Positions 1 to 64,000 of a stretch of DNA of 64,000 bases are shown here, piece by piece. Each line of letters begins with the position of its first letter. The first letter of the stretch is position 1. The DNA comes from Spirochaetaceae bacterium (GTDB lineage Bacteria; Spirochaetota; Spirochaetia; DSM-27196; SKKC01). The translations under genes were made by a program, and so were the position numbers. The notes under the pieces were generated by a model, which saw only the letters and a program-made list of their open reading frames with translations, ran no database searches and was not told where the DNA came from. Location: positions 189 to 64,188 of the forward strand of contig RECN01000071.1 in NCBI GenBank assembly GCA_007694005.1, given 5' to 3'.

Positions 1-342
1 CGGTTCGTAACGAACCGGGCAGATATCGACCACGATAAGCGACCGAACGAGTTCGGGGTAATCGATGGCGAGGGCCATGGCGACCTTGCCGCCCATACTG
101 TGCCCGATCAGATGTACCGGCTCGCGTTCGCCGAGAAACGCCGCAGTTTCGGACGCCATGACCGGATACTGCATCGACGTCCCGTGAGGCGAATCGCCGT
201 GATTCGGCATATCCGGCAGAATTACGTGAAAATCCCGACTGAGCTCGCGAGCCGGTCTAAGCCAGTTGTCTCCGGATCCGAAAAGCCCGTGCAGGATGAC
301 CAGGGTGTCACCGCTGCCGAGCTCCTGATAATGAAGCGTCAC
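1..342 (-). CDS. alpha/beta-hydrolase (YbfF-like esterase), 3' end runs off the window
   Basis: Hand translation, not in the ORF track: MTLHYQELGSGDTLVILHGLFGSGDNW...GHSMGGKVAM...VVDICPV. It has HGLFG and GxSxG motifs and a GAGG RBS before the GTG. Confidence 0.85.
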   Translation of the reverse strand, partial: MTLHYQELGSGDTLVILHGLFGSGDNWLRPARELSRDFHVILPDMPNHGDSPHGTSMQYPVMASETAAFLGEREPVHLIGHSMGGKVAMALAIDYPELVRSLIVVDICPVRYEP

Positions 343-371
343 CTGGAACCTCGTTTCTGACCATCAGGCGA

Positions 372-1460
372 TCAGTGTTTCCTCCGCTTACGCGATCGGG
401 TCTCACCCGGTCGTACAGCCTGCGCGGCCTGCTTCTGCCGGCGAATTTCCTCTTTAAGCGCTTCTGTCTCGGCAGCGTCGACGATCACTTTCTCGCGGCC
501 ACGGTCAGCACCACCGTCTGATGATGCGACTGACTGCTTACCGGAAGCATCGGAGCTGACTTTCGAGTGGCTGCGTTTCTGCAGCGCAAGAAGCGCCGGC
601 GATGCAACGCCGATCGACGAATAGGTACCGACTACGACTCCGACCATGAGGGCAAGCGCGAAGTCCTGAATGGTTCCCGTCGCAAACACAAAGATAGCGA
701 GAACGGCAAGCAGCGTGGTAACCGATGTGATCAGCGTTCGTGTCAGGCTCTGGGTGATACTCGTGTTGATGACGTGCACGAAACGGGTCCCACGCATCAG
801 CGTTTCGTTCTCCCGTATTCGGTCAAAAATAACGATCGTATCGTTCAGGGAGTACCCGACGACCGTTAATACCGCCGCTACGGTCGCCGTGGAGACCTCG
901 ATCTGGAATGCACCGATGAATCCGAGCAGGACAACAACGTCGTGGATAATGGGAAGAATCGAACTGATCGCGTACGCAAAACGGAACCGTATCCAGACAT
1001 ACGTGAGAATCAGAAGAAACGCGACCGTGGTGAGCCAGAAAGCCTGCTGGGCGAGAGTCGCGGAGAACTGCGGTCCGACCAGGGCCGATTCTTCTTCGAT
1101 AATCGCGTTCGATCCGAATCGTTCCCTAAGCACATCGAGAAGATCGTTCTGTACCGTCGCCGTGAAGTCCGCGTCGGTACCGTCATCGATCACACGGATA
1201 CTGAAGCGTTGTTCTCCTTCGGTTCCGACTGACTGCACAGCTACCCCGTCTATTCCGCTCAGTGCCGAACGAACGTCCTGGAGTGTGGCCGAAGAAACGG
1301 ATGGATCAATCGCGACCTGCTGCCGGAGCCCTGCCTGAAAATCCACACCAAGATTAAAACCGCCCTGAGCGACCGTGCCGGCGATACCGGCGACGATCAC
1401 GAGCGCCGACACGATCAGAAAGATGAATCGTGCCTTCAGAAAATCGATTGTTCGAGTCAT
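372..1460 (-). CDS. secF: protein translocase subunit SecF
   Basis: GVDFQAG and GYSLNDTIVIFDRIRE motifs, multiple TM helices; ATGA overlap with secD. Confidence 0.95.
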   Translation of the reverse strand: MTRTIDFLKARFIFLIVSALVIVAGIAGTVAQGGFNLGVDFQAGLRQQVAIDPSVSSATLQDVRSALSGIDGVAVQSVGTEGEQRFSIRVIDDGTDADFTATVQNDLLDVLRERFGSNAIIEEESALVGPQFSATLAQQAFWLTTVAFLLILTYVWIRFRFAYAISSILPIIHDVVVLLGFIGAFQIEVSTATVAAVLTVVGYSLNDTIVIFDRIRENETLMRGTRFVHVINTSITQSLTRTLITSVTTLLAVLAIFVFATGTIQDFALALMVGVVVGTYSSIGVASPALLALQKRSHSKVSSDASGKQSVASSDGGADRGREKVIVDAAETEALKEEIRRQKQAAQAVRPGETRSRKRRKH

Positions 1461-3190
1461 TTGATACCCCATCCGATGCTCAGCTTCGACCGTCCGAGAA
1501 CATCCGTTGCAAAATCATACGCAAGCCTCGAGACGAACAGTGCCGTAAACATTGAGCTGACAATACCGACGGCCAGTGTGACGGCGAACCCCTGTATGGG
1601 TCCCGTACCAAGCTGACTCAAGAATATTGCCGCAATAAAGGTCGTCACGTTCGCGTCGAGAACGGAAGACAGTGCTTTCCCGAAACCCGCTGCCACGCTC
1701 GCCTTGGCGCTTTTACCGAGCCGGTATTCCTCTTTAATTCGTTCAAACACGATGACATTGGCGTCGACCGCCATACCGACCGTCAGGATAATACCTGCAA
1801 TGCTGGTCAGCGTAAGCGTCAGGTTGAAGACCGACAGTATTGCCATGATGAAAAACAGATTCAGGAGCAGTATCAGATCCGCCAGAAGTCCTGCACCTTT
1901 GTAATACAGGGCCATGAAGAGCACGACCAGACTGAAACCGAGAATGATCGCCTGTAACCCTGACTGAATCGCATCCTCGCCGAGGGACGCCCCGACGACC
2001 TGCTGATTCTGAACGCGCAGGTCGATAGGAAGCGCTGCGGTACGAAGCACTCGTGCCAGATCGTTCGCCTCGTCGAAGTTGAATCCACCGTCGATACGAA
2101 CCTGGCCAGTCGGAATTTCTTCGCGGATATTCGCGTAGGCTCTCACGTTCCTGTCCATGACAATCGCCATGGAGTTACCGACGTTGTCGCGTGTCAGCCG
2201 GCGAAACAGGTTCGCTCCCTGACCGTCAAGAACAAAGTTTACCACCGGTTGCTGTGTGATCTGATCACGACCAACCTGCGCCTCGGAAATGTAGGCCCCG
2301 TCAAGCCCGAACTCTTCCAGATCGTCGTAAATCGCGATGTAGCGCACAAACTGGTCAAGCCCGTACTGATCGCGCTGGACGTAAGGGCGCACGACGGTTC
2401 CGGCGGGAATAAAGTCCGGAAGCGAGTCCCGCTCCGGATTCCAACCCGGGTTCTGACGCTGCCACGCGATGAGTTCCTCAGTGGCATCGTCGTTCACGAT
2501 GTGAAAGTTGAGGGAGCCCCGCCCCTGAAGGAAGGACTCTACCCTTCCCCGGTCATCGTCGCCGGGGATCTCGATGTTGATGAGATTTCCTTCCTGCCGC
2601 CTGATCTGCGGTTCGGTAACACCAAACTGGTCGATGCGGTTCCGGAGTATCTCGATGGCAAGGTCGACTGCATCGTCAAGCTCGTCATCGGTCGGCGTAC
2701 GGCCGAGTCGCTCCGCGAGACTATCAGCGTCGGCACTCAGCGTCACACTGACACCGCCCGAAAGATCAAGACCAAGCTCGATAATCCTGTTTCGCATCGA
2801 TCTGAGACGCTGCACGTAGTCCCGGTGGTACGATTCGATCGCCTCAAACGCACGCGCCTCGGAGGTGAAGCTCGCAAGCGCTTCCCGTGCGGTCCAGCGA
2901 TCCGGCTGATCCGCCCCCAGAGCGCGTCGATTGGCCCGGGCAAGCTCGATGACGTACTCGTACTGCGCGGGAACATCGGCGTCTGCGTCCGATCGGACCG
3001 CTTCCGCGAGACCCTGCAGCGCCGCACGTGCATTACCTTGTGCATACTGCTGTATCTCTATGCGACTGCTTGCAGCGAGCGTCTGCTCTTCATCGGACAG
3101 AACAAAGTACCACCGGATGGTCGGAGACAAAAAAACTCCGCCAACGACGACGAAGAAGAGAACAATCAAAAATCTAAATCGCTTACTCAT
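1457..3190 (-). CDS. secD: protein translocase subunit SecD
   Basis: LGLDLSGG, RIDQFGVTEP and GMAVDANVIVFERIKEE motifs. Confidence 0.96.
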   Translation of the reverse strand: MSKRFRFLIVLFFVVVGGVFLSPTIRWYFVLSDEEQTLAASSRIEIQQYAQGNARAALQGLAEAVRSDADADVPAQYEYVIELARANRRALGADQPDRWTAREALASFTSEARAFEAIESYHRDYVQRLRSMRNRIIELGLDLSGGVSVTLSADADSLAERLGRTPTDDELDDAVDLAIEILRNRIDQFGVTEPQIRRQEGNLINIEIPGDDDRGRVESFLQGRGSLNFHIVNDDATEELIAWQRQNPGWNPERDSLPDFIPAGTVVRPYVQRDQYGLDQFVRYIAIYDDLEEFGLDGAYISEAQVGRDQITQQPVVNFVLDGQGANLFRRLTRDNVGNSMAIVMDRNVRAYANIREEIPTGQVRIDGGFNFDEANDLARVLRTAALPIDLRVQNQQVVGASLGEDAIQSGLQAIILGFSLVVLFMALYYKGAGLLADLILLLNLFFIMAILSVFNLTLTLTSIAGIILTVGMAVDANVIVFERIKEEYRLGKSAKASVAAGFGKALSSVLDANVTTFIAAIFLSQLGTGPIQGFAVTLAVGIVSSMFTALFVSRLAYDFATDVLGRSKLSIGWGIK

Positions 3191-3284
3191 ACCTAGGTCA
3201 CTCCAGACGAGCGTGAGGAATCAAACAGTTACCGACGGCACCGTGCGGGGCTTTGTCAGAAAACCTGGGGGAACGGGTTCCCGA

Positions 3285-3674
3285 TCAGGCCTCTGAATCG
3301 TCTTCCTGAGGATCCGTTTCTACGTCTTTTTCTTTCGACGCTTTAATCTTGGGCTTCTTCTCGAGCAGGGAGCTGACCGCCGAGCGGGAAAGCTCAAGCT
3401 TGGTCGTGTCATCTACCTTCACGACAACAGTATCGTCCTTGATACTCAGTATCGTACCACGAATACCACCAATGGTAGTAATTCGATCTCCCTTCTTCAG
3501 CGCATCGAGCATTTTCTGCTGCTCTTTCTGCCGCTTGTTCTGCGGACGAATGATCAGTAGATACATGATCAGAAAAACGAGTCCGAAGGTTACAAGGGTG
3601 AACATGAGCTGCCCACCACCGGCTCCTGCAGGGGCTGCCTGCAACACCGGTAAACGTTGCCACATTAATTCCAT
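3285..3674 (-). CDS. yajC: preprotein translocase subunit YajC
   Basis: TM helix followed by IRPQ...LKKGDRITTIGGI; upstream of secD. Confidence 0.95.
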   Translation of the reverse strand: MELMWQRLPVLQAAPAGAGGGQLMFTLVTFGLVFLIMYLLIIRPQNKRQKEQQKMLDALKKGDRITTIGGIRGTILSIKDDTVVVKVDDTTKLELSRSAVSSLLEKKPKIKASKEKDVETDPQEDDSEA

Positions 3675-3749
3675 AGGTGATTATCCTTGATTGGCCAAGA
3701 TTTTAGACACGCTACCATAACGCCTTTTCAGGCGTCAAGTTACGCGACA

Positions 3750-4043
3750 TCAGACGAGCATGACCCTGTTCACGTTATCGGGAACCGTTGTGACACCAAA
3801 CAGTCGTTTCAGCCGATCTACGCTCACCGGACCGAGGCCCGACACTGCTCCGAAACGCTCGCTGAACAACTGCAGCTCTGCCTCATCCCCGCTGTACAAA
3901 GCCGAACAGAAAGCCGCACGATGTAAACCTTCCCTGAACAGCTCATCGGTACCAAGACTGCCATACTGCTTTCGGGCTGTACGATCAACCATGGCAGTGC
4001 TGCCCTGATACCCGATGGTGAACACAAAATCTTCTCGTTTCAT
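3750..4043 (-). CDS. small hypothetical protein (97 aa)
   Basis: ORF MKREDFVFTIGYQG... with AGGTG RBS; fills the gap between the groEL terminator and yajC. Confidence 0.65.
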   Translation of the reverse strand: MKREDFVFTIGYQGSTAMVDRTARKQYGSLGTDELFREGLHRAAFCSALYSGDEAELQLFSERFGAVSGLGPVSVDRLKRLFGVTTVPDNVNRVMLV

Positions 4044-4094
4044 ATCGCACCTGTATAATCGCAGGATACGAACGCTGTGTCGACCTGCGATCCG

Positions 4095-4130
4095 AAAAAA
4101 ACGACGCCCGGCGTCTTGCCGGGCGCGTCG
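4095..4130 (-). terminator. intrinsic terminator of groEL
   Basis: Minus strand CGACGCGCCCGGC-AAGAC-GCCGGGCGTCG followed by T7; a second hairpin lies at 4136-4157. Confidence 0.8.
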
Positions 4131-4186
4131 CATACCCCGTCGTCGTATGACGACGGGCTTATACATCTATCGGTACACGGACGTTT

Positions 4187-5890
<1,704 letters not shown>

Positions 5891-5893
5891 TTA

Positions 5894-5957
5894 ACAGGCA
5901 ACGTAAATTACGTTACCTGTCGTTGTGTAAAATACACGGAAACGCGTCGAGAATCAA
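5894..5957 (-). promoter_or_regulatory. groEL sigma70-type promoter followed by a 27-bp inverted repeat
   Basis: TTGATT(5957-5952)-17 bp-TATTTT(5934-5929), then ACAGGTAACGTA-ATT-TACGTTGCCTGT (5920-5894). Confidence 0.55.
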
Positions 5958-5979
5958 CACGAATTTGCAAAGGTGATGA

Positions 5980-7092
5980 TCAAAGTAATCCGGACGATTC
6001 AGCGGGCAGATGCACGGTAAAGGTCGTCCCTGTACCGGGAACGGTTTCGACGTCTATTCTGCCCGCATTCCGCTCGACGTATTCGGCCACAAGCACAAGC
6101 CCGAGCCCGGTACCACTCTCTCCTCCCGTTCCTTTACGCTGAACCTTGCGATCGGACCGAAACAGGTAGGGCAGATCTTCTTCAGACACCCAGACGCCGG
6201 TATCCGCGACCGCGACACACACGCTGTCGCCTTCACGGCGGGAGGCTACCGAAACCGCACCTCCCGGCGGAGTGAACTTAACCGCGTTGTTGATCAGATT
6301 GCGAAACGCGCTTGAGATCATGTCCACGTCCGCGCGGGCGACGTGTGAGGGATGGACATCGCAGGTGAGCGTCACGCCTTTCTGCTCGGCAGCGGAGCTG
6401 AACAGATCGACGGCGGTTTCCACCACGCTGTGCAGATGCACAGGGGCGGGACGCGGCATCAGGAGCTGCTGCTGCAGCATGGCCCACTTCAGGAGGTTTT
6501 CGAGAAGGGCGACGCCGCGGCCGGCGCTGCGATGCAACTCTGAGGCGATTTTCCTGAGTGTTTCGATATCGAGCTCCTCGGCACTTTCCTCGAGCAGACG
6601 CGAAGCCCCGAGAAAGCCGGTGAACGGCCCTCGTAGATCGTGGGCGATTATGGAAAAGAACCGGTCTTTCGTCGCATTCAGCTCTGCAAGCATTTCGCGC
6701 TGCTTCTTGATCGTGAGATGCGCTTCGACCCGGGCGAGAACCTCATCCTGCTGGAAAGGTTTGGTAATGTAGTCAACGCCTCCGGCTCTGAACCCCTCGA
6801 TCTTGTCCTCGGTGGACGCAAGGGCGCTGATGAAAATCACCGGTACATCACGGGTTACCGGGTTCTCCTTGAGCCGACGGCAGATCTCAAAGCCGCTTAT
6901 GTCAGGGAGCATTACGTCGAGAAGGATCAGATCCGGGGTCTCATCTTCGACCAGAGGGATGACGGCCTTACCGTCCTGAGCGACAAGGACACGATAGCCC
7001 TTCCGATCGAGGTGATTGTAGAGCACGCCAAGGTTCGCCGAGTTATCGTCGACAATGAGCAAGCGCGCCGCTGCGCGATCTTCACGTTTCAT
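5980..7092 (-). CDS. hybrid response regulator/histidine kinase (REC-HisKA-HATPase)
   Basis: LIVDD...LLDVMLP...ITKPF receiver; IAHDLRGP H-box; NNAVKF N-box; GTGLGL G2 box. Confidence 0.92.
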   Translation of the reverse strand: MKREDRAAARLLIVDDNSANLGVLYNHLDRKGYRVLVAQDGKAVIPLVEDETPDLILLDVMLPDISGFEICRRLKENPVTRDVPVIFISALASTEDKIEGFRAGGVDYITKPFQQDEVLARVEAHLTIKKQREMLAELNATKDRFFSIIAHDLRGPFTGFLGASRLLEESAEELDIETLRKIASELHRSAGRGVALLENLLKWAMLQQQLLMPRPAPVHLHSVVETAVDLFSSAAEQKGVTLTCDVHPSHVARADVDMISSAFRNLINNAVKFTPPGGAVSVASRREGDSVCVAVADTGVWVSEEDLPYLFRSDRKVQRKGTGGESGTGLGLVLVAEYVERNAGRIDVETVPGTGTTFTVHLPAESSGLL

Positions 7093-10000
7093 CTGATGCC
7101 TCCGGCAGCCGCTCTTCGATTGCCTTCAGTTTGAATCCGCGGGCGAGGCTCGTTAACGTTTCACAATACGGTGCGTACATCGGTTTCGACCCGGCAAGCG
7201 CTTCGCATGCACCGATCACCTCGCGGATATCGCCGCGCCGAAGCGCGTGGGCAATGTCGGAGACCTCGTCCGGGCGTGGTACAGGGTCAGGTCCGTTTCG
7301 TTCAGCTTCACTCGAATCGTGGTCGGTGTTGTAGACGAATACGATGCTGAGGGTTTCGGCGATCAGACGCAGAACGCGATCCTTGTCGAGAGGGTGATCG
7401 AGGAAACCGGAGAAACCCACGCGAAGACACTCGTCGCGCAGCTGTGAGGACACGCTGCCGGAGCTGGCGATGGCCGGAATGTCTTTGAGCAGTTCGTTGT
7501 CCCGCAGCGAGAGGTAGGCTTCAAACCCGTTACCCCCGGGCATGACAACATCAATAATAATGAGATCAGGACGCCGGTCCTTCGCACACTCCACGAGCTC
7601 ACCACCGTCTATCGCCTCGTCAACCGTGAAACCGAGAGGAACCAGAAGATCGGTCAACAGCCTCCGGTTCGCCTCGACATCGTCCACGACCAGAATGTGC
7701 TTCGCATTGCCAATGTATCCGGTGACATGAGCAAACGAAAGCCCGTGGTCGTCTCCATTGTTTCGACCGGACTGTGCATCCGCCTGCTCTTCGATCGCTC
7801 CCGGAAACGCCCGAAGGGGAAAGGCAACGTAAAACGTCGTTCCGCTGCCAACCGTACTCCGGACCGACACCGTTCCGCCGAGAAAGTCGACGAGGCGTTT
7901 CACGATGGCAAGCCCCAGTCCCGTGCCTTCGCCGTCAATCCGCGGTTTGTCTCCCTGTATGAACGGTGAGAAAATCTCTTCGAGTTCGTGCTCGGGTATA
8001 CCAACACCGGTATCGGTCACCGAGAACACAATGCTCTGCCCGTCAGCCGATTTCTGTGCAGCAACTCTGACCATGCCAGCCGGGGTAAACTTGACCGCGT
8101 TGGAGACAAGATTCGTGAGAATCTGCTGCAGTTTCTTTTCATCAATAACAATGAGTTGTGGTAGCGCAGGGTCAATACCCTGCTCGAGGCGCAGACCTTT
8201 CTGCTGCGCCTGCACACGCACCATAGCCGTGAGCTCTGAGAGCAGACTGTCGACGTCGACCGCCGTATCGTGACGTTCGATGCGCTCAGCCTCAATGCGG
8301 CTGAGATCGAGCACATCATTGAGCAGACCAAGCAGTCGATTACCGCTTGTCTCTATGACACCGACCGCCTCCCGGTATTCAGGGGCAAGGTCTTCATCTC
8401 TCACCAGTAGCTGTGCGTATCCGAGTATCCCGTTGAGCGGCGTTCGCAGATCATGGCTCATGTTCGCAAGAAACCGGCTTTTTGCCTGGTTCGCAGAGTC
8501 GGCATTAAGTCGTGCCGTGACCAGATCGGCGTTGATGGATCGCAACTCGTTGAAACTTGCAGCTATGTGTTCTGAAGCGTCGCGGAAATTATTAATGAGC
8601 ACCTGCACTTCACGTATTCCCGTCCTCGGCCAGGAGACCGGACGCTCCGATTCAAGGATGCGAGCCGGCAGACCGCTTGTTGTCCTGCTGAGCAGCCCGA
8701 GAGATTTCACCATTGCAGTACCGAACACGCGCGAGAGCACGATCGTACCGAAGATCAGTGCAAACACCAGCGTAAGCGACTGTATGGAAAGCTCATTCAG
8801 AGACACCTGGTATGGCGCAAGCGGCGCCGAAAGGACGAGCGTCCAGCCGGCGGCCTCTGAAAGGTCCCGCACCAGCAGGTAGCTGGAACTGTGCCACCGC
8901 TGCACCGCGGCAACATCACGTGCGTAGTCGGGCACGTGCACGAACATAGACGCGTCCATCTCCGTCATGGTCCCGTAGCGCATGTAGCCGAGCGGATCAT
9001 TCGCTTCGGTATCGCGGTTCGTACTCACGAGCACCAGGTCACCCGGTCCTATGATGGTAGCATCCAGCCCCCAGGGTTCGACAATTCCCTCAAGCTGCCG
9101 CCTGATATTATCAAGACGCAGGGTTCCGAAGACGGTGCCCTCCCCCGGCGCATCGCCTCCCCAGGGAACCGCGACGGAGAGGCTTGGGACATCAAGGTGC
9201 TCGTAGACAAGACTGGAAATGCCCAGACCCGTGTCGTCGAAGGAGGCTGTTACGGCGTCCAGATCGTGCGCCGAAAGCACGCGGCTGTTTGAATCGTCCA
9301 CACCAGGATACATGGCCTGAATCCGGTGACTGCTGTCGGCGATCCGCAAGCCGCTCACATCACTGAGCGCATCGCTTCCGAAACGAACAACCTGTGCGAG
9401 CGATTCCGGGCTGTGAGGGTGCTCGCTCCACGACCGGGCAACAGCCCCCAGAGCACGCGATATCCCTTCGATGCGATGATCGACCATGAGTTCAACCGCG
9501 TTTCCTATCGACACGAGGCGATCCTGAACCTCCTGCTCGGTGACCTGTAATGCCAGACGTGACTGAAGGGCAAATACCAGAAGAGCGGGTACGACGACAA
9601 AGCCCGTGATCGTGTACAGGATCGCGTCCCTGATCGAAACCGAGGCACGCTGCCTGCCCTGCATCACGACGTCGGAGGCTGACGGAAGCACTGCGATCAC
9701 GACACCGGCGATCAGCGCGTTCACCACGCCGTTGACGCCCTGCTTCAGCACGACGACCCACATGTTGGCCGGCGAAAGACGGAGAAGAAGCCCGTAGACG
9801 AGCAGGTTTGCGAGGAATCCGAGCGTAAGCCAGTACAGGGTGTCGATCATGAGCACGTTGTCCCCGCGCCTGCGGAGCAGGAAGCCGACGAAAGCCGCCT
9901 CGAGCGTAAAAACGAGGACGGCGTAGGGCTGGTTCCAGAGAGCATAGGTGGGGAGGGCGATGACTGCCGCTGCGATCGTGCCTGGAAGAAAACCAAACAG

Positions 10001-10174
10001 ATACACGATGATCAGCGCGGCTATGCTGCCGAAAATCAGGTCAACGTTGAAAAACAGCTCAACGGTCAGCAGATTTCCGAGAAGACCTGCTCCGACAAGC
10101 AGGATGTAGGTGAGAACTGATTGAAGACGGCTGTTCCACGGATATCGCTGGCCGGCAGCGGGCTGTGAGCTCAC
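7082..10174 (-). CDS. membrane hybrid sensor histidine kinase (multi-TM N-terminus, extracytoplasmic sensor, HisKA-HATPase-REC)
   Basis: SHDLRTPLN, SNAVKF, DTGVG and GTGLGL motifs plus a C-terminal receiver. GTG start at 10174 chosen because a TATATT -10 box lies 7 nt upstream. Confidence 0.9.
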   Translation of the reverse strand: MSSQPAAGQRYPWNSRLQSVLTYILLVGAGLLGNLLTVELFFNVDLIFGSIAALIIVYLFGFLPGTIAAAVIALPTYALWNQPYAVLVFTLEAAFVGFLLRRRGDNVLMIDTLYWLTLGFLANLLVYGLLLRLSPANMWVVVLKQGVNGVVNALIAGVVIAVLPSASDVVMQGRQRASVSIRDAILYTITGFVVVPALLVFALQSRLALQVTEQEVQDRLVSIGNAVELMVDHRIEGISRALGAVARSWSEHPHSPESLAQVVRFGSDALSDVSGLRIADSSHRIQAMYPGVDDSNSRVLSAHDLDAVTASFDDTGLGISSLVYEHLDVPSLSVAVPWGGDAPGEGTVFGTLRLDNIRRQLEGIVEPWGLDATIIGPGDLVLVSTNRDTEANDPLGYMRYGTMTEMDASMFVHVPDYARDVAAVQRWHSSSYLLVRDLSEAAGWTLVLSAPLAPYQVSLNELSIQSLTLVFALIFGTIVLSRVFGTAMVKSLGLLSRTTSGLPARILESERPVSWPRTGIREVQVLINNFRDASEHIAASFNELRSINADLVTARLNADSANQAKSRFLANMSHDLRTPLNGILGYAQLLVRDEDLAPEYREAVGVIETSGNRLLGLLNDVLDLSRIEAERIERHDTAVDVDSLLSELTAMVRVQAQQKGLRLEQGIDPALPQLIVIDEKKLQQILTNLVSNAVKFTPAGMVRVAAQKSADGQSIVFSVTDTGVGIPEHELEEIFSPFIQGDKPRIDGEGTGLGLAIVKRLVDFLGGTVSVRSTVGSGTTFYVAFPLRAFPGAIEEQADAQSGRNNGDDHGLSFAHVTGYIGNAKHILVVDDVEANRRLLTDLLVPLGFTVDEAIDGGELVECAKDRRPDLIIIDVVMPGGNGFEAYLSLRDNELLKDIPAIASSGSVSSQLRDECLRVGFSGFLDHPLDKDRVLRLIAETLSIVFVYNTDHDSSEAERNGPDPVPRPDEVSDIAHALRRGDIREVIGACEALAGSKPMYAPYCETLTSLARGFKLKAIEERLPEASDET

Positions 10175-10232
10175 GTACGGGAATATAACGCCCGAACACG
10201 TACACAGGAAACCCGGCACACAGGTATTTCAC

Positions 10233-11003
10233 TCAGAACGGGCTGCCTTCGAGTCGCCCGGCGTATACGCTCCGCCTGCCCGATTCCGTCTCCACGATGA
10301 GCCCTCCGACCTCATCGACGCCACAGACCCGCGCTTCTGCGGGCAGGGCATCCGGCATCCGGAACATGAAGCGCTTCCCCGCTCCGTAAAGGCATGCGTT
10401 CAGCTCCTCGTGAACCCGCGAGGTCTCTTCATCGACATAGCGCGCTATGTGCTCAAGCAGCAGTTTCAGTTCCGACTCATAGCTGCCGAGCCCCGACGCG
10501 CGGGCTTCGCGGAGGCTGACGGCAGCGCAGCCGGACGGCGAGGCGAACACGTTGACACCGACGCCGACGTGTAGGAGCCCCCCGCGCCATTCGCACAGAA
10601 CCCCGGCGAGCTTGCTGGTGTCCACCATTACATCGTTCGGCCATTTTACCGTCGCCGATACACCGCGGGATGCCGCGTACGCGCGAACGGCCAGCCCGAA
10701 CCTGATCGACGCGAAAGGCCAGTCAGCGGGACGGTCGATGACGACGGTCATGAGAACGGCTGCGTCGTCATCGGTCTCCCAGTGTCGTCCGTGCGTGCCC
10801 CGACCCGCGAGCTGTCTACCCGCAGCTGCCACAAGACCGTGCACCGGAGCCCCGGCTCCGGACCCAAGAAAGCGGCGGAGCACGGTCGGATCGCTGACCA
10901 TGTCCATGGTCGACGATACACGCGGATGGTAGACGACCGGCGCGTCGGACAGGGGATTCCGTATTGAAAGAACTCTGGCTGACTCGTACGTATCGTGATT
11001 CAT
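10233..11003 (-). CDS. birA: biotin-protein ligase without N-terminal HTH
   Basis: QLAGRGTHGRHW, KWPNDV, KLAGVL and GVGVNV motifs. Confidence 0.88.
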   Translation of the reverse strand: MNHDTYESARVLSIRNPLSDAPVVYHPRVSSTMDMVSDPTVLRRFLGSGAGAPVHGLVAAAGRQLAGRGTHGRHWETDDDAAVLMTVVIDRPADWPFASIRFGLAVRAYAASRGVSATVKWPNDVMVDTSKLAGVLCEWRGGLLHVGVGVNVFASPSGCAAVSLREARASGLGSYESELKLLLEHIARYVDEETSRVHEELNACLYGAGKRFMFRMPDALPAEARVCGVDEVGGLIVETESGRRSVYAGRLEGSPF

Positions 11004-11039
11004 GGCGGATGCATCACCCTTCAATAACACAATCGGTAC

Positions 11040-11105
11040 TTGCAAAAAAACCGATTCCAATGTAATTTTATACGATTATCTAAGCATTTATGCGTGTTTC
11101 ATGCA
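11040..11105 (+). promoter_or_regulatory. arg operon promoter with probable ARG boxes
   Basis: TTGCAA(11040-45)-17-TAATTT(11063-68), overlapped by TGTAA-TTTT-ATACG; weaker ATGC half sites follow. Confidence 0.5.
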
Positions 11106-11129
11106 ATGCGTCCGACAGGCAGGTAGTCA

Positions 11130-11600
11130 GTGAGAGAGCGTACACTTCGACTGAAGGCAATTCGACGACTGATCAAGTCCCATCGCATCGACAGCCAGGA
11201 ACGGCTCCTGCAGCACCTCGGCCACGACGGCTTTGTCGTCACTCAGGCTACCCTCTCGCGTGATCTGAAGCTTCTGAAGGTGAGCAAGGTGTCAGAAGGC
11301 GCAGATGGCTACTACTACACGCTGCCGAGCGAGGAACAGGAGCGGGAAGCCCAGCAGAACTACATTCAGGACTTCGTTCGGGGCTACGTCAGCATGGATT
11401 TCAGTGCAAACCTGTGCGTAATTCGAACGCTCACCGGTCACGCGGACAGTCTTGCCCTGGCGCTTGATTCCCTCGGGATCGAAGAGATTCTTGGCACAGT
11501 CGCAGGGGATGACACGGTTCTGGTGGTGTTGCGCGAGAGCGTCGGCGCCACGGGGCTGATCGACGCACTGCGCCGGCACATCCCCGATTTCGAGGAGTAG
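11130..11600 (+). CDS. argR: arginine repressor
   Basis: TQATLSRDL and GTVAGDDT motifs. Confidence 0.95.
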   Translation: MRERTLRLKAIRRLIKSHRIDSQERLLQHLGHDGFVVTQATLSRDLKLLKVSKVSEGADGYYYTLPSEEQEREAQQNYIQDFVRGYVSMDFSANLCVIRTLTGHADSLALALDSLGIEEILGTVAGDDTVLVVLRESVGATGLIDALRRHIPDFEE

Positions 11601-11640
11601 CGAACACGCTTCGAACTCCCCTCACACAGGGTTATCAATC

Positions 11641-12684
11641 ATGAAAGCAGCAATTCTCGGTTCCAGTGGTTACGTTGGTCTCATTCTCATGAGACTGCTC
11701 GCGAAACATAGCGAGATCGAACAGATCATCCCGGTTTCCTCATCGAAGGCAGGTGTCTCCGTAGACGATCACGACCCGGGCCTCGGGCGCGATGCCGTGC
11801 GCAAGACCGACATTACCGGCGGTAAACTTGCGACGCTCGAACGCGCGGCCGAACTCGAGCCGGACGTAGTCTTTGCAGCCCTTCCTCACTTGAAAAGTGC
11901 GGACCTCTGCGCACCGTTTTTCGGGCAGTCGGTTGTGATCGATCTGAGCGCCGATTTCAGGATCAGGGACGAAATCGAGTTCGAAAAAGCCTACGGTGTC
12001 GCTCCTCCGAGACCGGATCTTCTCGCAAAAGCCTGTTTCGGGTTGACGGAGTGGAACCGGACAGCCCTCCGGACCGCGGAACTGATCGCGACCCCGGGGT
12101 GCTATCCAACATGCACAAGCCTCCCGCTCATTCCGCTGCTTGAGGCAGGCATTATTGAACCCGATATCTGGACAAACGCGATCAGCGGTCTCTCCGGAGC
12201 CGGACGATCGGCGAAGCAGAACATGCTTTACGTGGAACGCACCGAAAACATGAACGCCTACAGCCCCGGGACCCAACACCGCCACGTCAGCGAAATGAAG
12301 CAGATTTTCGCGGAGTTCGGCCAGACCGAGAATGCCGGGATGTTCTTTATCCCCCACATAGTCCCGGTCCGACAGGGAATGTTCTGCGCGAGCAGGGTGA
12401 TACTCAAGGAAGGTCGAACCGCAGATGACCTGAGCGACTGCCTGCACGACCGCTATGAGGCTGAACGCTTTGTGAAGCTGCTCGGTACGCGAATTCCGGA
12501 AACGCGTCACGTCCGCGGGACAAACCGCTGCGACATCGGGTTTCACGCGGAAGACCGCTCGGTGGCGCTTTTCTCGAGCATCGACAACCTGTTCAAAGGC
12601 GCTGCAGGGCAGGCAGTGCAGAACATGAACGTCCGCTTCGGATTTGATGAAGCCTGCGGTCTGACCGACGAGGGGGAGTTCTGA
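11641..12684 (+). CDS. argC: N-acetyl-gamma-glutamyl-phosphate reductase
   Basis: GSSGYVG, DLSADFR, PGCYPT and DNLFKGAAGQA motifs. Confidence 0.95.
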   Translation: MKAAILGSSGYVGLILMRLLAKHSEIEQIIPVSSSKAGVSVDDHDPGLGRDAVRKTDITGGKLATLERAAELEPDVVFAALPHLKSADLCAPFFGQSVVIDLSADFRIRDEIEFEKAYGVAPPRPDLLAKACFGLTEWNRTALRTAELIATPGCYPTCTSLPLIPLLEAGIIEPDIWTNAISGLSGAGRSAKQNMLYVERTENMNAYSPGTQHRHVSEMKQIFAEFGQTENAGMFFIPHIVPVRQGMFCASRVILKEGRTADDLSDCLHDRYEAERFVKLLGTRIPETRHVRGTNRCDIGFHAEDRSVALFSSIDNLFKGAAGQAVQNMNVRFGFDEACGLTDEGEF

Positions 12685-12685
12685 G

Positions 12686-13480
12686 ATGAAGGGCATCACG
12701 GTAGTCAAACTCGGGGGCGCTGCTGCATCCGACAGCGGGACGCTCGGACAGCTTGCCGAAGAACTCGCATCGATCCTGAACCTGCCACCGGTGGTCGTAC
12801 ACGGTGGGGGCGCGATCGTGTCGAACTGGTCACGAAGACTCGGTGTGGAACCGCGCTTCGAGGATGGCGTCCGCATGACCTCTACGGAAGAAATGGACGT
12901 CGTCGAGATGGTACTCGCGGGGTCGGTGAACACCGGGGTCGTCAGGTTGCTCTGCGCCCATCAACATAAGGCGGTCGGGCTGAGCCTGAGCGACTGCAGC
13001 CTCGTCAGCGGTGTCGCCCTGGCGGCAGGACCGGAAAACAGGACGGCCCGCCCCGGCGAGGTCCGCACCGATCTGATCCGACATCTCCTTGAGGGCGGGT
13101 ATACACCGGTGATCAGTTCGGTCGGAACAATGAACGACGGAGGCCCCTGCAACATCAATGCCGATGAAGCCGCGCTGGCGCTCGCACGTGCGCTCGGGGC
13201 TTCGCAGCTGGTATTTCTGTCCGACGTGCCGGGAGTTCTGATCGGCGACGAAGTCCGCCACTCCATGAATGAGACCGATGTCGCCACAGCGATTGCCGAA
13301 GGGCATATCTCCGGCGGCATGATACCGAAAGTACGGAGCGCGCTCGACGCAACGGCTCACGGGGTCGGAAGTGTAATTATCGGGCAGTACGGGGGGACGG
13401 GAGATTTTACCGCCCTACTCGAAGGAACAGCAGGCAGCCGCCTGCAAGGAAGGCCGGCAGAGGCCGGAGAATGCGTATGA
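12686..13480 (+). CDS. argB: acetylglutamate kinase
   Basis: KLGG, VHGGG, NINAD and GGMIPKV motifs. Confidence 0.95.
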   Translation: MKGITVVKLGGAAASDSGTLGQLAEELASILNLPPVVVHGGGAIVSNWSRRLGVEPRFEDGVRMTSTEEMDVVEMVLAGSVNTGVVRLLCAHQHKAVGLSLSDCSLVSGVALAAGPENRTARPGEVRTDLIRHLLEGGYTPVISSVGTMNDGGPCNINADEAALALARALGASQLVFLSDVPGVLIGDEVRHSMNETDVATAIAEGHISGGMIPKVRSALDATAHGVGSVIIGQYGGTGDFTALLEGTAGSRLQGRPAEAGECV

Positions 13481-14736
13481 AAGAGCAAGTCTATCACGGC
13501 ACCTACGACGGTGCGTACGTTTCCGATACGCACATCGCTCACTGTTATGCAAACCGCACAATGGTCCTGACCGACGGGCGCGGAGCAACGGTGCGCGATC
13601 GCAGCGGACGACGCTACATAGATTTCACCGCCGGCATCGCGGTGAACATTCTCGGACACGGACGCCGTGACCTCGCGCGCATTGCCGCCCGGGAAATGCG
13701 TCGTCGCGTACACGTCTCCAACCTCTTCGCGAGTGTTCCGACGCTCGAGCTCGCATCGCACCTCGTAGCATCGGGACCCTTTGCCGCCTGTTTCTTCGGT
13801 AACAGCGGGTCCGAGGCGAATGAGGCGGCGCTCAAGTTCGCACGTCTGTACGCACACCGCACACGCGGGGCCGGACATCACGGTATCGTCTCGTTCTCGA
13901 ACGGATTCCATGGAAGAACGATGGGCTCGCTTTCGGCGACCCACAAGGCGGCGTATCGGGAACCCTTTGAGCCACTTATCGGCGGGGTGCACTACCTGCC
14001 CTACAACGACGTGGACGCGCTTCAGGAGCTCGATGAGCGCACCGCGGCGGTGATCGTCGAACCCATGCAGGGCGAAGGTGGCCTGACTGTCATGAGCGAT
14101 GACTTCGCGGCGGCACTGAACGACATCTGCCGCGTACACGACATCATTCTGATTGCCGATGAAGTACAGAGCGGTCTCGGACGCACCGGCCGACTCTACG
14201 GTTCACACAGCGTCGGACTCGCACCGGACATCGTCACGCTGTCGAAGCCACTCGCTGCAGGACTGCCCCTGTCGGCGACCCTTATCCCGGAGCGGGTAAA
14301 TGCCCTGCTCTCACCCGGCGATCACGGATCCACCTTCGGCGGAGGACCGGTCGTCACCGCCGTGGGGCTGAAAGTCTGGCAGGAAGTCACCAGACGGGGT
14401 TTTGTCGATCGCGTTCGCGAGGCCGGAGAAGTGATTGCGGAGAAGCTCTCGGATATGTCTGCGAAATCGGACATACTGGGCTCGCCGCGCGGGCTGGGAC
14501 TTCTGCGCGGAGTACCCGTTGAAACCGGAGGCTCGGACGACGGAAGCGTTCTCGGACGCATAATGGAAGCCGCGCGGGGCGAAGGGCTTCTGATTCTCAG
14601 AAGCGGAAGCAATGTAATCCGTCTGGCACCCCCCCTGAACATACGCGACAGGGAACTGACAGAGGGACTCGCCCGTCTGGAACGGGCGGTGCAGCAGATC
14701 GAACACGAGTATCACAAGGAGAAAAGTACTGTATGA
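13477..14736 (+). CDS. argD: acetylornithine aminotransferase
   Basis: NSGSEANEAA, FHGRT, DEVQSGLGRTG and HGSTFGG motifs; operon context. Confidence 0.92.
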   Translation: MKEQVYHGTYDGAYVSDTHIAHCYANRTMVLTDGRGATVRDRSGRRYIDFTAGIAVNILGHGRRDLARIAAREMRRRVHVSNLFASVPTLELASHLVASGPFAACFFGNSGSEANEAALKFARLYAHRTRGAGHHGIVSFSNGFHGRTMGSLSATHKAAYREPFEPLIGGVHYLPYNDVDALQELDERTAAVIVEPMQGEGGLTVMSDDFAAALNDICRVHDIILIADEVQSGLGRTGRLYGSHSVGLAPDIVTLSKPLAAGLPLSATLIPERVNALLSPGDHGSTFGGGPVVTAVGLKVWQEVTRRGFVDRVREAGEVIAEKLSDMSAKSDILGSPRGLGLLRGVPVETGGSDDGSVLGRIMEAARGEGLLILRSGSNVIRLAPPLNIRDRELTEGLARLERAVQQIEHEYHKEKSTV

Positions 14737-16037
14737 GTGAAACGAACACACCGAAAACCGGAAAGAACGGACGCGAAATCCGCAAGATCGTTCTGGCGTA
14801 CTCGGGAGGGCTTGATACCAGCATCATCATCCCCTGGCTTAAGGAGCAGTATCCGGGAGCAGAGGTCGTCTGCGTCTGCACGAATGTCGGACAGGCCGAA
14901 GACTGGGAAGGCATGGAAAAGAAAGCCCTCGCCAGCGGAGCGAGCAAGTTGTACACACTCGATGTACAGGAAGAGTTCGTGCGGGACTATCTCTGGCCCA
15001 TGCTGCGGGCCGGTGCCATTTACGAGGGGAAGTACCTGCTTGGAACCAGCATTGCCCGTCCGCTTCAGGCGAAGAAGCAGGTAGAAATCGCCCTGCAGGA
15101 GAACGCCGACGCCCTCGCACACGGCTGCACAGGGAAGGGAAACGACCAGGTCAGATTCGAACTGACCTACAAGGCGCTCGCCCCTCACCTTGAGGTCATT
15201 GCACCGTGGCGCATGTGGCACATCCGCAGTCGGGAACAGGCCATCGACTACGCGAAGGAACACGGTGTGCCTATCGGTGATATCAGCAAGAAAAATATCT
15301 ACAGCCGGGACTGGAACGTCTGGCACATGAGCCACGAAGGCGGTGAACTCGAGGACACCTGGGTCAGGCCTTCCGCGGAGATGTTCCAGCTCACCACCGA
15401 TCCGCGAAACGCCCCGGACGAGGAACAGGAGATTGTCATCGATTTCGAGCACGGTATACCGGTCTCGGTTGACGGCATAAGCATGAAACCTCTTGAGATG
15501 CTCAACCACCTCAACGCGATCGGTGCGAAACACGGGGTCGGGCGGGCCGATCTCGTGGAGACCCGGCTGGTCGGCATGAAAAGCAGAGGCGTGTACGAGA
15601 CACCCGGGGGTACCATCCTCTACACGGCGCTCCGGGAGCTCGAAATGATTACGCTTGATTTCGACACCCTGGCCATGAAGAACGAGCTCGCCCTGAAGTA
15701 CGCGGACCTCGTATACGCAGGGAAGTGGTTTACCCATTTCAGGAACAGCATCGACGCGTACATGCACGCGGCAGCCGAATACATCAGCGGCAGCGTCCGA
15801 ATAGTCCTGTACAAGGGCAACGTCATGATCGCCGGCCGAACAAGCCCGTACAGCCTCTACCTCGAGGACCTCGCCAGCTTCGGAGAAAGCGCCTACGACC
15901 ACTCCGACGCGACCGGATTCATCAACCTCTACGGACTCTCAACCGGCGTCGCCGCGATCGTCCACGACAAGAAGCTGAAGACCGATGCAGGACCCGCCGT
16001 CGAAATGCGGGCCATGGCTGGATTCAGCGAAAAATAA
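14733..16037 (+). CDS. argG: argininosuccinate synthase
   Basis: AYSGGLDTS, HGCTGKGNDQVRFE and SRGVYETPG motifs. Confidence 0.97.
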   Translation: MSETNTPKTGKNGREIRKIVLAYSGGLDTSIIIPWLKEQYPGAEVVCVCTNVGQAEDWEGMEKKALASGASKLYTLDVQEEFVRDYLWPMLRAGAIYEGKYLLGTSIARPLQAKKQVEIALQENADALAHGCTGKGNDQVRFELTYKALAPHLEVIAPWRMWHIRSREQAIDYAKEHGVPIGDISKKNIYSRDWNVWHMSHEGGELEDTWVRPSAEMFQLTTDPRNAPDEEQEIVIDFEHGIPVSVDGISMKPLEMLNHLNAIGAKHGVGRADLVETRLVGMKSRGVYETPGGTILYTALRELEMITLDFDTLAMKNELALKYADLVYAGKWFTHFRNSIDAYMHAAAEYISGSVRIVLYKGNVMIAGRTSPYSLYLEDLASFGESAYDHSDATGFINLYGLSTGVAAIVHDKKLKTDAGPAVEMRAMAGFSEK

Positions 16038-16042
16038 TTAAA

Positions 16043-16078
16043 AAGTCCATAGTCTCATGCAAATGGGGCTATGGGCTT
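16043..16078 (+). terminator. 16-bp hairpin with GCAA tetraloop closing the arg operon
   Basis: AAGTCCATAGTCTCAT-GCAA-ATGGGGCTATGGGCTT. It pairs fully only as + strand RNA (three G-U pairs) and has no long U tract. Confidence 0.55.
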
Positions 16079-16138
16079 GACCTGCAGCGTATCGGCCTTG
16101 CACTGTATTATCCGTAATCTCATAAACGGAGCGACATT

Positions 16139-17731
16139 GTGACCGACCCCAGAACCGGAAAAAACCTGACAGAATGCGATTCTTACACGAAGCTTTCACG
16201 CCATGAACTCGTACAGCCCTCACGCGAACTGACCGCCGAGCGGGTCAACTCCTGCGACGTTGACGCAGGCGGCGGCCTTCGCTTCAACTACGCGGCATCC
16301 TGCGTCAACGACGCCGTACTCGCGGACCTCGAGGCGCTCTGCGACGAACAGAAACTGCACGACCAGTATCAGACCCTCTACGAAGGCGGGATCATGAACG
16401 TCGGCGAGGACAGGCTCGTTCTGCATCATCTGCTGCGTGGCCGTCTTGGTTCATCCGTCTCGGTGGACGGCACCGACGTAGGCGCCTTCTACCGGGAACA
16501 GACCGAACGCGTCGCGGCATTCGCGCGCGCCGTCCACGCGGGTGAGATCGTCGGGTCCACCGGCAAGCAGTTCAGAACCGTCGTACAGATCGGCATAGGC
16601 GGTTCCGACCTCGGTCCCCGCGCCCTCGCCATCGCGCTGCAGGGCTACGCTCATACACGCCACGGGCACCCCCGCATGCAGGCGGAGTTCATAAGCAACG
16701 TAGACCCCGACGACGCCGCACAGGTCCTCGCAAACTTCGACCCGGAAACGACGCTCTTCGTGCTCGTGTCAAAAAGCGGCACGACGCAGGAGACGCTTAC
16801 CAACGAACTGTTCGCCATAGAACTCATGGAACGCTACGAGATTTCGGGCCTTGCCCCCCGCAAACACATGGTTGCGGTCACGAGCAGAACGAGTCCGCTC
16901 GCGGCGTCGTCCGAGTATCTCGACGCCTTCTTTATCGACGACTACATTGGCGGACGCTACTCGGGAACGAGTCCGGTCGGTGGCGTAGTCCTGAGCCTTG
17001 CCTTCGGACCGGAGATATTCGAGGAGCTGCTTTCCGGCGCGCACGAGGCGGACTCCTCGGCGACACGGCCGTTCGCGGAGAATGCGGCCATGATCGACGC
17101 CGCGATCGGCGTCTACAACAGGAACGTTCTCGGGCTTCCGACAACAGCCGTCCTTCCCTACTCGAACGCGCTGATGCGCTTCCCGGCACATCTGCAGCAG
17201 CTCGACATGGAAAGCAACGGCAAGCGGGTCAATCGCCGCGGTGAGGCCGTCAGCTACCCGACCGGACCGGTGGTCTTCGGTGAGCCCGGCACCAACGGAC
17301 AGCACAGTTTCTACCAGCTCCTGCACCAGGGCACCAACATTGTTCCCCTGCAGTTCATCGGTTTCCGCGAGAGCCAGCGGGGAGATGATATCTCGGTGGA
17401 CGGCTCTACGAGCCAGACCAAGCTCAACGCGAACCTCGCCGCCCAGATCGGTGCATTCGCATTCGGTCAGGACCACGAGAACCAGAACAGGGCCTTCCCC
17501 GGAAACCGGCCGTCAACGCTGCTCTACGGAAAGCAACTCACGCCGCGGGCACTCGGTGCACTTCTTGCGCATTTTGAGAACAAGGTGATGTTCCAGGGCT
17601 TTTTGTGGAATATCAACAGCTTCGATCAGGAAGGCGTACAGCTTGGAAAGGTGCTGACGAAAAACATTCTTTCCGGCGGCGACGTCAACCCCGCGATGGA
17701 AGCCTACACGACGCTGCTCGGGCTGCGGTAA
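16139..17731 (+). CDS. pgi: glucose-6-phosphate isomerase
   Basis: GIGGSDLGP, SKSGTTQET, GGRYS, QQLDMESNGK and FDQEGVQLGK motifs. Confidence 0.96.
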   Translation: MTDPRTGKNLTECDSYTKLSRHELVQPSRELTAERVNSCDVDAGGGLRFNYAASCVNDAVLADLEALCDEQKLHDQYQTLYEGGIMNVGEDRLVLHHLLRGRLGSSVSVDGTDVGAFYREQTERVAAFARAVHAGEIVGSTGKQFRTVVQIGIGGSDLGPRALAIALQGYAHTRHGHPRMQAEFISNVDPDDAAQVLANFDPETTLFVLVSKSGTTQETLTNELFAIELMERYEISGLAPRKHMVAVTSRTSPLAASSEYLDAFFIDDYIGGRYSGTSPVGGVVLSLAFGPEIFEELLSGAHEADSSATRPFAENAAMIDAAIGVYNRNVLGLPTTAVLPYSNALMRFPAHLQQLDMESNGKRVNRRGEAVSYPTGPVVFGEPGTNGQHSFYQLLHQGTNIVPLQFIGFRESQRGDDISVDGSTSQTKLNANLAAQIGAFAFGQDHENQNRAFPGNRPSTLLYGKQLTPRALGALLAHFENKVMFQGFLWNINSFDQEGVQLGKVLTKNILSGGDVNPAMEAYTTLLGLR

Positions 17732-17747
17732 GCCGCACGCGCGGGCC

Positions 17748-17838
17748 TTACGCGTCCGCCGGAGTTTCACGCGTCCGCCGGAGTTTCACGCGTCCGCCGG
17801 AGTTTCACGCGTCCGCCGGAATTTCACGCGTCAGCCGG
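17748..17838. repeat. 19-bp tandem repeat, about 4.6 copies
   Basis: CGCGTCCGCCGGAGTTTCA starts at 17751, 17770, 17789 and 17808 (one mismatch), with a partial copy at 17827. Confidence 0.95.
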
Positions 17839-19578
17839 GGCGCCGGAAGGCTCTCCGGCGGGCCCGACCGCTATGCATTGCATGCGTGCGAGTTCATCTG
17901 CACCCGCAGCGAATGCACGCGACGCTTCGCGGTAGCGAAAACCGGTAATCACGCCAAGCCCGCTGAACAGGGCATCGTGGAGGGCGTTGCTGAACAGGGT
18001 AAGGTAGGCCCTGCGTTCAACCGCACCCGAGGCGTTCCGGATCAGCAGCGGTGAGGCGTCAAGCGCTTTCGCAAGCGCTGCTACCTGACGCGTCAACACG
18101 GGGTAGAGCGTTCGCAGCAGATCAACATAGACCCCGCGGTATTCATTATCACCTGCCGTCAGATACGCGATCTGTGTAAAGCGGTCGCGCTCGCTCACCG
18201 TTTTACGGGAGGACTTCCGCTTTCCCGTAGTCCGGGAGCGAAGCGGAATCGCGTCTCTGACCCGTGCCGCGACGGTATCATTCGTGAGCATCTTGTACAT
18301 GGAAAGATAGAAAAGCATGACCTGGGCGTTGCGCCGGTCGGGAAGCCTGCTCTCTTTCACGCAGCCGGTAAGCAGCGCACGGGCAGCGCCTTCCGCCTGC
18401 TTCAGGCTACGCGCGAGACTGTCGCTCCCTGCTGTCGCAAAACCGCGCACCGACGCACTCTGAGCTTCAACAGCAGCCGATACCTTCGCAACCGCTGTGC
18501 GGGCGGTGTTCCACAGCGTGTGGCCCCTGACCGACGCGATCGCAGCGCGTACCTTCGCCCGCTTTTCGAGTCCGAGAAGCGAAAACTCGGGGTATTCGCG
18601 AACGATGCGCGAAAGCCCGGCAACGCGCGCACCGACGTGTGAACCAAGCGTATCCACGGCGAGTAGTTCAACCTCGGTCACCAGCTCATCGAGATCCTCG
18701 TCGGCAGCGTGCGAGCGTCCGAGCACCGCACGGGTAAAGCGCCGGAGAGCCTGGCTCATGTCCGACGAGGTTAGAATGCGTCCGGCGATGTCATCCGATA
18801 TCTGTACGGCCAGAGACAGGAGACTGCGGAGCATGATGGTTCGAGCGTCGGGCAGGCCGGTCTGCAGCATGTTCAGGGCGGGGTCTTCGGGCACAAAGGC
18901 CAGATCAACGACGCGGCCACGTTCGTCTTCGCTGATTCGCGCGTCATCCGTCGTGTTGTGGTTGTAGTTTGCGACCAGGTCGCGGGGGTTGAAACCGTCG
19001 GGCCCCTGCAACTTGAAACGGTTGTGCCAGACGTGAACGACCCGCGAAGGGTCGCGTCTGAACACCTCGCGTATGTAGCCTCCTCCGGAGGTATGCGCGG
19101 TCGGTTCAGGATTGGTAACGAGCAGGACGATGTCTGCGAGATCGAGGAAACGGACGTTCGTGTCTTCCTCGACACCGGCAGGAAGATCGAGAATGATGAC
19201 CCCGTAGCGACTGCGCAGTGCCTGCCCCTGCTCGCCGGACAGCAGCGAAAAGAGCGCATCAGAATCCTCGACGCCGCGTTTCGCCTGATGAAAGAGAATA
19301 TCGAGCCCGTTGAAAGGCTGTATGCTGTAGTCTGAAAGCTCCCCGTCGGCACGAACTTCCGTGGTATCAAGGCTGTGTTCGGGACGCGTCAGGTCCAGAA
19401 ACGAAGTAACATCGGACAGGGGATCGAGATCGACCAGAACAGTCGGGACGCCATGACGCGCGTAGTACAGGGCAAGATTCACCGCCGTCGTCGTCTTTCC
19501 GACACCGCCCTTCCCTGAGGTAATCGCGATGCAGCGCCCTGATCCACTCTCACTGCGGCCATCGTTCAAGGTTTCCAC
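17824..19578 (-). CDS. MinD/FlhG/ParA-family ATPase with large extra domain
   Basis: Deviant Walker A SGKGGVGKTT, VDLD, LDLPAG, TNPEPTA. GTG start inferred from extended -10 TG-c-TATGCT 8 nt upstream. Confidence 0.8.
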   Translation of the reverse strand: METLNDGRSESGSGRCIAITSGKGGVGKTTTAVNLALYYARHGVPTVLVDLDPLSDVTSFLDLTRPEHSLDTTEVRADGELSDYSIQPFNGLDILFHQAKRGVEDSDALFSLLSGEQGQALRSRYGVIILDLPAGVEEDTNVRFLDLADIVLLVTNPEPTAHTSGGGYIREVFRRDPSRVVHVWHNRFKLQGPDGFNPRDLVANYNHNTTDDARISEDERGRVVDLAFVPEDPALNMLQTGLPDARTIMLRSLLSLAVQISDDIAGRILTSSDMSQALRRFTRAVLGRSHAADEDLDELVTEVELLAVDTLGSHVGARVAGLSRIVREYPEFSLLGLEKRAKVRAAIASVRGHTLWNTARTAVAKVSAAVEAQSASVRGFATAGSDSLARSLKQAEGAARALLTGCVKESRLPDRRNAQVMLFYLSMYKMLTNDTVAARVRDAIPLRSRTTGKRKSSRKTVSERDRFTQIAYLTAGDNEYRGVYVDLLRTLYPVLTRQVAALAKALDASPLLIRNASGAVERRAYLTLFSNALHDALFSGLGVITGFRYREASRAFAAGADELARMQCIAVGPAGEPSGAPADA

Positions 19579-19627
19579 AGTCGCCGAGCATAGCATGCAC
19601 ACTTCGACTCTGCTATAGTAGATACCG

Positions 19628-20341
19628 ATGAATGCAAAATCCATCGTCTGTCTGCACGGCTATGGTGTCCGCAGTTTCTTCTGGGAACCGTTGAACGCCA
19701 GACTCGGGCAGTTGTTTCCGGACGTCATTACCCCCGACCTGCAGATGAAAGACATCGATACACTGCTGGAAACCACCTGTGAGGCCATTCGTGCAAAGGC
19801 CCGTCTCGACGGGGTACCGCTGGTCATTATGGGGCACAGTCTCGGAGGCATTATTGCCGCCCTCTGTGCCGAGAAGCTCGGCAGGTCGGCGGTCGGGCAC
19901 GTGATCATTATTGCATCGCCCTACGGTACCCGCGACTCGGTTCCTGGTCCGGTCATGCGGTTTCTGCTGAAAATGCGACTCATTCCGGACGCACTCGCCC
20001 GTCCCCGCTTCTTCTCCCGTTCCACGCCGATTGAAGACCAGAAGTACCTCTTCGCACGCGCAGTGCCGGAATCCCCGGAGCTTCAGGCGGAGATCTTCAA
20101 ACCCACGTGGTTTCACACCGACCGGTTCAGTGGACCGCTTCCACAGCGTGCGCTCGTCATATCCAGCAGTCGTGACCGAATCGTACCGAGCAGCGAAAGC
20201 AGGCGCTTCGCAGAGGTGCTCGGCGCCGAGTTCATCGAGTTTGACGGCACACAGAACGTCGGCCATAACGACTTCGTCTGGGCGCCCGATGCAGCTGCAA
20301 AAGTAATGTCACACATTCAGAGTTTCCTGGGACGCAGATAA
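19628..20341 (+). CDS. alpha/beta-hydrolase
   Basis: LHG oxyanion motif, GHSLGG, D(RIVP) and GHN catalytic-triad pattern. Confidence 0.85.
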   Translation: MNAKSIVCLHGYGVRSFFWEPLNARLGQLFPDVITPDLQMKDIDTLLETTCEAIRAKARLDGVPLVIMGHSLGGIIAALCAEKLGRSAVGHVIIIASPYGTRDSVPGPVMRFLLKMRLIPDALARPRFFSRSTPIEDQKYLFARAVPESPELQAEIFKPTWFHTDRFSGPLPQRALVISSSRDRIVPSSESRRFAEVLGAEFIEFDGTQNVGHNDFVWAPDAAAKVMSHIQSFLGRR

Positions 20342-20344
20342 GGC

Positions 20345-20740
20345 ATGAGGACTTCCCGGCACATACAGCTCGCACAACTCACCATCCCGAAGGCCCTGAA
20401 AGTTCAGCTTGGTCTCGCTGCTTCAATCGAGTTGCTCGCCGCAACGGTTCTGGTCGTGCTCCCGGAGTCGGGTGTCGGGCTGCGCTTTTTTGCGGTTCTG
20501 CTCGGAGCGCTCGGGCTGCACAGCCTTGTATCGCTGCAGCAGGCGCCCTACAGCATGCGAAGCACCCTTCTCCTCCGGGTCATGGCGGCGGGCGGGATAT
20601 GCATAGCGGGGGCTGTCGATCTGGTCGTGAACTGGCCGGCCGCGCCCGGGCTGCTTGCACTCGGTCTCACCGCGGTCGCAGCAGTTTCGATACCCGTGTG
20701 GTCTTACTGGCTTGTCCGGGTCGGCCGATTGCCCCAGTGA
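20345..20740 (+). CDS. hypothetical membrane protein (about 4 TM)
   Basis: Four hydrophobic segments; starts 3 nt after the upstream stop. Confidence 0.6.
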   Translation: MRTSRHIQLAQLTIPKALKVQLGLAASIELLAATVLVVLPESGVGLRFFAVLLGALGLHSLVSLQQAPYSMRSTLLLRVMAAGGICIAGAVDLVVNWPAAPGLLALGLTAVAAVSIPVWSYWLVRVGRLPQ

Positions 20741-21669
20741 CCCTGTGATCCGAGCCATGCAGTAACGGTACGAAACACTTCGGTGCGATCGAGTTCTTTT
20801 ACCAGCTCATGACGATCACCGGGGAAGATGCGCACGGTAACTTCGCAGGGCGTGTGTTCGCGAAGCAGTCTGGCCACCTTCTCGACGCCGGCACCCGAGT
20901 CGCCAACCGGATCGCTGCCGCCCGATATGAGTAACACCGGAACGGGATCCTGCACTGCCCGTAGTCGCGACGGTGTGTTGATCTCAATCAGGCCGCCGGC
21001 CATATCGCGAAAAAAAGCCCGGCAGGGTACGAAACCACAGGCCGGGTCCTCGATATACGCGTCAACTTCCGCTTCGTCGCGACTCAACCAGTCGTATTCG
21101 GTCCGCGTCGGGAGGAACTGTCGATTGAACCCGGCCGAGGCCATTGAAGACAGGAAGGGACTGCGTGTGCGCCCACCGCGTCCTGCAGACAGCACGCGCG
21201 CGAGAAAGCGCCCGACGTAGCCGGATACACCGGGGTGTGAGGCCGTACCGCAGAAAATATAGCCGGCGTAGGCACTGGCTTCGCGGAGCATACAGCTTCG
21301 CGCGACGAAACTCCCCATGCTGTGGCCAAAGAGATATACCGGCAGTTGCGGGTACGCGCCGGTTATCCAGGCGCGAACCTGAAACACGTCGTCCACCACC
21401 GCGTTCCAGCCTGCCTGCGGGGCAAAGAAGCCGGTTCGGGTTTCTTCGGGTTCACTGACTCCGTGTCCGCGGTGATCGTGGGCGACCACAACGTATCCTG
21501 CTGAAGCGAGAAAAGAAGCAAACTCGAGATAGCGGTTCTTGTGCTCGGCCATGCCGTGAAGAATCTGCACAACGCCTCGCGCTTCGGCCCCTGCGGGCTC
21601 GAGAGCGAAGGCCTCGCGTAGCGTACTTTTATCCGAAGAACTTACCGTAAACGTGTTGAGACCTTTCAT
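20704..21669 (-). CDS. lysophospholipase-like alpha/beta-hydrolase
   Basis: HGMAEH, DHRGHG, GHSMGS and RHEL motifs. Confidence 0.88.
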   Translation of the reverse strand: MKGLNTFTVSSSDKSTLREAFALEPAGAEARGVVQILHGMAEHKNRYLEFASFLASAGYVVVAHDHRGHGVSEPEETRTGFFAPQAGWNAVVDDVFQVRAWITGAYPQLPVYLFGHSMGSFVARSCMLREASAYAGYIFCGTASHPGVSGYVGRFLARVLSAGRGGRTRSPFLSSMASAGFNRQFLPTRTEYDWLSRDEAEVDAYIEDPACGFVPCRAFFRDMAGGLIEINTPSRLRAVQDPVPVLLISGGSDPVGDSGAGVEKVARLLREHTPCEVTVRIFPGDRHELVKELDRTEVFRTVTAWLGSQGHWGNRPTRTSQ

Positions 21670-21712
21670 TCGCCCCTCGCAATTCGCTGCATATTGCTGC
21701 ATTATACTCCGC

Positions 21713-22798
21713 ATGATGCGTGCACACAATTTCTCTGCCGGTCCGGCGACACTGCCGGAAGTTGTTCTGAAACAGGCTGCGGCCGAACTTCCCGAATACC
21801 GGGGCACCGGTATGTCTCTGATCGAATCGAGCCACCGCAGCAAGGCATACGACGAGGTTCACAGCGGAACAATCGAGCGGATCAGGCGACTGCTCAACAT
21901 AGGAGACTCGCACGAAGTATTGCTGCTCGGTGGCGGTGCGACCATGCAGTTCGGTATGGTCCCTCTGAATCTGCTGACCGGGAACTCATTCTGTGCCTTT
22001 ACCCGCAGCGGTGCCTGGGCGGAGAAAGCCTTCGAGGACGCATCGAAGGTCGGTACGGTCACCACCGTGTTCGATGGAGCATCCACGAACTACACAACCC
22101 TTCCAAACCCCTACGAACTCGAATGCGACCCGGAGGCGGCCTATCTGCACCTGACGAGCAACGAAACGATAGGCGGTCTGCAGTGGCATGACTTCCCTGA
22201 TACCGGTTCCGTGCCTATCGTCGCCGACATGTCGAGCGACATCATGAGCCGCCCGCTGCCTGTCGAGAAGTTCGGCATAATCTACGCGGGTGCCCAGAAG
22301 AATCTTGGCCCGGCAGGTGTCACCGTGGTCGTCATCAGGAAAGATCTGCTTCCGAAATGCAATCCTGCGATTCCTGCCTACCTGAGCTATCCGGTACACG
22401 CCTCTACGCAGAGCCTCTACAATACCCCTCCTGTCTTCCCCATCTATCTCATGAACCTCGTACTCGAGTGGGTAGAAGAACAGGGTGGTGTCACCGCCAT
22501 GCAGGAATCAAGCCGCATCAAGTCGGAACTGATCTACGGCATCATCGAGGAGTCGGATGGCTTCTACCATTGCCCGGTCGAAGCGGCGAGTCGCAGTCGC
22601 ATGAACGTCGTGTTCACGCTGAAAAGCAAGGATCTCGAAGCAGCCTTTGTAAAGAAGGCAGCCGATCTCGGAATGGTCGGCCTGAAAGGACATCGAAGCG
22701 TCGGAGGTGTACGGGCGAGCCTGTACAATGCGCTGCCTATGGCTGCGGTCCATGACCTTGCCGGCTTCATGCGGGGATTTGCGTCCGAAAACGGTTGA
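21713..22798 (+). CDS. serC: phosphoserine aminotransferase
   Basis: NFSAGPA, DMSS, GAQKNLGPAG and GHRSVGG motifs. Confidence 0.96.
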   Translation: MMRAHNFSAGPATLPEVVLKQAAAELPEYRGTGMSLIESSHRSKAYDEVHSGTIERIRRLLNIGDSHEVLLLGGGATMQFGMVPLNLLTGNSFCAFTRSGAWAEKAFEDASKVGTVTTVFDGASTNYTTLPNPYELECDPEAAYLHLTSNETIGGLQWHDFPDTGSVPIVADMSSDIMSRPLPVEKFGIIYAGAQKNLGPAGVTVVVIRKDLLPKCNPAIPAYLSYPVHASTQSLYNTPPVFPIYLMNLVLEWVEEQGGVTAMQESSRIKSELIYGIIEESDGFYHCPVEAASRSRMNVVFTLKSKDLEAAFVKKAADLGMVGLKGHRSVGGVRASLYNALPMAAVHDLAGFMRGFASENG

Positions 22799-22801
22799 GC
22801 A

Positions 22802-23599
22802 GTGCTGTCGGTACGCGATCTGGAAGTCAGATTCCCGGCCGCGCGCCGCGGACAGGAAGTCCGGGCGGTTCGTGGCGTCTCTTTTGACATTCCCGAGGCG
22901 GGGCGCTTTGGCCTCGTCGGCGAAAGCGGCAGCGGAAAAACCGTCACCTGCATGGCCCTTACGAGGCTCCTTGCCGGCTTCCCGGCACCGCATATTCGCG
23001 GTCAGGTACGCTTTGGCGAAAAGGTCGAGGACCTTCTCTGCGTATCTGACCGGCGTCTCAACCATATCCGCCGTCACGGAATAGCCTACATCTTCCAGGA
23101 CCCGGTCGCCTCTCTGAACCCCTACATGACCGTACGTACCCAGTTCCGGGAACTGCTGCGGCTCATTGGTGCACGTGATGATGACCCCCGCAGACTCCTG
23201 GAACTCGTGCGCCTTCCGGACCCGTCACAGGTACTCGACTCATATCCGGCGGAGCTGTCCGGTGGTATGTGCCAGAGGGTCTCGATTGCGCTTGCCTTAG
23301 CGGGCAGACCACGTCTGCTCATTGCCGATGAACCGACCACCGATCTCGACGTCCTGACACGAAATGCGATCCTTGACCTTCTGCGGGACATGTCTGAACA
23401 GGCAAATATGGCACTGCTTCTCGTTACGCACGATCTGGGCATAGTCGGTCATCTCTGTGACCGGGTCGCGGTCATGGAACAGGGCGTCATTATCGAACAG
23501 GGGGACACGGAGCATATCTTCTCGAGTCCCCGACAGACCTACACCCAAAACCTGCTGTCGGCAGTACCCCGACTCGGAGGAGGCTCCGATGCAGACTGA
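22802..23599 (+). CDS. Opp/Dpp-family ABC ATPase (OppD-like)
   Basis: GESGSGKT, LSGGMCQR and ADEPTT motifs. Confidence 0.9.
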   Translation: MLSVRDLEVRFPAARRGQEVRAVRGVSFDIPEAGRFGLVGESGSGKTVTCMALTRLLAGFPAPHIRGQVRFGEKVEDLLCVSDRRLNHIRRHGIAYIFQDPVASLNPYMTVRTQFRELLRLIGARDDDPRRLLELVRLPDPSQVLDSYPAELSGGMCQRVSIALALAGRPRLLIADEPTTDLDVLTRNAILDLLRDMSEQANMALLLVTHDLGIVGHLCDRVAVMEQGVIIEQGDTEHIFSSPRQTYTQNLLSAVPRLGGGSDAD

Positions 23600-24425
23600 T
23601 GACGGCCGCGCGGTGCTGCTTCGTGCCGACCACCTGACACTACGCTATCCGGCTCGAAAGGCGCGTCTCGGGCGGCCATCCCGGCCACCAGTCGATGCGG
23701 TGCGCGACGTGTCGCTCGCCGTCGACGCAGGTGAGATTCTCGGCGTCGTCGGCGAATCAGGCAGCGGAAAGTCGAGCCTGCTGCGATGCCTCATGCTCAT
23801 GGAACGACCGACGGCGGGCTCGATACGCTACCACGGACGGGAGCTGACCGAACTCACGCCCGTAGAGCTGTCCGAAACCCGTCAGGGCATGCAGATCGTC
23901 TTCCAGAACCCGTCGGCCTCGCTGAACCCGGATATGAGCGTGTTGCAGATTGTCGCCGAACCACTGCAGCAGCTCCGGGTCGGGTCTCCGCGTGAGCGCA
24001 GGGGGCTTGCGCTTGAAGCACTCGAGAAGGTCGGTATTTCCGCGTCGGAGGCACACGACCGGCCCGGGCATTTCTCCGGAGGCCAGAAACAGCGCATCGC
24101 CATCGCCAGGGCCATTGTCGTAAAGCCGGATATTCTGTTCGCCGACGAGGCGGTCAGCGCCCTCGATGTCACCGTTGCCGCCCGCGTTCTGGACCTGCTG
24201 CGCGCACTGCGTGACAGCATGGGGTTTTCCATGATCTTTGTCGCACACGACCTTGCGGTGGTCGCCGCGCTCTGCGACCGTATCGCGGTCATGAAGGACG
24301 GCCGCCTTCAGGAAACAGGACAGACTGCTGATATCCTTCACCGGCCGCGGGCGGAATACACCAGAAGACTGCTTGAAGCGGCGCGGCACACGGAGTTGCC
24401 ACGGCACACGGAGTTGCGCTTTTGA
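23589..24425 (+). CDS. Opp/Dpp-family ABC ATPase (OppF-like)
   Basis: GESGSGKS, FSGGQKQR and ADEAVSALD motifs. Confidence 0.9.
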   Translation: MQTDDGRAVLLRADHLTLRYPARKARLGRPSRPPVDAVRDVSLAVDAGEILGVVGESGSGKSSLLRCLMLMERPTAGSIRYHGRELTELTPVELSETRQGMQIVFQNPSASLNPDMSVLQIVAEPLQQLRVGSPRERRGLALEALEKVGISASEAHDRPGHFSGGQKQRIAIARAIVVKPDILFADEAVSALDVTVAARVLDLLRALRDSMGFSMIFVAHDLAVVAALCDRIAVMKDGRLQETGQTADILHRPRAEYTRRLLEAARHTELPRHTELRF

Positions 24426-26452
24426 ACACAGCTCATCCGTCCGCCGCAACCCTGAGGCGTGCACGCGCCGGCCTTCACTTTCTGCTTTCAGGCGGTTCAC
24501 GCCTTCTGATATTTCTCTCGATTACCTTTCTCGTCGGCGAAATTCTGCTTCGCACAGAACCCCTTCGCTACCACGTTCTCTACGAGTATCTGCTGTATCT
24601 CGGCCGCCTTCTCCGTTTCGACCTCGGCACGAACCGGGATGGCGTGCAGATCCTGTTCTACCTGCAGCCGGCCCTGCGAAATTCACTGAGGCTCTTTCTC
24701 GTACCTATGGTCGTGTCGCTGGGGCTCGCCTACTACATAGGCAGCAGAACGTACATCCGACGATCGGGAGTGATCGCGGGCGTTGTTCGTCGCATCGCCA
24801 ACTTCGCCTCGGCTGTGCCCGTGTACTGGCTGGCACTGCTCTTTTTCGTCGTAGCCGTTGAGACCGGCTGGTTTCCGGTCGGGAACGTGAGCTCCCCCGG
24901 TGCCGACCGCCTGCCACGCGTTGCGCGGTCGCTGAACTATCTGCATCACCTCGCGCTCCCCTGGGCGAGTCTGATGCTCTACCCGGTCATGGTGCTCTCG
25001 GAGCGCATACAGACGCGACTGCGCTCGGTGAGCTCACAGAACTTCGTCAAGGCACTCGAGAGCCGTGGATACCAGCGGTCGACCATCGTGCACAGACATC
25101 TCTACCCGGTGGTCCTGTCGGATCTTCTGCACGGTTTCGCCGCGCTCGTTCCCATGCTGATCACCTACCTGGTTCTGGTGGAGCGGGTCTTTAACTATCC
25201 GGGGCTGGGACTCATGACCATAGGCCAGTTTCAGGGCATCGCACCGGTACCCGATACAAGCGTCTCGCAGGCGGGCCTGACCTATCTCGGTATCCTCGCC
25301 ATACTCATACAGACGCTTGCGCGCAGCCTCGCAGGCTTGATACTACCGGAACCGACCAATGATTCCGGCGACGCCCGAACGGCCGTCTGGCGGCGAATCG
25401 CCCTCCCTGCTATCGGGGTGAGCGCGCTGCTCCTGCCGGCTCTTGCAGCAGCGGGCCCATGGCAGACCATGCAGGCGCAGGATGCAGGCATGATGCCCGT
25501 ACGCCTGCTGCTGCTTCTGCTGTCCGGTACCGCCTTTGTTTTTGCAGTGCGGCGGGTCAGGGCAGCATCTCCCGCGGCGCGCCTGTTTCGAACAGCCTCG
25601 CAGCAGCGGCTCCGTCTCTGTATACCCGTGCCTGATCCCGCCTGGGTCGGACGCGGAATCCGAACCCATGGCCGGCAGATTCTTACCATCGCGCTGCTTG
25701 CCGCAGCCTTCGCGTTGCTTCTCGGAGCCGGCTTCGTGATAGAGGCGCCTCCACGAAGCTTCGCGAACCCGATCATGGCCGAACGCGCCACGGGGATACC
25801 CTGGCCGGTCGCCTATACACAGCGGGCCATCGTGGCATCGCGATTCATGCTGATACCACTCGCGGCTGCCGTGGCTGCCGTCGTCGCAGGAACCCTTGCG
25901 GGGGGCATCGCCGGGTACCACGGGCTTCAGAGCGCCGATCGGATTGCCGACATCATCGAAACCTTTCCCTCGGTTACCGTCCTTGTCATGATGAGCGCCG
26001 CTACCGACCGCTCGATCATGGGTCTGCTTGTCACCCTGGCGCTCATCGGTGGTGCGCGCATGTACCGGAGAATCCGCTTCGAAGTCGAGCAGATCAGGGG
26101 ACGCGATTACATACGGTACAGTACGCTGCTGGGAAGCCCGGCCGGGACGGTCATGTTCAGACATATACTCCGGAACACCGCCCCGCTGATCGCACAGGCG
26201 GGTGTACTCGTTGCCGTGGACCTGTTGATCCTCGAAGCAAACATGAGCTTCCTCGGTAACTTCTACAGTCTCCCATTCGAGTGGGAGTCGTTCATTCCCG
26301 TCCGCGGCTGGGGCCTTATGCTCAACGAGACGCGCTCGCTCATGATTCGTGGTGACATAGCCCCCGCCCTGATACCGGCGGCGTTCCTTTCGGCCGCCGT
26401 CATCATCGGTCGGGCACTCGCGGGCGCTGTACGGGGGAGAACGCAGTCATGA
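24422..26452 (+). CDS. fused OppB-OppC-like ABC permease
   Basis: YLGRLLRFDLG and VERVFNYPGLG (OppB-like); EANMSFLG and WGLML (OppC-like); two EAA-loop-like segments. Confidence 0.8.
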   Translation: MNTAHPSAATLRRARAGLHFLLSGGSRLLIFLSITFLVGEILLRTEPLRYHVLYEYLLYLGRLLRFDLGTNRDGVQILFYLQPALRNSLRLFLVPMVVSLGLAYYIGSRTYIRRSGVIAGVVRRIANFASAVPVYWLALLFFVVAVETGWFPVGNVSSPGADRLPRVARSLNYLHHLALPWASLMLYPVMVLSERIQTRLRSVSSQNFVKALESRGYQRSTIVHRHLYPVVLSDLLHGFAALVPMLITYLVLVERVFNYPGLGLMTIGQFQGIAPVPDTSVSQAGLTYLGILAILIQTLARSLAGLILPEPTNDSGDARTAVWRRIALPAIGVSALLLPALAAAGPWQTMQAQDAGMMPVRLLLLLLSGTAFVFAVRRVRAASPAARLFRTASQQRLRLCIPVPDPAWVGRGIRTHGRQILTIALLAAAFALLLGAGFVIEAPPRSFANPIMAERATGIPWPVAYTQRAIVASRFMLIPLAAAVAAVVAGTLAGGIAGYHGLQSADRIADIIETFPSVTVLVMMSAATDRSIMGLLVTLALIGGARMYRRIRFEVEQIRGRDYIRYSTLLGSPAGTVMFRHILRNTAPLIAQAGVLVAVDLLILEANMSFLGNFYSLPFEWESFIPVRGWGLMLNETRSLMIRGDIAPALIPAAFLSAAVIIGRALAGAVRGRTQS

Positions 26453-28191
26453 AGCTTAGAGGTGCAGCCCGTCGCATACTCCTGCTTGCCTTCGTTCTGG
26501 TTGCGAGCACGCGGCTGACAGCAGAGGTGTTTGACTACGGTTCGACTGCAGGCAGATGGACGCAGAACCCCGCGACCGGTGCTGTCGTGCGTCTGGGGAC
26601 GTACCGGGACGGAGACCGCACCGTGCTCAGACGTGTGGTGTTCGAGGATGAAACCCTGCACAGCGTTGACCTCGCAGACCTGTACATCGGCAACGCACGA
26701 ATCCGTCGGGCGATAGAAACCGGTGACGTCGTGCTCCTGTACGTCACCGACGGAGGAAGCCGGCTCCCGAACGGTCTGTACACGGTTCCCCGGACGGAAC
26801 TCCTGGAGAATGGCGGACGGTCGGTCATCGACGCGTCGTGGCTCAGGGATCATCTGCGTGCCGATGCCGGACGCGTGGCCTCACACAGAGACTTTGACGC
26901 GCTTCCGGGCGACCGGACCGGTTCGGAAGACCGGTACGTCGTTGCTCATCGCACACCCGAAGGATCGCAGCTCGTGGTGTACGGCGCCGACGGAGGCGCG
27001 CGAAGCGTCGAAGGAGTAGACGCGAGCCGCCTCGCGGGTGATCTGCGCGTCGCCCGCGACGAGCGCACCGGTCGCCTCCTCGTATCGTTCAGAAGCCGCG
27101 GGCAGACCGAGGAGGCAGGGCTTCACGTCGGACTTCTGCGACCAGGAAACGGCAGCTACGTGTACGAGGAACTTGCCCGGCTCCCCGGTCGTTTCTTTTC
27201 GGTGTTCGGCTCTACCGGTGAGGGTCCGCGCGGTCCGCTTGGCTTCGGCAGCACCTACCGGGATGCAGGGCACGACCTGATCGTGCTCGACGACGGCAGT
27301 ATCGCCCTTGCCTACCAGTACATCACGCAGATTCAGAGCCCCCTGACACGGCCGAGCGCCGGTCTGGTCGTGTATCACCTGCCCACTGATTCAGGCGAAG
27401 CGACCCGCATGACAGTCACTGAGCCGCAGACGAGTCGCTTTGTGTTTTCGCCGCGTCTGTATCAGGCAGGTGAACAAAGGCTGTCGGTGTACTGGATCGC
27501 CGAACAGCATCCTGAGTTTATCAGCGATGTATTCAGGGCCGACGTCGATCTCGCGACGGGACACACAGGTCGTCCGGAGAACATCAGTGCGAACGCCCGC
27601 ATCGTCAGCGACCCTGCTGCGGCAGGCCCCGGTGGAGCCTTTGTGCTGTATCTGCAGCACGAACCCCGGGCCGGAACCGCCCGGGTCATCGTCCGGCAGC
27701 CGGCCGTCCGTGGGCTGAGAGAGTGGCTGCGCGTTCCGGGAGACGGTGTTCCGGCAGAGGATCTTGCTGCCCTGCTGCTCACCGTGCCACTCGCCGCCCT
27801 TTACGGTATTGCATTGATGTTCACACGCTCGCTTCCGGCGCTCCTGCTCGTATACGCCCTGACCGGTGCGCTGTATCGCTTCGGCCCCGAGCTCATTCGG
27901 CACGCGGGGACCCGCCTGATTCCCGTTCTGAGTTGCCTGTACCTTGCCGCTCACGGAGTTCCTCCGTTCAGTTTCGCAGCGGTCACGCACGGCGCTTCCC
28001 TGTTCGCACTTGCAGCGGCTGCAGCGCTGTACAGCGGCTATCTCGTACAGGCCCGTACATTCCCACCCCGGGGATCGACGACTAAGGACATGATGCTGCC
28101 GATCGCCGTCGCCGCGCTTGTGTTCAATGCGGTTCTCGCCTACCCGACCGTCGCCGAAATGCTCGCGGGTCTTAACAGCTTCGTGTACTAG
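26449..28191 (+). CDS. hypothetical protein: signal peptide, beta-rich exported domain, C-terminal TM helices
   Basis: N-terminal basic/hydrophobic leader, about 400 aa polar region, hydrophobic C-terminus; ATGA overlap with the permease gene. Confidence 0.7.
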   Translation: MKLRGAARRILLLAFVLVASTRLTAEVFDYGSTAGRWTQNPATGAVVRLGTYRDGDRTVLRRVVFEDETLHSVDLADLYIGNARIRRAIETGDVVLLYVTDGGSRLPNGLYTVPRTELLENGGRSVIDASWLRDHLRADAGRVASHRDFDALPGDRTGSEDRYVVAHRTPEGSQLVVYGADGGARSVEGVDASRLAGDLRVARDERTGRLLVSFRSRGQTEEAGLHVGLLRPGNGSYVYEELARLPGRFFSVFGSTGEGPRGPLGFGSTYRDAGHDLIVLDDGSIALAYQYITQIQSPLTRPSAGLVVYHLPTDSGEATRMTVTEPQTSRFVFSPRLYQAGEQRLSVYWIAEQHPEFISDVFRADVDLATGHTGRPENISANARIVSDPAAAGPGGAFVLYLQHEPRAGTARVIVRQPAVRGLREWLRVPGDGVPAEDLAALLLTVPLAALYGIALMFTRSLPALLLVYALTGALYRFGPELIRHAGTRLIPVLSCLYLAAHGVPPFSFAAVTHGASLFALAAAAALYSGYLVQARTFPPRGSTTKDMMLPIAVAALVFNAVLAYPTVAEMLAGLNSFVY

Positions 28192-28592
28192 AACTGAAAG
28201 GGGTGCGGCAGCAGATCAGCCATCGTGTAATAGTCTTTGACCTCCGAAAGGTCGGCTATGAGTATACGCGTATCGGGAGACGCAAACTGCGAAAGCACCT
28301 GCAGGCAGACGGCACAGGGAACCGCAAGCGGATCCGCGTCGGTCACAACCAGCACAAACTCAAGCTTTGCGTATCCGATGTCTGCAACCATGGACATAAC
28401 CGCACCACGTTCGGCGCATATCGTCGCACCGTAGCTTGCGTTTTCGACATTGCAGCCGCCGTAGATATTGTCGCGGTCTACAGGCTTGATCGCCGCGCCG
28501 ACCAGAAAACCCGAGTACGGAGCGAAGGCGTTCTCACGGGCCTGCCGTGCGATCTGCAGTGCCTTTTCCATGACCATTATATCCATACTCAT
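28188..28592 (-). CDS. cdd: cytidine deaminase
   Basis: APYSGFLVGAA, NVENASYG, CAER and PCAVC motifs. Confidence 0.93.
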   Translation of the reverse strand: MSMDIMVMEKALQIARQARENAFAPYSGFLVGAAIKPVDRDNIYGGCNVENASYGATICAERGAVMSMVADIGYAKLEFVLVVTDADPLAVPCAVCLQVLSQFASPDTRILIADLSEVKDYYTMADLLPHPFQF

Positions 28593-28685
28593 CGGCTGTT
28601 CTCCCCTGATGATACGGTAGTACGAAGCGTCACCCCGTGCAAGATCGCAGATCATCACCTATACTGAAAAAACAGACGGAGGCAC

Positions 28686-30014
28686 ATGAACACCAAGACG
28701 TTTTTCTCAGCTGACAGGGTGGTATTCCTCAGATCGCAGAACAAGCGAGATGCGATCGAGACTCTGGTGCGCACTGCCTGCGAGTCGGCTGACATACGGA
28801 ATCCGAGGCTGGTCGCTGATCTGGTGCTCGCGCGCGAGGACGAAATCTCAACAAAGGTGTCCGAAGGGGTCGCGATACCTCACGCCAAGTTGCCCGACTC
28901 CGACCGGACAGTCGGCTGCATCGGAATTTCCGCTGAGGGCGTTCCCTACGATGGCGGATCGGTTCACGTCATTGTGCTGATGCTCTGGGCGCACACGACA
29001 AACCTTCTGGTCCTCAGCGATCTCGGTCGTCTGCTGCGACGATCCGACCTCTACGAAGCGCTAAAGCGGTCCCGCACCGCGGAGCAGGTTCTGAAAGTCC
29101 TGTCGAATCCACCGACACGCGTAGAAAAGGAACCCGAGCGAAACCGGACCGCCTCGTCGACCTTCCTGCACGCGCTCAGACTCGCCGAGTCCATAGGCCT
29201 TGAGTCCGTCCTGCTTTTTCCCGACGCGATGGGGTCGGTTCATTTCTTCAAGTCTGAACCCGGCCTGCAGGATGCCCGGACATCGTTTCGCGGCCGGGTT
29301 CTGCTTCTGACCAACGACCCTGAGGCATACACGTCCGATGGTATTGTTGACGAGATCATAGACATGCCCGTTAAATCGGTCAGTGAGCACAACCTCACCA
29401 CCACATCGCTGCTTTTTCTGCTCAGTCGGGGCATTCTTGAAAAGACCGAGCGCGTCCTTACGGTATTCGGCGAACCTTCAAGCGGAGCACTGGATACCAT
29501 ACGGCTCACGAACCTGAAACGCGAGTTCGGCCCCCTGTTCAGGCTTCCCAGCGGCGGCGTCGGCGGAGACATTGACGATCTGGTGTTTGCGCGGGTCCTG
29601 CAACTGGCGACGGAGCTCGCCCAGGAAGGCCGGGAAGGGAAACCCGCGGGTACGATTTTCGTCCTTGGTGACTACGAGACGGTAAAGGGCTACTGTCACC
29701 AGCTGCTCGTCAATCCCTTTCGCGGTCTTGAGGCATCAGACCGGAACGTTCTCGACCCGAGCCTTGAAGAAACGGTGAAGGAGTTCTCGCGCATCGACGG
29801 GGCGTTTTTAATCAGCGGAGACGGTGTGATTCAGAGCGCGGGCACCTATCTGCGTGCCGATGTGGAAGTTCAGGACCTGCCGCAGGGGCTCGGTGCCCGG
29901 CACACTGCGGCAGCCGCCATTACTGCTGTCAGCGCATCCGTTTCCATAGCGATAAGCGAATCGACAAAGCGGATCTCCGTCTTTCGCCAGGGACGGCGCG
30001 TCATGAGCGCCTGA
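28686..30014 (+). CDS. PTS EIIA-domain / diadenylate cyclase (DAC, DisA_N) fusion
   Basis: N-terminal RE...ST...GVAIPHA (EIIA phospho-His); C-terminal EGREGKPAGT, IDGAF, GLGARHTAA and ISES DAC motifs. Confidence 0.85.
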   Translation: MNTKTFFSADRVVFLRSQNKRDAIETLVRTACESADIRNPRLVADLVLAREDEISTKVSEGVAIPHAKLPDSDRTVGCIGISAEGVPYDGGSVHVIVLMLWAHTTNLLVLSDLGRLLRRSDLYEALKRSRTAEQVLKVLSNPPTRVEKEPERNRTASSTFLHALRLAESIGLESVLLFPDAMGSVHFFKSEPGLQDARTSFRGRVLLLTNDPEAYTSDGIVDEIIDMPVKSVSEHNLTTTSLLFLLSRGILEKTERVLTVFGEPSSGALDTIRLTNLKREFGPLFRLPSGGVGGDIDDLVFARVLQLATELAQEGREGKPAGTIFVLGDYETVKGYCHQLLVNPFRGLEASDRNVLDPSLEETVKEFSRIDGAFLISGDGVIQSAGTYLRADVEVQDLPQGLGARHTAAAAITAVSASVSIAISESTKRISVFRQGRRVMSA

Positions 30015-30023
30015 TCCGGTCGC

Positions 30024-32294
30024 CTATGGCCCCGCGGCCGGAGGAGCCGCGTAGCGCGCAATAGCCTCGGCGCGCGCCGAAGCGCGCGCGCGTCGCAGGT
30101 CGTCGGCGCTGCCCCCCGGTGAAGATACACTGTCCGATTCCGGCAGGGGCTGCGTTCCGTCGTTCACCCGCATGACCGCGCCGGGATTACGGTCGAGAAA
30201 ACCTTTGACATCTTCGAAGGCTATGGCAAAAACCGACACCTTCGTCTCACTCGTTACCCTGAGTGTACTCGGCTGTTGGCGGTGTAGATCGCCCATGCTC
30301 CCGGCAAGCATACCACGCTGCAGTGTGTTCGTTTTTCCGCCCTCGTCTTCTACCCGGAGACGCCCGTCGCGCACCAGAAAGACTTCCTGCACAGCGGCCC
30401 CATGCTCAATGAGTACCTCAGAGGCTTCGTACTCTCGCGGCTGCAGCACCGACTCGAGCCACATCCGTTGATAGTCGGTCAGGTGAACGAAGGGCAGACC
30501 CTCAGCCAGCAGATTCCAGGTCTCTTCGCTGCGATTGCGGATGAGGCGCCTGAGCACGGTCTCGAACTCGGTGCCGGCGATAAAATTCAGGAATCGCGAC
30601 CGTTCTATGGACAGAACCTCGACTTCCGATTCGGCGACAACGTCGGCTGTACGGTCGCTGTCGGTCATGAGAGCAACCTCGCCAAAGTAGTCATACGCAC
30701 CAAGCGCTTTACCGCGCACGAGGTTGTCGACAAGGACCGCCGCGTTACCGTTCATGATGATGTAGAAGTAGTTCCCCCGGCTTCCCTTGCGGATGATATG
30801 CTCCCCGGCGCGAAAGGTCTGCCGTTCGACGATGCCGAAGAACTGTTGAACTTTGGGCACACTCAGGTCTCGAGCGAAATCGAGCTGCTTGAGGACATCG
30901 AGAACCCGGTAGGCTTCCTCGTATTGCGGCGGAGCCGTGTCAAGATAGCGGGTGTTCTCTATGCCGAACGAAGCGCGGCTCAACAGCGAATCAGTCGGAA
31001 AGTCCTTTTCTGCGATGTGGAAGCAGGTGATCCTGCGCTGTACGTCTTCGGGGAGGCTCGCCAGATAGGTAACAGGAGTGTGCAGCGGCGCTATCCCCGC
31101 TTCGTGGTAGATGACGTCTGCATCCCAGGGAAAGCTTTTCAGCTGTTCGTATCGTCGCTGATCGATCGTCCCGCCAGCACGCATCGATTCGTGGATATCG
31201 GGATCATTCTGGTGGTCACTCGAGTATACGAAGCTCTTGTCCTGAAATGTAAGGCGAAAGGCCATGGTCGGAATCGAATGGACCGAGTAATAGACCGTAA
31301 ACTCTCCCCCATGCACGTAGAAGCTCTGGTCTATATACACGGGGTGAAAATCGAAGAGCGACTTCAGGAAATCCGGGTGTTCGCCCGAGAAGGACGCGTA
31401 CTTTCGCAGAAAGCCCTGCATGATCGTCGGCGTCGTATATACGGTCACACGGCCTTCCTGAAGAATCTTCTGAAAGGTTCCCGCATCGTGGTCCGCATGG
31501 CAGTGAGTAAGAATGATGGAGTCTATGAACTTGGGGTTTACGTTCGACTGAAGCAGCCACTCGGTGCAGTTGACCGGAGGATCGACCATGATGCCGCTGT
31601 GATTAAGCCAGATAATGAAACCGGAGGTGTTATCATGTGGGTCAAAACCATGACTCGGCCCAAGGCAGGTCACCCCGAACCGCGGGGGGACAAAGGGAGT
31701 CGGCAACCGCTCACCAATATCATACTGTGGTGTGTAGGAGACCGCCGCCGGTACCGGGACCGCTTCCTGCCCGTCCCAACTGAACTGGAAGCTGTCGGCT
31801 GTACGGCGAATGTGCACCCCGTCGATTTCGACCACATCATCCTTGAAGCAGACAATATCAAACAGGTCTTCGAGGGCGAGCGACCCCCGGAAAAACGAGA
31901 GCTCGCGGCTGATATCGGGAACCCAGGCATTCAGGTCATCCGAAAAGAGGTCCTGTCGCAGATCAAGCTTCTCGGGTCCGAACACCGACTCCCGGATCGC
32001 AACCGAAAGCCGCGCACCCTGTTCTTCGGTGCAGCATATCGTAACCTTCTGTTTGCGTATGAAAAAGTTAAAGTAGATCGGAAACTCCATGTCTCCGACG
32101 TTGATGCCTTTCTGCCAGTGAAAAAGCTCGTGCGGGAGCACGAAGAATCTCGGGACCGACTCCGGCGTTACCAGCGTGTCCTTGATCGTCTCGGGCGGAG
32201 CTCCCACCTGTATGCCCCCGATCGGCGTCTGGACGATACGACCGCCACGCGGCAGCTCTACGACGGTCCCGACCTGTACTTCTGATTCCTTCAT
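30024..32294 (-). CDS. metallo-beta-lactamase-fold hydrolase with two cyclic-nucleotide-binding domains
   Basis: THCHADHD (HxHxDH), HSIPT and SSD; FGEVAL...RTADV cNMP cassette plus a second degenerate cNMP domain; promoter TTGCAG-17-TACACT upstream. Confidence 0.85.
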   Translation of the reverse strand: MKESEVQVGTVVELPRGGRIVQTPIGGIQVGAPPETIKDTLVTPESVPRFFVLPHELFHWQKGINVGDMEFPIYFNFFIRKQKVTICCTEEQGARLSVAIRESVFGPEKLDLRQDLFSDDLNAWVPDISRELSFFRGSLALEDLFDIVCFKDDVVEIDGVHIRRTADSFQFSWDGQEAVPVPAAVSYTPQYDIGERLPTPFVPPRFGVTCLGPSHGFDPHDNTSGFIIWLNHSGIMVDPPVNCTEWLLQSNVNPKFIDSIILTHCHADHDAGTFQKILQEGRVTVYTTPTIMQGFLRKYASFSGEHPDFLKSLFDFHPVYIDQSFYVHGGEFTVYYSVHSIPTMAFRLTFQDKSFVYSSDHQNDPDIHESMRAGGTIDQRRYEQLKSFPWDADVIYHEAGIAPLHTPVTYLASLPEDVQRRITCFHIAEKDFPTDSLLSRASFGIENTRYLDTAPPQYEEAYRVLDVLKQLDFARDLSVPKVQQFFGIVERQTFRAGEHIIRKGSRGNYFYIIMNGNAAVLVDNLVRGKALGAYDYFGEVALMTDSDRTADVVAESEVEVLSIERSRFLNFIAGTEFETVLRRLIRNRSEETWNLLAEGLPFVHLTDYQRMWLESVLQPREYEASEVLIEHGAAVQEVFLVRDGRLRVEDEGGKTNTLQRGMLAGSMGDLHRQQPSTLRVTSETKVSVFAIAFEDVKGFLDRNPGAVMRVNDGTQPLPESDSVSSPGGSADDLRRARASARAEAIARYAAPPAAGP

Positions 32295-32393
32295 TGCTCC
32301 CCCGCACCACACCGTATGGTTTTTGCAGTGTACTCGCGCTCCGGGTACGCTGCAATCTATACTATGTACTACACACTCGACGTGATTTCACGG

Positions 32394-32422
32394 TTGACGG
32401 CTCACCGGACCGGGTATAGCAT
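32394..32422 (+). promoter_or_regulatory. sigma70-type promoter for an intergenic transcript
   Basis: TTGACG-17-TAGCAT, the same hexamers and spacing as the hom promoter at 48661-48689. Confidence 0.7.
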
Positions 32423-32470
32423 CATGGTAGATGGAGTGTTAATCCTCCATGACAAACGGAGGCGTGAACT

Positions 32471-32515
32471 ATGAAGAGTGAATGCGTTCCGCCGGACAGG
32501 GAAGGCCGGGTATAA
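32471..32515 (+). CDS. putative 14-aa small ORF MKSECVPPDREGRV
   Basis: GGAGG at 32458-62, 8 nt before the ATG; the stop codon lies in a hairpin loop. Confidence 0.35.
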   Translation: MKSECVPPDREGRV

Positions 32516-32660
32516 TCCCGGCACCGAACAGAGATCGCAATCGTGCGATTCACTATCCCACCCGTGGCGCCAGTCGGCGCACACGAACAGGCGGTCGAGG
32601 CGACTGAAGCAGCAAACAGTCGTAGCGGGTATATCCCGAAATAAATGAAAAGACCGCGTC

Positions 32661-32688
32661 AGCCGGCTCACAAGGAGCCGGCTTTTTT
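32661..32688 (+). terminator. intrinsic terminator
   Basis: AGCCGGCTC-ACAAG-GAGCCGGCT followed by TTTTT. Confidence 0.85.
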
Positions 32689-32723
32689 ATGCCACCTCCT
32701 ATGGCGCTTGTCCTGCCCGATGA

Positions 32724-33608
32724 TCAGTACGATTTGCTCAGGGGGAGCGAGAGTTTCCGCCTCCTGAGGCCTGTGGTCGTAAACAGAAGTTCCCGCGCCT
32801 CGTCGTTCACCCACTCGAACACCGCGCGTGCGCCGAAGCCCTGACTGACAAAGGATACCGCCGTGTCGATGCAGAGGTAGCGGCCCTCGTACCGTTTCAG
32901 AAACACCCCGGAGGTCTGGGGTGTGTGCCCGCAGACGTAGACCCTGGCGCGATTATTGTGGAGGAAGGTATGCAGAACCGTCGTATAGTCGGGCTGCGTG
33001 TGCTGCCCCGCAGCGTCGGAACACAGTATGCTCGTCTCCGGCGAGAACAGCGACAGAGGCAGGTCAGCGTCTCCGCGACGAAAAGAAGGGGTGTACTGGT
33101 CGAGTTCCTGTTTTACCGCCCGATTGATGTCGGCAACCTGAAGATCACGAAAGACCGGAGGAAGGTCAGCCGGAGCAAAGATAAAGGGGTCAATCCGGAC
33201 GACCGCCGGCAGCGTCACGAGCCAGCGGGAGAGCCACCCTCCCGGAGCAAAGGCGGTCTCGAAAGCGGTCGCTTCGGCAGCAGCGTCGTCCTGATAGAAG
33301 GCACGTTCCGACGCGGAGGAGTCACGGTGTATTCCAAACAGGTTCATGAGTTCGTGCTTACCGAGAAGCGCGTAGACCCGGCTCCCCCGTTTCGGCGCCT
33401 GCGCCTGCAGCTGAATCAGCGATCGGTAGATTGATGCGCTGTCGGGGCCCCGGTCGCACACGTTCCCGAGAACGACAAATGCAGTGTCGGTCGCGGTAAA
33501 ACGGCCATTAGAATCGGTGAGTTCGCAGGCCCGCAGTATGTCCCGATAGAAGTCTACGTCTGCGTGAAGATCTCCGACAGCTATGATGCGCTTGAACGCA
33601 CGGGCCAT
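32724..33608 (-). CDS. calcineurin-like metallophosphoesterase (Shewanella-like phosphatase type) with degenerate motifs
   Basis: GDLHAD, GNVCDRG, GKHE, GHT and IDT motifs. Confidence 0.78.
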   Translation of the reverse strand: MARAFKRIIAVGDLHADVDFYRDILRACELTDSNGRFTATDTAFVVLGNVCDRGPDSASIYRSLIQLQAQAPKRGSRVYALLGKHELMNLFGIHRDSSASERAFYQDDAAAEATAFETAFAPGGWLSRWLVTLPAVVRIDPFIFAPADLPPVFRDLQVADINRAVKQELDQYTPSFRRGDADLPLSLFSPETSILCSDAAGQHTQPDYTTVLHTFLHNNRARVYVCGHTPQTSGVFLKRYEGRYLCIDTAVSFVSQGFGARAVFEWVNDEARELLFTTTGLRRRKLSLPLSKSY

Positions 33609-33637
33609 ACTCGTGTCCCCCGGGCCTCAGATTTGCA

Positions 33638-34402
33638 TCAGAACATCATGAAAGTCAATACAAGAAACAAGCCCATGCCGAGCAGGCCGACGACCCCGCT
33701 TCCCTTAAGGTTCCAGAATGCGAGCTGACCGACAGACTCGAGAAACCAGGTCAGGAGGTACACAATGAGCAGGGGCACGACCGGCAGCACGAAGGGTCCG
33801 AGGACAAGCCTGACAGCGAAGGTAATCAGACTGGCACCCAGAAACCAGCCGAAGAGATTCTGAAAAGGAATGCCGAAATACCAGCCATCCTGCTCCCATT
33901 CCCAGAACCCCCAACCGACCATCTGCGGGTCGAGAAACAGATCCCAGGCGGCAAAAGCTGCACCGGCGACCAGGGAGAAGGCGAAAATGTTCCCGCCGGG
34001 GACGAGGACGGTCGCGACCGCCCAGGCCGGCGGCATCATCATGATCCAGGCGATGGGGATGAGGACCGGCACCTCTCCGATCTGCGGCTGTAATACCTTC
34101 GTGTAGTGATAGCGTCCAAACGGATGGCCGGTGTGACTGCCGACAAACTCAAGGACCCAGCCGAGGACCGCCACGAGGACAGCGGCGATGAGCGTCGCCC
34201 GCAAGCCTGCCCCGAGAGCCATAAGCGCCAGGACGGTTGAAGCCTGAAGCAGTACACCGACGGATACGCCAAAGGGGACCGCCGAGTCAGAAAACACCCA
34301 TCTGATGATCGGCAAGCCTATCATCGAGAGTAGCCACACAGTACCAAGCAGCAGGACAGCCACCGGCATCTCAGAGAGCGAAGCAATCATGTGTTCAAGC
34401 AT
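33638..34402 (-). CDS. cruF: carotenoid 1,2-hydratase (CruF-like membrane protein)
   Basis: E..G..TGHPFGRYHY, VPVLIPIAW, WDLFLDP and GIPFQNLFGW motifs; adjacent to a lycopene cyclase. Confidence 0.75.
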   Translation of the reverse strand: MLEHMIASLSEMPVAVLLLGTVWLLSMIGLPIIRWVFSDSAVPFGVSVGVLLQASTVLALMALGAGLRATLIAAVLVAVLGWVLEFVGSHTGHPFGRYHYTKVLQPQIGEVPVLIPIAWIMMMPPAWAVATVLVPGGNIFAFSLVAGAAFAAWDLFLDPQMVGWGFWEWEQDGWYFGIPFQNLFGWFLGASLITFAVRLVLGPFVLPVVPLLIVYLLTWFLESVGQLAFWNLKGSGVVGLLGMGLFLVLTFMMF

Positions 34403-34404
34403 AT

Positions 34405-35574
34405 TCAGGACCTTATTACCCGCCAGCCCGCCTTCAGAAAGGTCGGAATGGGTACGGTAGACATGAGTTTCAGATTTTCGCCTATGCCGCCTTCCTCGTC
34501 GAGAAAGCGGAACATGCGGGTGACAGGATTCCGGTCGAAGAAGCGAACAAAGACATGTTCGGCAAGATCTCCGCGATCGAGCAATACCTGCAGGAGTATG
34601 GAATCAAAACGGAAGTATCGGGGCGGTGTACGGGGAAGATCGAAGGGATGCCCGGTCCGCTTGAGCGAATCTACGATGGCTTCCGAGTCCCACTGCATGC
34701 GCATGAACGCGTAGCCGGTGGACGCTTTGACCCGTCCGCCTCTCGTGCCGGTGCGCAGGATGTGACGTCCACCAGATCGTTCAAAAGGCTGGTCTGTCAT
34801 GGGGATTATGCAGGACTCTTCTGCGGTGATTTCGTAGTCGGTAATGCCGAGCACGCCGTGGATGTAATCGCGAATCCGCCGATCGTACTCTTCGGGAGGC
34901 AGCGTCTGCGGGCTGAACAGCGTGTACTCCACGAGGGCCTCCCGCGGACTCCAGGGCAGAACGTAGAAGAAGCGCATGACATCGTGCTGTGGTGTCCGAA
35001 AGTCGAACATGCGCGCGACGTCCACATCGAAAAAGTCCTGGGGCAGGCGTATTTCCACGCCTTTGAAGTGCTGCTTCAGGTTCCGGTACTTCGATTCGTC
35101 GACGACAAGGTTCTGGTATTTCCAGAGACTGTCGAATACCCACCGACCCCGACAGGTACGGCCTCCGGCCACGATCTCCGCGCCGTCGTCGGTGTCGCGG
35201 ACCTGATCGACCGTAGCGGTAAGAATTTCCACGTGCGGACACGCCGCCAGGCGCTCCTTCACAAAGCGATAGAAGTCCTCGGAACGAAGCATCTGATATC
35301 GATACGGAGCAAGCGGCAGAACAAGGTCCTTCCCGTCACCGGTGATCTGCAGCGTATCCCAGCTTTTTCGGGCGATACCGTCGAATGGTGTATCGCCTGT
35401 GACCCAGTAACACCAGGTGCGGTCGTTCAGGCTCTTGTCTTCCTCGTCGACGATGAGGATGCGGGAATCTTCAAAACCGCCTTCGACGAGATGCCAGGCC
35501 AGACTCAGGCCTGCTCCTCCGCCACCCGCGAGAATGAAATCGTAGTCGGCGGAGACCGCCCCTGCGTGCGCCAT
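34405..35574 (-). CDS. lycopene cyclase family protein (CrtY/CrtL-like)
   Basis: GGGGAGLSLA FAD motif, NDRTWCYW, FFYVLP, LVEYT, IPM and KASTGYAF. Confidence 0.85.
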   Translation of the reverse strand: MAHAGAVSADYDFILAGGGGAGLSLAWHLVEGGFEDSRILIVDEEDKSLNDRTWCYWVTGDTPFDGIARKSWDTLQITGDGKDLVLPLAPYRYQMLRSEDFYRFVKERLAACPHVEILTATVDQVRDTDDGAEIVAGGRTCRGRWVFDSLWKYQNLVVDESKYRNLKQHFKGVEIRLPQDFFDVDVARMFDFRTPQHDVMRFFYVLPWSPREALVEYTLFSPQTLPPEEYDRRIRDYIHGVLGITDYEITAEESCIIPMTDQPFERSGGRHILRTGTRGGRVKASTGYAFMRMQWDSEAIVDSLKRTGHPFDLPRTPPRYFRFDSILLQVLLDRGDLAEHVFVRFFDRNPVTRMFRFLDEEGGIGENLKLMSTVPIPTFLKAGWRVIRS

Positions 35575-35640
35575 GCCACCAATGTACCGCTCGCACAATC
35601 GCTTGACAACGAGAAAGCACCGTGCCCACACTGCATTCAT

Positions 35641-36621
35641 ATGCGAATACTTGTTGCCGGCGGCGCCGGGTACATCGGCAGTCACGTTACACGGGCCCTG
35701 CTCGATTCGGGCTACGAGGTCTGTGTCTTCGACGACTTCTCATCGGGTCAGGAAGAAAATCTCTTCCCGGAGGCACAGCTCGTCCGCGGAAACATCAAGG
35801 ACAGTGCCCTGATCGGTGAGACCCTGAGCACAGGCTTTGACGCGGTCGTTCATCTTGCAGCCTTCAAGGCCGCGGGTGAAAGTATGACCGAACCCGGAAA
35901 GTACGCCGACAACAACATTGCCGGTACGATCACGCTTCTCAACGCCATGGTCGAGCACGGGGTCGAGAACATCGTATTCTCGAGTTCAGCCGCCGTATAC
36001 GGGGAGCCGCAGTACATTCCGGTGGACGAAGCCCATCCGACCAACCCGGAAAATTTTTACGGGTTTACCAAGCTTGAGATCGAGCGGATCATGGGGTGGT
36101 ACGACAGACTAACCGGGCTCAAGAGCGCGTGCCTGCGCTACTTCAACGCAGCCGGGTACGATACCGACGGGCGGATCGGAGGGCTCGAACGCAACCCGGC
36201 GAATCTGCTGCCGGTTATCATGGAAGTCGCCGCAGGCACACGGAAAGAGCTCTCGATATTCGGAAACGACTACGATACGCCGGACGGAACCTGTATTCGC
36301 GATTACGTGCACGTAACGGATCTGGCGAACGCCCACGTGGCTGCGCTGCACTATCTGTTCGAAACACACGAAAGTATCGCGGTGAACCTTGGAAGTGAAC
36401 AGGGATACAGCGTACAGGAAATGCTCGAAGTGGCGCGCCGTGTGACCGGAAAGGAAATCCCGTCGAGGATTGTGGAGCGACGCGCCGGCGATCCGGCGAG
36501 GCTTGTCGCATCGAGCAGCATGGCATCACACAGCTTCAGCTGGGATACGCTGTTCTCGGACCCGGAGACCCTCGTCGAAACAACCTGGGAAGCCTATCAG
36601 AAGCACATGAGGACACCGTAG
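35641..36621 (+). CDS. galE: UDP-glucose 4-epimerase
   Basis: GGAGYIGSH, FSSSAAVYG, YGFTK, LRYFNAAG and DGTCIRDYVHV motifs; true start MRILVAG. Confidence 0.95.
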   Translation: MRILVAGGAGYIGSHVTRALLDSGYEVCVFDDFSSGQEENLFPEAQLVRGNIKDSALIGETLSTGFDAVVHLAAFKAAGESMTEPGKYADNNIAGTITLLNAMVEHGVENIVFSSSAAVYGEPQYIPVDEAHPTNPENFYGFTKLEIERIMGWYDRLTGLKSACLRYFNAAGYDTDGRIGGLERNPANLLPVIMEVAAGTRKELSIFGNDYDTPDGTCIRDYVHVTDLANAHVAALHYLFETHESIAVNLGSEQGYSVQEMLEVARRVTGKEIPSRIVERRAGDPARLVASSSMASHSFSWDTLFSDPETLVETTWEAYQKHMRTP

Positions 36622-36628
36622 CAGGTCG

Positions 36629-37513
36629 TCAGTTTTCCACCCAGGTCGACACGTACTCAACACCGCGCGGCATCCAGGATGGTTTCCGTTCCGTCCACGC
36701 GCCTCCGAAGCCCAGTTCATCGGCGACCGCGGAAAAGTGAGCCATGGCAACGCCGGCGTCGATACGCTGCATATCCACGTCCTTGATTGCCTTGTCGAAT
36801 CCCGCCGTCCGAGCCACAAACAGATGCAGCAGATCGGGGCCACTGTCGGCGCTGTAGCGATACACACGCCAGGGCTGCTGATTGGAGGTCGATGGGGCAA
36901 GACGAACTGCCTCCAGCATGGCCTCGAAATCTGCGGCGGACGCCGGAGTCAGCGGATACGGCGAAGACTGGGGTTTGTCATCATCATCCCAGAACTCCAC
37001 CTCGAAAAAGAGCTCCGACCAGCGTTTCCGTTTGCGCGCACCGACTGCAAAGCGGATCGACCCGTCACTGACGGTCCGGCGACGGGCAGGATACCCGATG
37101 GGCACGACGGCGGGAATGAGCACATCCCGGTCAAGACCGAGCGCCTTCGCAAATCCACCGCGGTTGAAGGTTCCTCCAAGCCAGCACGTAGACACAAAAC
37201 TCGCCTCGATGTGGAGTACCGCCTGCTCGAGTACGAAGCCGAAATCTTCCATACTGTGACGACCCTTCTGCACGTAGCCGACTATAAACTGGGCGGGATT
37301 ATGCACCACACCGTAGGGTGCCCGCTCGGAGATGTCGGCAATCATGGCGTCATCAGCGGGAACAAGCGCAAGCCCTACCGGTGATCCGAACGGGGGATCG
37401 TTTACCTGTTTCAACAGGTCGAGAACCTGTGCTTCATCCTCAGCCGACAAGGGCTGTCCGTCGAATGCTCGACAGCTGAGCCGCGAGGCAATAACTTCTC
37501 TGGCGTTTTTCAC
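36629..37513 (-). CDS. nitroreductase family protein (tandem domains)
   Basis: RLSCRAF, TCWLGGTF, APSTSNQQPW and IDAGVAMAHF motifs; start uncertain. Confidence 0.82.
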   Translation of the reverse strand: MKNAREVIASRLSCRAFDGQPLSAEDEAQVLDLLKQVNDPPFGSPVGLALVPADDAMIADISERAPYGVVHNPAQFIVGYVQKGRHSMEDFGFVLEQAVLHIEASFVSTCWLGGTFNRGGFAKALGLDRDVLIPAVVPIGYPARRRTVSDGSIRFAVGARKRKRWSELFFEVEFWDDDDKPQSSPYPLTPASAADFEAMLEAVRLAPSTSNQQPWRVYRYSADSGPDLLHLFVARTAGFDKAIKDVDMQRIDAGVAMAHFSAVADELGFGGAWTERKPSWMPRGVEYVSTWVEN

Positions 37514-37638
37514 GATACTACTCTTCCTGCCGGTCTTTTTCTCGCACAATGCACGTGCAGAGTATACAGGATTATGCGCACGACGGCGACCGTACCTTTT
37601 GCCCGATGTGCCTCATTCCGGGTAGAATGTCATCAGAC

Positions 37639-38916
37639 ATGATTGAACATACTAGCGCTCCACCCGGGGTGATCCTGGTCGGTGTCCGACACAAGGAAAT
37701 GACGGTTTCTGAAGCACAGCAACATGTGGCGGAACTTGCCCGCCTGGTTGATACGCTCGGCTACACCGTCCTCGACACGAAGGTGCTTCGCGGGAGCACA
37801 CCGAATCCCGGACTGTTTATCGGAAGCGGACAGGCAGATGAACTGGCCAGCCTCGCTGACGAGCTTGAAGCAGAGGCACTCATTTTTGATGATGAGCTTT
37901 CGCCTTCTCAGCAGCGTAATCTTGAACGACGCACCCGGGTCGCCGTCTCTGACCGCCACGAGATCATTCTCGAGATTTTCCACGAACACGCGGTCACCAG
38001 GGAGGCACGCCTGCAGGTCGAGAAAGCCGAACTCGCCTACCAGCTGCCGCGTCTGCGGCGCGCATGGACGCACCTGTCGCGCCAGCGTGGTGGTACGAAG
38101 GGCACACGGGGCGAAGGTGAAACCCAGCTGGAAATCGACCGACGGCGAATAACCGCCCGGCAGCAGCAGCTGGAACGGGAACTGGCTGAGGTCCGTCGTC
38201 ACCGTTCGACCATGCGACAGAAACGCGAAGCGGTACCGGTACCTACCCTCGCCCTTGTTGGATATACGAACGCCGGCAAATCGAGCCTCATGACCGCGCT
38301 CACCGGCAAGAAGGTACTCAGACAGGACAAGCTCTTCGCAACGCTTGATCCGAAGTCATCGCGTATGGTGCTGCCCGGTGGCGTCGAGGTGATTGTCACC
38401 GACACGGTCGGGTTTATCAGAAAGCTGCCTCACGATCTCGTCGAAGCGTTTCGGAGTACCCTCGAGGAAACAGTCCGCGCCGACATTCTGCTCCACGTCG
38501 TCGACGCCTCAAGTCCGCAGGCGGCGGATGAAGCCGCGACGACACGGGCTGTGCTTTCGGAGATCGGAGCAGACACCGCGTCCATTGTCGTCGTGCTGAA
38601 CAAGATGGATCTGCTCGGCTACGACAGGGAGTCGATCGCACAGGCATCCGTGCACGTGGCGGGGGTTGACGAAGGTGTGCCGGTAAGCAGTCTGACCCGA
38701 GCGGGCATAGACGACCTGCGTGCACGTATCGCCGAGCTGGTTACGAGCAGCAGAGTCGAAGCCGACCTGGTCATTCCGCCGGACCGATGGGATCTTGTGG
38801 CCATGCTTCACCGGGAAGGCCGCGTGATCACTGAAGTCATGGAACAGGACAAGGTTCATGTTCGGGCTGAACTGGGGGGCAAGCTCAGGCAGGTTCTCGC
38901 CGAGTACGTCGTGTAG
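37639..38916 (+). CDS. hflX: ribosome-splitting GTPase HflX
   Basis: GEGETQLEIDRR, GYTNAGKS, LFATLD, DTVGF and NKMD motifs. Confidence 0.96.
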   Translation: MIEHTSAPPGVILVGVRHKEMTVSEAQQHVAELARLVDTLGYTVLDTKVLRGSTPNPGLFIGSGQADELASLADELEAEALIFDDELSPSQQRNLERRTRVAVSDRHEIILEIFHEHAVTREARLQVEKAELAYQLPRLRRAWTHLSRQRGGTKGTRGEGETQLEIDRRRITARQQQLERELAEVRRHRSTMRQKREAVPVPTLALVGYTNAGKSSLMTALTGKKVLRQDKLFATLDPKSSRMVLPGGVEVIVTDTVGFIRKLPHDLVEAFRSTLEETVRADILLHVVDASSPQAADEAATTRAVLSEIGADTASIVVVLNKMDLLGYDRESIAQASVHVAGVDEGVPVSSLTRAGIDDLRARIAELVTSSRVEADLVIPPDRWDLVAMLHREGRVITEVMEQDKVHVRAELGGKLRQVLAEYVV

Positions 38917-39057
38917 ACCGTCTCCCCGCGCCGCATGGCGCATGGCGCGAAACGCGTTCCGCGTTCCACGAACGGATTTCCAGGTTTTTTTTCTGTTTGT
39001 GTATACAGATTGTCGATTGAACAGATATTCTGTCTACTGAAATCCGGGAGACCGACC

Positions 39058-39618
39058 ATGTCGAGACAGAAAGAAGTCGTGTACTGCCATACCTATCATT
39101 CTCCCCTGGGCGATCTTTACCTCGCCGTCGATCGCCGGGGGCGCGTCCTCAGGGTCAGTTTTGTCGAGTTTCTGCCCTGGGCACCACATCTTGATTTCGA
39201 GACAAACAAGTACGCCTGCGGAGAGCTTGAGCTCCAGCTCGATGAGTATTTCCAGGGTTTACGAACCGCGTTTTCGCTGGAAACACGGGTCGATGGCACT
39301 GAGTTTCAACAGTCTGTCTGGAAAAAACTCTGTAAACTACCCTACGGTTCAACAACGACCTACAGCGAACTGGCAGCGCGTATCGGTCGTAGCCGGGCTG
39401 CACGGGCTGTCGGTAACGCCATGGCAGAGAATCCGATCTGCATTCTCATCCCCTGCCACCGGGTTCTACCAACGAGCGGTGGCATAGGAAAATACGGAGC
39501 CCGGCATCTGCCTCTTGAAATCGGACGCGACCGGAAGCGGTACCTGCTTTCGCTGGAGCGGCAGTCGAACAGCGACTCGCTTGATCTGTTTGCGGCTGCC
39601 TCGGAGGCCATCGCCTGA
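39058..39618 (+). CDS. ogt: methylated-DNA--protein-cysteine methyltransferase
   Basis: GTEFQQSVW, RAVGNA and PCHRV active site. Confidence 0.92.
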   Translation: MSRQKEVVYCHTYHSPLGDLYLAVDRRGRVLRVSFVEFLPWAPHLDFETNKYACGELELQLDEYFQGLRTAFSLETRVDGTEFQQSVWKKLCKLPYGSTTTYSELAARIGRSRAARAVGNAMAENPICILIPCHRVLPTSGGIGKYGARHLPLEIGRDRKRYLLSLERQSNSDSLDLFAAASEAIA

Positions 39619-39628
39619 AACGGCTATT

Positions 39629-41203
39629 TTACTGTTTCATGGTCAGCTGCAGGAGCTGCATAAAGAAATAGACGGTGCGGTAGACCGACGCCATGCGTTC
39701 GTCTATGGATGTTTCCGAGTAGGTTTCTACCTCTTTCCAGTTCATCAGAAGCTCTGGTTTTTTCTTCTTCCGATCTTCAATAGCAAGTTTCAGCGTCTTC
39801 CCGATGGAAATAAGATGCTGCCCGGACTCGTTGATCAAGCGCTTCGCGTGTGCATCGATCTCCTCAACAATTGTGGCAACAACTTTCTGAGACGCCTTGT
39901 CGCGCTCCGATGACCGCCCGATCGCTTTTTTGAGCTTCATACCGAGCTCGCCCTCGTCGGACAGGCTGTCGTCAAACTGCACGATTTTCGCGGATAAATC
40001 CATGAGGCTGTGAAAGCAGTCGCTCAGCTGCTGACTCGCAAGCGGCTCGGTCCACTTTCCCCGAATGACCAGCAGATCCTGCAACTCCCGGACGTCTTTC
40101 TTGAAGTAGTCGATCAGAAAGGCTTTGAGATAGTTGAACGCGTCCAGATAGACGAAACCTGTGCCGACGCGAGGGCCAAGCGTTACGTTTGCCTTGTCCG
40201 TATAGAATTTCGCGCGGCTGACCGCGGTCTTTCCAAAAACCTCCTGACAGAGCCGCTCGATTTTCCTGTTTCGTTTTTCCAGCGAGATCTGCCGTAAATG
40301 TGCTTCTGCCTGTATCTTCAGTTTTTCCAGGTAGGGTTCAAGAATCCGATGCCTGCCGGTGGTAATGGTGGGCTCATAATACGGATCCCCGTCGGCCAGT
40401 CGCACGACCTGTGCAAGAACGTCCGACTTTCGCACATTCGCCAGCATGACCACGAGCTTCTTCCACGCTTTACGGTCTATGACGTCAACAGCACGATACT
40501 GCTGAAGAACATCGAGGACATCGCCCCAGTCGGATTCGAGCTCAAGGGACAGGAAAATCTCAAGAAAATCCTTGATATCATCGCTGACATACGAGGCATT
40601 AATCGGCTCGAACTTCGGTTGAAGATCGAAACTGTCCTCACCGATCGACGCATCAAACTTTCGCAGAACGAAATAGTAGTCGAACAGGACAAAGTCAAGG
40701 AACTGCCGCAGCAGTGTATACGTCCTGTTTGTGCGCTCGACCGACTGTGAGTCAAAGGACGTGTAGAACTGCTGCATAGCCGCTTTGATTCTGGCTACCA
40801 CCTGTTTCGGATCTTCTTTCTCCGCCAGTTCCCTGATCGTTTCCTCGGTGAATGCGTCACGGAAGCGTTGCTGTTCCTCAGTGAAGAAATGCTCTACAAC
40901 CAGGTCCCGAAGGCCCTGACTGTCACGGGCGTTCTGAAGCAGACTTCGAGCCGGCCCGATGACGGCATAGATATCAAAAAAAAACTTCGCGAGACCGGGC
41001 ATCGCGAGATCGCCCCTGGCGCGATAGAACTTGTATTTACTCCGGCCGAGTTCCTTCCCGATCTGCTTGAGCTGACGCTTCCGCTGCCGCTCGGGGTTGT
41101 TACCTCCGAACACAATCGAAAGAAGTTTCTCCAGGATATTTTCGTTTTCGTCGGACACCGAATCAGAACCTGCATCGGTGGCCTTTCGGGTGCTCTCGGC
41201 CAT
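39629..41203 (-). CDS. helical hypothetical protein (resembles spirochaete DUF5312 family, from memory)
   Basis: 524-aa charged helical ORF with its own promoter TTGACG-17-TACTCT; family assignment unverified. Confidence 0.7.
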   Translation of the reverse strand: MAESTRKATDAGSDSVSDENENILEKLLSIVFGGNNPERQRKRQLKQIGKELGRSKYKFYRARGDLAMPGLAKFFFDIYAVIGPARSLLQNARDSQGLRDLVVEHFFTEEQQRFRDAFTEETIRELAEKEDPKQVVARIKAAMQQFYTSFDSQSVERTNRTYTLLRQFLDFVLFDYYFVLRKFDASIGEDSFDLQPKFEPINASYVSDDIKDFLEIFLSLELESDWGDVLDVLQQYRAVDVIDRKAWKKLVVMLANVRKSDVLAQVVRLADGDPYYEPTITTGRHRILEPYLEKLKIQAEAHLRQISLEKRNRKIERLCQEVFGKTAVSRAKFYTDKANVTLGPRVGTGFVYLDAFNYLKAFLIDYFKKDVRELQDLLVIRGKWTEPLASQQLSDCFHSLMDLSAKIVQFDDSLSDEGELGMKLKKAIGRSSERDKASQKVVATIVEEIDAHAKRLINESGQHLISIGKTLKLAIEDRKKKKPELLMNWKEVETYSETSIDERMASVYRTVYFFMQLLQLTMKQ

Positions 41204-41320
41204 ACCGGCATAGAGTACGCGTGGATACCGGCAACGTCAAGTTCTTAGAGGTATTGGACAATTAAAAACGCGGCTCTCGTATTGCCGCAGCTCGCTTGTA
41301 CACGATATGGTTGTGCAACT

Positions 41321-42619
41321 ATGAATCAACTCGCACGAGAACTCAACGCACTGCTTGAAGGTACGGTTATCGGCCGCGTATTGAGCGAGTACGGCCTGCG
41401 CTCATATTTCCCGAAAGGCATCGTCGCCCAGGCTTCAGAGGCCGGGGTTAAGGCAACACGCTTCAACGCGACCGTTGGTATGGCCTACGCCGGTGGCAAG
41501 CCCATCCTCACCGAGACCGCCTCGAAACAGATACCCGGATTCTCCGCAAAGGAATCTGTTGCCTATTCGCCGACGGCCGGCATTGCGGATCTGAGGACAC
41601 AATGGGAGTCCGAGATCCGGCGCAAGAACCCCTCGCTCGCCGATACCCCGATGCTGAAACCCGTGCTCACGTCCGGGCTGACCAACGGTATTTTCCAGCT
41701 CGGCGAACTGTTCGTTGACCCCGATGATCGTATCATCATGCCGGACCTGTTCTGGGGCAACTACCGCCTCATGCTCGAAACCCGCCGGGAAGCACGCATC
41801 GTGACCTTTCCGTTTTTCGATGAATCGAATGCGTTCAATACCGAAGGGTTCCGTGCAGCGTGTGAGAAAAACCGGAGCGCCGGGAAGCTCATGGTTCTGC
41901 TGAACTTCCCGAACAACCCGGCCGGATACGCCCCGACACAGAAAGAGACCGAAAGCATCATCAAAGTGCTCTACGATCTTGCCGAAGAAGGCACGGACCT
42001 GATCGTCGTAACCGACGATGCATACTTCGGCCTGTACTATCAGACCGATGTGTATCAGGAATCGCTTTTCGCACGCTGCGCGAATCTGCACGAGCGGATC
42101 CTCGCGTGCAAGGTCGACGGCGCCACGAAGGAAGAGTACCTCTGGGGCCTGAGGCTCGGGTTCATTACCATTGCGGCACAGGGCCTGACGGCTGCTCACT
42201 ACGACGCATTCGAGAAGAAACTCACCGGGAGCATCAGGGCTTCGGTTTCGAACGGCAATACGCTCGGGCAGAATATTCTGCTCCGCATGCTTGTTGATCC
42301 GGACTGGCAGGAAGAAAAACGAAGGATCTACGAAGACATGCACGCACGTTTTGATACGGTGCAGTCGATCATCGCGAAGTACAAGGGGCCTCTGCAGGCA
42401 CTCCCCTGCAACGCGGGCTATTTTATGAGCTTCGATTGTGGAGACCTCGATGCGGAACAGATACGGATCGCCCTTCTTGAGCGCGGTATCGGAACGATTT
42501 CGATACAGAATCGCTATCTGAGAGTTGCCTTCGCGAGTGTTGACAACCACGATCTTCCCACGCTGTACGGTGAAATATTCGATGTTGTTGAAGCGATTTC
42601 GCAAGAACAGACGCACTGA
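41321..42619 (+). CDS. class I/II PLP-dependent aminotransferase
   Basis: WGNY, NFPNNPAGY, DDAY and TKEEYLWGLRLGF motifs. Confidence 0.9.
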   Translation: MNQLARELNALLEGTVIGRVLSEYGLRSYFPKGIVAQASEAGVKATRFNATVGMAYAGGKPILTETASKQIPGFSAKESVAYSPTAGIADLRTQWESEIRRKNPSLADTPMLKPVLTSGLTNGIFQLGELFVDPDDRIIMPDLFWGNYRLMLETRREARIVTFPFFDESNAFNTEGFRAACEKNRSAGKLMVLLNFPNNPAGYAPTQKETESIIKVLYDLAEEGTDLIVVTDDAYFGLYYQTDVYQESLFARCANLHERILACKVDGATKEEYLWGLRLGFITIAAQGLTAAHYDAFEKKLTGSIRASVSNGNTLGQNILLRMLVDPDWQEEKRRIYEDMHARFDTVQSIIAKYKGPLQALPCNAGYFMSFDCGDLDAEQIRIALLERGIGTISIQNRYLRVAFASVDNHDLPTLYGEIFDVVEAISQEQTH

Positions 42620-43868
42620 CCGCTTTCGGCCCTTCGTTCTCGCTGTCCTGTTCGTAACGATTCTTGCCGGCTGCGCGGACGAGCCGGTATCCCGTGTGCG
42701 AATCTGGACGGATATGCCCGAGATGCTCGACTATGCAATCCTGTTCAACCAGCAGCAGGATACCTTTACCGTCGAGGTCGAATCGCGCAGACAGCTGCTC
42801 AGCACCCTGCAGGACAGCGATGCCACACCCGATCTTGTCATCGGAAGACATCTGAATCAGGCCGCAGCCGAGGAGCTTTTCGCCGAGATAGGATCAGTCG
42901 TCGCCGCTTCGGGGGGACCACAGCAGTTCTATCCCGGGTTTCTCGCCATGGGGCGATTCGGAAACGTACAACGCCTGCTCCCGGTATCGTTCGATCTGCC
43001 GGCGGTGGTGTTTACCGATGCGATTACACCTGACCCCGAGTTCAGGCTGTATCTCGAGCTGGATGACATTCGGGATGCGGCTGCTGCCTTCAACGAACCG
43101 GGCTCCGCCGGAACGGGACGCATGGGATACTCGCCGCTGTGGGACGACGATTTCACCCGGGTGCTCGCAGATGCCTACCGGGTCGCGTTTCGTCAGGGGC
43201 CCGGCGGTGGAATACTCTGGAGCAGTGAACCGCTCCGGGACGCGCTTTCCTTTGCCGGTGAGTGGGTCGTTGAGCTGAACGAAGGGCCCGAACGTTCGGA
43301 TGATTTCCACAGACGTTACCTGACGCGACCGCGCGTTGATCTCGTGAACGACGGTCGCATAGGCTTCGCGTTTACTACCGGACAGGACTTTTTCGGAAGC
43401 AGCAATGCCGAGCGGCCGAACCTGAATCTGCGATGGGTAGCGCGTGACGGCGTCATCTCAGTCCCCGACTCCCTTGTCATGGCAGGAATTCCGGAACGCG
43501 CGCTTAACAGTGCCGGCGCCAGGGCATTTATACGCTGGCTGCTGAACCGCGAAACACAGCACGAACTGCTTGAGGCAGCCGCCGTGTCGGATCACGGTTC
43601 CCCGGGTATTGCAGGCGGATTCAGCTCCATCGTCAGAGTCAACGAACGCGACCTGCTCGAACTACATCCCTACATGCTCGGTCGCATACCGCCAGCATCC
43701 ACACTCCGATGGCCCGCGAGATATCCGCAGATGTGGCCGAGAATGCGCGATGAAGCGGTGATACCATGGATGCAGGAGCAGATCCGCCTCGGAGAATACA
43801 CCGGATCGCCGGAAAACCGCATTCAGACCTGGCTCAGACAGCAGGAACGACCATCCAGTCGCAATTAG
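42582..43868 (+). CDS. lipoprotein, extracellular solute-binding-protein-like
   Basis: Lipobox ILAG-C; PDLVIG and LPVSFDLP segments typical of sugar SBPs; upstream of a MalK-type ATPase. Confidence 0.65.
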   Translation: MLLKRFRKNRRTDRFRPFVLAVLFVTILAGCADEPVSRVRIWTDMPEMLDYAILFNQQQDTFTVEVESRRQLLSTLQDSDATPDLVIGRHLNQAAAEELFAEIGSVVAASGGPQQFYPGFLAMGRFGNVQRLLPVSFDLPAVVFTDAITPDPEFRLYLELDDIRDAAAAFNEPGSAGTGRMGYSPLWDDDFTRVLADAYRVAFRQGPGGGILWSSEPLRDALSFAGEWVVELNEGPERSDDFHRRYLTRPRVDLVNDGRIGFAFTTGQDFFGSSNAERPNLNLRWVARDGVISVPDSLVMAGIPERALNSAGARAFIRWLLNRETQHELLEAAAVSDHGSPGIAGGFSSIVRVNERDLLELHPYMLGRIPPASTLRWPARYPQMWPRMRDEAVIPWMQEQIRLGEYTGSPENRIQTWLRQQERPSSRN

Positions 43869-43889
43869 CCCCTATCGGGCTAAATTTCG

Positions 43890-43918
43890 TTGACATCGAG
43901 AAATATAGCATTTACCAT
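43890..43918 (+). promoter_or_regulatory. sigma70 promoter of the MalK/MsmX-type ATPase
   Basis: TTGACA-17-TACCAT. Confidence 0.7.
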
Positions 43919-43954
43919 CGGAAATACTAATATAACGCCGAATGGGGGTATTCC

Positions 43955-45076
43955 ATGGCAAACGTTGAGTTGAAGAACATCAACAAAATTTATGAAGGTA
44001 ATGTTCAGGCGGTTAAAGACGCGAATATTACCGTTAAGGACAAGGAATTTGTCGTTCTCGTCGGTCCATCGGGCTGCGGTAAGACGACTACGCTTCGCAT
44101 GGTTGCAGGTCTCGAAGACATAACTTCGGGCGAGCTCATCATCGACGGCAAACTCGTTAACGACGTTCCGCCGAAAGACCGCGACATCGCAATGGTCTTT
44201 CAGAACTACGCGCTGTATCCGCACATGAGCGTGTACGACAACATGGCTTTCGGTCTGAAGATCCGCAAGTTCTCCAAGGACGAGATCAAAAAGCGTGTTG
44301 ACGAAGCTGCCCGTATTCTTGACATCGAACAGCTTCTTGAGCGCAAGCCCAAGGCACTCAGTGGTGGTCAGCGACAGCGCGTTGCAGTCGGACGGGCCAT
44401 AGTGCGAAAGCCGAAGGTCTTCCTTTTCGACGAGCCGCTGTCAAACCTCGACGCGAAGCTTCGCGTACAGATGCGTGCAGAGATCTCGAGCCTTCACAAC
44501 CGTCTGCAGGCGACCATGCTCTATGTTACGCACGACCAGGTCGAAGCCATGACCATGGGTGACAAGATCGTCGTCATGAAAGACGGGCTTATTCAGCAGA
44601 TCGGTGATCCGCTGACGCTGTACAACAACCCGGTCAACCGCTTCGTAGCAGGATTCATCGGATCACCTCCGATGAACTTCATGAGCGTGAAGATCACCGA
44701 AGAAGGCGGCAAGACCTGGATCGACGAAGGTAACTTCAAGATGATGATTCAGGGTGAGCTCGCCAGCATCGCCAAGGACTACATTGGCAAGGACCTTATC
44801 TTCGGCATCCGACCCGAGGACGTGAAGTACGACCAGAAAGCTAAAGACGGTACGTACATTCCGGCTACGGTCGAAGTCGTTGAGCCGCTCGGTGCAGAGA
44901 CGCACCTCTTCCTGAACACCGGCAATCACAACTTCGTCGGACGCGTCGAGCCTTCGATCATTCTGTCTGTCGGCGACCAGGGCAAGTTCGTCCCGGATTT
45001 CTCCAAGGTAACGTTCTTCGATCCGGAAACCGAACAGAGTCTCCGTGCAGTCGCAGACATTCCGGTAGAGATCTGA
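43955..45076 (+). CDS. sugar ABC transporter ATPase (MsmX/MalK/UgpC family)
   Basis: [32 protein letters not shown] and C-terminal TOBE-like region. Confidence 0.95.
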
Positions 45077-45106
45077 TTCAGATCGCTTCGAATCCATAAT
45101 CAGGAT

Positions 45107-45139
45107 AAGCCGATCCCTTACGGGGGGTCGGCTTTTTTT
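45107..45139 (+). terminator. intrinsic terminator
   Basis: AAGCCGATCCCT-TACG-GGGGGTCGGC followed by T7. Confidence 0.85.
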
Positions 45140-45204
45140 GTGTCAGCTTGGAGCGATTGGACAGATTGCGGCGACGGCCGGATCACCGTATACTCTAGCC
45201 CTCT

Positions 45205-47001
45205 ATGTCATCCTTCAGTTTTGATTTCCGGGAACAGATACAGGCAGCGCTTCAGGAACTCATTGTGCAGTCTGAAAGCTCGTATCTCAGAATCGGGCAC
45301 AATTTTCCGCGACTTCTGAAAGAAATGGACCTCGGACTCGCAGGCAGCAGCGAGATTACAACCACGCTGAAGGGCGATAACGGGTGTGGTGAAACCACAG
45401 CCCGCGAATGCCTGAAGCGTGCGATCTCGGACGTGAGAGAACTGATACAGGACGCCTCCGCCGGTTTCGGCGAAATGAGAGCAAAAGACCAGGAAAGCTT
45501 CGCGCAACTGCACGATGCCCTGGAAAGTCTGAAGAGTCTCGACAGCAACATACACGAAATCAAGGAAGACTCCATCGAAATGGAGATCATCTCGATTAAC
45601 GCGATGACCGCGAGCATCAAGGCCGGAACCGCGGGGAAGGCGTTTTCGTTCATTACCGAAGAGCTCAAGCGCCTCGCAGAACGAACGATCGCACTGAGCG
45701 AGGAAATCAACGAACGTGGCCGGCACCTCCGCAGTGTCTTCGAGACCTATCGCAGCAACATGGAGCAGTCCGCACAGAAGCAGGAAGATGTCTTCAGCAC
45801 CGCCGGTGACCGACTCGAGGAGAGCTTTTCATTGCTGCAGAACGGGATAGGAGAGGTGGTTGCGCGACTCGGGGACATCAGCGCCGGTGCCACAGAGGTC
45901 AGGAAACCGCTGCAGCGCATCATGGAAGAAGTGCAGCTTCACGACATAATCAAACAGTCCATAGACCACGTACTGATCTCCCTGCGGGAACTTACCGACA
46001 TAACGACGCTCACCAGCGACGAGGCCGCGCTGGATGAGCTCACGTTTTTCATGCAGCTCCCCGACCTGTGCAACGACATTCTGACCGACGTGCGCTCGAA
46101 GCTGCTTGAAAGCGTCGCGGTGTTCCGGCAGGAGTCTCACCGCGCGACTGAGATCATCGAGAACACGGAGAAGGAACGCAGCGCGTACGTGCACAGATTT
46201 CTCGACGGGAACTCGCGTGACGAGGGCTCGGTACAGCACCTCTACGATCTGGCGCTGCGGCGGCTGCAACGTCTGGTCGACGACCTCGACGCCAGTCTCA
46301 GCGAGAAGCGGCGGGTCGCCGAACGCTCAAAGGTCCTGACGAAAGATGTTCTGCGGCTGTCGGAGGGCTTTCGCACCTTCCGCGTACTTCTGAACCGGTT
46401 TCGCAGCGTGGATATACACAGCCGCATAGAGGTTGCAAAGCAGAGCGTCCTGCAGAACATGAGCGCCACCGTGGACGAAATGACTGCGCTGATTGCGAGA
46501 ATTGAGGCCGACGTACAGAACGGCGTAGACACGACATCCTCGTTTATGGCGGTCGCCGAACGGGTCCTCGGGGATTTCGGCGTAATCCTGACCGAAGAAT
46601 CACACATGGTCCATGTGTTTGCGAGCCGGATTCGCGCCTGCTACGACCGCTTTCAGGACGCCCGCAGACTACTCATGCAGAGCGTGAGCGACTACGAAGT
46701 GTTCACCAATGACTTTCTCTCGCTCTTCGAAGAGTCAAAACGGGACTACACGAAACTGGAATCTCTTGCAGAGGAGATTGAGCGCGTGCGCAGTTCGCTG
46801 TTGAGCGTCCGCGATCAGGCCGCCTCAGAACGAAAACGCATCCTGCAGCGAAACGGCCTCTCGGAATGGAACATTGAGAGCGAACGCCTGCAGTCGATCA
46901 TCGCACGATTCACTATATTTACCCATAAGGAAACCGCCGGGAAACTCGCGGGGCTTGAAATTGAAGAAGGAATCGGCTCGGGAGACATTACGTTCTTCTA
47001 G
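45205..47001 (+). CDS. soluble methyl-accepting-chemotaxis-like coiled-coil protein
   Basis: ISINAMTASIKAGTAGKAFSFITEELKRLA is a degenerate MCP tip; no TM helices; precedes cheD. Confidence 0.75.
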   Translation: MSSFSFDFREQIQAALQELIVQSESSYLRIGHNFPRLLKEMDLGLAGSSEITTTLKGDNGCGETTARECLKRAISDVRELIQDASAGFGEMRAKDQESFAQLHDALESLKSLDSNIHEIKEDSIEMEIISINAMTASIKAGTAGKAFSFITEELKRLAERTIALSEEINERGRHLRSVFETYRSNMEQSAQKQEDVFSTAGDRLEESFSLLQNGIGEVVARLGDISAGATEVRKPLQRIMEEVQLHDIIKQSIDHVLISLRELTDITTLTSDEAALDELTFFMQLPDLCNDILTDVRSKLLESVAVFRQESHRATEIIENTEKERSAYVHRFLDGNSRDEGSVQHLYDLALRRLQRLVDDLDASLSEKRRVAERSKVLTKDVLRLSEGFRTFRVLLNRFRSVDIHSRIEVAKQSVLQNMSATVDEMTALIARIEADVQNGVDTTSSFMAVAERVLGDFGVILTEESHMVHVFASRIRACYDRFQDARRLLMQSVSDYEVFTNDFLSLFEESKRDYTKLESLAEEIERVRSSLLSVRDQAASERKRILQRNGLSEWNIESERLQSIIARFTIFTHKETAGKLAGLEIEEGIGSGDITFF

Positions 47002-47024
47002 ATCCAGTACAGGTAAAATCGCCC

Positions 47025-47615
47025 GTGTTCACACATCTGCACTCGAAGTTCGGCAAACGCATGATCACCATACATCCGGGAGAGTTCTATGTATCGGGTG
47101 ATGATGAAATCATTGCCACGGTACTCGGCAGCTGCATTGCAGTCGCTATGTACGATCGCATCTCGGGCTACGGCGGGCTGAACCACTTCATGCTTCCGGG
47201 TAATCTCGACCGCCCGGACAACTATCTGAGCGGCAGCGGCAAGTACGGAATGTTTGCGATGGAGCTTCTGATCAACGGGCTCCTGAAAGCTGGGTGTGAC
47301 CGGAAGCGCCTGCGGGCAAAGGTCTTCGGAGGCGGTTCGGTCCTTCGTTCAAAGCCGGCAACCAACGGCCTCACCATCCCCCAGAGTAACATCGACTTTG
47401 CCCTCGGATTCCTGAAAGCCGAAGGTATACAGATAGAGTCGCAGGACGTCGGTGGCACCACCGCACGAAAGGTTCTTTTCTTTCCGAAGACGACGAAGAT
47501 CCTCCTGAAGCGTTTCGCCGGCTCGGTGAAAACCGAAGTCGAACACGAGGAAGAACAGTACCTCGCCAAACTGCAGACGATACGCCCGAAACAGGAAGAT
47601 GTAACGCTGTTCTAG
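47025..47615 (+). CDS. cheD: chemoreceptor glutamine deamidase CheD
   Basis: TVLGSCIAV, GLNHFMLP, AKVFGG and DVGG motifs. Confidence 0.93.
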   Translation: MFTHLHSKFGKRMITIHPGEFYVSGDDEIIATVLGSCIAVAMYDRISGYGGLNHFMLPGNLDRPDNYLSGSGKYGMFAMELLINGLLKAGCDRKRLRAKVFGGGSVLRSKPATNGLTIPQSNIDFALGFLKAEGIQIESQDVGGTTARKVLFFPKTTKILLKRFAGSVKTEVEHEEEQYLAKLQTIRPKQEDVTLF

Positions 47616-48619
47616 TCGGCAGCCTCGTAATCCGCCCCGGCGGACAGGCCGGAAATCCGCGCCTGATAGGCGAGCTCGGAGAACCGTTCGATGAACACCC
47701 CGAGACTGTCGGATATCGACTCCTCGTGTGCGTCCCTGCCTGCGACCGGCGGACGGGCCGGAACACGCCGCATGAGGGCGTTTCGCAGCGACCCGGCTCC
47801 TTCGAGTGCAGAATAGAGCGGAAACAGTCTGTACGCGGCCGTCAGAGCCGGCCTGAGTTCGTCGGCGCCGTAACCGGTGAGTTCCTCGACGTCCAGACCA
47901 CCGCGGTCGCGTTCAAACGCATCGTCAAAGCGATCCCTGTTCCCCCGGGCCGTGTAATACAAGGACGTGAACGCTTCGAGGTCGCCCCGAATCTGTTCCC
48001 GCAGCGCGGCCGCCTGTGTAACGCCCGGGCCGACGCCGGGTACCGAAGCATGCGCATCCACCGGCACGGAGACAAAACGGGCGTGTTCGACATCGTACTG
48101 AAGTGCCCGCCGCGGAGTAGCAAACTGCGCGGGAGTCGCCACCGACTCTCTGGCGTGGGCGTCACGCATCGCGAAGGCTATTCCCTCGGAGACAGTCACG
48201 CGTACGCCTTCAGCGTGGCTCAGCTGTATCTCGCCGGACGTCCCGGTGACATCGACGGTGAGGTCAGCCGCCCTGATCGCGAAATCCGGACCGGTCTCCG
48301 GTGAACGCGCGCCGAAGGACACAGAACCGGAGAGAAGCCGCAGCACGAGAATATCATCATCAACCTGTTCGATCAGAAGCAGTGAGTCGGGCGCCAGGTG
48401 AATGACGGTCTGTCCGTGGCGCAGCTGCAGGACGCTGCCGCCTCCAATAAGATCGAAGGGCAGAAGCTCCATGCCGTCAGAACGGTCCTGCAGCCAGGGG
48501 CGAGCCTCCCGAAGCAGGAGCAGATCCCGGTCGGCATCGTAGAGTTCGAGCGCCGGGAGGGAGATTGCCGGCAGAGTCAGCAGGAGTATCGCGGTTCGGA
48601 GCAGACGGGAGCAGTACAC
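47612..48619 (-). CDS. exported FecR-domain-like protein
   Basis: Signal peptide; LAPDSLL...LRLLSGSV...VTGT...VTVSEG pattern. Confidence 0.6.
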   Translation of the reverse strand: MYCSRLLRTAILLLTLPAISLPALELYDADRDLLLLREARPWLQDRSDGMELLPFDLIGGGSVLQLRHGQTVIHLAPDSLLLIEQVDDDILVLRLLSGSVSFGARSPETGPDFAIRAADLTVDVTGTSGEIQLSHAEGVRVTVSEGIAFAMRDAHARESVATPAQFATPRRALQYDVEHARFVSVPVDAHASVPGVGPGVTQAAALREQIRGDLEAFTSLYYTARGNRDRFDDAFERDRGGLDVEELTGYGADELRPALTAAYRLFPLYSALEGAGSLRNALMRRVPARPPVAGRDAHEESISDSLGVFIERFSELAYQARISGLSAGADYEAAD

Positions 48620-48698
48620 ATAACTAGAATCGGAGCGAACAGCCGTCTGCTTGAGTTTGGTTGACGCGGTGCCGAAGCCTCAGTAGCATTCGAGGACT

Positions 48699-50024
48699 AT
48701 GAAAAAGCCCGAGGCAGGCGTCCTTGTGGTGGGGTGTGGAACGGTTGGTGGCGCGACCGTAGAGACCCTGCTCGGACAACCCGAAATCATACAGGCACGA
48801 AGCGGCGTATCGCTTCGCCTTACCGGTATCGTAAGCCGCACCTTCGCATCGGCGAGGCGGCACGGATTCCCCGAAACGCTGTTCCGCGAGAACCTTGAAT
48901 CCGCTCTCGAAGACCCCGATACGGACATCGTCGTCGAGACCGTCGGCGGTGTCGAAACCGGTGAGGCGATTATCCGCGCCGCGATTGCCGCCGGAAAACA
49001 CGTCGTTACCGCGAACAAGGCGTTGATCGCCGAGCGGGGAACGCAGCTCTTTGAAGCAGCCCGGAAGGCCGGGGTGACGATCGCATTTGAAGCGTCGTGC
49101 GCCGGTGGCATCCCCATTGTCAGAAGTCTGTACGACGGACTTACGGCAAACCGCATTGATGCCCTGTTCGGCATCGTCAACGGCACGAGCAACTACATCC
49201 TCAGCCGCATGGTTCAGGAGGGATCGAGTTACCGGGAGGCGCTCGCCGAGGCACAGCGGGAGGGCTACGCGGAAGCAGACCCGACCCTCGACGTGGACGG
49301 AACCGACAGCGTCCACAAGCTCGCTATTCTCTCGCGGCTCGCATTCGGTGTGGCCTGCCACCCGGACGACATTCCGACGGTGGGTATCGACAGTCTGAAT
49401 AGCGAAGATATCGCACACGCCGCGCGCCTCGGCTACGTGGTAAAGCTACTCGCGGTAGCACAACGCCACGACGACGGGGTAAGCCTCTTCGTGCGACCTG
49501 CGTTTATCTCGCGCGAACATCCGCTCGCCTGGGTCTCGGGTCCGTTCAACGCGGTCAGTGTCTACGGAACGGTCACCGGACACACCATGTACTACGGCCG
49601 TGGAGCCGGCGGCGCCCCGACGGCGGGGAGCATAATCGCGGATCTCGTATCCATAGCCCGCGGAACCTACGCCCCGATCTTCGAGCACTCCTGCGCCTGG
49701 GACAGCCACGATACCGTAGCGGTCGTTCCTGCCGACCGGCTCGCGCACCGCTATTACCTGAGGATGCTCGTGGATGACACACCGGGGACACTCGCCCGCA
49801 TCACGAAGATACTTTCTGACCACGAGATATCCATAGCGAGCGTCATGCAGGCCGAGTCGGATGAGAGTACCCCCCCGAAACCTGTGCAGGTTGTCATTAC
49901 GCTGCACCGTACCGAGGAATCGAAGCTCAGTGCGCCTCTGGAAAAAATCGCGGCGCTCGACGCGGTCAAACAGGCACCGAGCCCGATCACGATTATTGAT
50001 GAACACCCTGAACAGGTCCCATGA
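48699..50024 (+). CDS. hom: homoserine dehydrogenase with ACT domain
   Basis: GCGTVGG, VTANKA, EASCAGGIP, NGTSNYIL and GYAEADP motifs; promoter TTGACG-17-TAGCAT at 48661-48689. Confidence 0.94.
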   Translation: MKKPEAGVLVVGCGTVGGATVETLLGQPEIIQARSGVSLRLTGIVSRTFASARRHGFPETLFRENLESALEDPDTDIVVETVGGVETGEAIIRAAIAAGKHVVTANKALIAERGTQLFEAARKAGVTIAFEASCAGGIPIVRSLYDGLTANRIDALFGIVNGTSNYILSRMVQEGSSYREALAEAQREGYAEADPTLDVDGTDSVHKLAILSRLAFGVACHPDDIPTVGIDSLNSEDIAHAARLGYVVKLLAVAQRHDDGVSLFVRPAFISREHPLAWVSGPFNAVSVYGTVTGHTMYYGRGAGGAPTAGSIIADLVSIARGTYAPIFEHSCAWDSHDTVAVVPADRLAHRYYLRMLVDDTPGTLARITKILSDHEISIASVMQAESDESTPPKPVQVVITLHRTEESKLSAPLEKIAALDAVKQAPSPITIIDEHPEQVP

Positions 50025-50095
50025 CTATCACCCTTACCTGGTGCACATCTACGCACCTGGTCTGATACACTCGGCTTGAGGTATAGTACTAGCGT

Positions 50096-50569
50096 ATGAA
50101 CACACGGAACGCACGACGGACCGCCCTTGCATGGGCGACAGTTATTTTCATCTTTGGATGTGCAACCGTTCCAACGGATATTCCCGAGGATCTCACTGCA
50201 CCTGAGCTTTTTCAGAGAGCCCAGGAAGCGATCGATCAGAGCAACTTTCGCGCGGCCGACGTCTACTACCAGACGGCACTGGACCGGTTCGGCGACAGTC
50301 CCGATGTTGCGGTCGTCGCCGAGTACGAGCTCGGGTTCCTGCGTTATCGACAGGGAGACCTCGAAGGCGCACGACCATACTTTGAAGCGGTCCTGCGACG
50401 CTACGAGGGGTCTTCTCAGGCTCAGGCGCAGCTCCCGCCCTGGCCCCCGGTGCTGTCGCAGCGCTTTCTCGATCGCATCGAGGCAGGCGAAGGCCCTGAC
50501 TTTGATCCTCCACCGGGAGGCTCAGAACCACCGTCAGCCGCTCCGGGCGCGTCGCCGGATCTGCCATAG
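50096..50569 (+). CDS. TPR lipoprotein (BamD-like fold)
   Basis: Lipobox IFG-C; two TPR-like helical pairs; Pro-rich tail. Confidence 0.7.
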   Translation: MNTRNARRTALAWATVIFIFGCATVPTDIPEDLTAPELFQRAQEAIDQSNFRAADVYYQTALDRFGDSPDVAVVAEYELGFLRYRQGDLEGARPYFEAVLRRYEGSSQAQAQLPPWPPVLSQRFLDRIEAGEGPDFDPPPGGSEPPSAAPGASPDLP

Positions 50570-50576
50570 CCCGTCG

Positions 50577-51809
50577 TTATCGCTGGCGGTCCGGTGGTAA
50601 CAGTATGGTGTGTATCCTCACCTCGTGCTCAGCCGCCGCTATCACGACACTCTCGAAGGTGATGTTTCCCCGCGGGCGCGGATGCGGCGGGGCGTCTCCA
50701 ATCAGCACGATATGGCGTTCTTCCGTGGCCCAGTCATAGCCGTGAATCGCCGCGTAGAGCGCTTCGTGCACCGCCTCGGGTATATCCCCACCTCCGCCTA
50801 CCGAAACATTTTCGAGTATTGCCCGTATTGATTCGGCATCGTGCTCGAAGGGAAGAACCCGGTTCAGATACACCGAAAAGTAGTCCTTGAACAGCGTTAT
50901 ACCGACCGCCAGGTCGGGGATGCGCTCGTACAGCGCGTCCACTGCAGTCGGAAGCTGTTCCCGTATGGTATCGACCCATATTCCCATGCTGCCGGTGGTA
51001 TCGATTACGAGTACGACTTCGGCAGCCGGGCCGGCATCTTCAATCGGGTCGAGAACCGCGCCAATGAGATCATCGGCTTCGAGTACATAGCGTTCGTCCC
51101 CGTCGGTCGCGCGCGCGAGACGACGGAACTCACGGATCGCGTCTTCATCGAGACGATCGTCGTCGGGGCGGGCCTCGACGATACGCTCACGCACCTCGGG
51201 CTCGGGTTCAACGACAGGCTCAGGTTCAGGCTCCGGTTCGGGTTCGGGTTCAACGACCGGTTCCGGCTCGGGTTCCGGCTCTGGCGGGCGTTCCAGAAAA
51301 GAGACCCGCATGCGAAAGGGGTTGTCCCGGAACGCGCCGCTATAGTCACCGTAGGGGAGCGCGAAGGTGCGCACGCTGAGCCAGGTTCCGTCCCCGACGC
51401 TGATGCTGCCCTCACGCGACCAGGGATAGCCGTAGACGACCGTTTCGGGTATGAACAGCTCGAAAGCCTCTCCGAGACGTTCGTGCGGGCGTATCGAGGA
51501 CGAAATGATCGATTTCGCGGTGTTTGCCTCGTTCAGCACGTCGCCGTTGAGCAGTCGCTGTTCGCCTGCGAGCAGCGGATGCTCAACCGGGCTTCGAAGC
51601 GCGAAAGAAGCGGCCTGGCGCGCCGGGTCTTCGGTTGACTCGGTCAACAGTACCGAGCCTATGTCGGGCAACGCGCGAACCGAGAGAATGTAGCCCCCCT
51701 CAGTCATGCGGATAGCAAGGTCGGCACCGGTGAGCTCGAGATCTGCTGCCGAAACTGCATACGTTGACAGGAGCGCGAAAAGCGCTACAAGACCTGGTCT
51801 GATACGCAT
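50577..51809 (-). CDS. exported vWA-domain protein with Pro-Glu linker
   Basis: Signal peptide; (PE)n linker; MIDAS-like DTTGSM, GGGDIPEA and IGDAPPH. Confidence 0.85.
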   Translation of the reverse strand: MRIRPGLVALFALLSTYAVSAADLELTGADLAIRMTEGGYILSVRALPDIGSVLLTESTEDPARQAASFALRSPVEHPLLAGEQRLLNGDVLNEANTAKSIISSSIRPHERLGEAFELFIPETVVYGYPWSREGSISVGDGTWLSVRTFALPYGDYSGAFRDNPFRMRVSFLERPPEPEPEPEPVVEPEPEPEPEPEPVVEPEPEVRERIVEARPDDDRLDEDAIREFRRLARATDGDERYVLEADDLIGAVLDPIEDAGPAAEVVLVIDTTGSMGIWVDTIREQLPTAVDALYERIPDLAVGITLFKDYFSVYLNRVLPFEHDAESIRAILENVSVGGGGDIPEAVHEALYAAIHGYDWATEERHIVLIGDAPPHPRPRGNITFESVVIAAAEHEVRIHTILLPPDRQR

Positions 51810-51866
51810 GTATAGATTTTCGGCAGATATGCGTCGGGCCTTACTGTCCTCAACCGTGGTGATGAA

Positions 51867-52346
51867 TCACTCTATGGTCGCCGGAAGCCAGGATCCTCGA
51901 TCTCCGGGTAGCGCGTCGCGGAAAAAGTCGAAATCAGCGAGAAACGACGGCAGAATTCGGCACAGATCCACCGCAACATCGGTATCCCAGGCGAAAATGA
52001 GCGTTTCACCGCCGTGTTCGAGCACACGCACCTGCAGATCCGGATCCTCAAGCACCCGCAGAACCCGCGTTCCGCACTGTACGGTCGCAGCGTCTTCCGG
52101 CAGTGGCAGCCCGGCTTCAGTGTAGTAGACAATGAGATCGACACCGGCAAGCTCGTAGCGCGCACGGAGGTAGGGCACGGGCACGGCCGGAAAGAGTTCA
52201 ATCCCGACGATGCGCCGCGGTGCCTCCACGAGCACACCCGTTGCAGCCGAGGCGGGAAGCACCGCCAGCAGGGACAGCAGGACCGCTATCCGGGCCCGCT
52301 TACTCCACGGTGACGCTTTTGGCAAGATTCCTGGGCTGGTCAACAT
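51867..52346 (-). CDS. hypothetical exported protein
   Basis: Signal-peptide-like RARIAVLLSLLAVLPASA; fills the glmS-vWA gap; start uncertain. Confidence 0.55.
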   Translation of the reverse strand: MLTSPGILPKASPWSKRARIAVLLSLLAVLPASAATGVLVEAPRRIVGIELFPAVPVPYLRARYELAGVDLIVYYTEAGLPLPEDAATVQCGTRVLRVLEDPDLQVRVLEHGGETLIFAWDTDVAVDLCRILPSFLADFDFFRDALPGDRGSWLPATIE

Positions 52347-54126
52347 CACGGCCGAGCTCGAGGGCGGTATAGTAGGCGAAGAGCTGAAGCGGGACAACCG
52401 TCAGGTAGGGGTACAGCAGCTCGTGTGTCTTCGGAACAAACATCACGTCGTCGACGATGTCAGCGAGCTCGTTGTCTCCGTCGACTCCGAGGGCGATCAC
52501 CTTCCCGTTTCTCGCCTTCACTTCCTTCATGTTCGAAATAACCTTATCCCGCAGGCCGTCGTTGGGGACTATGAACAGACTCGGTGTTTCCTCGTTGATT
52601 AGCGCAATGGGCCCGTGCTTGATCTCCGCGGCGCTGTAGCCCTCCGCGTGAATATAACTGATTTCCTTGAGCTTCAGCGCCCCTTCGAGGGCCACGGGAT
52701 AGTTAATACCGCGACCGAGAAAGAGGAAGTTTTTCGCCTGAGCGTATTTCTTGGCGAGTTCCTGTACGTGCTCCGTGCGGGTCAGGACTTCCTGAACCAG
52801 ATCGGGAATCCGCTCGAGATCGTGCATGAAGCGAAGCCCCGCCTCATAGCTCATGTGCCGCATGCGGGCGAGCAGCAGGGTAAACAGATACAGGGCGCTG
52901 AGCTGACTCGTAAAGGCCTTGGTGGACGCCACGGCGATCTCGGGACCCGAGTGTATGTAGACACCTCCGTCGCTCTCCCTGGGTATGGTCGAACCGACCA
53001 CGTTACAGATTCCAAGCACCCGCGCACCCTTGCGCTGGAGCTCGCGCATGGCATACAGCGTGTCGGCGGTCTCTCCGCTCTGGCTGACGGCAAAATACAC
53101 GTTGTTGCGTTCGACAATCGGGTTGCGGTAACGAAGTTCACTCGCGAGCTCGCTGCCGGCGGGAACCCGCGCGAGGCTCTCGAGCGCGTACGCGGCGACG
53201 AGGCCGGCGTGGTAGCTTGTCCCGGCCGCGATAATCTTGACCCGCTCAATGTCGAGCAGCTCCCGGCTGGTCATGTTCAGGCCGCCGAGGTGGGCCGTCG
53301 CGTTCTCCGGCTCAAGCCTGCCCTGAATAGCCCGCAGGATACTCTCGGGCTGCTCGAAGATCTCTTTCTGCATGTAATGGTCGTAGCCGTTCTTCTCGAT
53401 TTCCTCGATCTGCCAGCCTATGACCTGAAGCTCGCGGTCTATGGGCTTGTCGCGAAGGTCTGTGGTGCGATGACCGTCTGCGGTCATCCGCACTACTTCG
53501 CCGTCTTCTATGTAGAGAACCTGCTTCGTGTGTTCTACAAGCGCGGTGACGTCGCTTGCGATAAGCATCTCACCGTCTCCGACACCGACCACCAGCGGGG
53601 AGCCGTTGCGCGCACCGACGATCACGCCGGGTTCATTGACGTGCATTGCGAGCATCCCGTAGGTGCCCTTCAGCAGGGATACAGCGTGTTTCACCGAGCG
53701 TTCGAGGTCTCCGTCGTACAGGTCCGAGAGAAGATGCGCTATGACCTCGCTGTCGGTCTCCGAGACAAAGATGTAGCCTTTTCCCTGGAGTCGCTGCTTG
53801 AGCGCGCTGTAGTTCTCGATGATGCCGTTATGTACAATGGAGACAGAAGCCGCCGCATCGGTATGCGGGTGTGCGTTGCGATCGGAAACCTCGCCGTGTG
53901 TCGCCCAGCGGGTATGCCCGATACCGGTGCCTCCGGGCAGTTCGGCAGGAACCGCCTTACGCAGGTCCAGGATCTTGCCTTTTTTCTTGACAATCCGGTG
54001 TCGCCCGTCGGGGCCGAGCACACTGATTCCTGCGGAGTCATACCCCCGGTACTCAAGCCGTTTCAGTCCCTCGATGAGAATGGGGGCAGCAACCTTGGGT
54101 CCGCAATAACCGATAATTCCACACAT
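52300..54126 (-). CDS. glmS: glutamine--fructose-6-phosphate aminotransferase
   Basis: MCGI, HTRWATHG, SQSGETAD and PRNLAKSVTVE motifs. Confidence 0.98.
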   Translation of the reverse strand: MCGIIGYCGPKVAAPILIEGLKRLEYRGYDSAGISVLGPDGRHRIVKKKGKILDLRKAVPAELPGGTGIGHTRWATHGEVSDRNAHPHTDAAASVSIVHNGIIENYSALKQRLQGKGYIFVSETDSEVIAHLLSDLYDGDLERSVKHAVSLLKGTYGMLAMHVNEPGVIVGARNGSPLVVGVGDGEMLIASDVTALVEHTKQVLYIEDGEVVRMTADGHRTTDLRDKPIDRELQVIGWQIEEIEKNGYDHYMQKEIFEQPESILRAIQGRLEPENATAHLGGLNMTSRELLDIERVKIIAAGTSYHAGLVAAYALESLARVPAGSELASELRYRNPIVERNNVYFAVSQSGETADTLYAMRELQRKGARVLGICNVVGSTIPRESDGGVYIHSGPEIAVASTKAFTSQLSALYLFTLLLARMRHMSYEAGLRFMHDLERIPDLVQEVLTRTEHVQELAKKYAQAKNFLFLGRGINYPVALEGALKLKEISYIHAEGYSAAEIKHGPIALINEETPSLFIVPNDGLRDKVISNMKEVKARNGKVIALGVDGDNELADIVDDVMFVPKTHELLYPYLTVVPLQLFAYYTALELGRDVDQPRNLAKSVTVE

Positions 54127-54150
54127 ATCTGACTCCCGAGTTTATCTGTA

Positions 54151-54768
54151 TCAGCTGCCGAGGCCCGCTTCGTGACGAAGCGCTGTCTGATTCTCAAGAT
54201 GGATGGTCTGTTCATCCTCGCTGAAAATCAGTGCGGCTACGAACTGCTTAAGTACATTCTCGACTATATCACGGTCGACCCCAAGGTTCCCGGCCACATC
54301 CTGTATCGTCTGCGCGCGGTCCATGGTGAGCTCATCCGGACTCTCAAGAGACCAGACGTAGAGGGTCAACGCGATCATGCGCCTGAAGTTGGCATTCACC
54401 ATGGTGTCGATGCGATCGTTCGCCCCCTGCAGGCGCCTGCAGAGTTTATCTATGACATTCATGGCTATCTTGTTGTTCTTGGAGATGAGCCCCAGAAAGC
54501 CCTGCCGGTCAAAGGCGAGCAACTGAACCTCGTCGACAGCCTTTGCGCTTGCGGTTCGTTTTACCCAGCTGACAATGGCCATTTCACCGAAAAACTCTCC
54601 CCGCCCGAGCTGCGCGAGCTCCACCTGGCGGCCGCTGATGCGCTTGGTAATGCTTACCGTGCCGGACTGCACAATGAACATGAGCGTGCCGTCTTCGCCC
54701 TCGTCGAAAATGGTCTCTCCCGGGGTAAAAGACTGTCCGTACTGCTCAAATAATGATGACCCGGCCAT
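54151..54768 (-). CDS. Crp/Fnr-family cNMP-binding protein
   Basis: FFGEMAI...RTASA cNMP cassette; C-terminal HTH-like region. Confidence 0.85.
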   Translation of the reverse strand: MAGSSLFEQYGQSFTPGETIFDEGEDGTLMFIVQSGTVSITKRISGRQVELAQLGRGEFFGEMAIVSWVKRTASAKAVDEVQLLAFDRQGFLGLISKNNKIAMNVIDKLCRRLQGANDRIDTMVNANFRRMIALTLYVWSLESPDELTMDRAQTIQDVAGNLGVDRDIVENVLKQFVAALIFSEDEQTIHLENQTALRHEAGLGS

Positions 54769-54850
54769 GTGCGGTCACTCCCGTGATGCATTTATTCCAA
54801 TCAGAACGGCGCGTGTGCGCGTATTACTCTGTACAAGGAGAACTGTGCGT

Positions 54851-55930
54851 ATGATGCCACGGATCATCCGTTTCCGACAACGCTCTGTTTTAGCGCCTGC
54901 CCTCTGTGCCCTGCTCGCTGTCGCGTGCTCGCCCCCGCGGGATCTGAGACCCGACCTGAACCTGGATGTCTGGCCCCCGCGACTATTTTCGGTCGCCATG
55001 GCGGCTCCGCAGGAACTCGTCCTTGAGTTCGACAAGCCGGTGACCGTCGTCGCCGACTCGCTCGCAGTCGAGCTGTTCGATGAAACCTCGGACAACACGG
55101 ATGATGATGCACCCGGCATACGCGTCGCACTCGACGGTGAATCGCAGGTGCGCCTCGCCTTTGACCGGCCGACCCGCCCCGGGATCCGCTATTCGGTCGG
55201 TGCGGCGGTTGAGGACACGCGCGGCAACAGCCTGCAGCTGGTAGCCTTTGCCTACGGCTATAACGACCGCGTTCCGCAGCTTCAGATCAACGAGTTCATA
55301 ACGCGGCGCAGTGCAAACCATCCGGAGATGGCCGAAGTCCTCGTTCTCTCCGACGGAAACCTCGGCGGACTCACGGTGACCAACGGTACGAAGAGCGACT
55401 ACATAGACCGATTCATCTTCCCGTCGGTCGAAGTCAGTGCGGGTGAGTTCATCCTTCTGCATTTCCGTCCCGAAGGCGCGGAACACGAGATATCCGAGTT
55501 CGGAGACGAAATCGACCTTTCAGGAGGACTGAATGCACAGGATCACGCGCGGGATATCTGGATACCCGGTGCGGCAGGGCTCCCGGGGAACAACGGCGTG
55601 CTCGCAATCTGGGAACACCCGGCCGGACCGCCGATCGATGCGGTGGCGTGGACAAACCGCACCTCAGCGAGTGATGAGCGCTACAGAGGTTTCGGGAGCG
55701 CCCGAATGGAAAGCCGGGTGCAGGAACTCGTTGACACCGGAGCGTGGGTCATAGAGGGCGTACGCCCGCGTCCTGAGGATCTTATCTGGATAGACTATTC
55801 AACGGCGACGCGAAGCATGAATCGAAGCCCCGGAGCGGCTAACACACGCTCCGCGACTGACTGGCATACCGCGCCGACGAGGGGATCAAGCTGGGGAGAA
55901 GAAAACACGACTGAGGTGCACATGCCCTGA
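54851..55930 (+). CDS. hypothetical lipoprotein with Ig-like and lamin-tail-like regions
   Basis: Lipobox LAVA-C; LQINEF...E pattern; AAGGAG upstream. Confidence 0.65.
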   Translation: MMPRIIRFRQRSVLAPALCALLAVACSPPRDLRPDLNLDVWPPRLFSVAMAAPQELVLEFDKPVTVVADSLAVELFDETSDNTDDDAPGIRVALDGESQVRLAFDRPTRPGIRYSVGAAVEDTRGNSLQLVAFAYGYNDRVPQLQINEFITRRSANHPEMAEVLVLSDGNLGGLTVTNGTKSDYIDRFIFPSVEVSAGEFILLHFRPEGAEHEISEFGDEIDLSGGLNAQDHARDIWIPGAAGLPGNNGVLAIWEHPAGPPIDAVAWTNRTSASDERYRGFGSARMESRVQELVDTGAWVIEGVRPRPEDLIWIDYSTATRSMNRSPGAANTRSATDWHTAPTRGSSWGEENTTEVHMP

Positions 55931-55931
55931 A

Positions 55932-56249
55932 CTAAAGAACGGACTTGAGCATGTCCTCTATCTGTGGCCTCGGAACCGCACCAACCTGCTGCTTGACGAC
56001 TTCGCCGTCTTTCATGAGCAGAAGAGTAGGTATACTGACGATGTTGTACTTGCTCGCAAGCTCCTGCTGCGAATCCACATCGACCTTTCCTATCGTGAGC
56101 TTGCCCTCGTATTCTTTGGCAAGTTCTTCGAGCACCGGGGCAACCATCTTGCAGGGCATGCACCAGTCGGCCCAGAAATCGAGCAGAACGGGTACGTCCG
56201 AGTTCGCGACTTCGTCTTCAAAATTGTCTTTGGTTACTGTTACTTCCAT
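55932..56249 (-). CDS. trxA: thioredoxin
   Basis: DFWADWCMPC and SIPT motifs; GGAG RBS. Confidence 0.92.
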   Translation of the reverse strand: MEVTVTKDNFEDEVANSDVPVLLDFWADWCMPCKMVAPVLEELAKEYEGKLTIGKVDVDSQQELASKYNIVSIPTLLLMKDGEVVKQQVGAVPRPQIEDMLKSVL

Positions 56250-56297
56250 GATCTCTCCATTGTACTGCTTTGCCGCCCGACCATCAATCAAACGCGC

Positions 56298-57047
56298 TCA
56301 TTTCCTTCCCAGAAGCGACTCAGCCCGCTCTTTTACCGCCTCGTAGACGCCGCCACCCGACGCCGCGGCTATCGTCCGTACGAAGGCGCTCCCGACAACC
56401 GCTGCCTCACAGTGCGGTGCGAGGGCCTGCACCTGTTCTGCGTCCTGTATGCCGAAACCCGCGAAGATCTTCGTGCCCGAAGCTCCAAGCTTCTCGAGGA
56501 AGCCCATGTTCAACGCTCCGAGCTCGGTGCGACTCCCGGTCGTCCCGGTCCGAAGCGCCACGTAGGTGTACTCAGGCCGTGTCGACAGCGCGAGGTCCAC
56601 GCGCGTATCGGTCGAGGTCGCCACGAGCACCGGCACACAGGCTATCCCTGCGTCGCGGCAGGCCGTGTACAGGCCTTCGTCGTAATCCGGCGGCAGGTCG
56701 GGAACAATGAGCCCTGCCACTCCGTGTTCCTGCGCACGCGCGACGAAGGCCTGTACCCCCGGTCGGTATATCAGGCTCGCGTAGCTCATGAGAAAGATCG
56801 GAATGTCGGTGAAGCTTCTGATCTCGTCGAGGAAGGCAAAGCCGTCGGCCACGGTAAAACCGGCTTCAAGCGCGTCGCTGCACGCAGCCTGTATCGCCGG
56901 CCCGTCGGCGGTCGGATCGGAGAAGGGAAACTGCACCTCGAGGTAGGAAACGCCAGCGTCGACGAGTCCCCGGACCGCGTCCATGCTCTGCGCACGGTCG
57001 GGATACCAGGGAATGACGTGTGCCATGATCCGTGTCGTGTCACTCAT
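56298..57047 (-). CDS. trpA: tryptophan synthase alpha chain
   Basis: EVQFPFSDPTADGP, PDLP and GFGI motifs. Confidence 0.95.
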   Translation of the reverse strand: MSDTTRIMAHVIPWYPDRAQSMDAVRGLVDAGVSYLEVQFPFSDPTADGPAIQAACSDALEAGFTVADGFAFLDEIRSFTDIPIFLMSYASLIYRPGVQAFVARAQEHGVAGLIVPDLPPDYDEGLYTACRDAGIACVPVLVATSTDTRVDLALSTRPEYTYVALRTGTTGSRTELGALNMGFLEKLGASGTKIFAGFGIQDAEQVQALAPHCEAAVVGSAFVRTIAAASGGGVYEAVKERAESLLGRK

Positions 57048-58267
57048 AGACTCTCAACCTCCCGGGTCAGAAACTCTTTCCAGCGCTCTGCGTCCAGTTC
57101 ACGCGCGGTAATAAAGAGGTCCTTGTCTCCCCGTCCACTCATGTTGATGACGACCGCGTCGTCGGGCGTAAGCTCCTTCGCGCGCTTTATGGCCACCATG
57201 CCCGCGTGTGCGCTTTCCAGCGCGAATATCACGCCTTCCTTCCGCGCGAAGTACTGAAGCCCCTCGAGCGCCTCGGCGTCGGTCGCCCGCTCAAAACGCA
57301 CGCGACCGGTCTGCCCGAGATGCGCGAGCTGCGGCCCGACCCCGGGATAGTCGAGGCCTGCGCTCACCGAATGCGTCGGCATGACCTGCCCGTCGTTGTC
57401 AAGGAGAAAGAGACTGCGGTAGCCCTGAACGATGCCCGGTGTGCCGAGGCCGTTCATGCGCGCGGCGTGATCGCCCTGTGCAGGCCCCCGTCCGCCTGCT
57501 TCCACGCCGATGAGTTCGGGTTCGCTCTGATCGATGTAAGGAGAGAAGAAGCCCATGGCGTTTGATCCGCCTCCGACACAGGTCACGAGCGTCGTCGGCC
57601 GCACACCGAGGTCTGAAAGCTGCGACACGACTTCTGTTCCTATTACGCTCTGAAACTCCCTGACCATGTCGGGAAATGGACTCGGGCCGAGGGCGCTTCC
57701 AAGCAGGTAGTGTGTGTCGGCGAAGTTGGCCGACCAGTCGCGCATGGCCTCGTTTACCGCGTCCTTGAGCGTGCGGGCGCCCGATGTTACCGGGACGACT
57801 TCTGCTCCGTACATCTCCATCCAGAACACGTTGGGTTTCTGACGCCGCATGTCGACTTCACCCATGTAGACCCGGCACTGCAGCCCGAGCTTCGCACAGA
57901 CTGCCGCGGTTGCCACTCCGTGCTGCCCGGCGCCGGTCTCGGCGATGATGCGGGGTTTACCCATGCGTTTTGCGAGAAGCGCCTGCCCGAGCGCGTTGTT
58001 GATCTTGTGGGCGCCTGTTGCAGCGAGCCCTTCGAGCTTGATGTAGACCTGCGCGCCTCCCACGTCCCGGGTCACGTTCTCCGCGTGCAGAAGCGGCGTC
58101 GGTCGCCCGACGTAGCTCGCGAGCAGACGATGAAACTCGCTCATGAAGGCCTCGTCCGACAGCGCCTCGACGAAGGCACCCTCGAGCTCGTCGAGCGGCG
58201 AACGAAGCACCTCTGCTACGTAGCGGCCCCCGAACTCGCCGAAAAAGTCGTTGTACAACTGCTTCAT
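57044..58267 (-). CDS. trpB: tryptophan synthase beta chain
   Basis: GAHKINN, ETGAGQHG, GGGSN and SGRGDKD motifs. Confidence 0.97.
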   Translation of the reverse strand: MKQLYNDFFGEFGGRYVAEVLRSPLDELEGAFVEALSDEAFMSEFHRLLASYVGRPTPLLHAENVTRDVGGAQVYIKLEGLAATGAHKINNALGQALLAKRMGKPRIIAETGAGQHGVATAAVCAKLGLQCRVYMGEVDMRRQKPNVFWMEMYGAEVVPVTSGARTLKDAVNEAMRDWSANFADTHYLLGSALGPSPFPDMVREFQSVIGTEVVSQLSDLGVRPTTLVTCVGGGSNAMGFFSPYIDQSEPELIGVEAGGRGPAQGDHAARMNGLGTPGIVQGYRSLFLLDNDGQVMPTHSVSAGLDYPGVGPQLAHLGQTGRVRFERATDAEALEGLQYFARKEGVIFALESAHAGMVAIKRAKELTPDDAVVINMSGRGDKDLFITARELDAERWKEFLTREVESL

Positions 58268-59736
58268 ACCGATGCCTCCTGAGCGATTGCCGCTTCGATC
58301 TCCGTGAACAGCGTTCGTATTTTCTGTGCGTCCTTGTATCCCGTTTCGTCCTCGAGCCCGCTTGAAACATCGACAAGCTCCGGGCCGAAGCGCCGCACAA
58401 GCTCGCGTACGTTGTCGGGCCTGATGCCCCCGGCGACCCAGAGCGGCCCCTGCGCGCAGACCGCTTCGAGGATTTCCGGGTCGAGTCTCCGACCCGTCCC
58501 TCCCCGCGCGTCCCGACTGTAGGCGTCAACGAGACAGCGCGGACAGTAGAACTCGCCAAGCCCCTGCGCGTCGTCGGGCGTGCGAAGCTGCATTGCCTTG
58601 TAGTAAGGGAAGGCAAGAGGTGCGCACTCATGCGGTTCTTCATCACCGTGCAGCTGCACCGCGTCCAGATAACCGTCTGCGAGTAGCTCCTGCACCTCAA
58701 GCGGAAGCACCGCCTCGGCGTCCTTCCCGTCACGCGCGACGACAACCGCAACCTTCAGCGCGTCGAGCCCCGCGCACTCTCTGACGCAGGCCGCGCTGCT
58801 GCGACGCGGGCTTTCGGCGAAGACAAAGCCCAGAAGGTCGGCACCGGCTTCCACCGCCACCGCAGCGTCTGAGGCGCGCATTATGCCGCAGACCTTGACC
58901 CAGGGGCGCCGGTGCCGTTTCGCGGTGAGGCGGTACCAGAACCCGGTGGGGACGCCGGCCGCCGGAGGCGCGCCGAGCGCGAGGCCGCGTTTGATCGCGG
59001 GGATGCGCGTATGGTCGCGCACCACCGACTCACCGACGAGCACACCGCTGAATCCCGACTGTGAGGCGAGTGCGGCCTGCTCCTCTTCGAAGATCCCCGA
59101 CTCGTAGACGACGCTGCAGGGCCAGTCTATCGCGTGGCGGACCCGCACGGGTCCGAGTGGATCTATGCGGAAGGTCTTGAGGTCGCGGGCGTTTACCCCG
59201 ACGAGCCCGGGCTTAAGCGGTGCAACGCGCCGGGCCTCGCGTTCATCGTGCACCTCTAGCAGAGCGTCCATGCCGAGTTCGCTCGCCCGCCGGTACATGG
59301 CCGACAGCTCGTCGTCAGACAGGAGCGAGGCTATGAGCAGGATGCAGTCGGCACCGGCGCGGTAGGAGTACTCGACGTCGGTCAAGTCGAGCAGGAAGTC
59401 CTTGCGGAGCACTGGTAGATCGGGGAAGGTCTTCTTGACGACCATGAGGTCGGTCAGGTTGCCGCCAAAGTGATCCTCTTCGGTGAGAATCGAGATCGCA
59501 TCCGCGCCGAGCTCGCGGTAGGTCCCTGCGAGCCGTACCGGCTGTATGCTCCCGTCTATGGTTCCCCGCGAGGGGCTTTTGCGCTTGATTTCGCAGATCA
59601 CAAAGTTCGATCGTGGGAATGGCACTACGGGGTGCATGCGCTCGGCCGGAACGAGGGACGCGAGGCTGTAGCCTTCGGCTGCAACGCGCTCCCGGCGTTT
59701 TGTAGCGATGCGGGTCAGAATATCTACGTCGCTCAT
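58264..59736 (-). CDS. trpCF: bifunctional IGP synthase / PRA isomerase (TrpC-TrpF fusion)
   Basis: EIKRKSPS, LRKDF; then VKVCGI, VQLHG, GGTG and DVSSG. Confidence 0.93.
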   Translation of the reverse strand: MSDVDILTRIATKRRERVAAEGYSLASLVPAERMHPVVPFPRSNFVICEIKRKSPSRGTIDGSIQPVRLAGTYRELGADAISILTEEDHFGGNLTDLMVVKKTFPDLPVLRKDFLLDLTDVEYSYRAGADCILLIASLLSDDELSAMYRRASELGMDALLEVHDEREARRVAPLKPGLVGVNARDLKTFRIDPLGPVRVRHAIDWPCSVVYESGIFEEEQAALASQSGFSGVLVGESVVRDHTRIPAIKRGLALGAPPAAGVPTGFWYRLTAKRHRRPWVKVCGIMRASDAAVAVEAGADLLGFVFAESPRRSSAACVRECAGLDALKVAVVVARDGKDAEAVLPLEVQELLADGYLDAVQLHGDEEPHECAPLAFPYYKAMQLRTPDDAQGLGEFYCPRCLVDAYSRDARGGTGRRLDPEILEAVCAQGPLWVAGGIRPDNVRELVRRFGPELVDVSSGLEDETGYKDAQKIRTLFTEIEAAIAQEASV

Positions 59737-61349
59737 GCCGCCCCCTCGTCGGGTGTCGTTCCGTGTGACCGCGACAGTATCGTGTTGATGCGATCCGCCG
59801 CAGACCCGTTGGCAAGCGCCGTTTTGACCCGCGCGACCCCGTCGGCGAGGTCGGCGGCTATTCCGGCAACCCAGAGCGCCGCACCGGCGTTCAGAAGCAC
59901 CGCGTCGCGTACCGCCGCCGGACCGGAGCCTGCAAGAAGCTCGCGCGCCATAGCGGCGTTTTCTTCGGCCGTGCCGCCGGCGAGGTCGGCGGTATCGTGG
60001 CCGGTTATCCCGTAGTCGGCCGGGTCGATTTCGAACTCGCGGATGCTGCCGTCAGGCTCGAGCAGGGCCGCAGACGTGATCGCTGCCGGGCTTATCTCGT
60101 CAAGGCCGTCGTGACCGTGGACCACAAGCGCCCGCTTGAGCCCGAGCTCGCGGCCCGCCTCCGCGACGACGCGGCAGAAGCGCGGGTCGAAGACCCCGAT
60201 CAGCTGGTAGGCGGCCCCCGCGGGGTTAGAAAGCGGCCCGATGAGATTGAACACGGTCTTGATCTTGAGCTCGCGCCGCGGAACGGCGGCGTGCTTCATG
60301 GCGCTGTGATACAGGGGCGCGAAGAGAAAGGCGAAGCCCTCAGCCTCGAGAAAGCGCTCGGCTTCCGCCGGTGTCAGGTCAAGGTTCAGACCCAGGGAAC
60401 GATAGAAGTCCGCGCTCCCGCTGATGCTCGAGACCGCGCGGTTCCCGTGTTTGGCGACTTTCGCTCCGCAGGCTGCCGCGACGAGCGCGCAGAAACTGGA
60501 AATGTTGAAGGTACCAAGACCGTCGCCCCCGGTGCCGCAGGTATCAAGCGTCTCTCCGCTCACCGTCACCGGTACGCGTCTGCGCTGCAGCACCGAGGCG
60601 CATCCAGCCACCTCCGACGCGGCTATGCCCTTCGCGTTCAGGCCGACGAGGACCCCGGCGATCTGGGCCGGGGTCAGACTCCCGTCGGTGACCTCTTCCA
60701 TGAAGCGCTGCGCTTCGGCAAAGCTCAGGTCCTGCCCGGCTATAATATGATTCAGCGTGCCGGTATAATCGAAGGGATCGCGTCGGTAGCTCAGGAAGGC
60801 TCTGAGGACTTCCTTTCCGGCGGCACTGCCTATGGATTCGGGATGAAACTGCACGCCTTCCACGAGGTACTCCCGGTGGCGCACCCCCATGATCTCATCA
60901 TCCTGACTTCTGGCGGTCACCTCGAGCTCGGCCGGGAGACTCTCCGGGTCAATGACGAGGGAGTGGTATCGCATGAAGGTCTCGGCCTTCCCTATGGTCC
61001 GGAAGACACCCTGCCCGTCAAGCCGCATGGGCTCTGCCTTGCCGTGCACGATGCGCTGTGCACCGACGATGCGCCCGCCGAAGGCCTCACCGATCGCCTG
61101 GTGCCCGAGGCACACCCCGAGTATGGGGATCTCACCGGCAAAGGCCTTGATCAGGTCTATGCTGATGCCAGCCTCAGCCGGACGTCCGGGCCCCGGAGAG
61201 ATGATGATGCGTGATGGAGACAGCACACGCACCTCATCCACGGTGATCCGGTCGTTTCTCACCACCTTGACCGCTTCATCGGTGAGTTCGCTGAGATACT
61301 GATACAGGTTGTGGGTAAACGAGTCGTAGTTATCAAGCAGCAGAATCAT
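59733..61349 (-). CDS. trpGD: anthranilate synthase component II / anthranilate phosphoribosyltransferase (TrpG-TrpD fusion)
   Basis: DNYDSFT, GVCLGHQ, QFHPES; then DTCGTGGD and KHGNR. Confidence 0.94.
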   Translation of the reverse strand: MILLLDNYDSFTHNLYQYLSELTDEAVKVVRNDRITVDEVRVLSPSRIIISPGPGRPAEAGISIDLIKAFAGEIPILGVCLGHQAIGEAFGGRIVGAQRIVHGKAEPMRLDGQGVFRTIGKAETFMRYHSLVIDPESLPAELEVTARSQDDEIMGVRHREYLVEGVQFHPESIGSAAGKEVLRAFLSYRRDPFDYTGTLNHIIAGQDLSFAEAQRFMEEVTDGSLTPAQIAGVLVGLNAKGIAASEVAGCASVLQRRRVPVTVSGETLDTCGTGGDGLGTFNISSFCALVAAACGAKVAKHGNRAVSSISGSADFYRSLGLNLDLTPAEAERFLEAEGFAFLFAPLYHSAMKHAAVPRRELKIKTVFNLIGPLSNPAGAAYQLIGVFDPRFCRVVAEAGRELGLKRALVVHGHDGLDEISPAAITSAALLEPDGSIREFEIDPADYGITGHDTADLAGGTAEENAAMARELLAGSGPAAVRDAVLLNAGAALWVAGIAADLADGVARVKTALANGSAADRINTILSRSHGTTPDEGAA

Positions 61350-61352
61350 TGC

Positions 61353-62750
61353 CTATACCTCCAGACCGATAGCCCGTGCGAGGGCCGAAAGCTTTTCCTG
61401 TGTTTCCTCATACTCGCGCTCGGGGGTCGAGTCATAAACTACTCCCGCACCCGCCTGCAGGACCATCGTTTTTCCCGTTTTCATGGCACATCGGATGGCA
61501 ATACAGGTATCGAGGTTGCCCCCGGGCTCGACATAGCCGACGACCCCCGCGTAGAAACCCCGACGATGCGGTTCTATCGCATCAAGCGTCTCTATCGCCC
61601 GGATCTTCGGCGCGCCGGAGACCGTACCCGCCGGGAAGGTCGCACGCAGCGCGTGTATGCCGTCGGCCCCCGGCTTCAGCGTTCCACGGGCCTCGCTGAC
61701 AATGTGCATGACCCGGCTGTAGCGCTCTATGCTTAGGAGCTCGGTCAACCGGACCTCGGAACACACCCGCCCTATGTCGTTCCGAGCAAGGTCAACGAGC
61801 ATGCGGTGCTCGGCGAGTTCTTTTTCATCCGACAGGAGCTCTTTTTCAAGCGCCTTATCCTCGGCATCCGTCGCCCCGCGCCTGCGCGTCCCGGCAATAG
61901 GTCTGATCTGAACCTCGCCACCTCTGACCTTCACGTGCACTTCCGGGGAAGCGCCGAAGAGCTGTGTCTCCCCGTAGTCGAGAAAGAACAGGTACGGTGC
62001 GGGATTCGCCGTCCTGAGCCTTCGATACGCCTCAAGGGCCGGAAGCTCGGTCACCGCTTCTACCCTGCGACTCAAGACCGCCTGCAGCAGATTCCCCGCC
62101 ACAATCTCGTCCTTCAGCGTTGCCACCCCGTCGATAAAGCGCGCCTTCTCTTTGGGGTCGGCGCCGACTTTCGCCTCGTAGTGCCCGTCGTCGAGGGTCA
62201 GGTGCCCGTAATCAGCGTCGAGGATGCGCTCGGCGACCCGGTCGACAGCCTCGCGCAGATCAACCTCGTGCTCCGTGTAGTTGACCCCGATCAGGTGAAG
62301 CTCATCGGTATAATGATCGAAGATGATGAACACGTGACCGAACATGAAGGAGGCAAGCGGATTACCCAGAGGGTCGGGCCGGTCGGCGAGGCGGATCGTG
62401 TCGCACTTCGCTGAGAACTCGTAGGAGAGATAACCGATCCCGCCAGCCGGAAAGGGAACCCCACCCTGCATGGGCTCGTGCTGGTCTGCGATGTAGCGCA
62501 GGACGTCGAGGATATCGCGCGCCCGGCTTTCCACCCGCCACCGGCGCCGGTCATCCTGCAGGAAGATACCCCGGTCGGTCTCGAAGACGCGGAATGCCTC
62601 ATCGACCATGATCAGAGAGTAGCGCTCCCGACCGTTGTGAAAGGTCGCCGACTCGAGCAAGACCCGTGCGTCGAGCTTTCGGGCGAGGGCAAAAGGGGTA
62701 AAACGTTCGCCCGAGAGCGTTCGTGTAATCGTGTCACTGCGGGTGTCCAT
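61353..62750 (-). CDS. trpE: anthranilate synthase component I
   Basis: LLES, PIAGTRRRG, EHRMLVDLARND and PAGTVSGAPK motifs. Confidence 0.95.
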   Translation of the reverse strand: MDTRSDTITRTLSGERFTPFALARKLDARVLLESATFHNGRERYSLIMVDEAFRVFETDRGIFLQDDRRRWRVESRARDILDVLRYIADQHEPMQGGVPFPAGGIGYLSYEFSAKCDTIRLADRPDPLGNPLASFMFGHVFIIFDHYTDELHLIGVNYTEHEVDLREAVDRVAERILDADYGHLTLDDGHYEAKVGADPKEKARFIDGVATLKDEIVAGNLLQAVLSRRVEAVTELPALEAYRRLRTANPAPYLFFLDYGETQLFGASPEVHVKVRGGEVQIRPIAGTRRRGATDAEDKALEKELLSDEKELAEHRMLVDLARNDIGRVCSEVRLTELLSIERYSRVMHIVSEARGTLKPGADGIHALRATFPAGTVSGAPKIRAIETLDAIEPHRRGFYAGVVGYVEPGGNLDTCIAIRCAMKTGKTMVLQAGAGVVYDSTPEREYEETQEKLSALARAIGLEV

Positions 62751-62808
62751 GGCGGTCCATCCTTACTGTTCACCACCCTGGTGGTCGCTTTTGGCGCGCC
62801 GGAGGCAC

Positions 62809-62905
62809 AAAAAAAGGCCGCAACCGGTACGCTGAATCGCGTCCACCGGGCGGCCTTCTTCGTCACACAGTTTACATGCGTGAAGAGCCCCGGTATTACC
62901 GGAGC
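62809..62905 (-). terminator. trp attenuator (pause, antiterminator and terminator hairpins)
   Basis: Terminator AAGGCCGC...GCGGCC-T7 (62857-62809); GCTCCGGTA/TACCGGGGC hairpin over the leader stop; GGCTCTTC/GAAGAAGGCC alternative pairing. Confidence 0.8.
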
Positions 62906-62949
62906 CACCAACCAGAATTGTGTGTAATGTCTCGCAATTGAGAAATCAT
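62896..62949 (-). CDS. trpL: trp operon leader peptide MISQLRDITHNSGWWLR
   Basis: Tandem TGG TGG codons just upstream of the attenuator; promoter TTGACA-18-TAATTT at 62989-62960. Confidence 0.85.
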   Translation of the reverse strand: MISQLRDITHNSGWWLR

Positions 62950-63000
62950 CGTGGTTCTGAAATTACCCGCGAGATTGGTAATGTGTCAAGATGTGGGGGG

Positions 63001-63270
63001 TTAATCGTAATGGCTCCACATCCGAATTACTTTAACGACTTTCAAGATATCGTCGACTTGATAGACGATACGGTGCTGTATGTTGATGCGTCGGGAATAC
63101 GACCCACTGAGATCCCCGAGTAGCTTCTCAAAAGGAGGATACTCAGAAAATGGGTTCTCGCGTAACAGCTCAAGAATCCGCTCTGCATTGGGCCGAAGAC
63201 TGGAGGCTGACAGTTTTTTCGCGTCTTTTAATGCTTGTTTTGTGAATACGAGACGGTACACCGAATGCAT
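63001..63270 (-). CDS. yoeB: Txe/YoeB-family toxin
   Basis: EKLLGDLSGSYSRRINIQHRIVY...WSHYD. Confidence 0.92.
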   Translation of the reverse strand: MHSVYRLVFTKQALKDAKKLSASSLRPNAERILELLRENPFSEYPPFEKLLGDLSGSYSRRINIQHRIVYQVDDILKVVKVIRMWSHYD

Positions 63271-63513
63271 CTACCACTCGATGGCATCCGAGCATTCGTC
63301 CAGGGGAGTTTGCATTCCTTCAAGAATAGATTCACGCATACCTGGTATAGCCGTCAGTGCGAGTGTTGCTTCGATATTGTTCCAGTCCTCGTCGGAAACC
63401 AGAACAGCTGCACCGTTTTTTCCAGTGATCTGTATCGGTCGATGCGACTCTCTGACCTGTTGGACGATCTTGAAGAGGTCCTTTCGGGCGTTCGTTATGT
63501 TGATTGAATCCAT
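63271..63513 (-). CDS. yefM: Phd/YefM-family antitoxin
   Basis: ITNARKDL...PIQIT...AVLVS..DW; abuts yoeB. Confidence 0.92.
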   Translation of the reverse strand: MDSINITNARKDLFKIVQQVRESHRPIQITGKNGAAVLVSDEDWNNIEATLALTAIPGMRESILEGMQTPLDECSDAIEW

Positions 63514-63524
63514 TGAAGACATCC

Positions 63525-63573
63525 TGTACGTAATGCTGTACATAGTCTACACCCTCCTTCTTGTGCATGTCAA
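63525..63573 (-). promoter_or_regulatory. yefM-yoeB promoter and operator
   Basis: TTGACA-18-TAGACT, followed by TGTACA (63537-42) and TGTACG (63525-30) cores 12 bp apart. Confidence 0.7.
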
Positions 63574-63740
63574 AAGACACCTCGCAGCATCGTCTCTGCG
63601 CCCGGGCGCACGACGTGCACCTGAGCTACCCGTGCCTATATATACGCAGAAGAAACGTCACTTGATTGGAGGATTTCTAATGATCTGTGGTCGGCGATCG
63701 ACCTTTGTGAAAACACTTACAGATGGTGTACACTGATCTC

Positions 63741-63992
63741 GTGGAATACGCGGTTCATTTGAAACCAAGAGCAATCAAGGATCTTCGAAGCATTGATCAG
63801 ACTATTGGGACCAGGATCGCGGATACGCTGGCGAGGCTTCAGACGGATTTTCGAGGCGATATAAAGAAGTTGACAAATCACACACCAGAATACCGATTGC
63901 GAGTGGGTGATTATCGGGTACTTTTCGAGATCGAAAACGGTAATCAGATAATAGTGTACAGAGTCTTACACCGTAGCGCAGCATACAAGTAG
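63741..63992 (+). CDS. RelE/ParE-family toxin
   Basis: RAIKDL...KKL...YRLRVGDYRVLF...HR..AY; an AGGAG right after the stop suggests a partner gene beyond the window. Confidence 0.88.
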   Translation: MEYAVHLKPRAIKDLRSIDQTIGTRIADTLARLQTDFRGDIKKLTNHTPEYRLRVGDYRVLFEIENGNQIIVYRVLHRSAAYK

Positions 63993-64000
63993 GAGCGAGT

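Follow-up and report, generated by a model that had tools for sequence, protein, structure and literature searches.

Peptide bonds between consecutive prolines form slowly, and EF-P relieves this slow step. In Salmonella, mgtL and mgtP are the proline-codon leader ORFs of mgtA and mgtCBR, and the signal that they read is the speed of the ribosome at proline, as set by EF-P and prolyl-tRNA. A second group of related RNAs is made up of dual-function small RNAs such as SgrS/SgrT, RNAIII/hld, and SR1/SR1P. EF-P-dependent and proline-codon leaders are treated in two papers (PMC6460261, PMC5021804), and dual-function small RNAs are treated in two reviews (PMC12612679, PMC12310071). In Sinorhizobium meliloti, rnTrpL is a small RNA derived from an attenuator, and its leader peptide, peTrpL, has 14 residues (PMC7968998, PMC7298713).

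Here we describe a stand-alone, abundant ∼260-nt RNA gene of a previously undescribed family, located at positions 32394-32689 of the plus strand of the window (the whole stretch of spirochaete DNA that was analyzed, 64,000 nt). This RNA and rnTrpL are alike in being short terminated transcripts with a Shine-Dalgarno sequence, a leader ORF of ∼14 codons, and two diagnostic codons, and in both cases the stable released RNA could act in trans. In contrast, rnTrpL is the trpE(G) leader and still attenuates its downstream gene, whereas no co-oriented gene follows the locus described here; the diagnostic codons of rnTrpL specify Trp, whereas those of this RNA specify Pro-Pro, and we found no antiterminator and no similarity in sequence or Rfam assignment. 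The likeness to mgtL and mgtP lies in a very short proline-codon ORF inside a long structured RNA, but these two are 5' leaders that control a downstream gene in cis, whereas this RNA has a strong terminator, stands alone, and shows no homology to them. As in dual-function small RNAs, an independent promoter and terminator produce a structured RNA that accumulates and contains a small conserved ORF. The known dual-function peptides are, however, conserved and functional, whereas only Pro-Pro and its immediate neighbors are kept here, in ORFs of 9-41 codons. This RNA is also abundant, structured, and stand-alone like the CsrB/RsmZ sponges and 6S RNA, but it has no enrichment of GGA in loops, no rod-with-bubble fold, and no Rfam match. 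Small RNAs that carry a small ORF, like leader-like RNAs, are a known kind, of which the stand-alone Pro-Pro design is a new form.

The unit occupies an intergenic interval (32313-32723) between two minus-strand genes. One encodes a 762-codon protein with cNMP-binding and metallo-β-lactamase folds (cNMP/MBL, 30024-32312), the start of which faces the interval, and the other encodes a calcineurin-like metallophosphoesterase (32724-33608), the stop of which faces it. The plus-strand promoter and the plus-strand terminator with a U tract that had been predicted in this interval were both found there. The sigma-70-type promoter (32394-32422) consists of a -35 element TTGACG (32394-32399), a 17-nt spacer, and a -10 element TAGCAT (32417-32422), from which transcription would start near 32429. 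The intrinsic terminator (32661-32689) has a 9-bp stem with 7 G-C pairs (32661-32683), a 5-nt loop, and T6. Neither consensus scan was significant when taken alone, with 1 promoter site versus 0.8 ± 0.9 in shuffled sequences and 4 terminator sites versus 1.8 ± 1.3. The exact string TTGACG-17-TAGCAT recurs just once more in the window, at 48661 on the plus strand, and 0 of 100 shuffles matched this. The stretch is present once in its genome. In an alignment of the four genomes of the genus (g1), the block GCGGGTATAGCAT and the -35 element are kept in all four, and the promoter and the terminator are conserved in every one with flanks that diverge by 22-30%. TTGAC-type promoters are found in 15 of the 16 homologs that have the mini-ORF described below. 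These data show that the interval contains a conserved plus-strand transcription unit.

Public sequencing runs were also analyzed. Nine runs contain part of the region 31000-34000, three of which, from two studies, are recorded as RNA, and contigs were compared over this 3-kb region for the RNA runs X5, X8, and X9 and for the DNA run X1. In X8 and X9, which belong to the same study, a single contig was present on the 3 kb (32472-32680 at a depth of 6, and 32462-32681 at a depth of 13, respectively). In X5, from the other study, a contig covering 32439-32657 had a depth of 475, and the neighboring gene was represented by three pieces with a depth of 4.9-5.6, with a short piece at 33918-33951 having a depth of 6. 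The depth in the DNA run was roughly flat over the stretch (∼10-30). Although contigs give neither the strand nor the true ends of an RNA, the cover in all three metatranscriptome runs fits between the putative start near 32429 and the terminator, with 3' ends at 32657, 32680, and 32681. None of the contigs from the three RNA runs lies over 32682-33917, and such missing cover is not evidence against read-through. The conserved promoter and terminator, together with an RNA contig depth far above that of the neighbors, bear out the original prediction of an independently transcribed, highly structured RNA read from the plus strand. This small RNA is among the more abundant transcripts of the organism in environmental RNA, with the qualification that depth in contigs tracks expression poorly and is unsuited to ranking genes.

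The minimum free energy fold of 32425-32690 on the plus strand (266 nt) has an energy of -108.7 kcal/mol, compared with -81.9 ± 5.1 kcal/mol for 200 shuffled sequences (z = -5.30), none of which folded as well. This fold reproduced the four hairpins that had been proposed, at 32431-32450 (H1), 32505-32522 (H3), 32533-32550 (H4), and 32562-32584 (H5), as well as a three-way junction (32591-32657) in which the stem P1 (32591-32596 with 32652-32657) encloses P2 (32600-32623), P3 (32626-32638), and an A-rich joiner (32639-32651). Within the 3' arm of H1, CCUCC is the complement of the Shine-Dalgarno sequence that lies downstream; this hairpin is only partly kept in the congener G003, where 2 of its 6 pairs are broken. 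H4 has 7 bp, including one G-U pair, and a loop that differs in G003, and H5 is kept through changed pairs in the short form of the RNA found in the congener G001. In the alignment of H5, columns 30 and 39 change from G-C to C-G, and columns 32 and 37 are occupied by C-G, U-A, or U-G. Covariation within the genus is otherwise thin, with two-sided changes in 2 of the 35 pairs of the 3' core (four sequences) and in 2 of the 68 pairs of the full-length RNA (three sequences); the structural alignments of the individual modules rest on 3-7 sequences. The minus strand folds nearly as well (z = -4.66). However, the stems 32533/32550 and 32600/32623 each contain one G-U pair, and the terminator of one congener contains a U-G pair, all of which would turn into C-A mismatches if the minus strand were the RNA. 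On the basis of these wobble pairs and the position of the T-tract, the RNA is read as the plus strand.

When the whole window was searched against Rfam 15 (4227 models), no match reached a gathering cut-off, as expected for an RNA that had been predicted to fall outside the known families. In E-value mode on 32200-32800, the only match was Trp_leader (RF00513, E = 4.6), which was rejected, as its score of 14.7 bits is below the cut-off of 41 and its alignment rests on the terminator. The 6S model (RF00013) found nothing in the window or the genome, and this model detects 6S RNA in just 5 of 14 control genomes. An assignment to SRP RNA was set aside, as the genome has its own SRP RNA elsewhere (G000:C10:20958-21056, 71.2 bits), and so was a tmRNA-like reading of GCA GCA AAC in the P2 loop, which is followed by no in-frame stop in G003 or G001. 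A full-text literature search returned no description of this RNA in the text that it covered.

The distribution of the unit was analyzed by several kinds of search, which together place homologs in 17 genomes (4/4 of this genus, 3/5 of g2, 1/1 of g3, 4/4 of g4, and 5/5 of g13). These fall into five genera from 3 of the 11 sampled families of a single order of Spirochaetia, to which the RNA family is restricted as far as it has been searched for. BLAST against 40 relatives matched all three other species of the genus, and a 39-nt match in G018 (E = 9e-4) was taken as chance. Only the same three congeners were recovered by an exact 20-mer scan of a species-representative genome collection, and metagenome contigs gave 0 matches with an exact 20-mer and 0 with a gapped 25-base motif. 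A core model (R1, 138 positions) run on the 99 genomes of the order found the 4 congeners; 8 further matches at 23-30 bits were terminator-only alignments and were rejected.

The neighboring gene provided another route, as cNMP/MBL is present in 10/10 genomes of the family that contains this genus (f1). The unit lies upstream of its ortholog in G005 (g3) and G007 (g2), and no unit was found upstream of the orthologs in G006, in G008, or on one contig of G009. In G004 and G009, BLAST with the unit of G007 located a copy elsewhere in the genome. When the mini-ORF was modeled on the sequences of this genus alone, the model detected those of G007 (27.8 bits) and G005 (23.4 bits), which had been held out, and a rebuilt version (R3) gave five matches outside f1 (26-31 bits). 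Only one of these, in G010 from another family, was real; those in G041, G052, G063, and G075 were rejected as lying inside coding sequence. BLAST from G010 then matched 4/4 genomes of its genus (g4) and 0/17 genomes in three other genera of that family. A motif pattern run over all 99 genomes in the order brought in G034, which represents a third family, and BLAST from G034 matched 5/5 genomes of its genus (g13). With a pattern of this kind, no real match was obtained in 401 plus 158 genomes from the rest of the class. Pattern matches in G126, G260, and G107 were out of frame or resembled ordinary gene starts (G126 as judged from the matched string only), those in G053, G035, and G088 were inside coding sequence, and reversed-pattern controls gave 2, 3, and 2 matches.

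The genes on either side of the unit differ among these lineages. The flanks are cNMP/MBL and the metallophosphoesterase, cNMP/MBL and phosphofructokinase (PFK), or a glycerate-kinase-like gene and PFK, and in G009, g4, and g13 the unit adjoins genes other than the minus-strand neighbors of this genome. In g4 the co-oriented preceding gene reads as serC-like from its translated end. Since the flanking genes differ between lineages, we conclude that the unit is a gene in its own right, and since, in addition, both neighbors in this genome lie on the other strand, it is not part of a neighboring gene.

The original prediction held that no long ORF lies on the plus strand between the promoter and the terminator. 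This is correct for long frames, as stops in G003 interrupt the 56-codon GTG frame at 32478-32648, but a conserved ORF of 14 codons had been overlooked. This mini-ORF (32471-32515) encodes MKSECVPPDREGRV in 14 codons plus a stop, is preceded by a Shine-Dalgarno sequence GGAGG (32458-32462) that lies 8 nt 5' of its ATG, and has Pro-Pro as codons 7 and 8 (32489-32494). Ten nucleotides past the Pro-Pro codons is the hairpin H3 (GCCGGG, a 6-nt loop, and CCCGGC), and the TAA stop (32513-32515) falls in its loop. The same arrangement is conserved in all five genera: 16 of the 17 homologs have GGAG(G/A), 5-8 nt, ATG, 1-7 codons, an in-frame Pro-Pro, 10 nt, and a GCCGG...CCGGC hairpin. All 16 have a spacing of exactly 10 nt and the 5' arm GCCGG, and the CCGGC 3' arm is present in 15 (the G061 locus is N-masked); the sixth pair of H3 covaries, being A-U in 4, G-C in 2, and another combination in 1.

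Several features of these homologs bear on whether the mini-ORF is maintained as a reading frame. The distance from ATG to Pro-Pro is 6, 15, 18, or 24 nt, which is a multiple of 3 in every case, and the Shine-Dalgarno sequence shifts along with the ATG. Pro-Pro is encoded as CCA CCG in G019, the Val that follows it is GUU or GUC within g13, and Phe is UUC in g4 and UUU in G034. Because the spacing stays in multiples of 3, the Shine-Dalgarno sequence moves with the ATG, and synonymous codons are used for Pro-Pro, Val, and Phe, the reading frame of the mini-ORF is, as judged from these sequence comparisons, under selection. It follows that the RNA is not simply noncoding, since the only part conserved in all five genera is the Shine-Dalgarno sequence, the Pro-Pro mini-ORF, and the hairpin.

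The encoded peptides vary in both sequence and length. The genomes of this genus encode MKSECVPPDREGRV, a variant of MKSECVPPDREGRV ending in S, and MTSECVPPIHSGRR; g3 encodes MRDVEPPLYGSRD; g2 encodes MNGAYDPPD and MVGGHNPPD; g4 encodes peptides that begin MEPPLFSGRFAGT... and MAPPLFESRFAGT...; and g13 encodes M..RG.(A/E)EPPV..(G/C)R.... The called frames have 9, 13, 14, 21-25, or 23-41 residues, and Glu precedes Pro-Pro in g3, in g13, and in 3 of the 4 g4 genomes. The g2 frames stop one codon past Pro-Pro (PPD and then the stop), and past the 5' arm of H3 the conserved nucleotides CCGGCACA are translated in different frames in g4 and g13. The early stop in g2 and the differing frame past H3 suggest that what is selected is translation up to and through Pro-Pro instead of one particular peptide, and the tail of the peptide beyond Pro-Pro is dispensable. 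The CCGCCG and GCCGG blocks could also be kept in part for RNA pairing instead of coding; in the consensus fold of this genus, CGCC pairs with GGCG beside the Shine-Dalgarno sequence.

In contrast to the 5' core, the 3' half of the RNA is lineage-specific, and it is nearly invariant within this genus. Here it comprises two hairpins and the three-way junction and ends in the intrinsic terminator; across the homologs the core is trailed by 0-3 hairpins and then a terminator, with a three-way junction in the family f1. The stem P2 carries a 10-nt loop, AAGCAGCAAA, and a 30-nt block made up of P2 and the start of P3 (32600-32629) is identical in 4/4 genomes of the genus, with variable sequence in the P3 loop, the A-rich joiner, and the flanks. 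An analogous junction in g2 is closed by GCGG-N2-3. The closing stem starts with GCGG and covaries, being completed by UC/GA here and by CA/UG, CCG/CGG, or CUG/CAG in g2, and the junction interior cannot be aligned between genera. Given the lack of conservation of the 3' module from genus to genus, a single trans function shared by the whole family is doubtful.

The one homolog that lacks the mini-ORF is also informative about the 3' half. In G001, the promoter directly adjoins the last hairpin, behind which come the junction and the terminator, with no 5' half; the GCGGGTATAGCAT block is ∼130 nt closer to the 3' domain, and the predicted transcript is ∼130 nt long. The mini-ORF is therefore not essential. 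Since G001 lost the mini-ORF and kept the 30-nt P2 block unchanged, the 3' module has a function of its own.

Based on these results, we favor, with middling confidence and from comparative sequence evidence, the reading of this RNA as an "orphan leader" or dual-function small RNA that would be gated by ribosomes at Pro-Pro. According to this proposal, ribosomes would initiate on the AUG of the mini-ORF and would slow at Pro-Pro to an extent that depends on EF-P, for which a gene (efp) is present in this genome, and on prolyl-tRNA. A ribosome covers ∼12-15 nt downstream of its P site, so that with the 10-nt spacing the leading edge of a ribosome paused at Pro-Pro would reach the base of H3. 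How the transcript folds, or how stable it is, would then depend on ribosome occupancy of the mini-ORF, and the 3' module may be the trans-acting part, with RNA or protein as its partners. A more specific version, which we put forward tentatively and regard as rather improbable in its full form, is a free-standing ribosome-gated small RNA in which the pause at Pro-Pro would report the status of EF-P or prolyl-tRNA and thereby switch the stability or conformation of a lineage-specific, trans-acting 3' domain. A switch in which CCGCC in the Pro-Pro codons pairs with GGCGG in the 5' strand of P1 was considered as well; it suits g1, g2, and g3, but no junction closed by GGCGG occurs in g4, and it was rejected as a general mechanism.

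Among the other explanations, the one that best survives is that the RNA is the mRNA of a micropeptide, in which a peptide of 9-41 residues exerts the effect and the structured 3' part serves only as a stabilizing 3' untranslated region with a terminator. The presence of a Shine-Dalgarno sequence, an ATG, and an in-frame Pro-Pro in 16 of the 17 homologs, and the retention of E-P-P-(V/L) similarity through synonymous changes, are what would be expected of such an mRNA. The wide variation in peptide length and sequence, with Pro-Pro alone being invariant, is not, nor are the stop one codon past Pro-Pro in g2 and the conservation of nucleotides instead of reading frame beyond the 5' arm of H3. 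In addition, the 30-nt core of the 3' domain is unchanged in G001, which has no ORF, and no constant neighboring gene is found that could supply a partner or modifying enzyme. We therefore consider a micropeptide mRNA unlikely.

It is less probable still that the RNA is a purely noncoding regulator, acting either as a sponge for a protein such as CsrA or RNA polymerase or as a base-pairing RNA with its seed in the P2 loop. An abundant, structured, terminator-ended RNA with a 30-nt block and 10-nt loop that are invariant in the genus would suit either role, and the genome contains a csrA gene, although the presence of this gene does not discriminate between readings. The original prediction had proposed a protein-sequestering RNA with repeated binding loops, and the data speak against this. 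This genome does have the CGGG-TATA(A)T-CCCG loops and the GAACAG linkers, but they differ in its congeners. GGA words are not enriched (5 observed versus 6.2 expected), 0 of these 5 are mostly unpaired, and the 11 other homologs scored gave a similar result, with marked enrichment in 0 of the 12 and GGA words that are rarely unpaired. The fold is a string of separate hairpins and a junction instead of the rod with a central bubble that characterizes 6S RNA. For the base-pairing variant, no Hfq gene was found with PF17209 in the genome (96% complete), and no target stands out. When the invariant P2 hairpin was compared with 9768 candidate start regions by RNAduplex, the best energy, -24.3 kcal/mol, was no better than that of shuffled sequences (minima of -19.7 to -26.5 kcal/mol for 20 shuffled seeds on a quarter of the set); duplexes at or below -14 numbered 250 for the real P2 seed versus 169-950 for the shuffles. 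A duplex of the full-length RNA with the efp 5' region was uninformative, lying at the 88th percentile of random segments. A purely noncoding regulator would also leave unexplained why a Shine-Dalgarno sequence, an ATG, and Pro-Pro have been kept in frame in five genera.

A conditional terminator, that is, a ribosome-dependent attenuator or a riboswitch whose read-through would produce RNA antisense to convergent downstream genes, or sense RNA in some lineages, appears very improbable. The order of leader peptide, hairpins, and terminator does resemble an attenuator, including the short leader ORF with its Shine-Dalgarno sequence and diagnostic codons. The sole subthreshold Rfam match is to Trp_leader, and H3 and the terminator share a palindromic GCCGGC in g1, g3, g4, and g13, so that cross-pairing is conceivable. 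However, that match falls far below its cut-off and is aligned on the terminator, and no alternative helix that could serve as an antiterminator is conserved across the genera. The 3' strand of P1 ends 3 nt before the self-contained 9-bp terminator stem, so no mutually exclusive helix overlaps the terminator, and ∼135 nt of stable hairpins separate it from H3. No co-oriented gene consistently follows the unit, as in g1, g3, and g2 the gene that lies downstream is convergent and in g4 it is variable, and the sequence of the junction varies across genera, unlike a ligand pocket.

Finally, that the structure is a cis element of a minus-strand neighbor, either the 5' untranslated region of cNMP/MBL or the 3' untranslated region of the metallophosphoesterase gene, can be dismissed as scarcely credible despite its position between both genes and the good fold of the minus strand, given the C-A mismatches that the G-U pairs would become, the T-tract that is 3' of a hairpin on the plus strand only, the block at 32327-32355 that can serve as the cNMP/MBL gene's own promoter (TTGCAG-17-TACACT on the minus strand, below the scan threshold) and that, if this reading is right, would keep the structured RNA out of its 5' untranslated region, the location of the unit beside other genes in G009, g4, and g13, and the cNMP/MBL orthologs in G006, G008, and G009 that have no unit upstream.

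The family described here is without a match to any curated model, and it comes from free-living spirochaetes, on whose small RNAs little is known. A Pro-Pro ORF that resembles a leader peptide and has long been kept in frame, and that is attached to no gene, is an unusual design. The locus also carries a general lesson, namely that the absence of a long ORF does not equal the absence of coding. The family offers a test case for whether ribosome pausing can regulate a small RNA itself and for how attenuator leaders evolve into independent regulators. If the proposed gating at Pro-Pro is true, it would represent a new wiring of translation-elongation status into small-RNA regulation.

The small RNA of this window is located in the middle of a cluster of three neighboring genes (positions 28686 to 33608) that all encode nucleotide-signaling-type proteins: a fusion of PTS-EIIA to a DisA-type diadenylate cyclase (28686 to 30014, plus strand), a cNMP-binding metallo-β-lactamase-fold protein (30024 to 32312, minus strand), and a calcineurin-like phosphoesterase (32724 to 33608, minus strand). 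In the other genera, the small RNA occurs without linkage to these nucleotide-signaling-type genes. Carotenoid genes are also present in this spirochaete genome, as a Caroten_synth gene (33638 to 34402) and a lycopene cyclase gene (34405 to 35685) lie on the minus strand of the window between positions 33638 and 35685.

A block on the minus strand at 32327 to 32355, TTGCAG-17-TACACT, is kept in all four congeners in the genus alignment and lies ∼35 nt upstream of the start of the cNMP-binding gene; it and the small-RNA promoter stand back to back, with their −35 boxes 36 nt apart. This block scored under the threshold of the consensus promoter scan; it is probably the promoter of the cNMP-binding gene. 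The hexamers of the small-RNA promoter itself, TTGACG-17-TAGCAT, recur at 48661 to 48689 (plus strand), a site that would be the hom promoter according to the initial reading of the sequence.

No promoter-like site was found at the small-RNA locus of the g4 genome G061 (L057), where the mini-ORF starts ∼20 nt past the stop codon of a preceding serC-like gene and the other bases of the unit are masked (N). In G061, the small RNA may be co-transcribed with the serC-like gene.

A table of all homologs showed that the terminator stems and hairpin H3 have the palindromic core GCCGGC in common in genera g1, g3, g4, and g13. The terminators of g4 and g13, genera of different families, are near-identical (AGCCGGCA.TGA.TGCCGGC), a likeness that is greater than the conservation usual for terminators. 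Two weak matches to the model of the 3' core (24-25 bits), at G000:C35:27070-27136 in the genome of the window and G002:C111:22978-23044 in a congener, consist of a small hairpin and a GCCG-type terminator conserved between both genomes; each is probably no more than a terminator.

The congener G001 contains a natural short form of the small RNA (L004, 1448 to 1615), in which the shared promoter is joined to the last hairpin, the junction, and the terminator, and the mini-ORF half is absent. This short form provides a ready-made functional comparison for the small RNA.
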